Shown here: in pieces, positions 1-41,874 of the stretch
Numbering within the stretch: position 1 is the stretch's first letter
Layout: the number at the start of each line of letters is the position of its first letter
Source: a virus
Taxonomy: Duplodnaviria > Caudoviricetes
IMG/VR virus record: IMGVR_UViG_3300009678_000031
Coordinates: 1-41,874 of that record
Length of the DNA stretch: 41,874 nucleotides
Direction: 5' to 3' (one strand)
The notes under the pieces: model-generated
Told to the model about the DNA's origin: nothing
Seen by the model: the letters and a program-made list of their open reading frames with translations, nothing else
Database searches by the model: none
Translations under genes and position numbers: made by a program

Positions 1-86
1 CGTCGCAACAAGGAGAACAACCCATGAAGATGGAAGATTTCACCATCGAGCAGCACGAAGGCTACGGGCCGGTTGTGCGCGGAAGC
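1..86. repeat. Direct terminal repeat, left copy (circular-assembly overlap)
   Basis: Bases 1-86 are identical to 41789-41874; the repeat cuts through a gene, as expected for an assembler overlap of a circular contig. Confidence 0.95.
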
Positions 87-239
87 AACATCGAGAAGGT
101 AATGGGGGCTGACGACGCCGCGAAGTTCTGGCGCTGGATGCGCGGGCAGACAACCGGAGGCGACACGGCAACCGGCGAAGCACTCATCTACGCCGACGAC
201 TTGCGCCGGTACATTCTAAAACTTCCAGTGATCGACTAA
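24..239 (+). CDS. Hypothetical phage protein (71 aa)
   Basis: RBS AAGGAG upstream; compact ORF with FWRWMRGQT motif, in an operon of small genes. Confidence 0.75.
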   Translation: MKMEDFTIEQHEGYGPVVRGSNIEKVMGADDAAKFWRWMRGQTTGGDTATGEALIYADDLRRYILKLPVID

Positions 240-254
240 AGGAGAACAACCCTC

Positions 255-551
255 ATGGATAGGAAAGAAGCTCTATGTATTGTACTGGAATCGGCAGGCG
301 CGGAGGCCGACTCGTGCGCGGGCGAGGCAATGAAGTTATCGTCGAACCCGCGAAAACAGAAGCTGGAGCAAGACATTGCCGACGAGATTCGGGCCGCAAT
401 CGCCATCCTCAGCGAGCCCGTAGAGAGGCCGGAGGGAGTGCCGGAGGTGGTGTACGTGGGCAATAGCGGAATTGTGGAACACGTGCCAATACCGGGACTC
501 TGCCGGTTCCGCTTCGACGGCATCGTAGAAGGAAGTGGGGAAAAACCATGA
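255..551 (+). CDS. Hypothetical phage protein (98 aa)
   Basis: RBS AAGGAG; stop overlaps the next start (ATGA). Confidence 0.7.
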   Translation: MDRKEALCIVLESAGAEADSCAGEAMKLSSNPRKQKLEQDIADEIRAAIAILSEPVERPEGVPEVVYVGNSGIVEHVPIPGLCRFRFDGIVEGSGEKP

Positions 552-1225
552 TTAAAAAAGCAGATTGTTTCATGTACCCGGATGGCATCACTGTTGATGG
601 GCAGGCCCAGCGCATCCGGCGTTACGAAATCCTGATGGGGTGTATCGACGGAACCAATCCAGCGGTGGCGGCGACGGGACGAAAGACGATGGGGTATGTG
701 AACCCCGTACCGGGAAACACGTGGTGGGCGTGGGTCGAGGACTACGGCTGGAAGAACTACATGACCGACTACAAGTTCTACGGCACGATGATCGACTGTG
801 CGGCGGCGAACCGGGAGACGTTCCCCCTGTCTGAGTACGAGCGCGTGATGCGCGAGATTGCCCCGGCCCCGGTGATGCCGAACTACTCTGACCTCGGCAC
901 GTACCGTGGCGGTGTGGCGGCGACGAAGGACTTCATCCTTGCCCTCCGAGAACTCACCCCGCTCCACTTCATCCAGGTGGCGTATGACATGCGCTACCAC
1001 AACAAGACCAACTGGAACACGCTGCGCCAGACGGCGAACCTGAGTTTGTCAGCGGGGAAGCAGTTGATCCTCGGGATGTACGATCCGGGTCGTGCGAAGC
1101 AGGTCGAGGCCGCGTATCTCATGGAAACCTACCATCCTGCCGGTGTGGTTTGGTGCTACAAGATGCAGGTGGAGGACAACAGCTACGCCTCCAACTGGAA
1201 CGATGCATGGGAGTGGGAGAAATGA
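548..1225 (+). CDS. Hypothetical protein, possibly a small TIM-barrel/glycoside-hydrolase-like fold (225 aa)
   Basis: ATGA coupling at both ends; Trp/Tyr-rich with an alternating beta/alpha pattern (GYVNP, VMPNYS, LHFIQ, LILGMY). The fold call is a guess. Confidence 0.7.
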   Translation: MIKKADCFMYPDGITVDGQAQRIRRYEILMGCIDGTNPAVAATGRKTMGYVNPVPGNTWWAWVEDYGWKNYMTDYKFYGTMIDCAAANRETFPLSEYERVMREIAPAPVMPNYSDLGTYRGGVAATKDFILALRELTPLHFIQVAYDMRYHNKTNWNTLRQTANLSLSAGKQLILGMYDPGRAKQVEAAYLMETYHPAGVVWCYKMQVEDNSYASNWNDAWEWEK

Positions 1226-1536
1226 AGTATAAGGCGATCATCACCCGCGTGGCCGACGGCGAGATCGGTGAGTACAAACCAGATTGGGACTACGAGGTCA
1301 CGGAGGATGGGTTCTCGAACGAGTACATCTGGAGCGAAGGAAACTTCAGTTGCGACTGCAACCGCATGATGTTTTTCCATGAAGCCCGGGGAGAGGAGTA
1401 CCCCGTCGAAAAATTTGAGGATATAAAGTGCAGCAACGGTAAGTTTCATGTGCGCTGCGTTGATGTGGATACCGGAGCGGTGCTCTACGACGACGACAAT
1501 CCCAACATGGTCTACACCGGGAGGGATTCTACGTAA
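1222..1536 (+). CDS. Cys-motif phage protein (WSEGNFSCDCNR)
   Basis: ATG at 1222 overlaps the previous stop; the CDC motif suggests metal binding. Confidence 0.75.
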   Translation: MKYKAIITRVADGEIGEYKPDWDYEVTEDGFSNEYIWSEGNFSCDCNRMMFFHEARGEEYPVEKFEDIKCSNGKFHVRCVDVDTGAVLYDDDNPNMVYTGRDST

Positions 1537-1567
1537 AAGCAAAACGGCCCCGGTTTCCCAGGGCCGT
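1535..1567 (-). terminator. Intrinsic terminator of the late operon at the convergence point
   Basis: Minus strand ACGGCCCTGG-GAAA-CCGGGGCCGT followed by TTTGCTTTT. Confidence 0.8.
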
Positions 1568-1627
1568 CTCACTTGGAAAGGAAGAAGAAGCCAGACCGAC
1601 GAAATCTAGCTCCGTTCTCGCTCTCTG

Positions 1628-1933
1628 TCAACGAATATTGACCGCTTTCAGCGCGGTCACCGTCGTCACAACCGGCTTCTGCGCGATCTTGTGAACACCC
1701 ACCGACGCAGCACCGGCGATGCCGCCCGAGATCGCGAGCTCCGCGGGATCCAGCCCAGGAACCACAACCCCTAGAAGACCGCCTACCGCCGTACCCACCG
1801 TCGTGTTGATGTACGGGATCAACTGGTTCGGGATGTTCGGCCGGTACCACTTCGACCCGTTGAAGAAATGTTTCTGGATCGCCCCCAGGGCGAGCCCGAG
1901 CCCCACGCCGGCGAGCTGCTTCAATGGATCCAT
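1628..1933 (-). CDS. Putative holin (about 3 hydrophobic segments)
   Basis: IPNQLIPYIN motif and hydrophobic Gly/Ala-rich helices typical of small phage holins; lies downstream of the endolysin. Confidence 0.65.
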   Translation of the reverse strand: MDPLKQLAGVGLGLALGAIQKHFFNGSKWYRPNIPNQLIPYINTTVGTAVGGLLGVVVPGLDPAELAISGGIAGAASVGVHKIAQKPVVTTVTALKAVNIR

Positions 1934-2161
1934 TTACGGACCTACTTTCATGTCTCCGTACGCCTCAGTGAGGCCGGAGATCACGTAGGGCACCGCAGCG
2001 TCCGTGTCGCCCCTCAAGTCGTCCGCGGCGACCATTGCGGCCATGAACGTCTCCTGGGCCTCCTTGAGGGCTTCTGAGCCCACTCCGTGTGTCTTCACGG
2101 CCAACATCAGGTCCAGGAATTCCTTCCCGAGCCCCTTGCACTGCACCTTATCTGCAACCAT
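1934..2161 (-). CDS. Hypothetical protein in the lysis region (75 aa)
   Basis: RBS AGGAGG; abuts the holin start. Confidence 0.7.
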   Translation of the reverse strand: MVADKVQCKGLGKEFLDLMLAVKTHGVGSEALKEAQETFMAAMVAADDLRGDTDAAVPYVISGLTEAYGDMKVGP

Positions 2162-2174
2162 GATTGACCTCCTG

Positions 2175-2354
2175 TTACAGTTTGAAATCCAACCCCGTGA
2201 CCGCCCGCAGGAGAATCAGGAGGCAGATCACTCCGACCACCACCCAGATGACCGTCTTCACCTGGGGTGGGGCGGGGATCAACGCGACGATCCCCCAGCC
2301 GATGAGCGCCACGATGGCGATCAATACCAATGCGACCAATAAACTCTCGATCAT
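2175..2354 (-). CDS. Small two-TM membrane protein (holin/antiholin-like)
   Basis: RBS GAGGAG before ATG 2354; two long hydrophobic helices separated by IPAPPQVK. Confidence 0.8.
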   Translation of the reverse strand: MIESLLVALVLIAIVALIGWGIVALIPAPPQVKTVIWVVVGVICLLILLRAVTGLDFKL

Positions 2355-2614
2355 GGTGACTCCTCGCACTCGCCGTCATGGCGAGATTTTCCACACCAAT
2401 CGCACGTCAACTCGATGACGTCGGCGGCCTCGATCGCCAGCTCCTCAGAGAGGAGCCGGTTGATGTCCGCCACCTTGTATCGGCCGTAGCGGTTCCAGTG
2501 ACCGCTCATCATCTCCTGCCGTGTCGGCAGGTAGTCCTGGTTCGGGGGTTTCCGTTTCTTCGCCCAGATCTCGCCCCGGGAATACGGGGCCCCCTTCTGT
2601 GGTTTCGCGCCCAT
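2351..2614 (-). CDS. Hypothetical protein with a C-terminal CxxC...H...C motif (87 aa)
   Basis: RBS AAGGAG; stop overlaps the next start. Confidence 0.6.
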   Translation of the reverse strand: MGAKPQKGAPYSRGEIWAKKRKPPNQDYLPTRQEMMSGHWNRYGRYKVADINRLLSEELAIEAADVIELTCDWCGKSRHDGECEESP

Positions 2615-2650
2615 CGCCCTTCTCCTTTGGGGGTTCCGGTCTCCACGTGC

Positions 2651-3106
2651 TCATACAGTGGTGTCGATCTCGGTGGACTCCGCGGCCGGCTTCTCGCCGA
2701 GCTCGAAGTGCATGAGGTCATCGAACTTGTTGTCCGCGGGCTCCCAGTTGAGATTCCAGTCGCCGCCCCAGCGGATCGGAATCCCGTAGAGCTGTGCAAT
2801 CATCAGGGCTGCGCCGGCGAACATCGTGAGGCGCTCGCGCCCCTCCGGTGAATCAAATTTCACCTTCCGACTGTCCCACGGAAACGGGACGAGGTGAACC
2901 GCCTCGCACGGTGTGCGGCAGTGCTTCGCTTGATCGCCCGTCACCTTCGAGAGTCCGGTCTCGAAGTAGTGCTGTTGCAGCTCGCGACTGCGCGGCCCCT
3001 CGACGACCGAGTGGTCGAGGTGCTTGATGACGAGTGCGAGCCAGCGCTGAAGCTCGGGATGGAGTTGCGCGATGATCTCCATCGAGCGGGGTCCGTACGT
3101 TGCCAA
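2651..3106 (-). CDS. Endolysin, M15-family (L-Ala-D-Glu-type) zinc peptidase
   Basis: Motifs LHPELQ, VVEGPRS..LQ, KH, IPIRWGGDW and DLMHFEL. Likely TTG start at 3106 after RBS GGAGG; the frame is open up to 3292. Confidence 0.88.
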   Translation of the reverse strand: MATYGPRSMEIIAQLHPELQRWLALVIKHLDHSVVEGPRSRELQQHYFETGLSKVTGDQAKHCRTPCEAVHLVPFPWDSRKVKFDSPEGRERLTMFAGAALMIAQLYGIPIRWGGDWNLNWEPADNKFDDLMHFELGEKPAAESTEIDTTV

Positions 3107-3288
3107 TGTGTTTCCTCCGCTGACCTGGGGTTGAATGAGGAGGGCGAGCCCCATCGCGCGGTCAATCCGCGCGGTGCCCGCCGGCTGTGTTTCTTCGCCG
3201 CTTCCGCGGCTCCAGTGATTGCGATAGCGCGCATCCCATAGCGAAAGGCGCACGAGCGCTAGTCGAGCTTCGCGCAACGCATTTGTAG

Positions 3289-3555
3289 TCACTGGATGTC
3301 CAGCTTCGCCTTGATGCGCTCGATGTCCGTGGTCATCGCGTCCTGTTTCGTCTCGATACGCAGGAGCGTCCCCGGGATACCGGACGCGGTGGCCTGCGCG
3401 AGTTTCAGCGCGGCCACCTCGGTCTTGATCGTCGCGATCTCCGTCGTGTTGATCGTCACGCGGTCCTGCATGACGAAGTAACCGCCAACGGCGAGCACCG
3501 AGGGGATCAAGAGGACTACCCAGTTGTTTTTTAATCCATTTGATTGAGTAGCCAT
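3289..3555 (-). CDS. Single-TM plus coiled-coil protein (holin/XhlA-like)
   Basis: RBS AGGAG before ATG 3555; N-terminal hydrophobic helix followed by a heptad pattern; directly upstream of the endolysin. Confidence 0.75.
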   Translation of the reverse strand: MATQSNGLKNNWVVLLIPSVLAVGGYFVMQDRVTINTTEIATIKTEVAALKLAQATASGIPGTLLRIETKQDAMTTDIERIKAKLDIQ

Positions 3556-3565
3556 GTGGTCACTC

Positions 3566-6475
3566 CTATTCGTGCGCGCCCGAGATCCCGAGCTCTTGCT
3601 TGAGCGCTTTGAGTTTTTCGATTTCAGCTTCAGCCTTCGCGATGTTTCCCTCATTTTTGGTGATCTCTCCCCACGAACGAACCGCAGACAACTCCGCGAT
3701 CCTGAAGTTGATTTCATAGGCCCATTTTTTACGTTGCTTCTCGACGTTTACGGGATAGGTTTTCCCGAATAGCGTACGGGTGATGCCGCTGCGAAGACCA
3801 CCTCCGAGTTCCTGGTTGAATTCACCGAGCAGCTTGTCGGTCTCGTTGATGATGCGCACGCTGCGCAGCGCGTGCTCGAGCTTCACGGGCAGGGTCGCCT
3901 GGACGGAGAGCTTCCCGGGTGCGAACGCCTCAACCGCCGGGGAGAGCCCGGGCACACCGAGCCGCACGCGCGCCGTCTCATCCGGCATACGCTGGATTTT
4001 CCGGCGCTGGAATAAATTGAAGTTCGAGAGCAGTTCCATCGGTACACGGAGATACGGTGTCGTCATGTTCGCGATTTCCCACGCGACGCGCTCACCGCTC
4101 ATCGCCTTTTCGATTTCCGACCCCGGCCAGAAGCCGCCGAGGAAGAAGTAGCGGTAATCCCCGGTCTTCTTGTCGTGGAACGCGCGAACCTTACCCGCGT
4201 TCTGTAGCCACTGCTGGAAGGCCAACTGGTTCGGCGCGGGCCCACCCATCGTGTCCTCCCATGCGTTGATCCCCTTCTCGGCCGCCGCAAAGCGGCCGGT
4301 GTGGCGCGCAAACATCTCGAGCTGGAGCGGAAGGTTGAAGCGCGTCCAGGCATAGAACGGGAAGAGTCGATCACGGAACACATTCTTTTCGAAATCCGAG
4401 AGGCCGTGCTCGTAATCGAATAGGAACTTGCGAACACTGCGTGCCGCACGTTCGGGTGTGTCACCCTTCGACAGCCTCCACATGAAGTGCGAGATCCGCG
4501 CATTGTCCTCGATGTGTGTGCCCACCTTGAAGCCCGCCTGCACCGCGATGTTCTCGGATGGGTTGGGTGTGATCGTGCGCTTCAGGATCCCGCCCGGCGT
4601 GGTCGGGATTTTCGTCACCGCATCCGCAAACTCCTCGGTCGGCCCCCCGCGTGTCACGCGGTGACGGAGAATCATCTCGGACATCTGATGATCGGTATAG
4701 TGCTTGAGCATCGGCTCGTTCGTAAAGCTGCCAGTTTCGATTTTCCTCTGCATCACGCGCGCACCTTCGCCGTGGACAAGCTGGTCTTTCAGACGCATCC
4801 CCGCGAGTGTGTTCTGCCAGACGTTCGACGCCATGTTGCGCACGTGGTAGCCCGGGAACGGCGAGAGCGTCCACGCCTTGTAGAACTTCGTCATGTTGCG
4901 AATTGTGCTCTGCGCTTCACGAATCGACTTTGGATCCATGTAGGACTTGAGTGCCGCGTTGATCTCGTCCGCCACCTCGGCGGGGAACACGACGTCATCG
5001 AGGTTGTGGATGACCTTCTCGGCCTGTGGGCCCTTCGTTTTCCACTCGACGACTTTCGCGTCGAGCTTCTTCCATTTGCCCGGTGTTGCCGCCACGATGT
5101 CGGATTTCGCAGGGAGGGCGAGGCCCTCGCGGTACATATACTTGAGCGTGTCCTTGAAGAAGTTCTGGACGGCGAGTGAGCGTCCGACTTCGCGCCGCTC
5201 CACATTTAGGATCTTCGCGATGTCGTGCTCGATGGTTTCCTGGATCAGGGAGTCGAAGTCCTTGATCTGCCCGCGCATCTTGCGGATGTTATCCCAGCTC
5301 GTCATCTTCCCTGAGTACATCGCGTCGATGCGATCCGCGTACGAGAGGTTGATCGCATTCGGCATGCGATCGAACAGCTCAATCATCTCGTTTGTGGCGG
5401 TGAGTGCCGCTTCGCGCTGCGCTTTCGGGATGTTCTCGATCGACACCTCCGCGGCTTCCCCGCGGAGCGCGGCGGCCTTATCGCGCAACACGCGCAATAC
5501 CTCGCCGCGCCCGACCAGGCGGCGCGGCACGTACGCACGTCCGCCCTCGGCCATGATGATCCCGGCCGCGCGCTTCGGATCGAGCATGCCCTCGGAGATC
5601 TTCATCTTCTCGAGCTTCTTCAGCGCGTCACGCGCGATCAGTGCCGCGCGCTTCTCCTCGGGGTTGAGCTTGTTGTACTCGCGGATCCATTCCTTCCGCC
5701 GCCACAACTCGGGCTTCAGGATCGTGCCGTCCGGCAGCATCCCCTCGACCGGCTCCGCATCCAGGACGCGCGTGATGGCACCCCTGCGCTTCGGATCCTT
5801 CACGAGCTCGACGATCTTCCGCTCCGCGGTGTCGAGGAGCTGGGAGCGGAGAATATTACGCTGGCCCTGCATGCGCTCCTTTAGGATCAGCACACGGTTG
5901 AAGCCGCCGCGCTGGAGGAGCTTGTTCGGGTTGAAGCGCCGATAGACCGACCGTGCGATACGGTCGCCGTGGACGGCGGCCTTATCGGCAATGTCCGCGC
6001 CCACCTCGGTCGTGCGCAGTGCGCGCACGCCGGCTTTCCCGGCGACACCCGCACCCTTCCCCACGTAGCTGAGTGGCTTCGCAATCGGAACAAAGTTGAT
6101 TGGATCGACGACGAGATCCGCGGCGAAGCCCAGTGCCTTCGCGGTCTTCCGCCCGGGTACGTGCTCCTGGATCGTCTCGGTGAAGCTCGCGGAGTCGCGG
6201 ATCCCGCGGAGTGCGGCGTGGTACACGTTGTCCATGCTGCGCGGCCCAATCGTCTCGCGCGCGATGCCCGCGAGTGCCTGCTGCCCGACCGGCAGCATTT
6301 CGAGCGTGCGCATGAAACGGTTGCCTGGCCGGTGCCAGCGCTCAGAAAGCACGTCCTGGATCGTAAGAGGGGTTTCGCGGTGGCCCTCACGCACGGCACC
6401 CTCGAACAGGGTGTCTTTTTTCCCAGGCTTCTTCACGTGCCCGGAGCGACCACGCGGAGGTTTGACCAGGCTCAT
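3566..6475 (-). CDS. Large internal virion / DNA ejection protein (969 aa)
   Basis: Last structural gene before lysis; C-terminal half has PGYHVRN, AARSVRKFLFDY and FPFYAWTRFNLPLQ motifs typical of large podovirus internal proteins (LPD38-like region). Confidence 0.75.
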   Translation of the reverse strand: MSLVKPPRGRSGHVKKPGKKDTLFEGAVREGHRETPLTIQDVLSERWHRPGNRFMRTLEMLPVGQQALAGIARETIGPRSMDNVYHAALRGIRDSASFTETIQEHVPGRKTAKALGFAADLVVDPINFVPIAKPLSYVGKGAGVAGKAGVRALRTTEVGADIADKAAVHGDRIARSVYRRFNPNKLLQRGGFNRVLILKERMQGQRNILRSQLLDTAERKIVELVKDPKRRGAITRVLDAEPVEGMLPDGTILKPELWRRKEWIREYNKLNPEEKRAALIARDALKKLEKMKISEGMLDPKRAAGIIMAEGGRAYVPRRLVGRGEVLRVLRDKAAALRGEAAEVSIENIPKAQREAALTATNEMIELFDRMPNAINLSYADRIDAMYSGKMTSWDNIRKMRGQIKDFDSLIQETIEHDIAKILNVERREVGRSLAVQNFFKDTLKYMYREGLALPAKSDIVAATPGKWKKLDAKVVEWKTKGPQAEKVIHNLDDVVFPAEVADEINAALKSYMDPKSIREAQSTIRNMTKFYKAWTLSPFPGYHVRNMASNVWQNTLAGMRLKDQLVHGEGARVMQRKIETGSFTNEPMLKHYTDHQMSEMILRHRVTRGGPTEEFADAVTKIPTTPGGILKRTITPNPSENIAVQAGFKVGTHIEDNARISHFMWRLSKGDTPERAARSVRKFLFDYEHGLSDFEKNVFRDRLFPFYAWTRFNLPLQLEMFARHTGRFAAAEKGINAWEDTMGGPAPNQLAFQQWLQNAGKVRAFHDKKTGDYRYFFLGGFWPGSEIEKAMSGERVAWEIANMTTPYLRVPMELLSNFNLFQRRKIQRMPDETARVRLGVPGLSPAVEAFAPGKLSVQATLPVKLEHALRSVRIINETDKLLGEFNQELGGGLRSGITRTLFGKTYPVNVEKQRKKWAYEINFRIAELSAVRSWGEITKNEGNIAKAEAEIEKLKALKQELGISGAHE

Positions 6476-6478
6476 CGA

Positions 6479-7669
6479 TTACATCTTCCCGGTGAAGGGG
6501 GTCTGCTTTTTCATGGCGTCACTGATTTTCTGCGCCTTGACCGTCGTCGCGGTCGGCGGCCCCTGTGCGGACTCCTTGAGTAACCGGCGAATCAACTTGT
6601 TCACGTACGCCGGATCCGCCTCGAGTCCGTTCTTCGAAACACCGTACGCATAGATCGACGCAATATCCTCAGGAGAATGCAGGCCATCCGCGTCCGCAAT
6701 CTTCGTGAGGTCCATCATGTTCTCCCAGGATCCGTAGTTGTCGATGGCCTGCTGCACGAGCGGATCATCTGGGTACATGATCGGGAACTGCGCGATGGTG
6801 CGACCCGGAATCGACCCACGGCTCCAGCCGCCCTTTTTCACGATTTCCTTCGCGGCCCCATTGTCCGAGTTCGTGAGGTAATCGTTGATCGTCTGAAAAT
6901 TCTCGTCTGCGAGCGCCTCGGCGTCGAAGTCTGACTCGTATTTATCAAGCTCGTTCAGGTCTTTCATTCCCTTGCTCACGCCGTACCCAATCACGGCGCG
7001 ATCGCGCGCTTCCTGCTCCTTGTCCTCGGCGGTCTTGCCCGTGCGAACGAGCCGGCCGCTATTCAGCGCTTGGCCGTACATCTGTTCGACCTGCTGATCG
7101 TTCACCGCGGATCCCGCCAACCAGATTGGCTGACCGCTCTGTTCGAGCGCGGAGATCGTGCCCGCGATGTCAGTGTTGCCGGCCATGTACTGCTGCATAA
7201 GCATAGACGTGGCGTCCGACGTCATCACTCGTCCTTTGAAGGCAGGATTTTGGAAGAGTCGGTTGAGGTCCACATAGAAATTCTTGGTCTTCGCGAATTC
7301 CGAATTCTTCTCATTCTGTTTATGCTTCCAGTCCGCCTCGAGCTCCGCCATCCGGTTTTTATGATCGAGCAACATCTTCTCTTTCTCTTGTTCAAAACTG
7401 GTGGCCGCATCGCTCACATCATATCCGCGCTGTCGCTGTTCAGTGTTGAGCTTGTCCATCGCGAGCTTGTTGTAGTTCTGCGCTTCGGCCATCTGCGTCT
7501 GGCCGAACTGCGATTGCCACTGCGCCTGCTGGCCGGCACGGGATGCCGCCTCTTCCTGGAGGCGCATCTGCATCGCCTCGCGCTCACGCTTGCGCGTGAC
7601 GTGGAGGTCAAATGCAGGGCCGAGAATCGCGGTCCAAATATCCTGTCCCTTGAGTCCGTATGGAGCCAT
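6479..7669 (-). CDS. Putative internal virion (ejection) protein (396 aa)
   Basis: Gln/Ala/Glu-rich helical N-terminus; syntenic with podovirus ejectosome genes. Confidence 0.65.
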   Translation of the reverse strand: MAPYGLKGQDIWTAILGPAFDLHVTRKREREAMQMRLQEEAASRAGQQAQWQSQFGQTQMAEAQNYNKLAMDKLNTEQRQRGYDVSDAATSFEQEKEKMLLDHKNRMAELEADWKHKQNEKNSEFAKTKNFYVDLNRLFQNPAFKGRVMTSDATSMLMQQYMAGNTDIAGTISALEQSGQPIWLAGSAVNDQQVEQMYGQALNSGRLVRTGKTAEDKEQEARDRAVIGYGVSKGMKDLNELDKYESDFDAEALADENFQTINDYLTNSDNGAAKEIVKKGGWSRGSIPGRTIAQFPIMYPDDPLVQQAIDNYGSWENMMDLTKIADADGLHSPEDIASIYAYGVSKNGLEADPAYVNKLIRRLLKESAQGPPTATTVKAQKISDAMKKQTPFTGKM

Positions 7670-7670
7670 T

Positions 7671-8399
7671 TTAATACCTCATGCTCGGGTTGAACGGCGG
7701 CGTCCCATACTGGTTCCGCACCTGATTGATCTGATCCTGCGCGGAGAAGATCGCCTGCGCGGGTGCCGCAACCGGATTCAGGAACATCTCGCCGATCTGA
7801 CCGATAGAGCCGAGCATCGATATAAACGCCTGGCGGCTGAAGTCATCCTGGGCGAGCTTCGCCTGGAAGCGCGCAAAGCGCTCCTGGAGTTGCTCGCTCA
7901 CGCGCATCTTCTCGATCTCGTTGAAGTAATCGATCTCCCCGGTGACGACGCGATCGCGCGACTCCTGCATGTAGCCGAGGAGTTTCTGTGAGAAGTCCAT
8001 CTTTCCGGTCTGCGCCTGCGACATGATGCCGCTGCGCTCGCGCGACAAGAGCGCCTGAGTAAGACCGCCACCCTCCAGTCCCCCGCGAATGGTAGCGCGC
8101 TGGATTCCCATCGCGGCACCACCGACCTGTTGGGCGGCGGCCCGATCTGCGCGGCTCGCGAAGAGATTTAGTAGTTGGTCCTTGTACTTGCCGGCCTCCG
8201 CATCGTACATGCGGAGCTTTGAATTCAGTTCGTTCTGCTCATACTGCGACTTGCGGCGCTGTTTATAGGCATTCATCTCCGCCTGGGTGTTGGTGTGAAC
8301 CACCTCACCCGTGTATGGATCGTAGTCAGTGATCGACTCGTGGCGATTGCTGTTAGTCCGAACTTTATTTTCCCATCTATCCGATGACCAGGCTCCCAT
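7671..8399 (-). CDS. Putative internal virion (ejection) protein (242 aa)
   Basis: Helical, Ala/Gln-rich, with a RGGLEGGG motif and a hydrophobic Gly-rich segment near the C-terminus. Confidence 0.65.
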   Translation of the reverse strand: MGAWSSDRWENKVRTNSNRHESITDYDPYTGEVVHTNTQAEMNAYKQRRKSQYEQNELNSKLRMYDAEAGKYKDQLLNLFASRADRAAAQQVGGAAMGIQRATIRGGLEGGGLTQALLSRERSGIMSQAQTGKMDFSQKLLGYMQESRDRVVTGEIDYFNEIEKMRVSEQLQERFARFQAKLAQDDFSRQAFISMLGSIGQIGEMFLNPVAAPAQAIFSAQDQINQVRNQYGTPPFNPSMRY

Positions 8400-8995
8400 T
8401 ACGCACCTCCCGACACGATGGCGATCAGATTTACATTGCCCGGGGCGGGGAGAGCGCGGAAGCGATACTTAATTGTGCATCCAGTGGTGGTGATCGCGGT
8501 GACTGTCATGTAGGACAGTTCTGCGGCAGTCCCGGAAATCCGTGTTCCACCCACGTTATCCGCGAATGTCGGAATCACATGGACCTTCGTAGCATCCGGG
8601 AATGTAAAGGCCCCGTCCACCGAGTCGGTCGCAGACCAGTCCACCGTGATCGTATGCTCGGCGAGATCGGCGAGGAGGGTTTCCTGTTTCTTGATCCAGA
8701 TCGTGCGATTTCCACCATTCCCGCGATACACCGATCCCGACTGCCACGCAAGAACACCGACGCCGGCAGAGGTGTAGTCGATCGCGGACTGCTTCACGCA
8801 GGAAGTACCGAACAGCGTTGATGTGATCGTCCCGGGCTTCCCCTTCGAATAGAGTGTAATGCCGGCGGGACTCAGATTGGTGTCGTCGATCGACGCGGAC
8901 CACGACTTGATCGCGGCCCAGTTCGCGTTGAACTCTGGCGCGTAGCCAATATTTCCAGGCACAAAGATGTCATACGGAATCGTCAGAAGACTCAC
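8399..8995 (-). CDS. Tail-associated structural protein (short fibre/needle-like, 198 aa)
   Basis: N-terminal FVPG..A.EFNANW virion-attachment-like motif, beta-rich C-terminus, follows the nozzle gene. Confidence 0.6.
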   Translation of the reverse strand: MSLLTIPYDIFVPGNIGYAPEFNANWAAIKSWSASIDDTNLSPAGITLYSKGKPGTITSTLFGTSCVKQSAIDYTSAGVGVLAWQSGSVYRGNGGNRTIWIKKQETLLADLAEHTITVDWSATDSVDGAFTFPDATKVHVIPTFADNVGGTRISGTAAELSYMTVTAITTTGCTIKYRFRALPAPGNVNLIAIVSGGA

Positions 8996-11130
8996 TTGCG
9001 TACCCCCACCGTCTTAAAGAACACGGTGGCCGAGCTGAACTCGAGCGGCACCGACGTGCTCGACCAGGAAAGTTTGATTGAGATGGCCTTGCCCACCGGA
9101 ATTGTCGCGCCATTAGCGCGCTTGAACGCCTTGTAGTCGAAGCCAGAGGCGTCGAGCGGCCACCGAGATTCATCGAAGATCGCGGCGTCCCACACCCAGG
9201 TGTCTTCCGTTATCGGCAGATCCATGTAGAACCCATCACCCGTCTTCTCGCTGTCGAACACATTGTCGATTGAGTAGTCCACGTAGATGCGCACGGGCGT
9301 GTTCACTTCGAGCTGGATCCCCAGGAAATGCTTATCCTCAAATGCGCGACCGCCGTGCATGAGCGGCGTCTTGGCATATCCGTGGATCGCGGCGTCGCCG
9401 CTTCCAACTGCCTCGCGCCCACCAACGTCCGCCTGGATTACGAGCCGGTGCGTGAGCACCATTGAAGCCGGGTCATCATCGACAAAGTAGAGCGTGTAGC
9501 CGTCAGAGGTTTCGTCATCGACGTTGACTGATGTGCTGACGCCCAAGCGGCGTGTGCCATGAACCCACGTGCGCGTCTCCCAGTTGAATGTCGAGTAATG
9601 GCGGTTGTACGCCTCATCGTTCTCGAGTGAGTAGAAGAACGTGCTCTCGCGGTGCTTCTTCGAGTAGGCACTCGCGATGAATTGCATGCGATTTCCAGGG
9701 ATCCGCCGAGCGGTCTTGCGGATCTTCTCGGCCATCAAATAGCGTGGTGGGCCGGACCCATCGAAGTACACCGGCCCATTGGCCGCCCACCACGCCAATA
9801 CCCCGCCATCGACCTCGTGCATCGACAACGGGGCCACACAGCCAATGGACCCATCCAGCATCTTTACGTTGATGAGCACCGCACCGTCGGCCTCGTCATC
9901 TCCGCCGTACACCGCCCAGCAACTATCGGGCTTGGTGATGAGCAGGAATTCATTGCGGATACTGCGAATGCCAGTCGCGTCGAAGGGCTCTCCGCGCCCG
10001 ACGTACTCCCATGAGTAGGTATCGAACACGCCCGGCTCCGGGCCGTCCACCCCAATACGCGATGCGTAGATCCTGTCGCAGTGGTGCTCGAGCGAGTAAG
10101 TGAGGCCCCCCTTGTTCTCGCTGACGTTTGGCGACATCACCCAGAGACGACCTTTGTGCCACGCGGTCACAGCGGAGTGCGGCGGCTTGAACAGCGGAAC
10201 GAACGGGATTGCATCCTGGGGTTGAACATACCCCTTATCAGAAATGAGCACGTCTCCCAGCGCCGCATTATTGAGATCGCTCACATCGACCGACCCAATC
10301 CAGAAGAAGTCGTTGTAGTCCACACGTCGATCTGCGATCACCGCCGCGGCTGTGTCTGCGGTATCCTTGAATTGGCGGTACACGTTGATGTGTCGCACGT
10401 ACGGCGGGATTGTGTTGGGTCCGAGCTTGCGGATCTCAGTGATGCCGTCGTCGCCGAATCCGATGGTGTTCGAGTAAACCTCAAGAAATTCACCCGTGGA
10501 ATTTGTAATAACCGCGCCGGTCTCACCGATGAAAACATCTCCACTAAAGCTAGACATCGTAAAACGGTATCGGTACTGCCCATCGGTCAGCCCACCACCG
10601 CCATTGACGGTGTTTCCGCCTATCCCGAGATTGCAGAACGAGTCCATCGTGATGCGGTCCAGGGTGTGTCCATTGAAGTATGCCGGTGACTCAGATGCGC
10701 CCTGAATGATCGCCACGTCGCGCCAGCGCGTAAAATTCGGCCGGCCAGTGAACCCACCGATCCGATCGAATCGCCCGTCATCCAGGTCCATCGCGAGCTT
10801 GTCCCCACTCACCATGAGTATCCGCTTCAGATCGGAGCTGCTGCGGTATCGGTACGCGCCGTACACCGGCTCGTACCACTGGATCGCGTTGGGCGGAGAC
10901 GGAATGGTCAGGTCCATACCGAGGTAGTTCTTGTCGATGTAGAACGCCTGCCCGGCCGCTCCGCGCATGATCGAGCGATCACGAATGTTCACATTCTGCG
11001 CGTCCACGAGCCACACCACGGGCTCATTGGGCTTAAGACCTGAGGCGGACTCAAACTCGTTCACACCCTGGGGAAACCCCTCGATGTGAATCATCCGCAG
11101 ATCGGGATCATTAATACTGATGTTCGGCAT
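8992..11130 (-). CDS. Tail nozzle / tubular protein B (P22 gp10- or T7 gp12-like, 712 aa)
   Basis: Size, position after the adaptor, and beta-propeller-type motifs (GVNE, DAQNV, AWHKGRLW, IGCVAPLS). Confidence 0.8.
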   Translation of the reverse strand: MPNISINDPDLRMIHIEGFPQGVNEFESASGLKPNEPVVWLVDAQNVNIRDRSIMRGAAGQAFYIDKNYLGMDLTIPSPPNAIQWYEPVYGAYRYRSSSDLKRILMVSGDKLAMDLDDGRFDRIGGFTGRPNFTRWRDVAIIQGASESPAYFNGHTLDRITMDSFCNLGIGGNTVNGGGGLTDGQYRYRFTMSSFSGDVFIGETGAVITNSTGEFLEVYSNTIGFGDDGITEIRKLGPNTIPPYVRHINVYRQFKDTADTAAAVIADRRVDYNDFFWIGSVDVSDLNNAALGDVLISDKGYVQPQDAIPFVPLFKPPHSAVTAWHKGRLWVMSPNVSENKGGLTYSLEHHCDRIYASRIGVDGPEPGVFDTYSWEYVGRGEPFDATGIRSIRNEFLLITKPDSCWAVYGGDDEADGAVLINVKMLDGSIGCVAPLSMHEVDGGVLAWWAANGPVYFDGSGPPRYLMAEKIRKTARRIPGNRMQFIASAYSKKHRESTFFYSLENDEAYNRHYSTFNWETRTWVHGTRRLGVSTSVNVDDETSDGYTLYFVDDDPASMVLTHRLVIQADVGGREAVGSGDAAIHGYAKTPLMHGGRAFEDKHFLGIQLEVNTPVRIYVDYSIDNVFDSEKTGDGFYMDLPITEDTWVWDAAIFDESRWPLDASGFDYKAFKRANGATIPVGKAISIKLSWSSTSVPLEFSSATVFFKTVGVRK

Positions 11131-11133
11131 CGC

Positions 11134-11838
11134 TTACCTGTATATGTTGATCTGCCGTTTCGGTAGATCATTGCGCTGCGAGCCCACGACTCGCATCACC
11201 TTGTCCATTTCCATCTGCCAGAGCGCACTCATTTCGTTGATGAGTCCGCGATCGCGGTGCTTCCGCGACACCATGAGTGCGGCCCACACGCACACCGCCA
11301 TGTGTGCAAAGTGCGGGAGCTCAGAGATGTGCCCATCATCGGTCATCGCGGTCGGAATCTGCGTATAGCTGATCCGGTACACGTAGCCGTCTGGCGCTGC
11401 GCGATCCGGCCACGGGTAGAACCAGATGTCGCCCGGAGGGTCGCCATCGAGCGACGTCGCGCCGAACTCAATCTTCGCGTAGAGCATCTTTCCACCGTTG
11501 TTTGTCTGCGTCGCGTGAGCGCGAAACTTTTCGTACGGGTAGATCTGCACGGGGTACCAGGTGTTCCCGTCCAGCACCTCGATCGCTCGGACCTTCAAAA
11601 AATCCTGCGGAAGTCCGTAGCGCCCTTCGCGGCGCGGATCGATCGGATCGAGCGTTGGGTCGTTATACGCAACGGTACTCTCTAGTACGTGCGTAAACAG
11701 CACGGCGGCGTTTTCCGCGACCGCGCACTGACCGAGGTTGATATGCCTGTTGATTTCAGCGTCAAGGGTGCCGTCTTCCTGGGTTTCCCCAACCAGAACG
11801 CGCACCTCTTCGCGCATCTCTCCGCGATTCATTCTCAC
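11134..11838 (-). CDS. Head-tail adaptor / tubular protein A (234 aa)
   Basis: MREEVR..GE, INRHIN, YGLPQDFLKV, IWFYPWPD and ELPHFAH motifs typical of podovirus adaptors. Confidence 0.8.
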   Translation of the reverse strand: MRMNRGEMREEVRVLVGETQEDGTLDAEINRHINLGQCAVAENAAVLFTHVLESTVAYNDPTLDPIDPRREGRYGLPQDFLKVRAIEVLDGNTWYPVQIYPYEKFRAHATQTNNGGKMLYAKIEFGATSLDGDPPGDIWFYPWPDRAAPDGYVYRISYTQIPTAMTDDGHISELPHFAHMAVCVWAALMVSRKHRDRGLINEMSALWQMEMDKVMRVVGSQRNDLPKRQINIYR

Positions 11839-14800
11839 TGGATAACCTTCTCTCGGTTCTGCGCGGAGAGGACTTCCAGTCCAGCCGCGGCCATCCGCAG
11901 TGTGTAGTTACCGCCGTATGATGTGGCGCGCGGCTCGAGCTTCAGCGAACAGCCCGCGAAATCCGCGGAGCTGACGTTGATATTGAACGACGGCGATAGC
12001 AGCGTCACGCTCGGCGATCCCGGCCAGGTGAAGAGTGGATAGTTGTACTGCGCAATCGGCACCTTGTTGGGCTGAAGGAGCTTCACAACCAGCACCGGAT
12101 TGATCGCCGCACCCGAAAACTCGCGCACACGCATGATGAATCGGATCGTGTTCACGCGGTCGTAAAAGCCCTGAAGGTCGTCGAGTGAGAACTCAAGGAC
12201 CGCGCCCGCCATGTGCGCGGCATCGTTGAACGTCGAGTAGGTGTCGTCGTTCTCATCGCGCATCTTGCTCCAGTGCTGCGCATCATTTGGGCTCGGCGTC
12301 ACGTAGAACGCGGCCAAGTCGCCATTCGGCCAGATGAATGGCTTGGGCGGCTGGATGATCTTCTCTGCCTTGACGCCGGCGTCCGCATATATTGAGCTCT
12401 TGATGAAGCTCGATCCGGCCGAGCTCGAGCCCGAGCCACCCGACTTGATGACCTTGATGACCTTCTTCGTCACCGTCGAGGCACTCCCCGGGCTCGGACC
12501 CACCATCTTGATGTTGACCGATACGCCGGTGACGCCGGCGGGGATCCGCTGAAACGTCGATCCATCCGAGCTCTCGGTCGTCCCTGGCGACGTGATCGTT
12601 CGCACGCGCACGAAGTCACTGAAGGCCACGAACGAGAACTCACCACCCGTGAAGTGGGTGGACGTCGGGTCCACAATCAAGAGCGGCGTCGCCGTGATCG
12701 TCTGCGAACCGAGCCCGGATGGCGTGAATTCCAGAACCCCCTGGCTGTTCGCGGAATACTTAACCGGGATCAGGCTCTCGGCGAGCGTGTACTTCGTGTA
12801 GCCTCCCGCCGTAATACCGGGTGATTGAGTAACGAGGTAGTACATGCCGGGCTTCAGGTTGACAATGACGTGCTGGTCGTTGTCATTGAGCTTGGTCACG
12901 TAGTAGGCCGGGATCGTCGGGGCCGACCCGTCCTGCGCGGCCGAGAAGACAAAATGCTTCCACACCGCTCCCTCTTTAATTGAAACCGCGCGATAGTTCC
13001 AATCGTCCAGATTGTAGATCGACGCGGGCGGCGACTCCGTGCTCACCATCGTCGGCGTTGTCGTCACCGTGCAGTGGAAAACCGTGGCGTGCTGGAGCCA
13101 TCCCAATCCCAGCGGGAACTTCTGCTGCTCACGCCATCCGCTCGAAAACCCGAGGTCGGTGTTCTGGATGCGCGCATAGGTCGGCACGACGTTTGAGTAC
13201 GAGGTGATGCGGAAGCGACGACGACCATTGTTGTCCACGATGCTATACGGCGCAGGCACGCCTGCGGTGTTGTTGATGTTGTGCCAGTTGAGCGTGGCGT
13301 ACCAACTGGATGTCGCGCCGAGCGCTCGCATCCGGTCGTACACAATCACATATCCGGGCAACACGTGAATGACCTCGCGATGGAAGATGTCCGCGAGCTG
13401 CACGAGATCCCCGCGCACTCCGGAAGTATTCGGCAATCCCGTCGTCCAGTACGCGGTGTTGCCCTCCGTCCGCATGTACACGTACGTCGGGTTGCCGTTG
13501 TAGAAGCGGTCCTGCGTCGGGCGTGGCGGATCCGACCCGAGAGGCGCGTCTCCGACGCGGTACTGCTGCCAACCCGTCGGATTCGCTGGATTCTCAATGT
13601 AGTAGCAGTTGTGGTTGGAGAGCGGCCACGAACCGTTCCCGAACGTGACGTTGGCTGCGTCCATGAGCTGCCAGGAGTTGAGCTTGTCGGGATCGAATGG
13701 CCCGCGGTAGATCTGGAGATCGCCGATGTCGCAGTGGCCGTGCTCCTCGAAGCGGTGGCGACCCATCAGGTTCACGCAGATCGCGTTGTCCGTCCAATCC
13801 GAGCGACTATTCGAGAATCCCGTGCCCAGCGCGCGATACGCCTTATCAATATTCCCGGCCCAGTTGGTGGCGGGTCGATCATGGCGATAGCACATGAAGT
13901 TGTAGCCATCGTACTCGCTGTCACCATTGAAATTCGTGTAGACCGTGTTAATCCAATACTGGGAATACTCGTACCAGATCCCCGGTGCAAACTCGCTCCA
14001 GAACAGAATAATCAGGCGCTGCTGCGCCTCGACGTACGCTCCGTTGGACGGCGTGGACTGATCGCCGAAGTTAATCATCTGCTTGTTGCCAGGCTGTTGA
14101 ATGTACAGCACGGTCTTGAGCGCGTTTTGCAGCGTCGGATGCGAGGCGACGTAATTCAGATTCGCGGTCTGATGGAGAAGGCACCACATCTCCGCGTTGT
14201 GCTTGAGCGACGCCATGCCATATCGCGTGCCCTCTTCCAGCATCCCACCCGGGAATTCACTGTCGAGCGTCAACATGAGTTCGCCGTCCAGCTTCGCCTT
14301 GAACCAGTCCCAGAGATTCGTGTACGTCACATTATTGAACACGAGCGAGAACTGATAGACCGTGCCAGTGTTGTACGGCCACGTCATCGTCGCCGGCTGC
14401 TCTCCATAGAGCGCAAGTGCCGCGTAGCACGCGCCGAGCATCTTAGCGTTGTAGTGGTTGTTGTAGGTACTCGAACGACCAGCGGCTTTCCAGTCCGGGT
14501 TCTTTCCCGGCCAAATCGCGCTGTACGCGCCATAGTTATACACGAGCCCAGTCGTGATGAGCAGGAGATTGCGCAGCTTCGCCTGCTCTGTCGCCGTGAT
14601 CGCCGGCGTCACGCCATCCGAGTAGAACTTCCCCGACAACCAGTCGAGGTAGATTGCCGCGCGACGCTGCGTGAAGCGCACCTCGAGTCCATCCGCCTGT
14701 CCCATTAATTCGTCCAGGCTCGAGCCCAGCATGTCGGTCATGCTGTTGCGGACCTTCGTGAGGTCGCTATCGAGCCCCGTCGTCATCCAGAGCAGAACGC

Positions 14801-16508
14801 GCTCCCATGATTCCGGGTAGTCCGGGTTCCCTGTGTCAGTTCCGCGTGAGCTTATGTTGCCGCTCACGTTCACCCACTCAGTCCACTGCGCGGCGTTCGC
14901 CGCCTTACGGCTCTGGAGATACGCCTTGCGGTCGTTTCCGTTAAACCACAGCCTGGGATGCGTGGACGGGATATTGAAACCCTGGTCCGGCGTCACCGAG
15001 TACGTAAAATTCTCGGTCGCGGTGGACGTCTCGTGGATGAGCTTGGGAAAATCCGTGCCACCCCCGTTCACTTCGTTGCCCACGCCCGAGTTCGAACCCT
15101 GGCCCGGGTTGTTCATCTTGATGTTTAAGGTGTAGAGCGTGGGGCCCCCGATCAGCGCGGGGTTCTTCGTGAGGCCGATGACGACCATCGCCGCATCCCC
15201 TACGGTCAACCCAGCGCTCTCCCCGCCCTTCGGCGTGGTCTCCTGGATGAAGTCACGCTCGAAGTTGACGAGCGGAGCCGCAAACGAGAACAATGAGTCG
15301 CGATCATTCACATTGGTCTGCGTGTTGCCGCTGCCGGTGAAATCCCCCATCGGCTCAGTGGACCAGTTGTCCTTCGTGCGCGACGCTTGCGCTCCGGTGT
15401 TCGTGCGCGCACAAACAATGTTCGACAGGATCAGCGCGTGCTCGGCTTCCTCGGTTCGGTACGGCGTGAACGGAACGGTCAGCGTCGTATTGTATCCAGG
15501 ATAGGTATTCGGAAGCGTGGTCGCGATGGAGGAACTTCCCGCTCCACTCGCGTACGCATAGAACGCCTTCGATCGGAAAACAAAAATGCGCGGCTGATTG
15601 TAGGTGCGCAAGGCACCGGCCGACCCGGACAATCCAGAAACACTCTCTTTGCCGCGAAGCGTCAGCGTGACGACCTGATTCTTGGTGTAGCTGCGCTCCT
15701 TCAGCCAGACGTACGGCCGGCGATTGTTGCTGTTCGTGAACTGGTGCTGCATGGTCTGGCCGAGAATGACTCCGTTCTCTTCCAGGCGCGCTTCCGTGAA
15801 GCCGTTCCCGCTCGTGTTTGTGCGGGCGGAGGTCATCGCGAGCACGACGTACTTGTCGGTCTCCGGTGCCGTGACCACCTTCGTGAGTAAGTCGAAGTAC
15901 CCGGGCGTGCTACCGGCCTCAAGTAACACCGATAGATTCCCATCCACATTGTCCGCGTCCGTGTTGTACGTCGGCTGTGACGCGCTCCAGTAGTCAGTGT
16001 TCTCGATCAGCGCGTTGGTCGGCAAGAGCACATCGGTCGGCAGCGGCACCGCCACGATGTTCATTCCACCCCAGTACGCGGTTCCACCTGAAATGTTATG
16101 CAGGATGAACTGTATTGGACCGCCATCAGAGACGAGATCGACGAATCCGTTGCAGGATCCTCCATCCATACTGTCGGTGCCGCCGTGGGCGGTATGCTGG
16201 GTCGCCGAGAGCTTGCGGTTGCTGACGTTCGTGCCCTGGATGCAATGCACACGAACCGAGAAGCCGGCCGTCGAGTTCCCGCCGGCGCAGTTGAAGAAAA
16301 CCAACCAGCGCGATCCAACCGGAAGATCTGACCCTGGAATGCCACACAGCGCGAGCTGTGTGTACGTGTAGTGATCTGCAAAATCCGCGGTGCTGTAGAT
16401 CCCGCTGTAGTACGCGCTCTTCACCGAAAACGATCCCGCGTGCAGCGCGGGAATCGGGTCGTAATCGTTGACTCCGCCCACATCTGAGAAATCTGCGGTA
16501 ATCGCCAT
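11835..16508 (-). CDS. Large tail/receptor-binding protein with an internal heparinase II/III-like polysaccharide lyase module (1557 aa)
   Basis: Central region (about 12720-14960) has HPRLWFN, YNNHY, EGTRYG, NFGD, SRSDW, HGHCDIG and HNC motifs of alpha/alpha-toroid plus Hepar_II_III lyases; flanked by beta-rich domains. Confidence 0.75.
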   Translation of the reverse strand: MAITADFSDVGGVNDYDPIPALHAGSFSVKSAYYSGIYSTADFADHYTYTQLALCGIPGSDLPVGSRWLVFFNCAGGNSTAGFSVRVHCIQGTNVSNRKLSATQHTAHGGTDSMDGGSCNGFVDLVSDGGPIQFILHNISGGTAYWGGMNIVAVPLPTDVLLPTNALIENTDYWSASQPTYNTDADNVDGNLSVLLEAGSTPGYFDLLTKVVTAPETDKYVVLAMTSARTNTSGNGFTEARLEENGVILGQTMQHQFTNSNNRRPYVWLKERSYTKNQVVTLTLRGKESVSGLSGSAGALRTYNQPRIFVFRSKAFYAYASGAGSSSIATTLPNTYPGYNTTLTVPFTPYRTEEAEHALILSNIVCARTNTGAQASRTKDNWSTEPMGDFTGSGNTQTNVNDRDSLFSFAAPLVNFERDFIQETTPKGGESAGLTVGDAAMVVIGLTKNPALIGGPTLYTLNIKMNNPGQGSNSGVGNEVNGGGTDFPKLIHETSTATENFTYSVTPDQGFNIPSTHPRLWFNGNDRKAYLQSRKAANAAQWTEWVNVSGNISSRGTDTGNPDYPESWERVLLWMTTGLDSDLTKVRNSMTDMLGSSLDELMGQADGLEVRFTQRRAAIYLDWLSGKFYSDGVTPAITATEQAKLRNLLLITTGLVYNYGAYSAIWPGKNPDWKAAGRSSTYNNHYNAKMLGACYAALALYGEQPATMTWPYNTGTVYQFSLVFNNVTYTNLWDWFKAKLDGELMLTLDSEFPGGMLEEGTRYGMASLKHNAEMWCLLHQTANLNYVASHPTLQNALKTVLYIQQPGNKQMINFGDQSTPSNGAYVEAQQRLIILFWSEFAPGIWYEYSQYWINTVYTNFNGDSEYDGYNFMCYRHDRPATNWAGNIDKAYRALGTGFSNSRSDWTDNAICVNLMGRHRFEEHGHCDIGDLQIYRGPFDPDKLNSWQLMDAANVTFGNGSWPLSNHNCYYIENPANPTGWQQYRVGDAPLGSDPPRPTQDRFYNGNPTYVYMRTEGNTAYWTTGLPNTSGVRGDLVQLADIFHREVIHVLPGYVIVYDRMRALGATSSWYATLNWHNINNTAGVPAPYSIVDNNGRRRFRITSYSNVVPTYARIQNTDLGFSSGWREQQKFPLGLGWLQHATVFHCTVTTTPTMVSTESPPASIYNLDDWNYRAVSIKEGAVWKHFVFSAAQDGSAPTIPAYYVTKLNDNDQHVIVNLKPGMYYLVTQSPGITAGGYTKYTLAESLIPVKYSANSQGVLEFTPSGLGSQTITATPLLIVDPTSTHFTGGEFSFVAFSDFVRVRTITSPGTTESSDGSTFQRIPAGVTGVSVNIKMVGPSPGSASTVTKKVIKVIKSGGSGSSSAGSSFIKSSIYADAGVKAEKIIQPPKPFIWPNGDLAAFYVTPSPNDAQHWSKMRDENDDTYSTFNDAAHMAGAVLEFSLDDLQGFYDRVNTIRFIMRVREFSGAAINPVLVVKLLQPNKVPIAQYNYPLFTWPGSPSVTLLSPSFNINVSSADFAGCSLKLEPRATSYGGNYTLRMAAAGLEVLSAQNREKVIQ

Positions 16509-16511
16509 GTT

Positions 16512-16973
16512 TTATCCGTCTATCGGGATGGGTGTGTCTTCGCGTTCCGATGTGGATGTGGCCTTCACGGTCAACCAGAGCTGGCGCGAGCCAGAATTCC
16601 ACAGATACCCAGAGATGTTCAGCCCGCTGATGGTGATGTTGCCAATTACCCAGTCGTTCGCTGAGTCCACGTCATACTGTCGATACGCGATCACGTTTCC
16701 ATTGAACACGATCTCAACCTTCAGAACCGGATAATTCGCGGCCGAGTTGCCGCGGAATTGAAATGGGTTCAGCTTGATGTTGCGCAGTCGATACGTTCCG
16801 ACCGCTGCCGCTGGAATCCCCAATTTCAACGTCCCACTGAACGTACCGATCGAGCGGACGTAGCTCGTGTCCTCGTCGGATGAGGCGACCGCCTCATGCG
16901 CGGTGGCCGCTCCGGTAATGGTCCACGATCCCGCGGAGACGGTCGATTCGGGATGCCAGGTGCTCGACAACAC
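16512..16973 (-). CDS. Virion structural protein (153 aa)
   Basis: RBS AGGAG with GTG start; beta-rich; lies inside the structural operon. Confidence 0.7.
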   Translation of the reverse strand: MLSSTWHPESTVSAGSWTITGAATAHEAVASSDEDTSYVRSIGTFSGTLKLGIPAAAVGTYRLRNIKLNPFQFRGNSAANYPVLKVEIVFNGNVIAYRQYDVDSANDWVIGNITISGLNISGYLWNSGSRQLWLTVKATSTSEREDTPIPIDG

Positions 16974-16985
16974 GCGAGCGCTCCT

Positions 16986-17615
16986 TTACGGGATCAACTG
17001 GGACTGATAAGTAGCCAGCAACTGGTCGCCGTTCGCGAGCACGACCGGCGAGCTGCCGAACAGCGCGTGGCAGTAGCCCTGGCCGGATCCGCTCGCCACG
17101 TTGTTGCGCACCATCGCCTCGTTGATCGTGGCAGCGCCGCCCGTCGAGTTGGTGAAGGTGTTAGACAGCTCGTACGTGTCGTAGAACCCGGGCGCAGCCG
17201 CGCCCTGGCGCTTCGCCGCGGACGCGGAGGCGTCAAACGCTGCCAGCCCCGTTCCGGTGTGGGCGGTGATACAGTTGTTGCGCGTGCGGTCAAACGGCTG
17301 TGCAGTCAGGTGGCCGCCGCCCAACTGGATGACGGTCGGGCGCGTGAGCGCCGTGTTGACCAGATAGTTCGTCAGGATGGACGTTCCGCCATCAACCAAC
17401 CGATTGTACTTGAGCGCGAACCCCTTCTCCGAGCATCCCATCTCCCGCCAGAAATCCACGATCTCCGCGTGCGTGTGGCGGTGGATCCAGCCCCAGAGCC
17501 GGCCCCACTCGGCCGTCGAATACTGCGCGATCTTCGAATTCAACGGCGCGGTGAGCGTCGAGAAGGAAAAGCGCCCCTCGGTGCTCGCGGCCTCTTTAAT
17601 CAATTCGTGTTCCAT
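16986..17615 (-). CDS. Virion structural/tail protein (209 aa)
   Basis: RBS GGAGG; NRLVDGG, TINEA and VLANGDQL..TYQ motifs resemble phage tail-fibre collar/attachment domains. Confidence 0.7.
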   Translation of the reverse strand: MEHELIKEAASTEGRFSFSTLTAPLNSKIAQYSTAEWGRLWGWIHRHTHAEIVDFWREMGCSEKGFALKYNRLVDGGTSILTNYLVNTALTRPTVIQLGGGHLTAQPFDRTRNNCITAHTGTGLAAFDASASAAKRQGAAAPGFYDTYELSNTFTNSTGGAATINEAMVRNNVASGSGQGYCHALFGSSPVVLANGDQLLATYQSQLIP

Positions 17616-17626
17616 TTTTCCTCCAG

Positions 17627-19312
17627 TTAGACGCCGCCGCGGATCGCGAGCAGCATGTTGAGCGCATCTTGGATGGTATAGCGCTCTCCGGTCTCTCCGA
17701 TGAGCCGATTTGCCGCACCCTTGATTGAGTAGCTAACACCTGACGATCCGGCGAGCTCGTTCAGTACACCCTGGATCGTCAATCTCGTCGGCATTGTTGA
17801 TGCAGAGTATGTATTCGATCCATCCGGCATCGTGTGTGGAAATAGCGCTTCAAACTCGTCCTGATTCTTCGCCACACCATCTACCTGCGAAAACACCGGA
17901 GTTCCATAAATAGAGTTGTTTTCGAAATTACTAGAGTACGCCGAACTTTCCGCTCCGGCATTAGTGAGCGCGGCCGTCAAGACGGAATACGCCATTCCGC
18001 AGTCGATGATCGTACAGTCGGTAAAATTGTTTTTCAGATTGCGAATCGCCCAACCATTGAATGTGCCCCCGGGGGATGACCCCGGATTTGCGTCGTCACG
18101 GTAATTGAATGCGATTGGACAATTTTTAATCAGCACGTTCCTTCCGGTGCAATAGGCCGTCGTCGAGAACGTCATACCACTTCCAGAGGCATTTCGAATG
18201 GTATCGATGATCCCATCCGATACCAAGCAGTGCTGCACTTCATCTGGAATTGGCAACCCGTGGGTGTTGCAGTTGTAGATATAAAACCCAACTAAGCTGC
18301 AATACTGTGTGTCGTTCTCGTACTCAAACCCGTACGACGCATTATTTCGGATGTTGATGTTCGAACAATGCACGTTACGGGTGATGTGCAGATTGTCTGG
18401 GTCTGAGTTACCGATGTGAACCCCGGGCTGCGCAACCCCACTCTCGTGCCTTGTTCCCGCCGTCAGCGCTCCACCATCCCACCCGTTATCCAAAAACACG
18501 CCATCGACGCTGAAGTCATAGTTGCCGTTGACGAGCGACTCGATGCGCACCGCTCCGCCCCATATATTCGTCGCCTGGATACCACGTATGTTGGCGTCGC
18601 GCAAATCTGAAATGAAAATCGGGGTGCCGGCATACCCGTTGTTCAGTCTCACATCGATACCGTCGATCGTGAGGTCGAGGTTCGATGCGGGGCACGCGAA
18701 GTCGATAAGTTTTGGTGTGTACGCAGCACTTTGCGGAACATGCGCGACACCGCCGAATGTGGCTGTGGTCACGATGTCCTTGAATGTGATTCCAGTTCCG
18801 ATCGTAGAGCCGGTATATCCGAGCTTGAATAGTGGCGAGGCTTGTCCGACGCTTCCACCGCCTGTCCACACATAGGTGCCGTCCATCTTGATGTTCTCGA
18901 ACGTCCAGTCCTTGTACATCAAGCCGCCGCCAGAGGATGCATCGCGCATGTATGCGCCACTCGCGGCCGGCACGTTCTTGAACGTCATGTTCTTGATCGT
19001 CACACCAGAGAATGTGCCGCCGTAAATTGCGGTGTTCGATCCGCATCCTGCGAAATCAATAATCACGGTGTCGCGATCCACGCCTTCTAGCACCAGCGTT
19101 CCCGGGGGGCCGGTCACGGCCGCGAAGTTACCGAGTCCGTTGTGATCCAACAGGAAGCCAGCCCCAGTAAACGTGTAAGTCCCCGCGGGAAAAAGAAACC
19201 GATCCCCCGCTGTCGCGTCATTGAGCGATGATCCGGTCCCGCTCCCCATTGTCGCGAGTGCCGTGCTAATCCGGTCAATTCCGGTCCCAAATGGGACGTT
19301 GATCGTCGGCAT
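17627..19312 (-). CDS. Right-handed parallel beta-helix protein (tailspike/depolymerase-like, 561 aa)
   Basis: AGDRFLFPAGTY and LEGVDRDTVIID N-cap, repeated I/V-x-N/D-x-x-I rungs, Asn/Gly/Thr-rich. Confidence 0.78.
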   Translation of the reverse strand: MPTINVPFGTGIDRISTALATMGSGTGSSLNDATAGDRFLFPAGTYTFTGAGFLLDHNGLGNFAAVTGPPGTLVLEGVDRDTVIIDFAGCGSNTAIYGGTFSGVTIKNMTFKNVPAASGAYMRDASSGGGLMYKDWTFENIKMDGTYVWTGGGSVGQASPLFKLGYTGSTIGTGITFKDIVTTATFGGVAHVPQSAAYTPKLIDFACPASNLDLTIDGIDVRLNNGYAGTPIFISDLRDANIRGIQATNIWGGAVRIESLVNGNYDFSVDGVFLDNGWDGGALTAGTRHESGVAQPGVHIGNSDPDNLHITRNVHCSNINIRNNASYGFEYENDTQYCSLVGFYIYNCNTHGLPIPDEVQHCLVSDGIIDTIRNASGSGMTFSTTAYCTGRNVLIKNCPIAFNYRDDANPGSSPGGTFNGWAIRNLKNNFTDCTIIDCGMAYSVLTAALTNAGAESSAYSSNFENNSIYGTPVFSQVDGVAKNQDEFEALFPHTMPDGSNTYSASTMPTRLTIQGVLNELAGSSGVSYSIKGAANRLIGETGERYTIQDALNMLLAIRGGV

Positions 19313-19315
19313 CTT

Positions 19316-19828
19316 CTACTCCAGTTCGAATCCGGGGTTCACGAAGATGTTCGCCAGACTGGAAACCGTGGCGGATGCGCCCCAGCCGACAAACCCAACC
19401 ATCGTGGTCGCGGACGCGATCGTGTTCTGCACAGTCAGCAGTCCTCCGATGCCCGAGCCGATTGACTTCACGAATCCACCCAGCACGCTACCACTGCACA
19501 TAACGCCGGTCGCCTCGCCGTAGGTCTGCATCCACAAATAGGAACCCGTGAGCAGGCTTCCCCCAACAAGCGACGCCGGCGCAATCGTGGTAACGCCGCC
19601 GCAGCGACCACCGGATGCCGCCTGGTCAACACCGTACGCGGTGCCGCCGTCACCACCCAAAATGATTTTACCGGAACCACTCTGGTTGCTGCCGGTGTAG
19701 AGCATCAGGACGTAGCGCCTTCCGTCATGGTTGTAGCGAACCATGCCGAGCGTCGCGTACTCCCCGCCGACGCGATTTATATCCGTAGACACCGCCGTGA
19801 GCGGCGCGTTGTACCAGACGTTTTCCAT
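19316..19828 (-). CDS. Capsid decoration/cement-like protein, paralog 2
   Basis: RBS AAGGAG before ATG 19828; DGRRYVLM and YLWMQTYGEA motifs shared with the upstream gene. Confidence 0.7.
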   Translation of the reverse strand: MENVWYNAPLTAVSTDINRVGGEYATLGMVRYNHDGRRYVLMLYTGSNQSGSGKIILGGDGGTAYGVDQAASGGRCGGVTTIAPASLVGGSLLTGSYLWMQTYGEATGVMCSGSVLGGFVKSIGSGIGGLLTVQNTIASATTMVGFVGWGASATVSSLANIFVNPGFELE

Positions 19829-19842
19829 CTCGAGCTCCTTCG

Positions 19843-19884
19843 AAAGAAAAAGGTGGGTGTGAGGCGGTTGCCCGCCCCACACCC
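19843..19884 (-). terminator. Terminator-like hairpin after the capsid and first decoration gene
   Basis: Minus strand GGGTGTGGGGCGG-GCAA-CCGCCTCACACCC then ACCTTTTTCTTT. Confidence 0.75.
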
Positions 19885-19891
19885 GATCGAC

Positions 19892-20374
19892 CTACCCGAG
19901 ATTCAACACGATCACGCCGTCCGCCGCGGTGATCGCAGCGGCCGCATGACCAATCGGCTGATGAATTTCGGACCCAGCATACGCAGCCACCGTTCCGGTC
20001 GCGGCAAACTTCACCGCGGAACCGACGATGACCGTGCCGTTGACCGTGGCAAGCCCACCGATCTGTCCCCAGAAGTAGTGACTCGCCGGAATGTTGGTTC
20101 CCGCCGTCCCGTTGACCGCAGAGCTTGACTGGGTGGCCCCAACCCCCTGAAAGGTCGTGGTGGTGTAGACCTGCACGGTAACCACGTTATCCGTGCCGAG
20201 TCCCGTTGCTTCCAGCCCGCGGCTGTAGGCAATGGTGCTACCACCATTCTTGAACAAACGGTAACGCTTCCCCGCTGCATCCTCGCGCACATGGCTCGAG
20301 TCGTAACCCGAGCTAATATCCGAGAGAGTCGCAGAGGTCTCGTTGACTGACCGCGTGTACACCATGTTGCTCAT
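19892..20374 (-). CDS. Capsid decoration/cement-like protein, paralog 1 (160 aa)
   Basis: Directly after the major capsid gene; AGKRYRLF and YFWGQIGGLA motifs; Ala/Gly/Thr-rich. Confidence 0.72.
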   Translation of the reverse strand: MSNMVYTRSVNETSATLSDISSGYDSSHVREDAAGKRYRLFKNGGSTIAYSRGLEATGLGTDNVVTVQVYTTTTFQGVGATQSSSAVNGTAGTNIPASHYFWGQIGGLATVNGTVIVGSAVKFAATGTVAAYAGSEIHQPIGHAAAAITAADGVIVLNLG

Positions 20375-20388
20375 GTCTTCACACCCCC

Positions 20389-21414
20389 TTAGTCCGCCGT
20401 CGCGGCGAAGTCAAAGTTGTAACCCACGAAGTGACGCGAAGGATCCCAGGTCACGACGTTCCCCGCCCAGAGGATGTGCGACACCAGCATGTTCTGGTCG
20501 ATCGGCTTCGCCCAGTCTTCCATGCGGAAGTTTTCATCCTCGTGCGTGTAGAACGCGAAGTAGTCCATGTTGAGTCCATAGACGCGGTTCGCGGTCTCGG
20601 TGGCCGACTCGAGGATGCTGCCATCCGCAAGCACCGGCACACCATTGAACGTCGTGCGCCGGAAACCGGCGGTGAGATCATTCTCGTTCGTGAAGATCTG
20701 ATTCGAGATCGTTCCAGACCCAGCCACCGCCACGTGCGAGGCCATGAAGGCGTCGTACGAGCCGTTGCCCATCAAGATGAGCGTCGGGTGGATGTCTGAA
20801 TCATGCGCGAGCGCCCACGCGGACTGGATGTTGCGGTAGGTAGGCCCGTGAGCATTCCCGAGGAATGACTTCACGTTTCCGCTCCACCACGTGTCGGTGT
20901 TCTTGTCGATTTCGCCGTAGGTGGCGGTCACGCCAAGCACACCAACGCCCGAGCCGTCTTGCTGCTCGAGCATGGTGTCCATCGCGTAGATCTCTTTCGT
21001 GGAGTCCGTGCCGGTCCCCTGAAAGAGGTGTCGCGCGAGCATCTGCTCGGCACCGTAGCGCGCAGTGTTCATCTTGGTCTTGATGAGGTCGTGGACCTGA
21101 GCCTCACCATTGATTTCAAGCTGATCCTGGCGCGTGATCGTGATGGGCCAGTCGTAGTAGCGATAGGTCCACTTCGCGAGCGTGGTGTTCTGCTCCCCGC
21201 TCACATCGATGGTCTCTCCGCGTCCGTACGCCTTGCCCTTCGTGTACTGGTAAGCCACCGTCTTCACGATTTTCGAGCCACCCGAGAGAGTCGAGTTTTT
21301 GGCCCTACACATCTTGAGGAACGGCGTCTGATTTCCGAAATTGATCGACACCTTCGGGAGATAATGCTCCCGGGTGAGCGAGGTCAGTTCAGAATATGTC
21401 GGCACCGCTGTCAC
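20389..21414 (-). CDS. Major capsid protein (HK97 fold, podovirus type, 341 aa)
   Basis: GTG start after GGAGG; LSGGSKI, NG..Q..DL...KM, LF.GTG, GF....FNGVPV.AD and YGLN.DY motifs; follows the scaffold gene. Confidence 0.9.
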   Translation of the reverse strand: MTAVPTYSELTSLTREHYLPKVSINFGNQTPFLKMCRAKNSTLSGGSKIVKTVAYQYTKGKAYGRGETIDVSGEQNTTLAKWTYRYYDWPITITRQDQLEINGEAQVHDLIKTKMNTARYGAEQMLARHLFQGTGTDSTKEIYAMDTMLEQQDGSGVGVLGVTATYGEIDKNTDTWWSGNVKSFLGNAHGPTYRNIQSAWALAHDSDIHPTLILMGNGSYDAFMASHVAVAGSGTISNQIFTNENDLTAGFRRTTFNGVPVLADGSILESATETANRVYGLNMDYFAFYTHEDENFRMEDWAKPIDQNMLVSHILWAGNVVTWDPSRHFVGYNFDFAATAD

Positions 21415-21440
21415 CTCCGATTAGAGGTGACGCTGCGAGG

Positions 21441-22232
21441 TTATCCGCCGCCGATTGTCGGCAGGCGCTTCATCCCGCGCTCGCGAATCGCATTCATCGC
21501 CTGGTCATCCCACTCTTTGTCGCTCATCTGTGACGGGGATTTTGGGGCCGCAGACCCGACCGTGTTTCCGGTATTCCCAATCGGGCGGTACACGTTCGAG
21601 TTTTTTTGGATCGCCTCGGTCGCGTTGCGCACGGCCTCCTCGATCTTCATCTTCGTCCATTCATCTCCGTACAGCGCCATCGCATGATCGCGTGGACTCC
21701 CCCAGCCCGTCTCGAGGACGCGCTGGATGATCGCAACCCTACGCTCTTCATTGAGTGGGAAGCCCTGGGACTCGAGATTCGTGAGCTCGGACTCCATTCG
21801 CATCGTCACCACGTCAGTTTTGAGTTGTCCAAGTTCACGTTGAACCGGATCAATCGCTGACGTCAGTCGCGAGGGCTCCATTGAGCGGTATCCCGGTGAC
21901 GGTGCATCCTCGTAGTGAGAACGGATCGCGTCATCGAGGCGTTGCCGAAGGATCTCGTCTTGGTCAGTCGCGTCCAGTAATGGCTTCACACGCGCGAAAT
22001 CCTGTTTCACGCTGTGAAGTTCTTGACCCTGCTTCGATAGGGTCTGCCGCATGTTCCTCGCCTGATCGACGAAGTTGTCCAAATCCCATGCGGGATCAAT
22101 CTCCTTCAACCGAGCAGCGTATGCCGCGGAATCGAAGGGTGCCGGCGCATCAGCGGCGGGCGTTGTCGCCGGCGCTGCGCTACCGTCAGCCAACGGAGTC
22201 GCAGGATTCTGCTTGTCTGGAGTGAAATCCAT
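21441..22232 (-). CDS. Capsid scaffolding protein (263 aa)
   Basis: Pro/Ala-rich N-terminus, coiled coil with KQGQEL, C-terminal helix; between portal and capsid genes. Confidence 0.72.
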   Translation of the reverse strand: MDFTPDKQNPATPLADGSAAPATTPAADAPAPFDSAAYAARLKEIDPAWDLDNFVDQARNMRQTLSKQGQELHSVKQDFARVKPLLDATDQDEILRQRLDDAIRSHYEDAPSPGYRSMEPSRLTSAIDPVQRELGQLKTDVVTMRMESELTNLESQGFPLNEERRVAIIQRVLETGWGSPRDHAMALYGDEWTKMKIEEAVRNATEAIQKNSNVYRPIGNTGNTVGSAAPKSPSQMSDKEWDDQAMNAIRERGMKRLPTIGGG

Positions 22233-22256
22233 GATGTCCTTTCAGGTTTCGATGTG

Positions 22257-22706
22257 TTAACGGATGCCGCGGAAGTTCGTCGCTCCCTGCGCCATCATAT
22301 TCCCGGCCGGTAGCATGCCTGTTCCCGGCCCGGAGGGCGGGCCCTGGGGTGCCGACATCGACGGCATTCCCTGCCCACCACCACCTTGCTCCATAAACGG
22401 GGCGGCGAGCCCCTTGAGTGTCTCGATGAACTGAAGCACCGCATCGCTGTCCTGTTGTGTCCAGCCGTTCATGTTCACGTAGTCCGTGATCTCGGCGGTT
22501 GTGCGCGCGAGCGACGAACCAATACTGCCCGGTGAACCCGGAGACGCCCCCGCACCCGGGCCACCGGGACTTACTCCCGCAGGTGCGGTAGCCGCTCCGC
22601 CCCGCTGGAGCATGTTGAGTGCGGCAGCGCGCGTGGGGTCGTTTCCTCCCGATAAGTTCGGGCCCTGTATCCCGCCACCACCGATGCCACTGCCGTTGTT
22701 CATCAT
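22257..22706 (-). CDS. Gly/Pro-rich low-complexity protein (149 aa)
   Basis: ATGA coupling with the portal stop; a helical core flanked by G/P-rich arms. Confidence 0.7.
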   Translation of the reverse strand: MMNNGSGIGGGGIQGPNLSGGNDPTRAAALNMLQRGGAATAPAGVSPGGPGAGASPGSPGSIGSSLARTTAEITDYVNMNGWTQQDSDAVLQFIETLKGLAAPFMEQGGGGQGMPSMSAPQGPPSGPGTGMLPAGNMMAQGATNFRGIR

Positions 22707-24430
22707 TCTGGTGCCCCCTCTCCGCCGACAACCTGGAGGTTGGGCGGTTGATACGTTTGCGGCGAGCTCAAGATCTGCTCGATTTTTGCGAGCAGCTCAT
22801 CCTTCTCGGGGATGTCGCTCTGCTCGACGATGTAGTGGAACATAACGGCCTGAAGCGGGGACTGAATCGTCGCTGCGCGGTCGAAAAGTGAAAAGAGGTA
22901 CTGTTCAGTTGAACGCCGGCTAGCCGGCAAGTTCAGCCCCGCTGTCACCGTGTAGTTGAACATCTCTGGGTGAACACCCTTGAGATTCTCGTTCATCGGG
23001 TAGTGAACGCCCTGCTCGTTGAACATCCCGAGGTAGAGAGTTTGTAGGCGCGCGAGTTCCGCGATCGCCGCTTCGAACGTGTAGGTCTTGAGTTTCAGCC
23101 GGCCCTTTTTCGCCTCATCGACGATTTCAAAGGCGTAGCCAGAGCGAATTTCACTGTTTGAATTCGCACTCGCCTCCGGGTAGCCGGAGATGCGATCGAA
23201 GTCCTCACGTGTGGTGTTCCCAAGTTCGAAGAGCGCCGGGGGTACTTGCGCGGCGCGGATCTCTTTCATTTGCGTCGGGTCAGGAATGCCGATGTATCTC
23301 TCGGCTGGGTCGTTGGAGATTGTGGTGGGATCGAGCCCCGAGCGCTCCCCGTAGAACACCTTGTCGCCGCCGATTGCGGCGTTCACGCTATCGACCTGCT
23401 GATTGTGCTGGGTGTCGTAAATGTCCTGGATCGGGATTAGCTGATCGCAGTCACCCTGTGGCCACTCCTGGCCGTCATGGACGTTTATCATTTCGACGTA
23501 CGGAAACTGGGGGAATGGATTGGGTAGATCCTCGAGGATCATGTGGCCGGCCCAGCGAATCATGCGCCCGGTCGGGTAGGCGGCGAAGTGGCGCTTCCTC
23601 TTCTTGTAGGATTTTCTCCCCTTGTCGTTCACCTCAGTGACCCAGCCGTAGCGCTCCATCGTCGTGTCGTCGTTCATCCACATCTCGGCGAGAATCACCG
23701 AGGTGGGGGTCGGATTGCCACGCTCACGGTAATACATGGTCAGTCCCGTTCCGTCCGTGCGCAGACCTTCCGACCCCGGCTCCGGGTTGATGGTAGTCCC
23801 GTTGCCACTGCCGAATTCGGCAGACCCACCCCTCGGTGTAAACAGCCTGATAATCTCGTCTTTGCGCTCTGGATACGCCTGGCAGAGCGTCATCTTGTCC
23901 ACAGTGTAGAGCTGGATCAAAAACTGGCCGTCGGTCGAGCGGTCCTTCCCGGGCATAGGGTACATATCCGGCGTCTTCGGGATCTCGATCCGCATATTGC
24001 CGATCCCGCGGTCCATCCGCCCGTCCCAGGTTAGCTTAAACCAGGCTTTTCCATAGACATAGGAGTTGAAGAAGATCTCTTCCTGACGCTCGGAAAACGC
24101 ATTGGCGAGCCAGTTCTGATTGATTTTCCGTTCTATCGAATTGGCGATCTCGTCGTGGATGTATTCGCGACCAGACATGGAGAGGCGCGGGATGTCGCGC
24201 ATGAGAACGGCCAAACTCTGTAAGTAATTGGCCCAAATGAGGTTGGTTTTAGTGTCGGCCTTCCAATGATCGTCGTCTGCGCGATTTTTTCCCGGGAACC
24301 TGGTCTGTTCGCCGCGCATATACTTGATCGCCTTCTCCCAACGATCCCCAATCTTCTTTTTTCGGTGCTCCTGCGCGTCCGCGAGCATCGAATAGAGGAT
24401 TTCGATGTCTTTCGGGGCTTCCGCGCTCAT
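22703..24430 (-). CDS. Portal protein (P22-like podovirus type, 575 aa)
   Basis: Size and synteny; TNLIWAN, VYGKAWFK, YPTGR.I, FPYV, LIPIQD and ISG...RSG motifs. Confidence 0.88.
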   Translation of the reverse strand: MSAEAPKDIEILYSMLADAQEHRKKKIGDRWEKAIKYMRGEQTRFPGKNRADDDHWKADTKTNLIWANYLQSLAVLMRDIPRLSMSGREYIHDEIANSIERKINQNWLANAFSERQEEIFFNSYVYGKAWFKLTWDGRMDRGIGNMRIEIPKTPDMYPMPGKDRSTDGQFLIQLYTVDKMTLCQAYPERKDEIIRLFTPRGGSAEFGSGNGTTINPEPGSEGLRTDGTGLTMYYRERGNPTPTSVILAEMWMNDDTTMERYGWVTEVNDKGRKSYKKRKRHFAAYPTGRMIRWAGHMILEDLPNPFPQFPYVEMINVHDGQEWPQGDCDQLIPIQDIYDTQHNQQVDSVNAAIGGDKVFYGERSGLDPTTISNDPAERYIGIPDPTQMKEIRAAQVPPALFELGNTTREDFDRISGYPEASANSNSEIRSGYAFEIVDEAKKGRLKLKTYTFEAAIAELARLQTLYLGMFNEQGVHYPMNENLKGVHPEMFNYTVTAGLNLPASRRSTEQYLFSLFDRAATIQSPLQAVMFHYIVEQSDIPEKDELLAKIEQILSSPQTYQPPNLQVVGGEGAPE

Positions 24431-24864
24431 ACCGCCGCCTCGCGGATCGTTTTCGCTTCCTCGTCCGTGATGATCCGGCCCTGGCCGGGATCGTCATCGA
24501 CCGCGCGGCCTTCGCGCGCGCGTATTTTCGCGAGCGCCGCCTTCATGCTCTCGACCGTGAGCCCGTCGTCGGGAGCCTGGGGCACATCGTGCTTGGAAAT
24601 CGTGTCTTTGTACTCGCGCGTGGAGACGTCGATGACGTTGTGCTCCTTCGCGAGGCGTTTGATGTGTCCAGGAGAGGTCACTTCACACCCAAAGGAAGGG
24701 TGGTAGTGGGGAGTAAATCGTTTGGTTGTTGGAGGATAGGGAAAATACTGGTGGGCAGGAGTGCCGCAACGACACATCTCACTCGAACGGTCTGCGATCG
24801 AATGGAAGGCTTCCCAGCGAAGGTCACACGTGTGACATTCATAGTCGTATAACGGCACACCCAC
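24427..24864 (-). CDS. FmdB-family zinc-ribbon protein
   Basis: PLYDYECHTC...CRCG signature; common position between terminase and portal. Confidence 0.85.
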   Translation of the reverse strand: MGVPLYDYECHTCDLRWEAFHSIADRSSEMCRCGTPAHQYFPYPPTTKRFTPHYHPSFGCEVTSPGHIKRLAKEHNVIDVSTREYKDTISKHDVPQAPDDGLTVESMKAALAKIRAREGRAVDDDPGQGRIITDEEAKTIREAAV

Positions 24865-24908
24865 CCCACCAGTTGCACAGTCCAGTGTTTCGTACCCCTA
24901 CGGGTTGG

Positions 24909-24956
24909 GTTATAGGGCCCAATTGACAGACCGTCAAGGAAAAATCTGTATTTTTC
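24909..24956 (-). promoter_or_regulatory. Sigma70-type promoter for the portal/capsid operon with an overlapping palindrome
   Basis: Minus strand TTGACG (24937-24932), 17 nt, TATAAC (24914-24909); TTGAC-N5-GTCAA palindrome over the -35; A/T tracts upstream. Confidence 0.78.
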
Positions 24957-24967
24957 GTAAAATTTTC

Positions 24968-26722
24968 CTAGTAGGCGTTTGTCCACTTCTTTCGTCGGAC
25001 TTTTCCGAGCTTGCCACTCATCAGATCATCGATGTGCTTTGTGCTCCAGGGTGTCGCCTCGGTCTCGGGAGAGATTTCGCGCGGCGCGTAGGGTGCCGTC
25101 TTGATCGCATTCACGATGCCGTCGAGTCCATCGAGGGTGGTGGAGCGCGGGAACTGGAAGAACTCATCCTCGAGCCAGTCGAGCCCGCGCATCGAGAAGA
25201 ACTTGTGTGAGCGGACGAGCCCCTCGAGCGCGCCCTCGATCCGCTTTTTCTTGTTCACGGACCCCTCTTCGTCGTAATGCGAGAGCCAGTGCCAGGGCAG
25301 CATCAACTTAGTTTCGAATGACTTCCGGTCGAGCTCTTCCTGGAGGTACTTCTTGTCCACGACCTGCATACCGATCCCGACCGGCTTGTAAACTAGGTAC
25401 TGGCGGAAGATCTCCTGGACCAATTCGAGCCGACCGCACTGCTCGCGGAAGATGTCCATTAGGTACCAATTCCACCCCGCGTCCATACACATCGTGACGA
25501 CGACAGAATGAGCCTTCGATGAGGCATCGCCGGCGCGGATTCGGTCGGCAGACACCCATGCGGGATCCACGCCCATCAGAAACCAGTGCCCGCGGTGCTG
25601 CAGCGCCTCGTCGATCTCCTGGGTGCGGTAGCGCATATCCTTCGGCGAGAACCGCTTCGTCCCCTCGGGCATCGGGTCGAGCATGTACTGGCAGGCGTAG
25701 ACGAAGTTCCCGGAGTGCGCGCGCTTCTCATTGAGCACCGCGCGCGTGAAGCGGGTTGGGAATGTCGGCCCCTTCTCATCCTCGGCCGGCATCACCAGCT
25801 CGGCGAAGTGGGTCGCGTGGTCCGAGCGCTTCTTTCCGATCTGCATGATGCGCGCGTAGATGTCGTCGTAGTGCCAGCGCGTGCCGGCCATCACGAGCTC
25901 GCCACCTGGGTCGAGCAGTGAATGCAGGAGCGAGTAGAGTTCCCAGCTCTTGTCGAGCTGCTCAGTCGAGAACGCGGACGCGTACGCCTGGAGATCGTCC
26001 GCAATGATGATGTTGAAGTGGAATCCCGTGCGCTCCGCGCCGAGCGCGATCGTGAACACGGTTGGGTCTTTTAACCCCATGTCCGACTGGAACGCGGACG
26101 TGAAGCTCGTGTTCGACCAGTCCTTGCGTCCGTCCGGTCGGTGATCGCCGAAGCGTTTAATGAACCGCTGCGACTCGAGCACCGAGCGCACCGCGCGACA
26201 GTGCGCGGTCGCGAGCGGCATGCGTTCGGAGGCAAGCCCAATACGGATCGGCACCTCGCCGTCGTTCTCCATCCAGGACTGTGCGATCAACCAGGCTGGA
26301 TAGGCGATCGACGTCAGTGAGGACTTGAAACTCCCGCGAAACGCGAGCAGCATGCGGAACGGGTGCGCGTACTCACCGGCCCCCGCGACGAACTTTCCCA
26401 TCTTTCCATGAAACCCGATGTCGAGATCGCGATACCCCACGATGTCGCGCGCAAAGTGGATAAATCCATCGGGTTGCACGTACGCCCAGGAAAGCGCGTG
26501 TGCGGAAAGCTCTACATAATTCTCACTAAGAAGCTCCTGGGAAAGTTTGTAAAAATTCGCGTAAGTAGACTTGAATTTGCGCTTGTCGAACTCCGGGAGG
26601 ACCACTAAAGTAGCGGCCAACAGCGCCTCTTTGCTGAGTGGTTTCCCGGATAGCGAAGGTAAGTCATTGACCACACTTGATTTTTGCTCGCGCGCCGTCT
26701 TGGTTGCTGCCCTTCTCGTCAT
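24968..26722 (-). CDS. terL: Terminase large subunit (584 aa)
   Basis: Walker A-like LLAFRGSFKSS, Walker B IIIADD, coupling motif AGTRWHYDD, nuclease GVDPA and C-terminal FP....DGLD. Confidence 0.93.
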   Translation of the reverse strand: MTRRAATKTAREQKSSVVNDLPSLSGKPLSKEALLAATLVVLPEFDKRKFKSTYANFYKLSQELLSENYVELSAHALSWAYVQPDGFIHFARDIVGYRDLDIGFHGKMGKFVAGAGEYAHPFRMLLAFRGSFKSSLTSIAYPAWLIAQSWMENDGEVPIRIGLASERMPLATAHCRAVRSVLESQRFIKRFGDHRPDGRKDWSNTSFTSAFQSDMGLKDPTVFTIALGAERTGFHFNIIIADDLQAYASAFSTEQLDKSWELYSLLHSLLDPGGELVMAGTRWHYDDIYARIMQIGKKRSDHATHFAELVMPAEDEKGPTFPTRFTRAVLNEKRAHSGNFVYACQYMLDPMPEGTKRFSPKDMRYRTQEIDEALQHRGHWFLMGVDPAWVSADRIRAGDASSKAHSVVVTMCMDAGWNWYLMDIFREQCGRLELVQEIFRQYLVYKPVGIGMQVVDKKYLQEELDRKSFETKLMLPWHWLSHYDEEGSVNKKKRIEGALEGLVRSHKFFSMRGLDWLEDEFFQFPRSTTLDGLDGIVNAIKTAPYAPREISPETEATPWSTKHIDDLMSGKLGKVRRKKWTNAY

Positions 26723-26912
26723 CGTTCCCTTTATCCTTCTCCGCTACGTGCTGCCGATCTGGGATCGGCGCACAGCAGATGCGCAGGCATGGGCGGAACG
26801 GGAACGAGCGCGGGTAAAAGAGGCCGCCGCACTCAAACGTGACCAGCGATAAATAGCAGGCGGGGACTCCCCCATCAGGGAGCCCCCACAGAGTCAAAAG
26901 GATGGCGTTTCG

Positions 26913-27728
26913 ATGGGTCCAACCTATGTCTCTAATGACGAAGTTTCGAGTAAACAACCCGAGAAGTCAACCCCTGATCTTTCTGGGCTGAAGCTCCCCT
27001 ACCTCTCCCTTGACATGATTGCCCGGTTCGGGCCCCCGCGTCTCCCCTGGCTTTTGGAGCCGTGGGTCGCGAAGGGTGACATCCTGCTTTTGGCCGGTGA
27101 AGCGGGGATCGGGAAATCCACGCTCTCCGCGTCGCTCGCGGTGGCGCTCGCCTCGGGCACCCCGTGGCTCGGCTGCTCGAACAACAATGAGCCTGGGCAC
27201 GTGCTCTACTTCGATGAAGAGGCCGGCCCCGAGGAAACCGCGCGGCTGTTCCTCAAGTTCGGCGGGAATGGGATTCCCCACCTGCACGTGTCGAGCTGCG
27301 GCGGGATCTCGCTCTCGAACCCCGCGACCCTGATCGCGCTCGAAGAGGAGATCTCCGCCGTCCGGCCGGTGGCCGTGTTTTTCGACACGGTGACCCAGTG
27401 CTTTGGACTCAAGGACGAGAACAGTGCGATCGAGGTGGCCGAGCGCTTCGCCACCCTGATCCGCTGGCGCAAGCACTACGGCACCTCGTTTATCATCCTG
27501 CACCACCTGCGCAAAGCCCAGTATGGACGACAGCACAACGCAATGGACCGGATCCGCGGCTCGAGTGTATTCTCGACCCAGGCGTCGGTCGTGTGGAGTG
27601 CAGAGCGCCGCGATGATGATTCCCCAATGGAGCTCACCGTCGTCAAGCGCCGCGGCAGCTCAAGGAAGGGCCGGGCAACCGTCCGCTACCACGAAGAAGA
27701 CGAGAAAATCCTGCTGTACCGCAGTTAA
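26913..27728 (+). CDS. RepA/AAA_25-type (SF4-like) helicase ATPase, stand-alone (271 aa)
   Basis: WLLEPWV, Walker A GEAGIGKS, VLYFDEE, VFFDT, IILHHLRK and RIRGSS motifs. Confidence 0.88.
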   Translation: MGPTYVSNDEVSSKQPEKSTPDLSGLKLPYLSLDMIARFGPPRLPWLLEPWVAKGDILLLAGEAGIGKSTLSASLAVALASGTPWLGCSNNNEPGHVLYFDEEAGPEETARLFLKFGGNGIPHLHVSSCGGISLSNPATLIALEEEISAVRPVAVFFDTVTQCFGLKDENSAIEVAERFATLIRWRKHYGTSFIILHHLRKAQYGRQHNAMDRIRGSSVFSTQASVVWSAERRDDDSPMELTVVKRRGSSRKGRATVRYHEEDEKILLYRS

Positions 27729-27797
27729 AATAGTTGCACCTTTTGGGTATGGATGAGACCTTGTTTCTCGGTCAGTCCACAAACCCGAAAGGACAAC

Positions 27798-28037
27798 ATG
27801 GACATCAATAGCGTACAGTGGTTTGAGGATGTGCCGGCGGCCGACCGGAAGACCAAGATCGCCGAGTTCGTCGAGATCTTGAAAACGAAACCCGGCACGT
27901 GGGCACTCTACAGCCATGAATACAAGAATGGCGCATCCGCCAACTCGTTCAAAAAGCGCTACCCCGGTACCGAGTGGAAATCGCGTCGGAACGACGACAA
28001 GAAAACCTACTCGCTCTACGCGCGGTACGTTGGATAA
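27798..28037 (+). CDS. Small phage protein, PG.WA family, paralog 1 (79 aa)
   Basis: RBS AAAGGA before ATG 27798; KPGTWALY and LYARYVG motifs. Confidence 0.78.
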   Translation: MDINSVQWFEDVPAADRKTKIAEFVEILKTKPGTWALYSHEYKNGASANSFKKRYPGTEWKSRRNDDKKTYSLYARYVG

Positions 28038-28038
28038 T

Positions 28039-28127
28039 AGCCGGGCACAACGCGGGGCTGAAATCCCCGCAAGCGCGAGAGAAACCGGCTTATTTAACCC
28101 CGGGGGGCTCTTACCCCCCTGGGGTTA
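28039..28127 (+). other. Intergenic structured element (enclosing stem with inner hairpin, then a long GC hairpin)
   Basis: AGCCGG/CCGGCT encloses GCGGGG-CTGAAAT-CCCCGC; then TAACCCCGGGGGG...CCCCCCTGGGGTTA. Confidence 0.55.
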
Positions 28128-28146
28128 TAACAACGCTCCATTCAGC

Positions 28147-28698
28147 GTGTCGAACTTAACAAAAGAGCTCAAGCAGTACGACAGCTGGAAGACGTACACC
28201 TCGACGATGACTGCCGACCCAGGATTCTACGACGCGATGAAAAAGTCGGTCGAAGCCGCAAACGAGCGCCATGTCCTCTGGTTGTCGGACTCTCTGTTTC
28301 TGTATGGCCCGGGCCAGACGTACTCATGGGACTCAAAAAAGGAGAATCCGGTGAGTTGGAAAGTGAAGTGGAAGCGCCGGCTCTGCCGGCATCGTTACTA
28401 CTACGGGGAATCAGCCTGTAGGAAGTGCCGCGCCGTGAATTACACGCGCGGATTGGACATGAAAAAGGAGGAGATTCACGCCATGCCGTTATTCGAAGTA
28501 GCCGCAGTGAAGATGGGGGTTCGCTCCATCGAGAAGAATGAAACGCGCCACGACGAACTGTTGATCGCGCCCGAGGCGATCGTCGCGGTGGACGCCGAGC
28601 AGGCGAAGTCCGCGTTCGCGATCAAGCACGCGGACGTCTTGAAGGCGACCCCAACGCAGGAGCTTCTGTTGCTGGTGCGCCCTTTCTCTGTGAGGTAG
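28147..28698 (+). CDS. Hypothetical ORF with nested in-frame starts (GTG 28147, GTG 28351, ATG 28483)
   Basis: One open frame; strong RBSs precede 28351 and 28483. The last 71 aa (MPLFEVA...LVRPF) look like a self-contained small phage protein. Confidence 0.6.
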   Translation: MSNLTKELKQYDSWKTYTSTMTADPGFYDAMKKSVEAANERHVLWLSDSLFLYGPGQTYSWDSKKENPVSWKVKWKRRLCRHRYYYGESACRKCRAVNYTRGLDMKKEEIHAMPLFEVAAVKMGVRSIEKNETRHDELLIAPEAIVAVDAEQAKSAFAIKHADVLKATPTQELLLLVRPFSVR

Positions 28699-28857
28699 TG
28701 AAGAAGGGTGTCGCGCCACTCAGTAACGATGAGTGGCTGCTCGCGCAGCTGCCGGCTCCGCCAGAGCGCTATCAGCTGACGACCAATCCAGACACTTATG
28801 CCTGGAAGGGATTTGGATCTGGATATGGGTATACCCACATCACTACCACGACAACCA

Positions 28858-28888
28858 AGAAGGGCCCCACGTAGGGGCCTTTCTTTTG
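28858..28888 (+). terminator. Intrinsic terminator
   Basis: GGCCCC-ACGTA-GGGGCC followed by TTTCTTTT. Confidence 0.7.
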
Positions 28889-28898
28889 AAAGGAAACC

Positions 28899-29102
28899 AT
28901 GTACGCGGTCTATGAGATACAGGTTGGGAGCAAGGTGAAGCGTGACTACAAAGTCGCGAGCTACTCGATCTACATCGTGGCGATGTCCGCGAAAAAAGCC
29001 CTAGAGGCTGCCCTCGAGCGCCTGGAGCGCTCGGACATGAAAGAGAGCGAGATGGTGACAGGCATCATTCTGTCGCAGCGCGTGGACGAGGTGGTGGTGT
29101 GA
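28899..29102 (+). CDS. Hypothetical protein (67 aa)
   Basis: RBS AAAGGA; coupled to the next gene (GTGA). Confidence 0.7.
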   Translation: MYAVYEIQVGSKVKRDYKVASYSIYIVAMSAKKALEAALERLERSDMKESEMVTGIILSQRVDEVVV

Positions 29103-29302
29103 ACACGGGTATCTACGTCGGAGTTTCCAAAGAAGCGGTGCGCGAAGCGCGCCTGGCGATCATGGACATCCTGAAGTGCGCAGCGGCCGCGGACGCCGTG
29201 AAGCTCGCGGCGCTCGATGCGCTCATCAAGATGACTGGCGTTTCCAACACCACGATCCATGACGTTCAAATTGGGTTTCCAGTCACAAGGAAAATGCGAT
29301 GA
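29099..29302 (+). CDS. Hypothetical protein (67 aa)
   Basis: GTG start overlapping the previous stop. Confidence 0.65.
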   Translation: MNTGIYVGVSKEAVREARLAIMDILKCAAAADAVKLAALDALIKMTGVSNTTIHDVQIGFPVTRKMR

Positions 29303-29327
29303 GACTCCGATCTCCATTGGTGGAGCC

Positions 29328-29699
29328 GTGAACCTCGAGATCCCGGACAAGTGGGGGAATGCCCACCTACTCCCCGAGCTCGACTTGTCGCCGTGGCGAC
29401 ACCCGATCGACCAGGATGTCTACGTGGCGACCTTGTGGTCGCGGTGTGAGCGCTGCCAGCAAGGCTTCCACTTCCCAATGATCCTTATTGGTCGCGAGCT
29501 ACGCGAGTACGGCCTCAAGTGCGGGGAGAGCGCGTACGCCAAGCTGGTCGAGATCCAGTTTTGGAGTCTGCGACGGAACTTTGAGACCTTCCTCTTCAAC
29601 TACCCATGCGACCGGGCGCTACAGCGCCGGCTCGCGAAGCACAAGATGAAGCAGATGCGGAAAATTCACGGCCGGAATTACGATCCGTACGATTTTTAA
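29328..29699 (+). CDS. Hypothetical protein with CxxC
   Basis: Likely GTG start after GGAG; last gene before the large non-coding region. Confidence 0.6.
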   Translation: MNLEIPDKWGNAHLLPELDLSPWRHPIDQDVYVATLWSRCERCQQGFHFPMILIGRELREYGLKCGESAYAKLVEIQFWSLRRNFETFLFNYPCDRALQRRLAKHKMKQMRKIHGRNYDPYDF

Positions 29700-30340
29700 A
29701 AAAATTTCTCACTTGACAGATCCCCCCTTCTCCCCTCACACTCCCCTCATCCCCCAGCGGGCCGACAGGCCCGCACCCACCTTCGGTGGATTCGACCGAA
29801 GAGTCGAATCCACCTCAGATAGAGTCGAACCCAGGATGGGTTCGACACGTGAATCCGCCGGAAGGCGGATTCACATTATGTGATTTTTTTTTTTTTTACT
29901 ACTCCTACCGGCTGAAAGCCGGATTTCCTCAAAAACTCCCGTAGGCCATGCGAACCAGGAGCGAATAGCGACTGTGAGCATGAAACTCAGTAATAAGTTC
30001 TCATATTACGGACAACTTGATTGCTAATTTCCACGGTAGGCCACCTGCTACGCAGGCCCCCAATCCCTACCCTCTTGTCAACTAATCAGGGATGCAAATG
30101 ATGGGTACTTCATGCGCTCGCTTCGCGAGCTTATTGCGTGTATATCATAGCCTTAGATCCCCTGACCGGAGGGAAGGGAGACGGAAGGTTATTACCTACA
30201 CCAATCTCCTCTACCCAATCCCCTCCTCCCTCCCGGATACATCATAGCGGAGCACATCCGCTATGTCGGATAGAGCCCTTCCCATCCATAATCCCCCGGA
30301 TTAAAGGACCAATGTGGCCGCACCTGGAGTGCGGCCTTTC
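29700..30340. other. Non-coding hairpin cluster A (putative origin/ssDNA signal or genome-end region)
   Basis: At least ten short palindromes (e.g. 29785-29814, 29824-29846, 29849-29874, 29908-29922, 30116-30130, 30243-30265), a T14 run at 29884-29897 and four C-runs at 29722-29755; no credible ORF. Confidence 0.65.
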
Positions 30341-30543
30341 AGAATAGTAGTAGGAGGATCCGTGTAAACGCTCGAGCTCGACCCCGATGAGAGCACGAGC
30401 CATCACCTGTTGGTGCCACGGGGTTTGCGCGTAAGGGTGGGTGGGGAAAAACACCCAGCCAAACTGGGTGCTTTAACCCTACTACCTATCCCACAGCCAG
30501 CACAGGAAGGCACCGAAGAACCAAAGAAACACCTCGACGCCAA

Positions 30544-30756
30544 TCACTCGCCCACCACCGCCGCGAGTAGCGGCTCGATATGGTGCAGAACCGGCAGCGT
30601 CCCCACCCCATGCAGGAAATACGCAACCGCATCGATGACCAACGGGCTCGCGCCCTGCAACTCATGCGCCACGCTGGCAAGACCCGACCCCGCCAACATG
30701 AGGCACACGCCGAAGGCCACCACCACCAGCCGCCGCCACTGGACCCGGTGACTCAT
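30544..30756 (-). CDS. Small membrane protein (70 aa)
   Basis: Two hydrophobic segments; start coupled to the upstream stop. Confidence 0.6.
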   Translation of the reverse strand: MSHRVQWRRLVVVAFGVCLMLAGSGLASVAHELQGASPLVIDAVAYFLHGVGTLPVLHHIEPLLAAVVGE

Positions 30757-31031
30757 CGCACACCCACATGCTCATCGACCGAACCGCCCGCCCGGCAGTG
30801 GACCTGCTCCAACACCCCCGCCAGAATCCGCAGCCGCCGCGACCGCATGTAGTCGCCCGCTTCCTCCAACGTCTCGGCCGCGAGAATCAGGTCTAGCGAG
30901 AGCATGGGCAGCCGCGCCACCTCCAACCCGGTGACCTCGGCAACCGCGCCCGCGAGCTTGCGCCGGTCAATCATCCGCTCTCGCGCTTCCGCTTCCGCGT
31001 TCAGCGCCGCCATCGTATCCAGACCATGCAT
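30753..31031 (-). CDS. Hypothetical protein (92 aa)
   Basis: RBS GGAGGGG before ATG 31031; helical composition. Confidence 0.65.
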   Translation of the reverse strand: MHGLDTMAALNAEAEARERMIDRRKLAGAVAEVTGLEVARLPMLSLDLILAAETLEEAGDYMRSRRLRILAGVLEQVHCRAGGSVDEHVGVR

Positions 31032-31047
31032 GACACCCCTCCCGCGT

Positions 31048-31083
31048 GAAAGAAGGCCACCGGAGGGAAGGCCCCCCGGTGGC
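31048..31083 (-). terminator. Intrinsic terminator
   Basis: Minus strand GCCACCGGGGGG-CCTT-CCCTCCGGTGGC followed by CTTCTTTC. Confidence 0.65.
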
Positions 31084-31095
31084 AACGACCGACCC

Positions 31096-31671
31096 CTAGT
31101 TTTCAGTCTCGTCCTCGAACCCATCAAAGCCATCCTCCGCGAGCGCGTAGAGCATGCGCTCCACCTCATCGGCCGTGACCGGAGCCACGACGTCATCGGG
31201 CATCCCGCCAATCGGCAGAAGCCCCGCCTGCGCACACGCCAGCCCAATCAAGACGAGCGTACCCACCGCATTGACCGCATGCGGACCCGCGCCGAACTGG
31301 GGGTCAATCGGAAGCTCCAGAAACTGGATCGCCGTTTCCGGCTTCATGTCCGCGAAATACTGGTGGATCTGGTCGAGGTAGAACGAGACGCGCCCACCCT
31401 TGACCGCGACGAGCTTGTCCGCGTCACGCCCATCCCAAAGCACCGACGCGAGGTAGGCACCGCCCGCAATGGCATCGCCAACGGAGTGCACATCCACGTT
31501 CACGAACGGCCCCGTCATAATCGCGTCGCGCAACTGTGCCTTGTAGGCACTGGACAACGGCTTCGCATCCGCGAGGATCGCGGAAATCTCCGCCAACATC
31601 TCGCTGGACGCGAGCGCCATAGTCTTGGGGTTCACCATATCGGACGTTCGCTGGACTGTCTGCTTTTTCAT
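31096..31671 (-). CDS. Hypothetical protein (191 aa) with an acidic tail
   Basis: AAAGGTGG before ATG 31671; followed by a terminator. Confidence 0.75.
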   Translation of the reverse strand: MKKQTVQRTSDMVNPKTMALASSEMLAEISAILADAKPLSSAYKAQLRDAIMTGPFVNVDVHSVGDAIAGGAYLASVLWDGRDADKLVAVKGGRVSFYLDQIHQYFADMKPETAIQFLELPIDPQFGAGPHAVNAVGTLVLIGLACAQAGLLPIGGMPDDVVAPVTADEVERMLYALAEDGFDGFEDETEN

Positions 31672-31804
31672 GGGTTCCACCTTTTCCAAGAGGTAAAAAT
31701 CCTATGTCCGGGAACACCCCGCACACGAGAACAACATACACCAGCACACACCTTTAATCCATACCCAATACCATACTATTTCTGGGTTTTATCCCCCAAA
31801 TTTT

Positions 31805-32190
31805 CGCCGCTCCTCGCTACGCTCGTCGCTACACTATGAGTGTTGCGTAACCGCAAGCGGTTACGCTTTGAAAGCCCTCCAACCGCAAGCGGTTGGAGTT
31901 GATAGAAACACTCGCCTTCGGCGCGCTCGCTCCGCTCGCGTGGGGTTGCGGCTTCGCCGCGTTGCCGAGCGGCCTCTGGCTCGCGGACTCGCCGGCGGCC
32001 GGCCGGCATCCTGGGCCTCGCGCAGCGCTCGGCTAAGACAGCTCGAGAGCCAGGCGCACTGGTGCTCGCTGACGCTCGCTTGTGATAGCACGCTCGGCCA
32101 CGGCCGTCGCGTGACGAAGATGGGACACGACCTCAACTGATCCATGCAATTCATGGAGTTCGCTTCCGCTCACGCTTCGGATTTCGACGC
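31805..32190 (-). other. Non-coding hairpin cluster B (putative single-strand initiation / primosome assembly signals)
   Basis: Four GAGCG-N1-2-AGCGA motifs on the minus strand (31814-31824, 31927-31937, 32066-32077, 32160-32171), two 10-bp-arm palindromes with core AACCGCAAGCGGTT, and C-GAA-G mini-hairpins. Confidence 0.62.
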
Positions 32191-32244
32191 CACCCCACCA
32201 ACTTCCATGAACCTCCACACCGGCGTCTCAGAGCCGCGCCCGCC

Positions 32245-32303
32245 CGGACAGGCGGACAGGCACCACCGCCCGCCCCGGCGGACAGGCTGCGCGGCGGACA
32301 GGC
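32245..32303 (+). repeat. Four CGGACAGGC direct repeats upstream of the early promoter
   Basis: Copies start at 32245, 32253, 32279 and 32295. Confidence 0.85.
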
Positions 32304-32324
32304 GGAAAACAGTGGATTTTTAAT

Positions 32325-32353
32325 TTGACTTTTCATGTTGGATAGTGTATATT
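32325..32353 (+). promoter_or_regulatory. Early sigma70-type promoter P1
   Basis: TTGACT, 17 nt, TATATT, with A/T tracts upstream. Confidence 0.8.
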
Positions 32354-32359
32354 GCGGAC

Positions 32360-32581
32360 ATGGGAATACTGAACGAGAAGAAAGCGTATGAATTAAACTA
32401 CACTGGCAGGGGTGTGGGTGGGTGCTGCCTGCCATTCGACACCATCGACGAGGCCGTCGCTTACGCGACCGGCCGACATGCAACGACGTATGAAATCATC
32501 GACAGCACCACAATGAAGATCATTAAATCAGGGAGGCGGAAGGACAGGCGTTATGTGTGGGAGGAGATACCGCATGAATAA
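32360..32581 (+). CDS. Early hypothetical protein, probably leaderless
   Basis: ATG lies 7 nt after the -10 box; no RBS. Confidence 0.65.
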   Translation: MGILNEKKAYELNYTGRGVGGCCLPFDTIDEAVAYATGRHATTYEIIDSTTMKIIKSGRRKDRRYVWEEIPHE

Positions 32582-32738
32582 GTACACAGTTGAAGATACA
32601 CCGTACCACGGAGAAGGCATGAGCCTATGGTATGTAGTGGATGATGATGGTGACCCAGTTGACAGCGGGCGCACCCGCGAGGAAGCGGAGCGCAAGTGCG
32701 ACGACATGAACGCAAGATCAATGGAGGTGCCTGATTAA
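32574..32738 (+). CDS. Early hypothetical protein (54 aa)
   Basis: RBS GGAGGAG; acidic small protein. Confidence 0.7.
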   Translation: MNKYTVEDTPYHGEGMSLWYVVDDDGDPVDSGRTREEAERKCDDMNARSMEVPD

Positions 32739-32748
32739 AACCGAGTAT

Positions 32749-32964
32749 GTGAGCTTCGAATCAAAACCAGTACGGTCGGATGGCACCGACAGCATGGGCA
32801 TTGAACATATGGAAGTATGCGAGGCCGACGAGGCTGAAATGTGGACCGTCTACGGTAGGCACGCGAACGGCGAGGCCGTCGCCATATGCGACTGCGTGTC
32901 GCAGATGGACGCCGAGAGTGTCGAGGCGCTCCTGAATTGGATGTTGAGGCCCGATGAATCATAA
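32749..32964 (+). CDS. Early hypothetical protein (WTVYGRH...AICD)
   Basis: Fits the operon; start uncertain. Confidence 0.6.
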   Translation: MSFESKPVRSDGTDSMGIEHMEVCEADEAEMWTVYGRHANGEAVAICDCVSQMDAESVEALLNWMLRPDES

Positions 32965-33235
32965 AGAGTACAACGGCTGGTACAACTACGAAACATGGCT
33001 CGTGAAGCTGTGGCTCGACAACGACGAGAGCAGCTACCACGAAGTCAAGGTGATGGCGCGGCACACCATGAACGCCGCTCACCTCGCGAACCAACTCCGC
33101 GCACTAGTGGATGGGATGGCCTATCAGGGTGTCCGCGAAGGCGGCAGCCTTCAGAGCGACCTGATCGGAGCGGCGATGGCTGAGGTCAACTTCGACGAGA
33201 TCGCAAACTCCTATATGGAAGAGGTTGTCCGATGA
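32954..33235 (+). CDS. Early phage protein (YNGWYNYETW motif, 93 aa)
   Basis: Recognisable recurring small-phage-protein motif; coupled genes. Confidence 0.8.
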   Translation: MNHKEYNGWYNYETWLVKLWLDNDESSYHEVKVMARHTMNAAHLANQLRALVDGMAYQGVREGGSLQSDLIGAAMAEVNFDEIANSYMEEVVR

Positions 33236-33453
33236 CCGAACAAACAAACCAGGATCGCGCGATGCGCGCCGAGCGCTACATGATGGAGTACGCCGATGAG
33301 GTCGGCGACGACGATATGGAAACCGCGCTCACGGATATGCTCGCCGACATCATGCACTTTGCCGAGCAGTACGTGACCGACTTCGACCATATCCTCGACG
33401 TGGCGCGCCGCCACTACGAGGCCGAAAAGGAGAATGAGCACGCAGATGGATAA
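33232..33453 (+). CDS. Early acidic helical protein (73 aa)
   Basis: ALTDMLADIMHF motif; ATGA coupling. Confidence 0.78.
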   Translation: MTEQTNQDRAMRAERYMMEYADEVGDDDMETALTDMLADIMHFAEQYVTDFDHILDVARRHYEAEKENEHADG

Positions 33454-33700
33454 ATTCTACTTTACGCCCGTGCGCATGGTGCTGGGTAAGCACACGCCGT
33501 GTGCGCCCGGCGAATGCGAAGCGTGGGGTGTGTTTTCGTACAATGAGGACGAGGACGGCACGTGGCTATTCAACACCGAGACATATGAGGACGGTGAAAC
33601 CGCCGTCAATCTCCTGATGATGCTTTCCGGCTTTCAGGCTCCCCACGCGATATGGAGCGCAACCAAACAGAAATACGAGGTGCCAAATGCAGACCAGTAA
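33434..33700 (+). CDS. Early hypothetical protein (88 aa)
   Basis: RBS AAGGAG. Confidence 0.7.
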
Positions 33701-33872
33701 CTTCGACTTGACAGGTGCGATTATCGACTACGAGAATGGGGAGCTTTCCGACGAAAAAGTCATTGAGCTTTTCCAGCACCTCGTGGATACCGGCATGGCG
33801 TGGACCCTACAGGGCAGCTACGGTCGGATGGCGAAGGCGCTTATCGACGAGGGGATGGTGATCGCCCGATGA
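33687..33872 (+). CDS. Early phage protein ([19 protein letters not shown] motif, 61 aa)
   Basis: RBS GAGGT; recurring small-phage-protein motif. Confidence 0.8.
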
Positions 33873-34171
33873 AACGCTACTACACGCTCTATGTACGCAC
33901 CGAGACCATCGACGAGTATGAGGTACAGGCCGACACCCTCGACGAGGCGCTGCGTAAACACGCGGACGGCGCGTCCACGCTCCAACGTGAGCATGTGGAA
34001 TCCATCGCCGAACCGCACTTGGCGGAATGGGCCGATTGGCAGGTCGGCGCAATGGGCGGGATGAGCCACGGCAAGGATGACCCCGAAGGCACGGTGGACG
34101 CCGAGCAATTGATCCGGGCGCTCGCCCGGCTCGCAGAGGAGGAGAAATCCGATGAGTCAACCCAATCCTAA
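33869..34171 (+). CDS. Early hypothetical protein (100 aa)
   Basis: ATGA coupling; [11 protein letters not shown] motif. Confidence 0.7.
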
Positions 34172-34385
34172 GGATAACATCATCCAAGCGCTCTACGAGG
34201 CGCTACAGGAGGCGCACGGCCTATTGTGGAGTGATCTGGCCTTCTATCCCGACGGATACACCCAGCGGAAGACCGACAAGAAGATCGAGGCCGCCCTCGA
34301 CGCCGCGAAGCGCGTCTTGGGCGTCACGGACATGCCGAGCCCGATGGACGTCCCACCCGGCCACCCAGGATCGGAGACGCCATGA
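34152..34385 (+). CDS. Early hypothetical protein (77 aa)
   Basis: RBS GGAGGAG; LYEALQE...IEAALDAA helical motif. Confidence 0.7.
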   Translation: MSQPNPKDNIIQALYEALQEAHGLLWSDLAFYPDGYTQRKTDKKIEAALDAAKRVLGVTDMPSPMDVPPGHPGSETP

Positions 34386-34573
34386 CGGACAGGCAGGACA
34401 AGGTGATCCTCTCGTGTGGCAACAAGGAGGTCGCATTCGAGGATGCGTACTACCGCGTGTTCTGCGCGGACTGTGGCGCACGACAGGGCAAGGGTTATGT
34501 CTCATATATCGAGGCGGCAATGGAAGCAACGCGGACAGGCGGACAGGCGTGTTTCATGTGTAAAAACAAGTAG
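34382..34573 (+). CDS. Small zinc-finger-like protein (two CxxC)
   Basis: ATGA coupling; CADC and CFMC. Confidence 0.68.
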   Translation: MTDRQDKVILSCGNKEVAFEDAYYRVFCADCGARQGKGYVSYIEAAMEATRTGGQACFMCKNK

Positions 34574-34580
34574 ATTGTAT

Positions 34581-34609
34581 TTGACTTTTGTGTGTGTTTT
34601 TAGTACATT
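34581..34609 (+). promoter_or_regulatory. Early sigma70-type promoter P2
   Basis: TTGACT, 17 nt, TACATT; tandem CGGACAGGC at 34532-34548 upstream. Confidence 0.75.
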
Positions 34610-34615
34610 GATTGT

Positions 34616-34704
34616 GTCTGGCATATCCGGGTGGCCCTTCGAGTGGAGATGCGCATACACCACCCCCGTATTTTGGGATGCAACGCACAAACGGAATGCT
34701 GGAC
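34616..34704 (+). ncRNA. Putative structured small RNA or structured 5' leader
   Basis: 5' GUCUGGCAU-A-UCCG pairs with 3' CGGA-AUGCUGGAC (two G-U pairs); internal hairpins; the 5' end coincides with the predicted +1 of P2. Confidence 0.55.
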
Positions 34705-34733
34705 TTTAATTCTTCAAGGAAAGGAAGAAAACA

Positions 34734-35102
34734 ATGGGTGATCGTGCAAATATCGTCGTAAAGCAGGAGCCGGATAATCCGGCGGAGATCTTTTTGTATT
34801 CGCACTGGGGTGGCGAGGGGCTTGTGACCGTGTTGCATCGCGTGCTCTCGCGCCGTGATCGCTGGAATGATCCGGCGTATCTCACGCGGATGATCTTCTC
34901 GGCGATGGTCAAAGATGACATTGATGGTTCGACGGGATTTGGGATCGGCATTGATCGGCCGGACAACTCCTATCCATACATCGTGGTAGACGTTCCAAAT
35001 CAGGAAGTCCGTCGTGAGGCCGAGAATGGTCGCGCCGTGATCGTGCGGGCGAGCTTCGATGAATTCGTAAAATTTCCAGACGCACTAAAGAGGGTGAGCT
35101 AA
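34734..35102 (+). CDS. Conserved-type phage protein (MGDRANI...YSHWGG, 122 aa)
   Basis: RBS AAAGGA; motif typical of early phage proteins. Confidence 0.8.
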   Translation: MGDRANIVVKQEPDNPAEIFLYSHWGGEGLVTVLHRVLSRRDRWNDPAYLTRMIFSAMVKDDIDGSTGFGIGIDRPDNSYPYIVVDVPNQEVRREAENGRAVIVRASFDEFVKFPDALKRVS

Positions 35103-35104
35103 GG

Positions 35105-35599
35105 ATGTGCCTGACTAGAGAAATCAAGATCAAGAAACGCCCGAGCATCCATCAGGTGTTCGAAATGTGGGCGGTGGTGGTGCTGGATACCAATGCAGAA
35201 GATAAGCTCGCCGACCCGGTTTACAAATCCATGTACGGCTGGACCCAGTGCCGGTTCGAGGTGGGTGTCGAGCACAAAGCCTACGAGGGCCTTCCGTATG
35301 TCACCAACAAAAACGGCAAGATCAGCAAGGCGCTGCGCGGGGGTGGATTCCACGTGTTCGCGACCGAGGAAGGCGCGCGAGAGTTTCTTTCATCGAAATT
35401 CAACACAAGGTACGACGATGGCGTTGACGACTACTTCAGAGAAAACGGGCGCATTGCGCGCGTTCATGTGCGCGGCTTGATCGCCCAGGGTCGCATGAGT
35501 ACGCAAAAATACGTGAATGGGTATGCAAAAGGCGAAAAGACCGAGCGCACGGCCTACCGCTTCCGCTACCGCACCATCGTGGAAGTGCTGCCGTCGTGA
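35105..35599 (+). CDS. Hypothetical protein (GFHVF motif, 164 aa)
   Basis: Contiguous with the operon. Confidence 0.72.
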   Translation: MCLTREIKIKKRPSIHQVFEMWAVVVLDTNAEDKLADPVYKSMYGWTQCRFEVGVEHKAYEGLPYVTNKNGKISKALRGGGFHVFATEEGAREFLSSKFNTRYDDGVDDYFRENGRIARVHVRGLIAQGRMSTQKYVNGYAKGEKTERTAYRFRYRTIVEVLPS

Positions 35600-35928
35600 G
35601 CAGCGTGAGCCACAGCTACACGCTCTCGCGCCTGCGCTTCTCGCATACGACCACGTGTTGCGGAGACACGTATTCGTGGCCCGGACACCCGACCGGCACG
35701 TACTACTGTCGGAAATGCGGACAGCCCATGACGACCGTGGAAACCGAGGTCCGCACCAAAGCCGAGGCGGACTTGGCGATTCGAGGCTATCAATTTGTCG
35801 AGCCGTGTGCCGATTGCGGCACCCGGCACAACCACACCCTGATTGAACATGACGGCGGACTGTTTCTGGTCTGCGCGGGCTGTGGTGAGGAGTTGCGTGA
35901 AGTGGAATGGAAAGAGGTTAAGGCATGA
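35596..35928 (+). CDS. Multi-CxxC zinc-ribbon protein (110 aa)
   Basis: CC, CRKC, CADC and CAGC motifs; coupled stops and starts. Confidence 0.72.
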   Translation: MSSVSHSYTLSRLRFSHTTTCCGDTYSWPGHPTGTYYCRKCGQPMTTVETEVRTKAEADLAIRGYQFVEPCADCGTRHNHTLIEHDGGLFLVCAGCGEELREVEWKEVKA

Positions 35929-36401
35929 AAATGGTATCAATGCAGTTGCGGGAAACGCCCGCACCCGAGTTTATCGCCGAGCTGATGGAGGATGGGGCGA
36001 AGCACCTGCGGCCGACCACGGCCGCGAAGATCATCAAGCGGCTGGCCCAGCAAACCCCCGACCGCGAAAGCGCGTGGCTCCTGATTATCGATGGGAGTGG
36101 CCGGCTGATTGGCACTCACCTGATTTCGGTGGGCACCGAGGATCGCTGCGACGCCGCCCCGAAGGAAATCTTCCGCGCCGCGATTATCGCGGGGGGCTCG
36201 AGAATCGTCTATGGGCACTACCACCCGAACGTGGGGCTCGACCCGAGCCGCGCGGACGAGCGCAACTACGAGGCGATCAAGGAAGCCGGGGAGATCCTCG
36301 ACGTCAAGGTGCTCGACTCAATCATCGTCTCGCGCGAGGAGCACGGCGCGTACTCGATCGGCGCGGCCGAGGAGTACGCGGTGGACGTCCCAAATGAATA
36401 A
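35925..36401 (+). CDS. RadC-like JAB/MPN domain protein (158 aa)
   Basis: DRE, ISVGT, PKEIFRAAI, HYHP....PSRAD and GEILDVKVLDSII motifs. Confidence 0.9.
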   Translation: MKMVSMQLRETPAPEFIAELMEDGAKHLRPTTAAKIIKRLAQQTPDRESAWLLIIDGSGRLIGTHLISVGTEDRCDAAPKEIFRAAIIAGGSRIVYGHYHPNVGLDPSRADERNYEAIKEAGEILDVKVLDSIIVSREEHGAYSIGAAEEYAVDVPNE

Positions 36402-36627
36402 GCGAATCGAAGACCGACTGGTGGACCTGGCCCGCGAGGGGCGTCCACCGTCGGTTGAGATGGCGCTGTCGATACGCCGGGCGATGACGGACTTCCGCAC
36501 CATCGCCAGAGTGTGTGAAGACGGAACAGGATCAAGCTCAGTCCAAAAGTTTGTTCAGGACGTGCTTGACACTGTGTCGAATTATGATCGAAAGTTTGGT
36601 GTCGAACAGACATTGGAAAGGAATTAA
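36394..36627 (+). CDS. Hypothetical protein (77 aa)
   Basis: ATG at 36394 overlapping the end of the JAB gene. Confidence 0.6.
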   Translation: MNKRIEDRLVDLAREGRPPSVEMALSIRRAMTDFRTIARVCEDGTGSSSVQKFVQDVLDTVSNYDRKFGVEQTLERN

Positions 36628-37247
36628 TGAATATCACTCCTAAAAAGGAAAATGCCCGCGGTTGCGGGTACCGGAAACCAGGCGGGCTCTACTTGGTCAC
36701 CGACGTCGGGGCACTGGTCCCGTGTTGTCGCCTCCCCTTGAAGCTCGACGTCTGCCCGACCTGCCACGGCGGGATCAAGTTCTCGCGCGGGTTCACGAAG
36801 ATCAACCCGAAGGCACTCTTCGCCGGCCAGCCGGCGAGCGGACAGGGCTATGCGCTCTGCAAGGGTGGCTGGTGCCCGCTGGTCGAGATGCCCGAGGAAG
36901 GGCTCCTCATGTGGGTGGGCGAGAAGTTCTACGCCGACCCGCTCGACTGGATCAAAGAAGTCGCGATGATGGGAGCCTCGAAACGCATCAGCCAGGTGCC
37001 CAGGGGCTTCGAGGTGGGGAAGACGCGCATCTACGTGGCACACCGGAAAGTCCAGATCAACGGGGAGTTGGTCCCCGCGATCTTCCATTCATTTACGCCA
37101 ACCCGGATAGAGTATGTGGTGAAAGGCGATGAAGACGCCGAGACGCTGGAAAAAATGGAGAAAAAGGGGTTCACGCTGGTCAGCGTCACGGCGGCGGATC
37201 AACCCGACCTATTTGAGGAGGTCACAAGTGGCAACGATCAATCCTGA
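36627..37247 (+). CDS. Cys-rich hypothetical protein (RGCGYRKPGGLYL, 206 aa)
   Basis: RBS AAAGGA; multiple Cys motifs. Confidence 0.8.
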   Translation: MNITPKKENARGCGYRKPGGLYLVTDVGALVPCCRLPLKLDVCPTCHGGIKFSRGFTKINPKALFAGQPASGQGYALCKGGWCPLVEMPEEGLLMWVGEKFYADPLDWIKEVAMMGASKRISQVPRGFEVGKTRIYVAHRKVQINGELVPAIFHSFTPTRIEYVVKGDEDAETLEKMEKKGFTLVSVTAADQPDLFEEVTSGNDQS

Positions 37248-37626
37248 AGACAGCAAGTGGAACGGCCAGCAGTGGTGGACGTCCCAGGGCTTTGGCGACC
37301 ACCTGCGCGAGGCGCTCACGTCGTGCGGCGGAGCGGCGGCGACGGCTCCGCATGTAAATCTGTCGGACAGCGTATGCGAGATGGAAGGCGGACCACTCGA
37401 TGGGAATTATTTCATCATCGATAATCGCGCGAAGCGCGTGTTCTTCCCGATTGCGCTGGAGAAGTTCAAGGAAACCGGCACCGAGTGTGCCGGACTCCGG
37501 CACTCGGAGTATCGCCGGACAGGGCCCAAGCGGTTCAGCTACTACGACGAAGACATGGCGGCTGAGATCGGATTCTTGATGTTCGATATGGAGCAAAAGA
37601 TCAAATCTGGGTGGAAGCCAGAATAA
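37228..37626 (+). CDS. Hypothetical protein (GGPLDG motif)
   Basis: GTG start after AGGAGG. Confidence 0.68.
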   Translation: MATINPEDSKWNGQQWWTSQGFGDHLREALTSCGGAAATAPHVNLSDSVCEMEGGPLDGNYFIIDNRAKRVFFPIALEKFKETGTECAGLRHSEYRRTGPKRFSYYDEDMAAEIGFLMFDMEQKIKSGWKPE

Positions 37627-37627
37627 T

Positions 37628-37677
37628 AGGAAAAGTATTGTCTTTTCCTTGACAAAAGGTGTGAATAGAAGTATCAT
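37628..37677 (+). promoter_or_regulatory. Sigma70-type promoter P3 with an inverted repeat abutting the -35
   Basis: TTGACA (37649-37654), 17 nt, TATCAT (37672-37677); AGGAAAAG-N6-CTTTTCCT at 37628-37649. Confidence 0.8.
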
Positions 37678-37695
37678 GGAAAGGAAGTCAACCCC

Positions 37696-38352
37696 ATGTC
37701 AAAGTGGGTAAAGTGGAAGCGGATTCCAAAAGAGGAAAGGAAGAGTATTTTGACAAACAACATTCGGATGCAGGAACACGAGGTTCTTGCGGATCAATCA
37801 GAACCAACCAAGCGTAGGCTGAAAACGCCGCGAGCGAGTAAGGCCCCGATGGTGCGGCGGAGTTCATTCGCGATTCGGCTGCGCGAGCTGCGTCTCGGAC
37901 AGGGACTCGGGCAGGCGGAGTTGGGCCGACGCGCTGGCGTCAGTGGGCCGTCGATCAACACGCTCGAGCGCGGGATCAACGCACCGAAAGTCGAGACGCG
38001 CGAGAAGCTCGAGCGCTACTTCGGACAGGCGCTCCCCGACGTCAGCTACCGCCACAATCCGCGCGGAGCGGGCCGCATCGGTCGCCCCGCGAGCAAACGG
38101 GCAGCCTCGCTTAAGAAAGCCCGCCAGGCGCTCGCAGCGAAGCGTAGTGGGGCATCGCTGGGGATGGACACGAGCCGGAAACCGGCGGATCGGAACCTCA
38201 ACCAGGACTTGATGGCGCTCATGTTTCAGTACGGCACCAAAGAGGTCGCTGCGCTGGCCGGACTGATCGCCACCTCGCTCGCAGGAGAAACGATTGAAAC
38301 GGTTCGCACGGCTGTTCAGGGGAAAGGCCACCCCCATGAAGACCGACGTTAA
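37696..38352 (+). CDS. XRE-family helix-turn-helix regulator with long basic extensions (218 aa)
   Basis: RLRELRLGQGLGQAELGRRAGVS..SINTLERG..P HTH_3 pattern. Confidence 0.85.
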   Translation: MSKWVKWKRIPKEERKSILTNNIRMQEHEVLADQSEPTKRRLKTPRASKAPMVRRSSFAIRLRELRLGQGLGQAELGRRAGVSGPSINTLERGINAPKVETREKLERYFGQALPDVSYRHNPRGAGRIGRPASKRAASLKKARQALAAKRSGASLGMDTSRKPADRNLNQDLMALMFQYGTKEVAALAGLIATSLAGETIETVRTAVQGKGHPHEDRR

Positions 38353-38599
38353 ATTTGTGCCCAATCTGCCGTCTCCTCGCGCGACGCGCTCGAAGATCTA
38401 CCGTTTCATTATGGAGATCCAGAAGCGTCCCGGGGAGTGGGCAGAGTACGACACGGAACGGCTGTCGCGCTTCTCGCGCGCGACTTTGCCCGATGAGTTT
38501 CGCGAGAACATCGACATCCGCAACGTGAAGAACGAGGCGGGCTACTACACCACCTATTTACTTTGGAAGGGAACCAATGGACAACAAGTTGACGTATGA
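38336..38599 (+). CDS. Small phage protein, PG.WA family, paralog 2 (87 aa)
   Basis: RPGEWAEY and TYLLWKG align with the product of 27798-28037. Confidence 0.72.
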   Translation: MKTDVKFVPNLPSPRATRSKIYRFIMEIQKRPGEWAEYDTERLSRFSRATLPDEFRENIDIRNVKNEAGYYTTYLLWKGTNGQQVDV

Positions 38600-39329
38600 C
38601 CAGGGGTACGATTCAAAGCTCAACGCCGAGTTCGTGACCGACCTGATCGCGGCGCACAAGGAATTCAAACCCGCGGTGCGAGATGCCGCCAACGAGTTCT
38701 TCGATTCGAAGTACGTGACCCTCGATGGTGCGTGGGATGCCGTCAAGGATGCGCTGTTCGCGCACAACCTGATGGTGATTCAAACCGTGCAGATCGACTC
38801 ACAGATCGGGCCCGTCTTGATGACGGAGCTACTGCACAAGAACGGCGTACATCGTGTGAGCCTATACCCGATTCGTCCTGCGAAGGAAGGCGACCCCCAG
38901 GCGTTCGCGTCCTGCACGACGTATGCACGCCGCTACGGACTCATGGGTATCGCGATGATCTGCCCCGAGGATGATGACGGGAATGCCGCCGCGGCCGGCT
39001 CCGGTACGAAGGCCGCGGCCCCGCGTGCGGCGAAGCCGACGGGCTCCGCGAACACGGGCACACCCGTGCAGGTCGTGAGCGCGGTGACCGAAACGAAGAT
39101 GAGCAAGGCGGGAAAGCCGTACACGCAGCACACGATCGCGTTCTCGGACGGGACCGAGTGGAAGACGTTCGATGGCGGGCTCAAGGCAATGGCCGAGAGT
39201 GCCAAGAACCTAAAGATTGCGGTCACGTACGAGACGCAGAAGGAAGGTAAATACACCAACCTCACCGCGGTCAACAGCGCGGGCGAGGGCGTGGTCGAGG
39301 TCGATAGCGCCGCAGATCTCCCGTTCTAA
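38577..39329 (+). CDS. erf: ERF-family ssDNA annealing protein with a C-terminal OB-like domain and acidic DLPF tail
   Basis: N.FF.SKY..L, LLHKNG, DPQAFASCTTYARRYGL and EDDDGN motifs; ends DSAADLPF. Confidence 0.9.
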   Translation: MDNKLTYDQGYDSKLNAEFVTDLIAAHKEFKPAVRDAANEFFDSKYVTLDGAWDAVKDALFAHNLMVIQTVQIDSQIGPVLMTELLHKNGVHRVSLYPIRPAKEGDPQAFASCTTYARRYGLMGIAMICPEDDDGNAAAAGSGTKAAAPRAAKPTGSANTGTPVQVVSAVTETKMSKAGKPYTQHTIAFSDGTEWKTFDGGLKAMAESAKNLKIAVTYETQKEGKYTNLTAVNSAGEGVVEVDSAADLPF

Positions 39330-39334
39330 GGAAG

Positions 39335-39457
39335 CGTGTGTGGCCGCCTGGAAAGACAGGGGTGTGTTCGAGCACCACCCTCCTAGTGCGCTCGCGTGCG
39401 GAATGTACAACCGACCTGCGGTAGAGGGCGAGCTGGTGAAATACCAGCCCACACACG
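39335..39457 (+). ncRNA. Putative tRNA-like structured RNA upstream of tRNA-Asn
   Basis: Terminal stem CGUGUGUGG/CCACACACG, T-arm-like GCUGG-UGAAAUA-CCAGC stacked directly on it, and three further internal stems. Confidence 0.6.
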
Positions 39458-39467
39458 AACAGAAAAT

Positions 39468-39542
39468 TGTGGGGTAGTTCAGCGGCAGAACGCCGCGCTG
39501 TTAACGCGGATGTCGCAGGTTCGAGTCCTGCCCCCACAGCCA
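39468..39542 (+). tRNA. tRNA-Asn (anticodon GUU)
   Basis: Acceptor TGTGGGG/CCCCACA, D-arm GTTC/GAAC, anticodon arm CCGCG-CTGTTAA-CGCGG, T-arm GCAGG-TTCGAGT-CCTGC, G discriminator and encoded CCA. Confidence 0.96.
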
Positions 39543-39552
39543 AGTAAATATT

Positions 39553-39843
39553 ATGAGTGAAAAACTGTATCCAGTTGGACGAGGCAAGATGCGCGCGGCA
39601 ACGCGCGACAAGAACGGATTTCTGACCATCATCAACCCGGATGATGTCGAGGAAGTCACGGCGTACTACGAAGCCACGCTGGAGTTTGAGCGCCAGCGGA
39701 TGCAGGACTTCTCGATGAGCTTTACGCGGTGGCAGCGAGACTATTTCGTGCTCCTGCGCGAAGTGCAGAATCTCAACCGGAAAGTCCAGCGCATGAAGAA
39801 CGCCAACGCGCGACTGCGCAGAAAAAAGGAGGAACCTTTATGA
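39553..39843 (+). CDS. Hypothetical coiled-coil protein (96 aa)
   Basis: C-terminal heptads; follows the tRNA. Confidence 0.65.
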   Translation: MSEKLYPVGRGKMRAATRDKNGFLTIINPDDVEEVTAYYEATLEFERQRMQDFSMSFTRWQRDYFVLLREVQNLNRKVQRMKNANARLRRKKEEPL

Positions 39844-39872
39844 CGTAACACAACTCATAAAGGAGGTGCCCA

Positions 39873-40058
39873 GTGGGCACGCAGATCAGAAAGTCTGGCC
39901 GGAAGAACCGCAAGCATGGTCGGAACAAAGTGAAGTGTAATCGGTACGCGCAGGAAGGCCGGCGCGAGAAAAACAAGAAGCGGCGGGCGGCGAAGATCGC
40001 TCGTCGCCGGAACAAGAAAGAAGGAGAACATGAGCATGAAGCGACTAGAGCCTGGTAA
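39873..40058 (+). CDS. Very basic small protein (61 aa)
   Basis: Strong RBS AAAGGAGG before GTG; dominated by Lys/Arg. Confidence 0.7.
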   Translation: MGTQIRKSGRKNRKHGRNKVKCNRYAQEGRREKNKKRRAAKIARRRNKKEGEHEHEATRAW

Positions 40059-40269
40059 GGATGAGCCGCGCATCGTCAGCGTCCATGAATTGTACGGAGC
40101 GCCGGCGTCTTTGCCGCCGCTCCAGCGCGGGAAACATCTGACCGACGATCCGGTGGAATCTCCACCGGCTACGACGTCGGGCTGGCCGAGTCGGTGGTAC
40201 ATCTTCTGGTTCGGAGTCATCGCGGGAATGCTCACCGTCGCAGGGATGATGGCTCTGCTCTCGCAGTGA
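40030..40269 (+). CDS. Small protein with a C-terminal TM helix (79 aa)
   Basis: RBS AAGGAG; hydrophobic C-terminus. Confidence 0.7.
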   Translation: MSMKRLEPGKDEPRIVSVHELYGAPASLPPLQRGKHLTDDPVESPPATTSGWPSRWYIFWFGVIAGMLTVAGMMALLSQ

Positions 40270-40706
40270 TCGCTAGCTTCACCGTTGATGTGCGGCCGGT
40301 ACCAAAAGGCCGGCCGCGCCTCGGAAAGCACGGGAACGTGTATACCCCCACGCCGACCGTGGCGTTCGAGAATCATATCGCGGTGGCCGCGATGCAATCG
40401 AGGTTGCCATACGGGATCGCCGCGCCGATCGCGACGGACATGATGTTCTGGATCGCGCAGCGCGACGGCGATCTCGACAACTACGTGAAGGCCGTGCTCG
40501 ACGGCCTGCGTGCATTTTTCAACGACAAGCAAGTATGGAAGCTCACCGCGAGGTTCGCGGACGAGCGGGAGATGCAACTCCGGGATGGGTTCGAAGGGGT
40601 GGACGTGGAGGTCCAATGGGACGAGGATTACAAACCGCCGGCATCGGCTACCAGTGCGCGTTCTGTGGATCGGAAGCGGCGCTCTCGCCGCTTCCCGATG
40701 GAGTAG
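40266..40706 (+). CDS. rusA: RusA-like Holliday junction resolvase
   Basis: PVPKGRPR, VYTP..T..FE and GDLDNYVKAVLDGL...NDKQV motifs; GTG start overlapping the previous stop. Confidence 0.88.
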   Translation: MIASFTVDVRPVPKGRPRLGKHGNVYTPTPTVAFENHIAVAAMQSRLPYGIAAPIATDMMFWIAQRDGDLDNYVKAVLDGLRAFFNDKQVWKLTARFADEREMQLRDGFEGVDVEVQWDEDYKPPASATSARSVDRKRRSRRFPME

Positions 40707-40912
40707 ATGGTGCGATGTGTGCGACGTGCGCGCTCGAGCTCGAGGAGTACCGCGTCGGCGTCGTGTACGACAGCGAGGGCACGCGGGCACGCGGAGTGGT
40801 CACGAACCACTGCCGCTACCGCGGGTGTGGGCGGGAGTTCCGATCGAAGAGCCGATTCGCGCGCTTCTGCATCGACCACCGTGCGCGCACCAGGCGGAAA
40901 TTCGGGCTATAA
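40616..40912 (+). CDS. Cys-rich zinc-binding protein (98 aa)
   Basis: RBS GGAGG before ATG 40616; CAFC, CATC, C..GC..F...FC..H motifs; overlaps the low-complexity tail of rusA. Confidence 0.65.
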   Translation: MGRGLQTAGIGYQCAFCGSEAALSPLPDGVDGAMCATCALELEEYRVGVVYDSEGTRARGVVTNHCRYRGCGREFRSKSRFARFCIDHRARTRRKFGL

Positions 40913-40949
40913 GCCCTCCCCCACGTTGAGCAGGAAAGGATAGGTTGAG

Positions 40950-41198
40950 ATGGACTTACACGATGACGAGCAATTGATACCGGACGACGAAATACGTTTC
41001 GCGCAAGCGTTCAAGGATAGATTGAAAGCCGCCCGCGTGGCGGGGTTGCTGGAAGCGGCGGAGATAGCGGAGAGCGTCGAGTCGCCAATCCGCGAGAACA
41101 CCGCCAATGGCGGGTCGGTAATTCGCGCCGCTAATTTCACAGACGCCGCCAACGCCATCCGCGCCAAAGCCGACGCCATCGAGAAAGGAACGGAATGA
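40950..41198 (+). CDS. Hypothetical protein (82 aa)
   Basis: LLEAAEIAE...AANAIRA motif common in small phage proteins. Confidence 0.7.
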   Translation: MDLHDDEQLIPDDEIRFAQAFKDRLKAARVAGLLEAAEIAESVESPIRENTANGGSVIRAANFTDAANAIRAKADAIEKGTE

Positions 41199-41404
41199 TG
41201 GAGAAGAATTGCCCGACATGCGGGACGCTGACAACCGAAGTCGATGAGCACTCGTGCTGCGAGGTTTTGTCCTCACGTCTCGCCCAGAGAGAAAAGGAAC
41301 TTCAAGAAGCGAGGGAGATCATGCGCCGGGTGTCAGATTGGGACAGGCGAACGGTTGACGACTGGGACAGGCTGAACGCCTTCCTCAAGAAAGCCGGTGA
41401 TTGA
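41195..41404 (+). CDS. Hypothetical protein (CxxC plus coiled coil, 69 aa)
   Basis: ATGA coupling. Confidence 0.65.
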   Translation: MMEKNCPTCGTLTTEVDEHSCCEVLSSRLAQREKELQEAREIMRRVSDWDRRTVDDWDRLNAFLKKAGD

Positions 41405-41759
41405 GATGGAGGACTTGAAGCCGTGTCCGTGGGGATGCTTCTCGCCACAGATAGACGATGGCTACATACACTGCGATCACACGGTACTGATGACGCCCGA
41501 CGAGTGGAACCAACGCTCCCCCTCTCCCGACCTGACAGCAGAGAGGGAGCCGATCTCACGCAGCATGGCAAGGCGTATCGCAGTGCAGGGCAACATGACG
41601 TTGGTGCCGAACGCTGAACTCTCCGCCTCCAATGAGCGCGTGAAGGTGTTGGAGAAGCTAGCCGGTGACGTGTGTTGGTTTGACTTCTGCGACTGCGATA
41701 GCGACGTAATTAAGGCTGTGGAAGCCCTACGACAAGCCCTAAAGGATGGTGCCCCATGA
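41397..41759 (+). CDS. Lar (restriction-alleviation)-like zinc-finger protein
   Basis: DLKPCPWGC...EWNQR resembles the ELKPCPFCG...WNRR pattern. Confidence 0.55.
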   Translation: MIEMEDLKPCPWGCFSPQIDDGYIHCDHTVLMTPDEWNQRSPSPDLTAEREPISRSMARRIAVQGNMTLVPNAELSASNERVKVLEKLAGDVCWFDFCDCDSDVIKAVEALRQALKDGAP

Positions 41760-41788
41760 CCCCCAAAGAACTGACAGGGGAGATTCAT

Positions 41789-41874
41789 CGTCGCAACAAG
41801 GAGAACAACCCATGAAGATGGAAGATTTCACCATCGAGCAGCACGAAGGCTACGGGCCGGTTGTGCGCGGAAGC
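41789..41874. repeat. Direct terminal repeat, right copy
   Basis: Identical to bases 1-86. Confidence 0.95.

Follow-up and report, generated by a model that had tools for sequence, protein, structure and literature searches.

Stable tRNA-like RNAs of phages

The closest described counterparts of the RNA analyzed here are small stable RNAs of the phages T4 and T5. In GenBank, T4 RNAC and RNAD appear as small stable RNAs within the tRNA cluster, and the T5 record (NC_005859) contains two misc_RNA features, RNA1 and RNA2, described as "tRNA-like stable RNA with unknown functions". RNAC has been seen on Northern blots (PMC9697503) and is conserved, with a cover of at least 80% in 728 phage records. 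When folded, RNAC, RNA1 and RNA2 present a frame made of an acceptor stem and a T arm round non-decoding arms, with no encoded CCA, and the inner arms of RNAC show paired changes between T4 and the Enterobacter phage PG7. The PG7 homologue (L160:600-746, plus strand) is partly annotated as tRNA-Met. The T4 and T5 tRNA-like stable RNAs have been annotated for decades and their function is still unexplained. Rfam and ARAGORN miss such RNAs; an Rfam search with T4 RNAC and T5 RNA1 and RNA2 gave no match at E values up to 0.1. We also came across unannotated tRNA-framed RNAs of 146–150 nt in two cultured Ackermannviridae-type phages (L417:2302-2447 and L418:2426-2575, both on the plus strand), where they are overlapped by predicted hypothetical ORFs.

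Similar frames are found beyond these phages. YrlA is a tRNA-like RNA of bacteria, and the CI RNA of phage P4 is a tRNA-like antisense RNA processed by RNase P. C4 RNA and tmRNA are tRNA-like RNase P substrates or mimics (PMC11143913), as is proposed here for the element described below.

Genome context of the element

The stretch of DNA that was analyzed (the window) is a complete phage genome of 41,874 bp with an 86-nt terminal repeat. The terminase, portal and major head genes are found on the minus strand, while the plus strand carries a helicase-like gene, a RadC-like gene, an HTH regulator, erf and rusA. In the databases this phage stands isolated: the C-terminal part of its Erf matched only itself among 50 candidates, and eight capsid relatives were found, at 34–74%. 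Its DNA was detected in groundwater and freshwater-sediment sequencing runs, and a contig from a separate study (run X2, record 11) spans positions 38966-39735 with no differences, which rules out an assembly artefact. The genome has a single tRNA gene, a tRNA-Asn(GTT), and the initial annotation had placed a tRNA-like element of ~123 nt at 10 nt upstream of it, a placement that our analysis confirmed (Table 1). The element starts 5 nt past the erf stop (39329) and occupies 123 of the 138 nt of the erf-to-tRNA-Asn gap, in a dense gene region. No terminator-like site was found on the plus strand from the sigma-70-like promoter to position 41251, which suggests one early transcript, and the element is likely co-transcribed from this promoter with the early genes.

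Among the 59 ORFs scanned there was no tRNA-acting enzyme and no defence-related family. A remnant of an attachment site was considered and discarded, since no integrase was found among the ORFs scanned and the likeness to tRNA spans both strands of the stem. Two other regions of the genome deserve mention. Downstream of the helicase-like gene, positions 29690-30140 contain no ORF of 60 aa or more and have inverted repeats and a T-run, making this region a candidate replication origin or control region. The other is an ORF of 61 aa (39873-40058, plus strand) located 330 nt past the tRNA, very rich in Arg and Lys and preceded by a strong ribosome-binding site; it had no PHROG or Pfam match, and its composition would be consistent with a possible nucleic-acid-binding protein.

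Table 1. Coordinates of the element, its parts and its neighbors in the window.
Feature	Position	Strand	Basis or remarks
Sigma-70-like promoter, likely source of the early transcript including the element	37649..37677	+	consensus match only, 11/12
Erf-family ssDNA annealing protein gene	38577..39329	+	PF04404, E 9e-15
Whole tRNA-framed element, five-way junction, 123 nt	39335..39457	+	predicted fold, descriptor
Acceptor-like stem, 5' strand	39335..39343	+	T39337 is position 1 if the stem is read as 7 bp, G39336 is then G-1
Arm 1 (D-arm position), 4 bp, 6-nt loop GAAAGA, not preceded by U8	39347..39360	+	fold; pair probability 0.99–1.0
Arm 2 (anticodon-arm position), 5 bp, 6-nt loop GTTCGA	39361..39376	+	fold
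Arm 3 (variable-arm position), 51 nt, firm base helix, upper fold uncertain	39378..39428	+	fold
T-arm-like hairpin, 5 bp, loop TGAAATA, stacked directly on the terminal stem	39432..39448	+	fold
Acceptor-like stem, 3' strand	39449..39457	+	C39456 (position 73) pairs with G-1; not followed by CCA
A-rich 10-nt spacer, doubling as 5' leader of tRNA-Asn	39458..39467	+	sequence
tRNA-Asn(GTT), CCA encoded	39468..39542	+	RF00005, 70.1 bits

Predicted fold

The frame that had been proposed at the outset, a terminal stem with a 5-bp arm and a 7-nt loop stacked on it, was recovered in full, and the nine pairs of the terminal stem (39335-39343/39449-39457) are all Watson-Crick. Between the two strands the order is arm 1, arm 2, one A, arm 3, three nucleotides and the T-like arm. 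The minimum free energy of the element is -55.7 kcal/mol (z = -3.57, one of 200 shuffles being equally good). Within three longer transcript contexts, pair probabilities were 0.98–1.0 for the T arm, arm 1 and the base of arm 3, 0.89–1.0 for the terminal stem and 0.81–0.84 for arm 2. The open T-loop is our own reading, as RNAfold narrows the seven nucleotides to a 3-nt loop. The inner arms CCTG-GAAAGA-CAGG and GGTGT-GTTCGA-GCACC are as given in the initial annotation, but its branched third domain did not hold: the prediction for arm 3 is one irregular hairpin with no branch (-17.9), the most stable branched form reaching -15.0.

A strict descriptor of the acceptor stem and T arm, which was composed after the element had been seen, found two sites in the whole 41.9-kb genome, i.e., the element and the tRNA-Asn. 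By chance, 0.01 sites per shuffled genome were expected (200 shuffles), or 0.11 if one G-U is allowed per stem, and when the 138-nt gap was shuffled 20000 times, the strict version fitted only 2 of the results. The tRNA-framed element is real and non-random. It is likely a non-coding RNA gene and, in our judgment, probably a functional RNA under selection. Three ORFs of 80–90 aa cross it, none of them with a Pfam match.

The canonical features of a tRNA that are present include a 7-bp acceptor on a 5-bp T stem, the 7-nt loop, U54 and A58. Absent are U8 (position 8 is C), the D-loop G18-G19 (the loop of arm 1 being GAAAGA) and U55-C56, where the TGAAATA loop has G55 and A56. The T stem has 5 bp and the acceptor can be read as 7, 8 or 9 bp for the comparison with the 8/4 or 9/3 branches of allo-tRNAs and the 8/5 branch of tRNA-Sec. 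The sequence and a scan for anticodon loops agreed with the earlier observation that CCA and anticodon are missing: for a 7-nt loop with U33 on a 5-bp stem there were no candidates at one mismatch or less and four at two mismatches. A weak register, TT-CGA-GC, can be found in arm 2, with 3 of 5 pairs. The D and anticodon arms had been described as replaced; the inner arms occupy the D, anticodon and variable positions of a class II cloverleaf, so that "degenerate and expanded" describes them equally well.

ARAGORN made no tRNA or tmRNA call on the element, and an Rfam scan at E values up to 10 gave no match, including ribozymes and tRNA-Sec (RF01852). Since RNAC, RNA1 and RNA2 do not match Rfam either, the missing match says nothing about the novelty of this kind of RNA. 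The element differs from tmRNA, YrlA and the C4/CI RNAs. A G3-U70 acceptor pair, along with a tag reading frame, is the rule in tmRNA, whereas pair 3:70 of the element is T-A. Neither a match to YrlA (RF02553) in Rfam nor a Ro60 family among the 59 ORFs scanned was found. For the C4/CI class there was again no Rfam match and no antisense target, the longest reverse-complement matches to the phage being three 11-mers, which is at chance level (about one expected per strand).

Relation to the neighboring tRNA-Asn

We counted the likeness between the two genes over 12 stem positions, which is the fair number because pairing makes the two strands interdependent. The element matches the neighboring tRNA-Asn at 10 of the 12, while the best among the top halves of 81 other phage tRNAs from the fetched loci reached 9, and nine other phage tRNA-Asn genes matched the element at 4–8 positions. 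A position-frequency model, derived from a small and phage-biased tRNA set, gave a P of 3e-4 for at least 10 matches of 12. The inner part of the element has no likeness to tRNA-Asn (p = 0.75). All 14 stem pairs of the element are Watson-Crick. The two differences from tRNA-Asn each alter a pair on both sides, one pair per stem, as had been noticed before. The word "compensatory" that was applied to them refers to a comparison of two neighboring paralogues, with no family alignment, and is not to be taken as family covariation. The two double changes suggest a helix kept under selection, and the likeness indicates that the frame probably descends from the neighboring tRNA-Asn gene or a close relative; the derivation from the tRNA, only a possibility in the initial annotation, now looks likely.

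Search for homologues and look-alikes in other phages

Homologues of the element were searched for along several routes. In viral contigs the exact T arm was found in eight stretches, one of them tRNA-like (L003) and none a homologue. A two-motif pattern gave ~140 stretches, and among the 120 viewed the frame was found only in L051 (the same gene as L003); a further two-motif pattern gave no homologue among 18. Three loci with Erf relatives (40–41%) had no tRNA, and the RusA route gave 0 of 28. For the eight loci of capsid relatives, a one-sequence model of the element (R1) had no match on five records; two more were included in a 41-record R1 search and L159 was left out. That search returned four weak matches, each at the T-arm pattern by which the record had been selected. 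Metagenomes provided two stretches, the window's own sequence (L161) and a TetR gene, and no homologue. In genomes the capsid route gave 0 of 43, and a similar pattern with CCA had 13 matches in bacterial genomes, with no 5-bp T stem and no real case among them. Searches of annotated phages and plasmids gave short chance matches only. As motif scans need exact motifs and R1 was built from one sequence, a diverged homologue can be missed by them. No homologue having been found, there is no family covariation. Among the results listed from the literature covered, mostly outside subscription journals and without the original T4 and T5 RNA papers, there was no paper on the element or on mimics with a TGAAATA loop.

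Scans with the T-arm pattern did reveal three other phage RNAs with a TGAAATA loop, a 7-bp acceptor, an encoded CCA and no normal anticodon arm. One scan, covering 37 of the 64 parts of the collection, had at least 120 matches and four that passed the acceptor filter, from which we kept L242 (identical to L003) and L273 and dropped L166 and L216. The other had 101 matches, 44 with a 5-bp stem and seven distinct ones with an acceptor candidate; here L341/L364 and L343 (identical to L273) were kept. Candidates L311, L312, L331, L377 and L379 were rejected as mimics for being extended hairpins or weak folds. L153, a 108-nt frame in a capsid relative, was rejected because it runs antisense across two ORFs.

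The RNA of L364 (1427-1529, plus strand; identical in L341) has 103 nt and a five-way junction, ends in ACCA (z = -3.98) and has a promoter-like site, read by eye, ~115 nt upstream. The 51-kb phage record that contains it has no tRNA match, so that it stands alone. That of L273 (197-325, plus strand) is also five-way, with 129 nt, ends in GCCA and is located 12 nt after a tRNA-Ser(TGA) (z = -2.49). The third, L003:1455-1528 (plus strand), is a 74-nt cloverleaf whose loop at the anticodon position has 6 nt (z = -4.05). ARAGORN called none of the three, and the Rfam scan of L273 and L364 gave no match. Both L364 and L273 share the order of the element, i.e., arm 1, arm 2, a single A, a long arm 3 and a short linker ending in A. 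However, all three look-alikes end in CCA, unlike the element, and their inner arms do not align with it (R1 scores of 15–23 bits). They were selected by the T-arm pattern, and the TGAAATA cap is common outside tRNA-like RNAs, with a full 5-bp stem in 10 of 31 distinct 20-mers from the second of these scans, most of them without an acceptor partner. For these reasons we regard the look-alikes as analogues until shown otherwise. That the element, L364/L341, L273 and L003 form one undescribed, phage-restricted class of mimics with a TGAAATA T-loop, born repeatedly from the phages' own tRNA genes, retaining the acceptor/T helix, having given up anticodon and standard elbow and offering a large variable-position arm as bait to defence nucleases that cut there, is an idea to which we give little credence. 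If it were true, this 42-kb phage, with a single tRNA and a single mimic, would offer the simplest setting for studying the role of T4 RNAC and T5 RNA1 and RNA2.

Several loci met in these scans are unusual in their own right. The L003 gene and the one next to it (1534-1602, plus strand) are adjacent tRNA-like genes in the tRNA array of a 218-kb jumbo phage; both have TGAAA T-loops, G73 followed by CCA and abnormal anticodon arms, lack the D-loop GG and are missed by ARAGORN. In L085:528-2231 (plus strand), the tRNA array of a 238-kb phage, five T-loops start with TG rather than TT; G55 thus also occurs on phage tRNAs that otherwise look normal. The same array contains a multi-arm frame of 123 nt that ends in ACCA, at position 1098. 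A structured stretch with an 8-bp hairpin capped by TGAAATA, found at L304:1490-1599 (minus strand) and at ~20 similar loci, recurs in many related viral contigs; the L304 locus had no Rfam match at an E value of 0.05.

Proposed mechanism and alternative explanations

Our preferred explanation, which we put forward tentatively, is that the element gives rise to a host-processed, non-decoding, tRNA-framed RNA that may serve as a decoy for host proteins reading the top half or the variable-arm face of tRNA. The tRNA-Asn gene or a close relative would have been duplicated, its stems kept and its inner arms rebuilt. Once co-transcribed with the early genes, the element would have its short 3' trailer freed for trimming by the RNase P cut before tRNA-Asn, while its 5' end would come from another cut, made just ahead of T39337 or, in the manner of tRNA-His and tRNA-Sec, just ahead of G39336. 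In these two tRNAs a G-1:C73 pair moves RNase P cleavage by one base, a shift that is helped by U at position -2, where the element has C (PMC5499578). RNAs inserted in a tRNA scaffold are processed and protected in E. coli (PMC3401473), and the CCA encoded by the look-alikes argues that such frames are processed as free RNAs. Easy processing is opposed by the lack of CCA and of the elbow pair G19-C56, which is read by RNase P and many proteins (PMC4810234) and cannot form as such because position 56 is A and the loop of arm 1 has no U. We consider it rather likely that the element is a processed free RNA.

The non-decoding product might then act as a sink that draws off defence enzymes or toxins attacking tRNA. 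That this is its job is a guess, and one about which we are doubtful. The variable arm is where Septu and retron-Eco7 cleave tRNA-Tyr, such nucleases are weakened by extra tRNA, and a phage tRNA "may act as a decoy or supplement" (PMC13096335). Without an anticodon, the RNA cannot stand in for a cut host tRNA, and variable-arm nucleases sensitive to extra tRNA exist, which is why we prefer the decoy. A decoy for anticodon nucleases is unlikely, the anticodon loop being absent. Should RNAs of this kind be decoys, they would represent an RNA-only form of counter-defence.

The tRNA frame could alternatively be a scaffold for processing and stability, the working part being a cargo (arm 3, or arms 1 and 2) that binds a protein or RNA of the phage or host. 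This would be the natural counterpart of the tRNA-scaffold method (PMC3401473) and would explain why look-alikes share the frame while their inner arms vary in length and sequence, and T4 RNAC does keep its inner arms by paired changes. We consider it unlikely for our element, in which the upper fold of arm 3 is ambiguous, complementarity to the phage does not go beyond chance 11-mers and no RNA-binding partner gene was identified among the ORFs scanned. A functionless, decaying duplicate of the tRNA gene would account for the stems resembling the neighboring tRNA-Asn, for the lack of homologues in our searches, for the loss of U8, D-loop GG, TTC and the 7-nt anticodon loop and for the weak register left in arm 2. 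Decay, however, should break stems, and those of the element are perfect and differ by double changes only; moreover, it folds better than the tRNA itself (z of -3.57 vs. -2.02) and takes up nearly the whole gap in a region where genes are dense. A pseudo-tRNA is, in our opinion, improbable. The element might also act in cis in the early mRNA, like the t-elements of plant mitochondria, which are mimics of the acceptor and T arm without an anticodon arm (PMC5499578), either as a signal for an RNase P cut or, uncut, as a shield for the 3' end of erf after removal of tRNA-Asn. Its start just past the erf stop, the lack of CCA and an altered T-loop that may resist RNase P point in this direction. 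Against it, a cut only 10 nt away is already provided by tRNA-Asn, the look-alikes L364 and L273 have CCA ends and the record of L364 contains no tRNA match; we see a cis-acting signal as improbable too.

An even less probable explanation is a charged, non-decoding tRNA to which CCA is added and which is aminoacylated by HisRS, through G-1:C73, or by SerRS, through an 8-bp stem, a G discriminator and a long variable arm, and then binds EF-Tu or donates its amino acid. Both readings rely on known anticodon-independent identity elements (PMC5389517; PMC7609411), and irregular G-1 tRNAs charged by HisRS without decoding have been described (PMC5389517). The 3' end would, however, have to be trimmed exactly out of a paired stem before CCA addition. 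Besides, the look-alikes have A73 or G73, so that the C73 identity is not shared, and the 59 ORFs scanned did not include an amino-acid transferase. Finally, we find it extremely unlikely that the element is an HDV-like (theta-type) self-cleaving ribozyme, a double pseudoknot with P1, P1.1, P2, P3 and J4/2 as consensus parts. Theta ribozymes are associated with tRNAs in phages, the tRNA being within 5 nt of the cleavage site (PMC10879173), and a loose descriptor does fit the element with four deviations, a fit equalled by only 2 of 1000 shuffles. Nevertheless, the tolerance was chosen after the pattern had been seen and there is no fit at 0–3 deviations. The P3 obtained has 3 bp with a central C-C mismatch, and forcing the nested parts gives -25.4 or -37.3 instead of -55.7, a cost of 18–30 kcal/mol. 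None of the Rfam ribozymes matched, even with E values up to 10 allowed, and the cut would fall at the 5' end of the element, ~130 nt from the tRNA. The complete set of intact P1, P1.1, P2, P3 and J4/2 with a tRNA within 5 nt is not found here.

Comparison with known systems

Some likeness exists to allo-tRNAs and other irregular tRNAs, to tRNA-Sec and to tRNA-His, in the long arm at the variable position and the possible 8-bp acceptor with G-1:C73 (PMC5389517). Five-stem junctions have been reported for the inactive allo-tRNA(UAU) (Mukai et al., PMC5389517), whose figures S5-S6 contain five-stem and irregular tRNAs. However, the allo-tRNAs described there have 8/4 or 9/3 branches and anticodons, whereas the element can be read as 7/5 to 9/5 and has no anticodon loop; nor did the Rfam scan give a match to tRNA-Sec.

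The initial annotation had considered the element an undescribed kind of phage tRNA mimic. This cannot be maintained, since T4 RNAC and T5 RNA1 and RNA2 share the frame. The element has the traits of these RNAs, i.e., a tRNA neighbor on the same strand, the size, the frame, non-decoding arms and no CCA. The present case is a singleton from an uncultured phage. No homology in sequence to RNAC, RNA1 or RNA2 was found, R1 giving no full match on L133, L160 and L163 and blastn against phages none. It has the same design as the T4 and T5 RNAs and is not a sequence member of their families.

T5 RNA1 and RNA2 resemble the element in their length (120–145 nt), their position amid tRNA genes, the acceptor stacked on the T arm and the presence of several inner arms, and RNA2, with 125 nt, also has a five-way junction. 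They differ in having canonical TTC T-loops and in belonging to a large tRNA cluster instead of accompanying the one tRNA of a 42-kb phage, and the long arm is the second in RNA2 and the third in the element. T4 RNAC (species 1 RNA) has 139 nt, is found in a tRNA cluster and has a T arm, an imperfect acceptor frame, an arm with a 6-nt loop and no CCA, although its T-loop is canonical and its inner arms are two; RNAD (species 2) shows no such frame in its minimum free energy fold. The kind of RNA is known, and what is new in the element is the TGAAATA loop and its occurrence in a small phage with a single tRNA gene, where the same design is found next to that tRNA and the link between both is visible.
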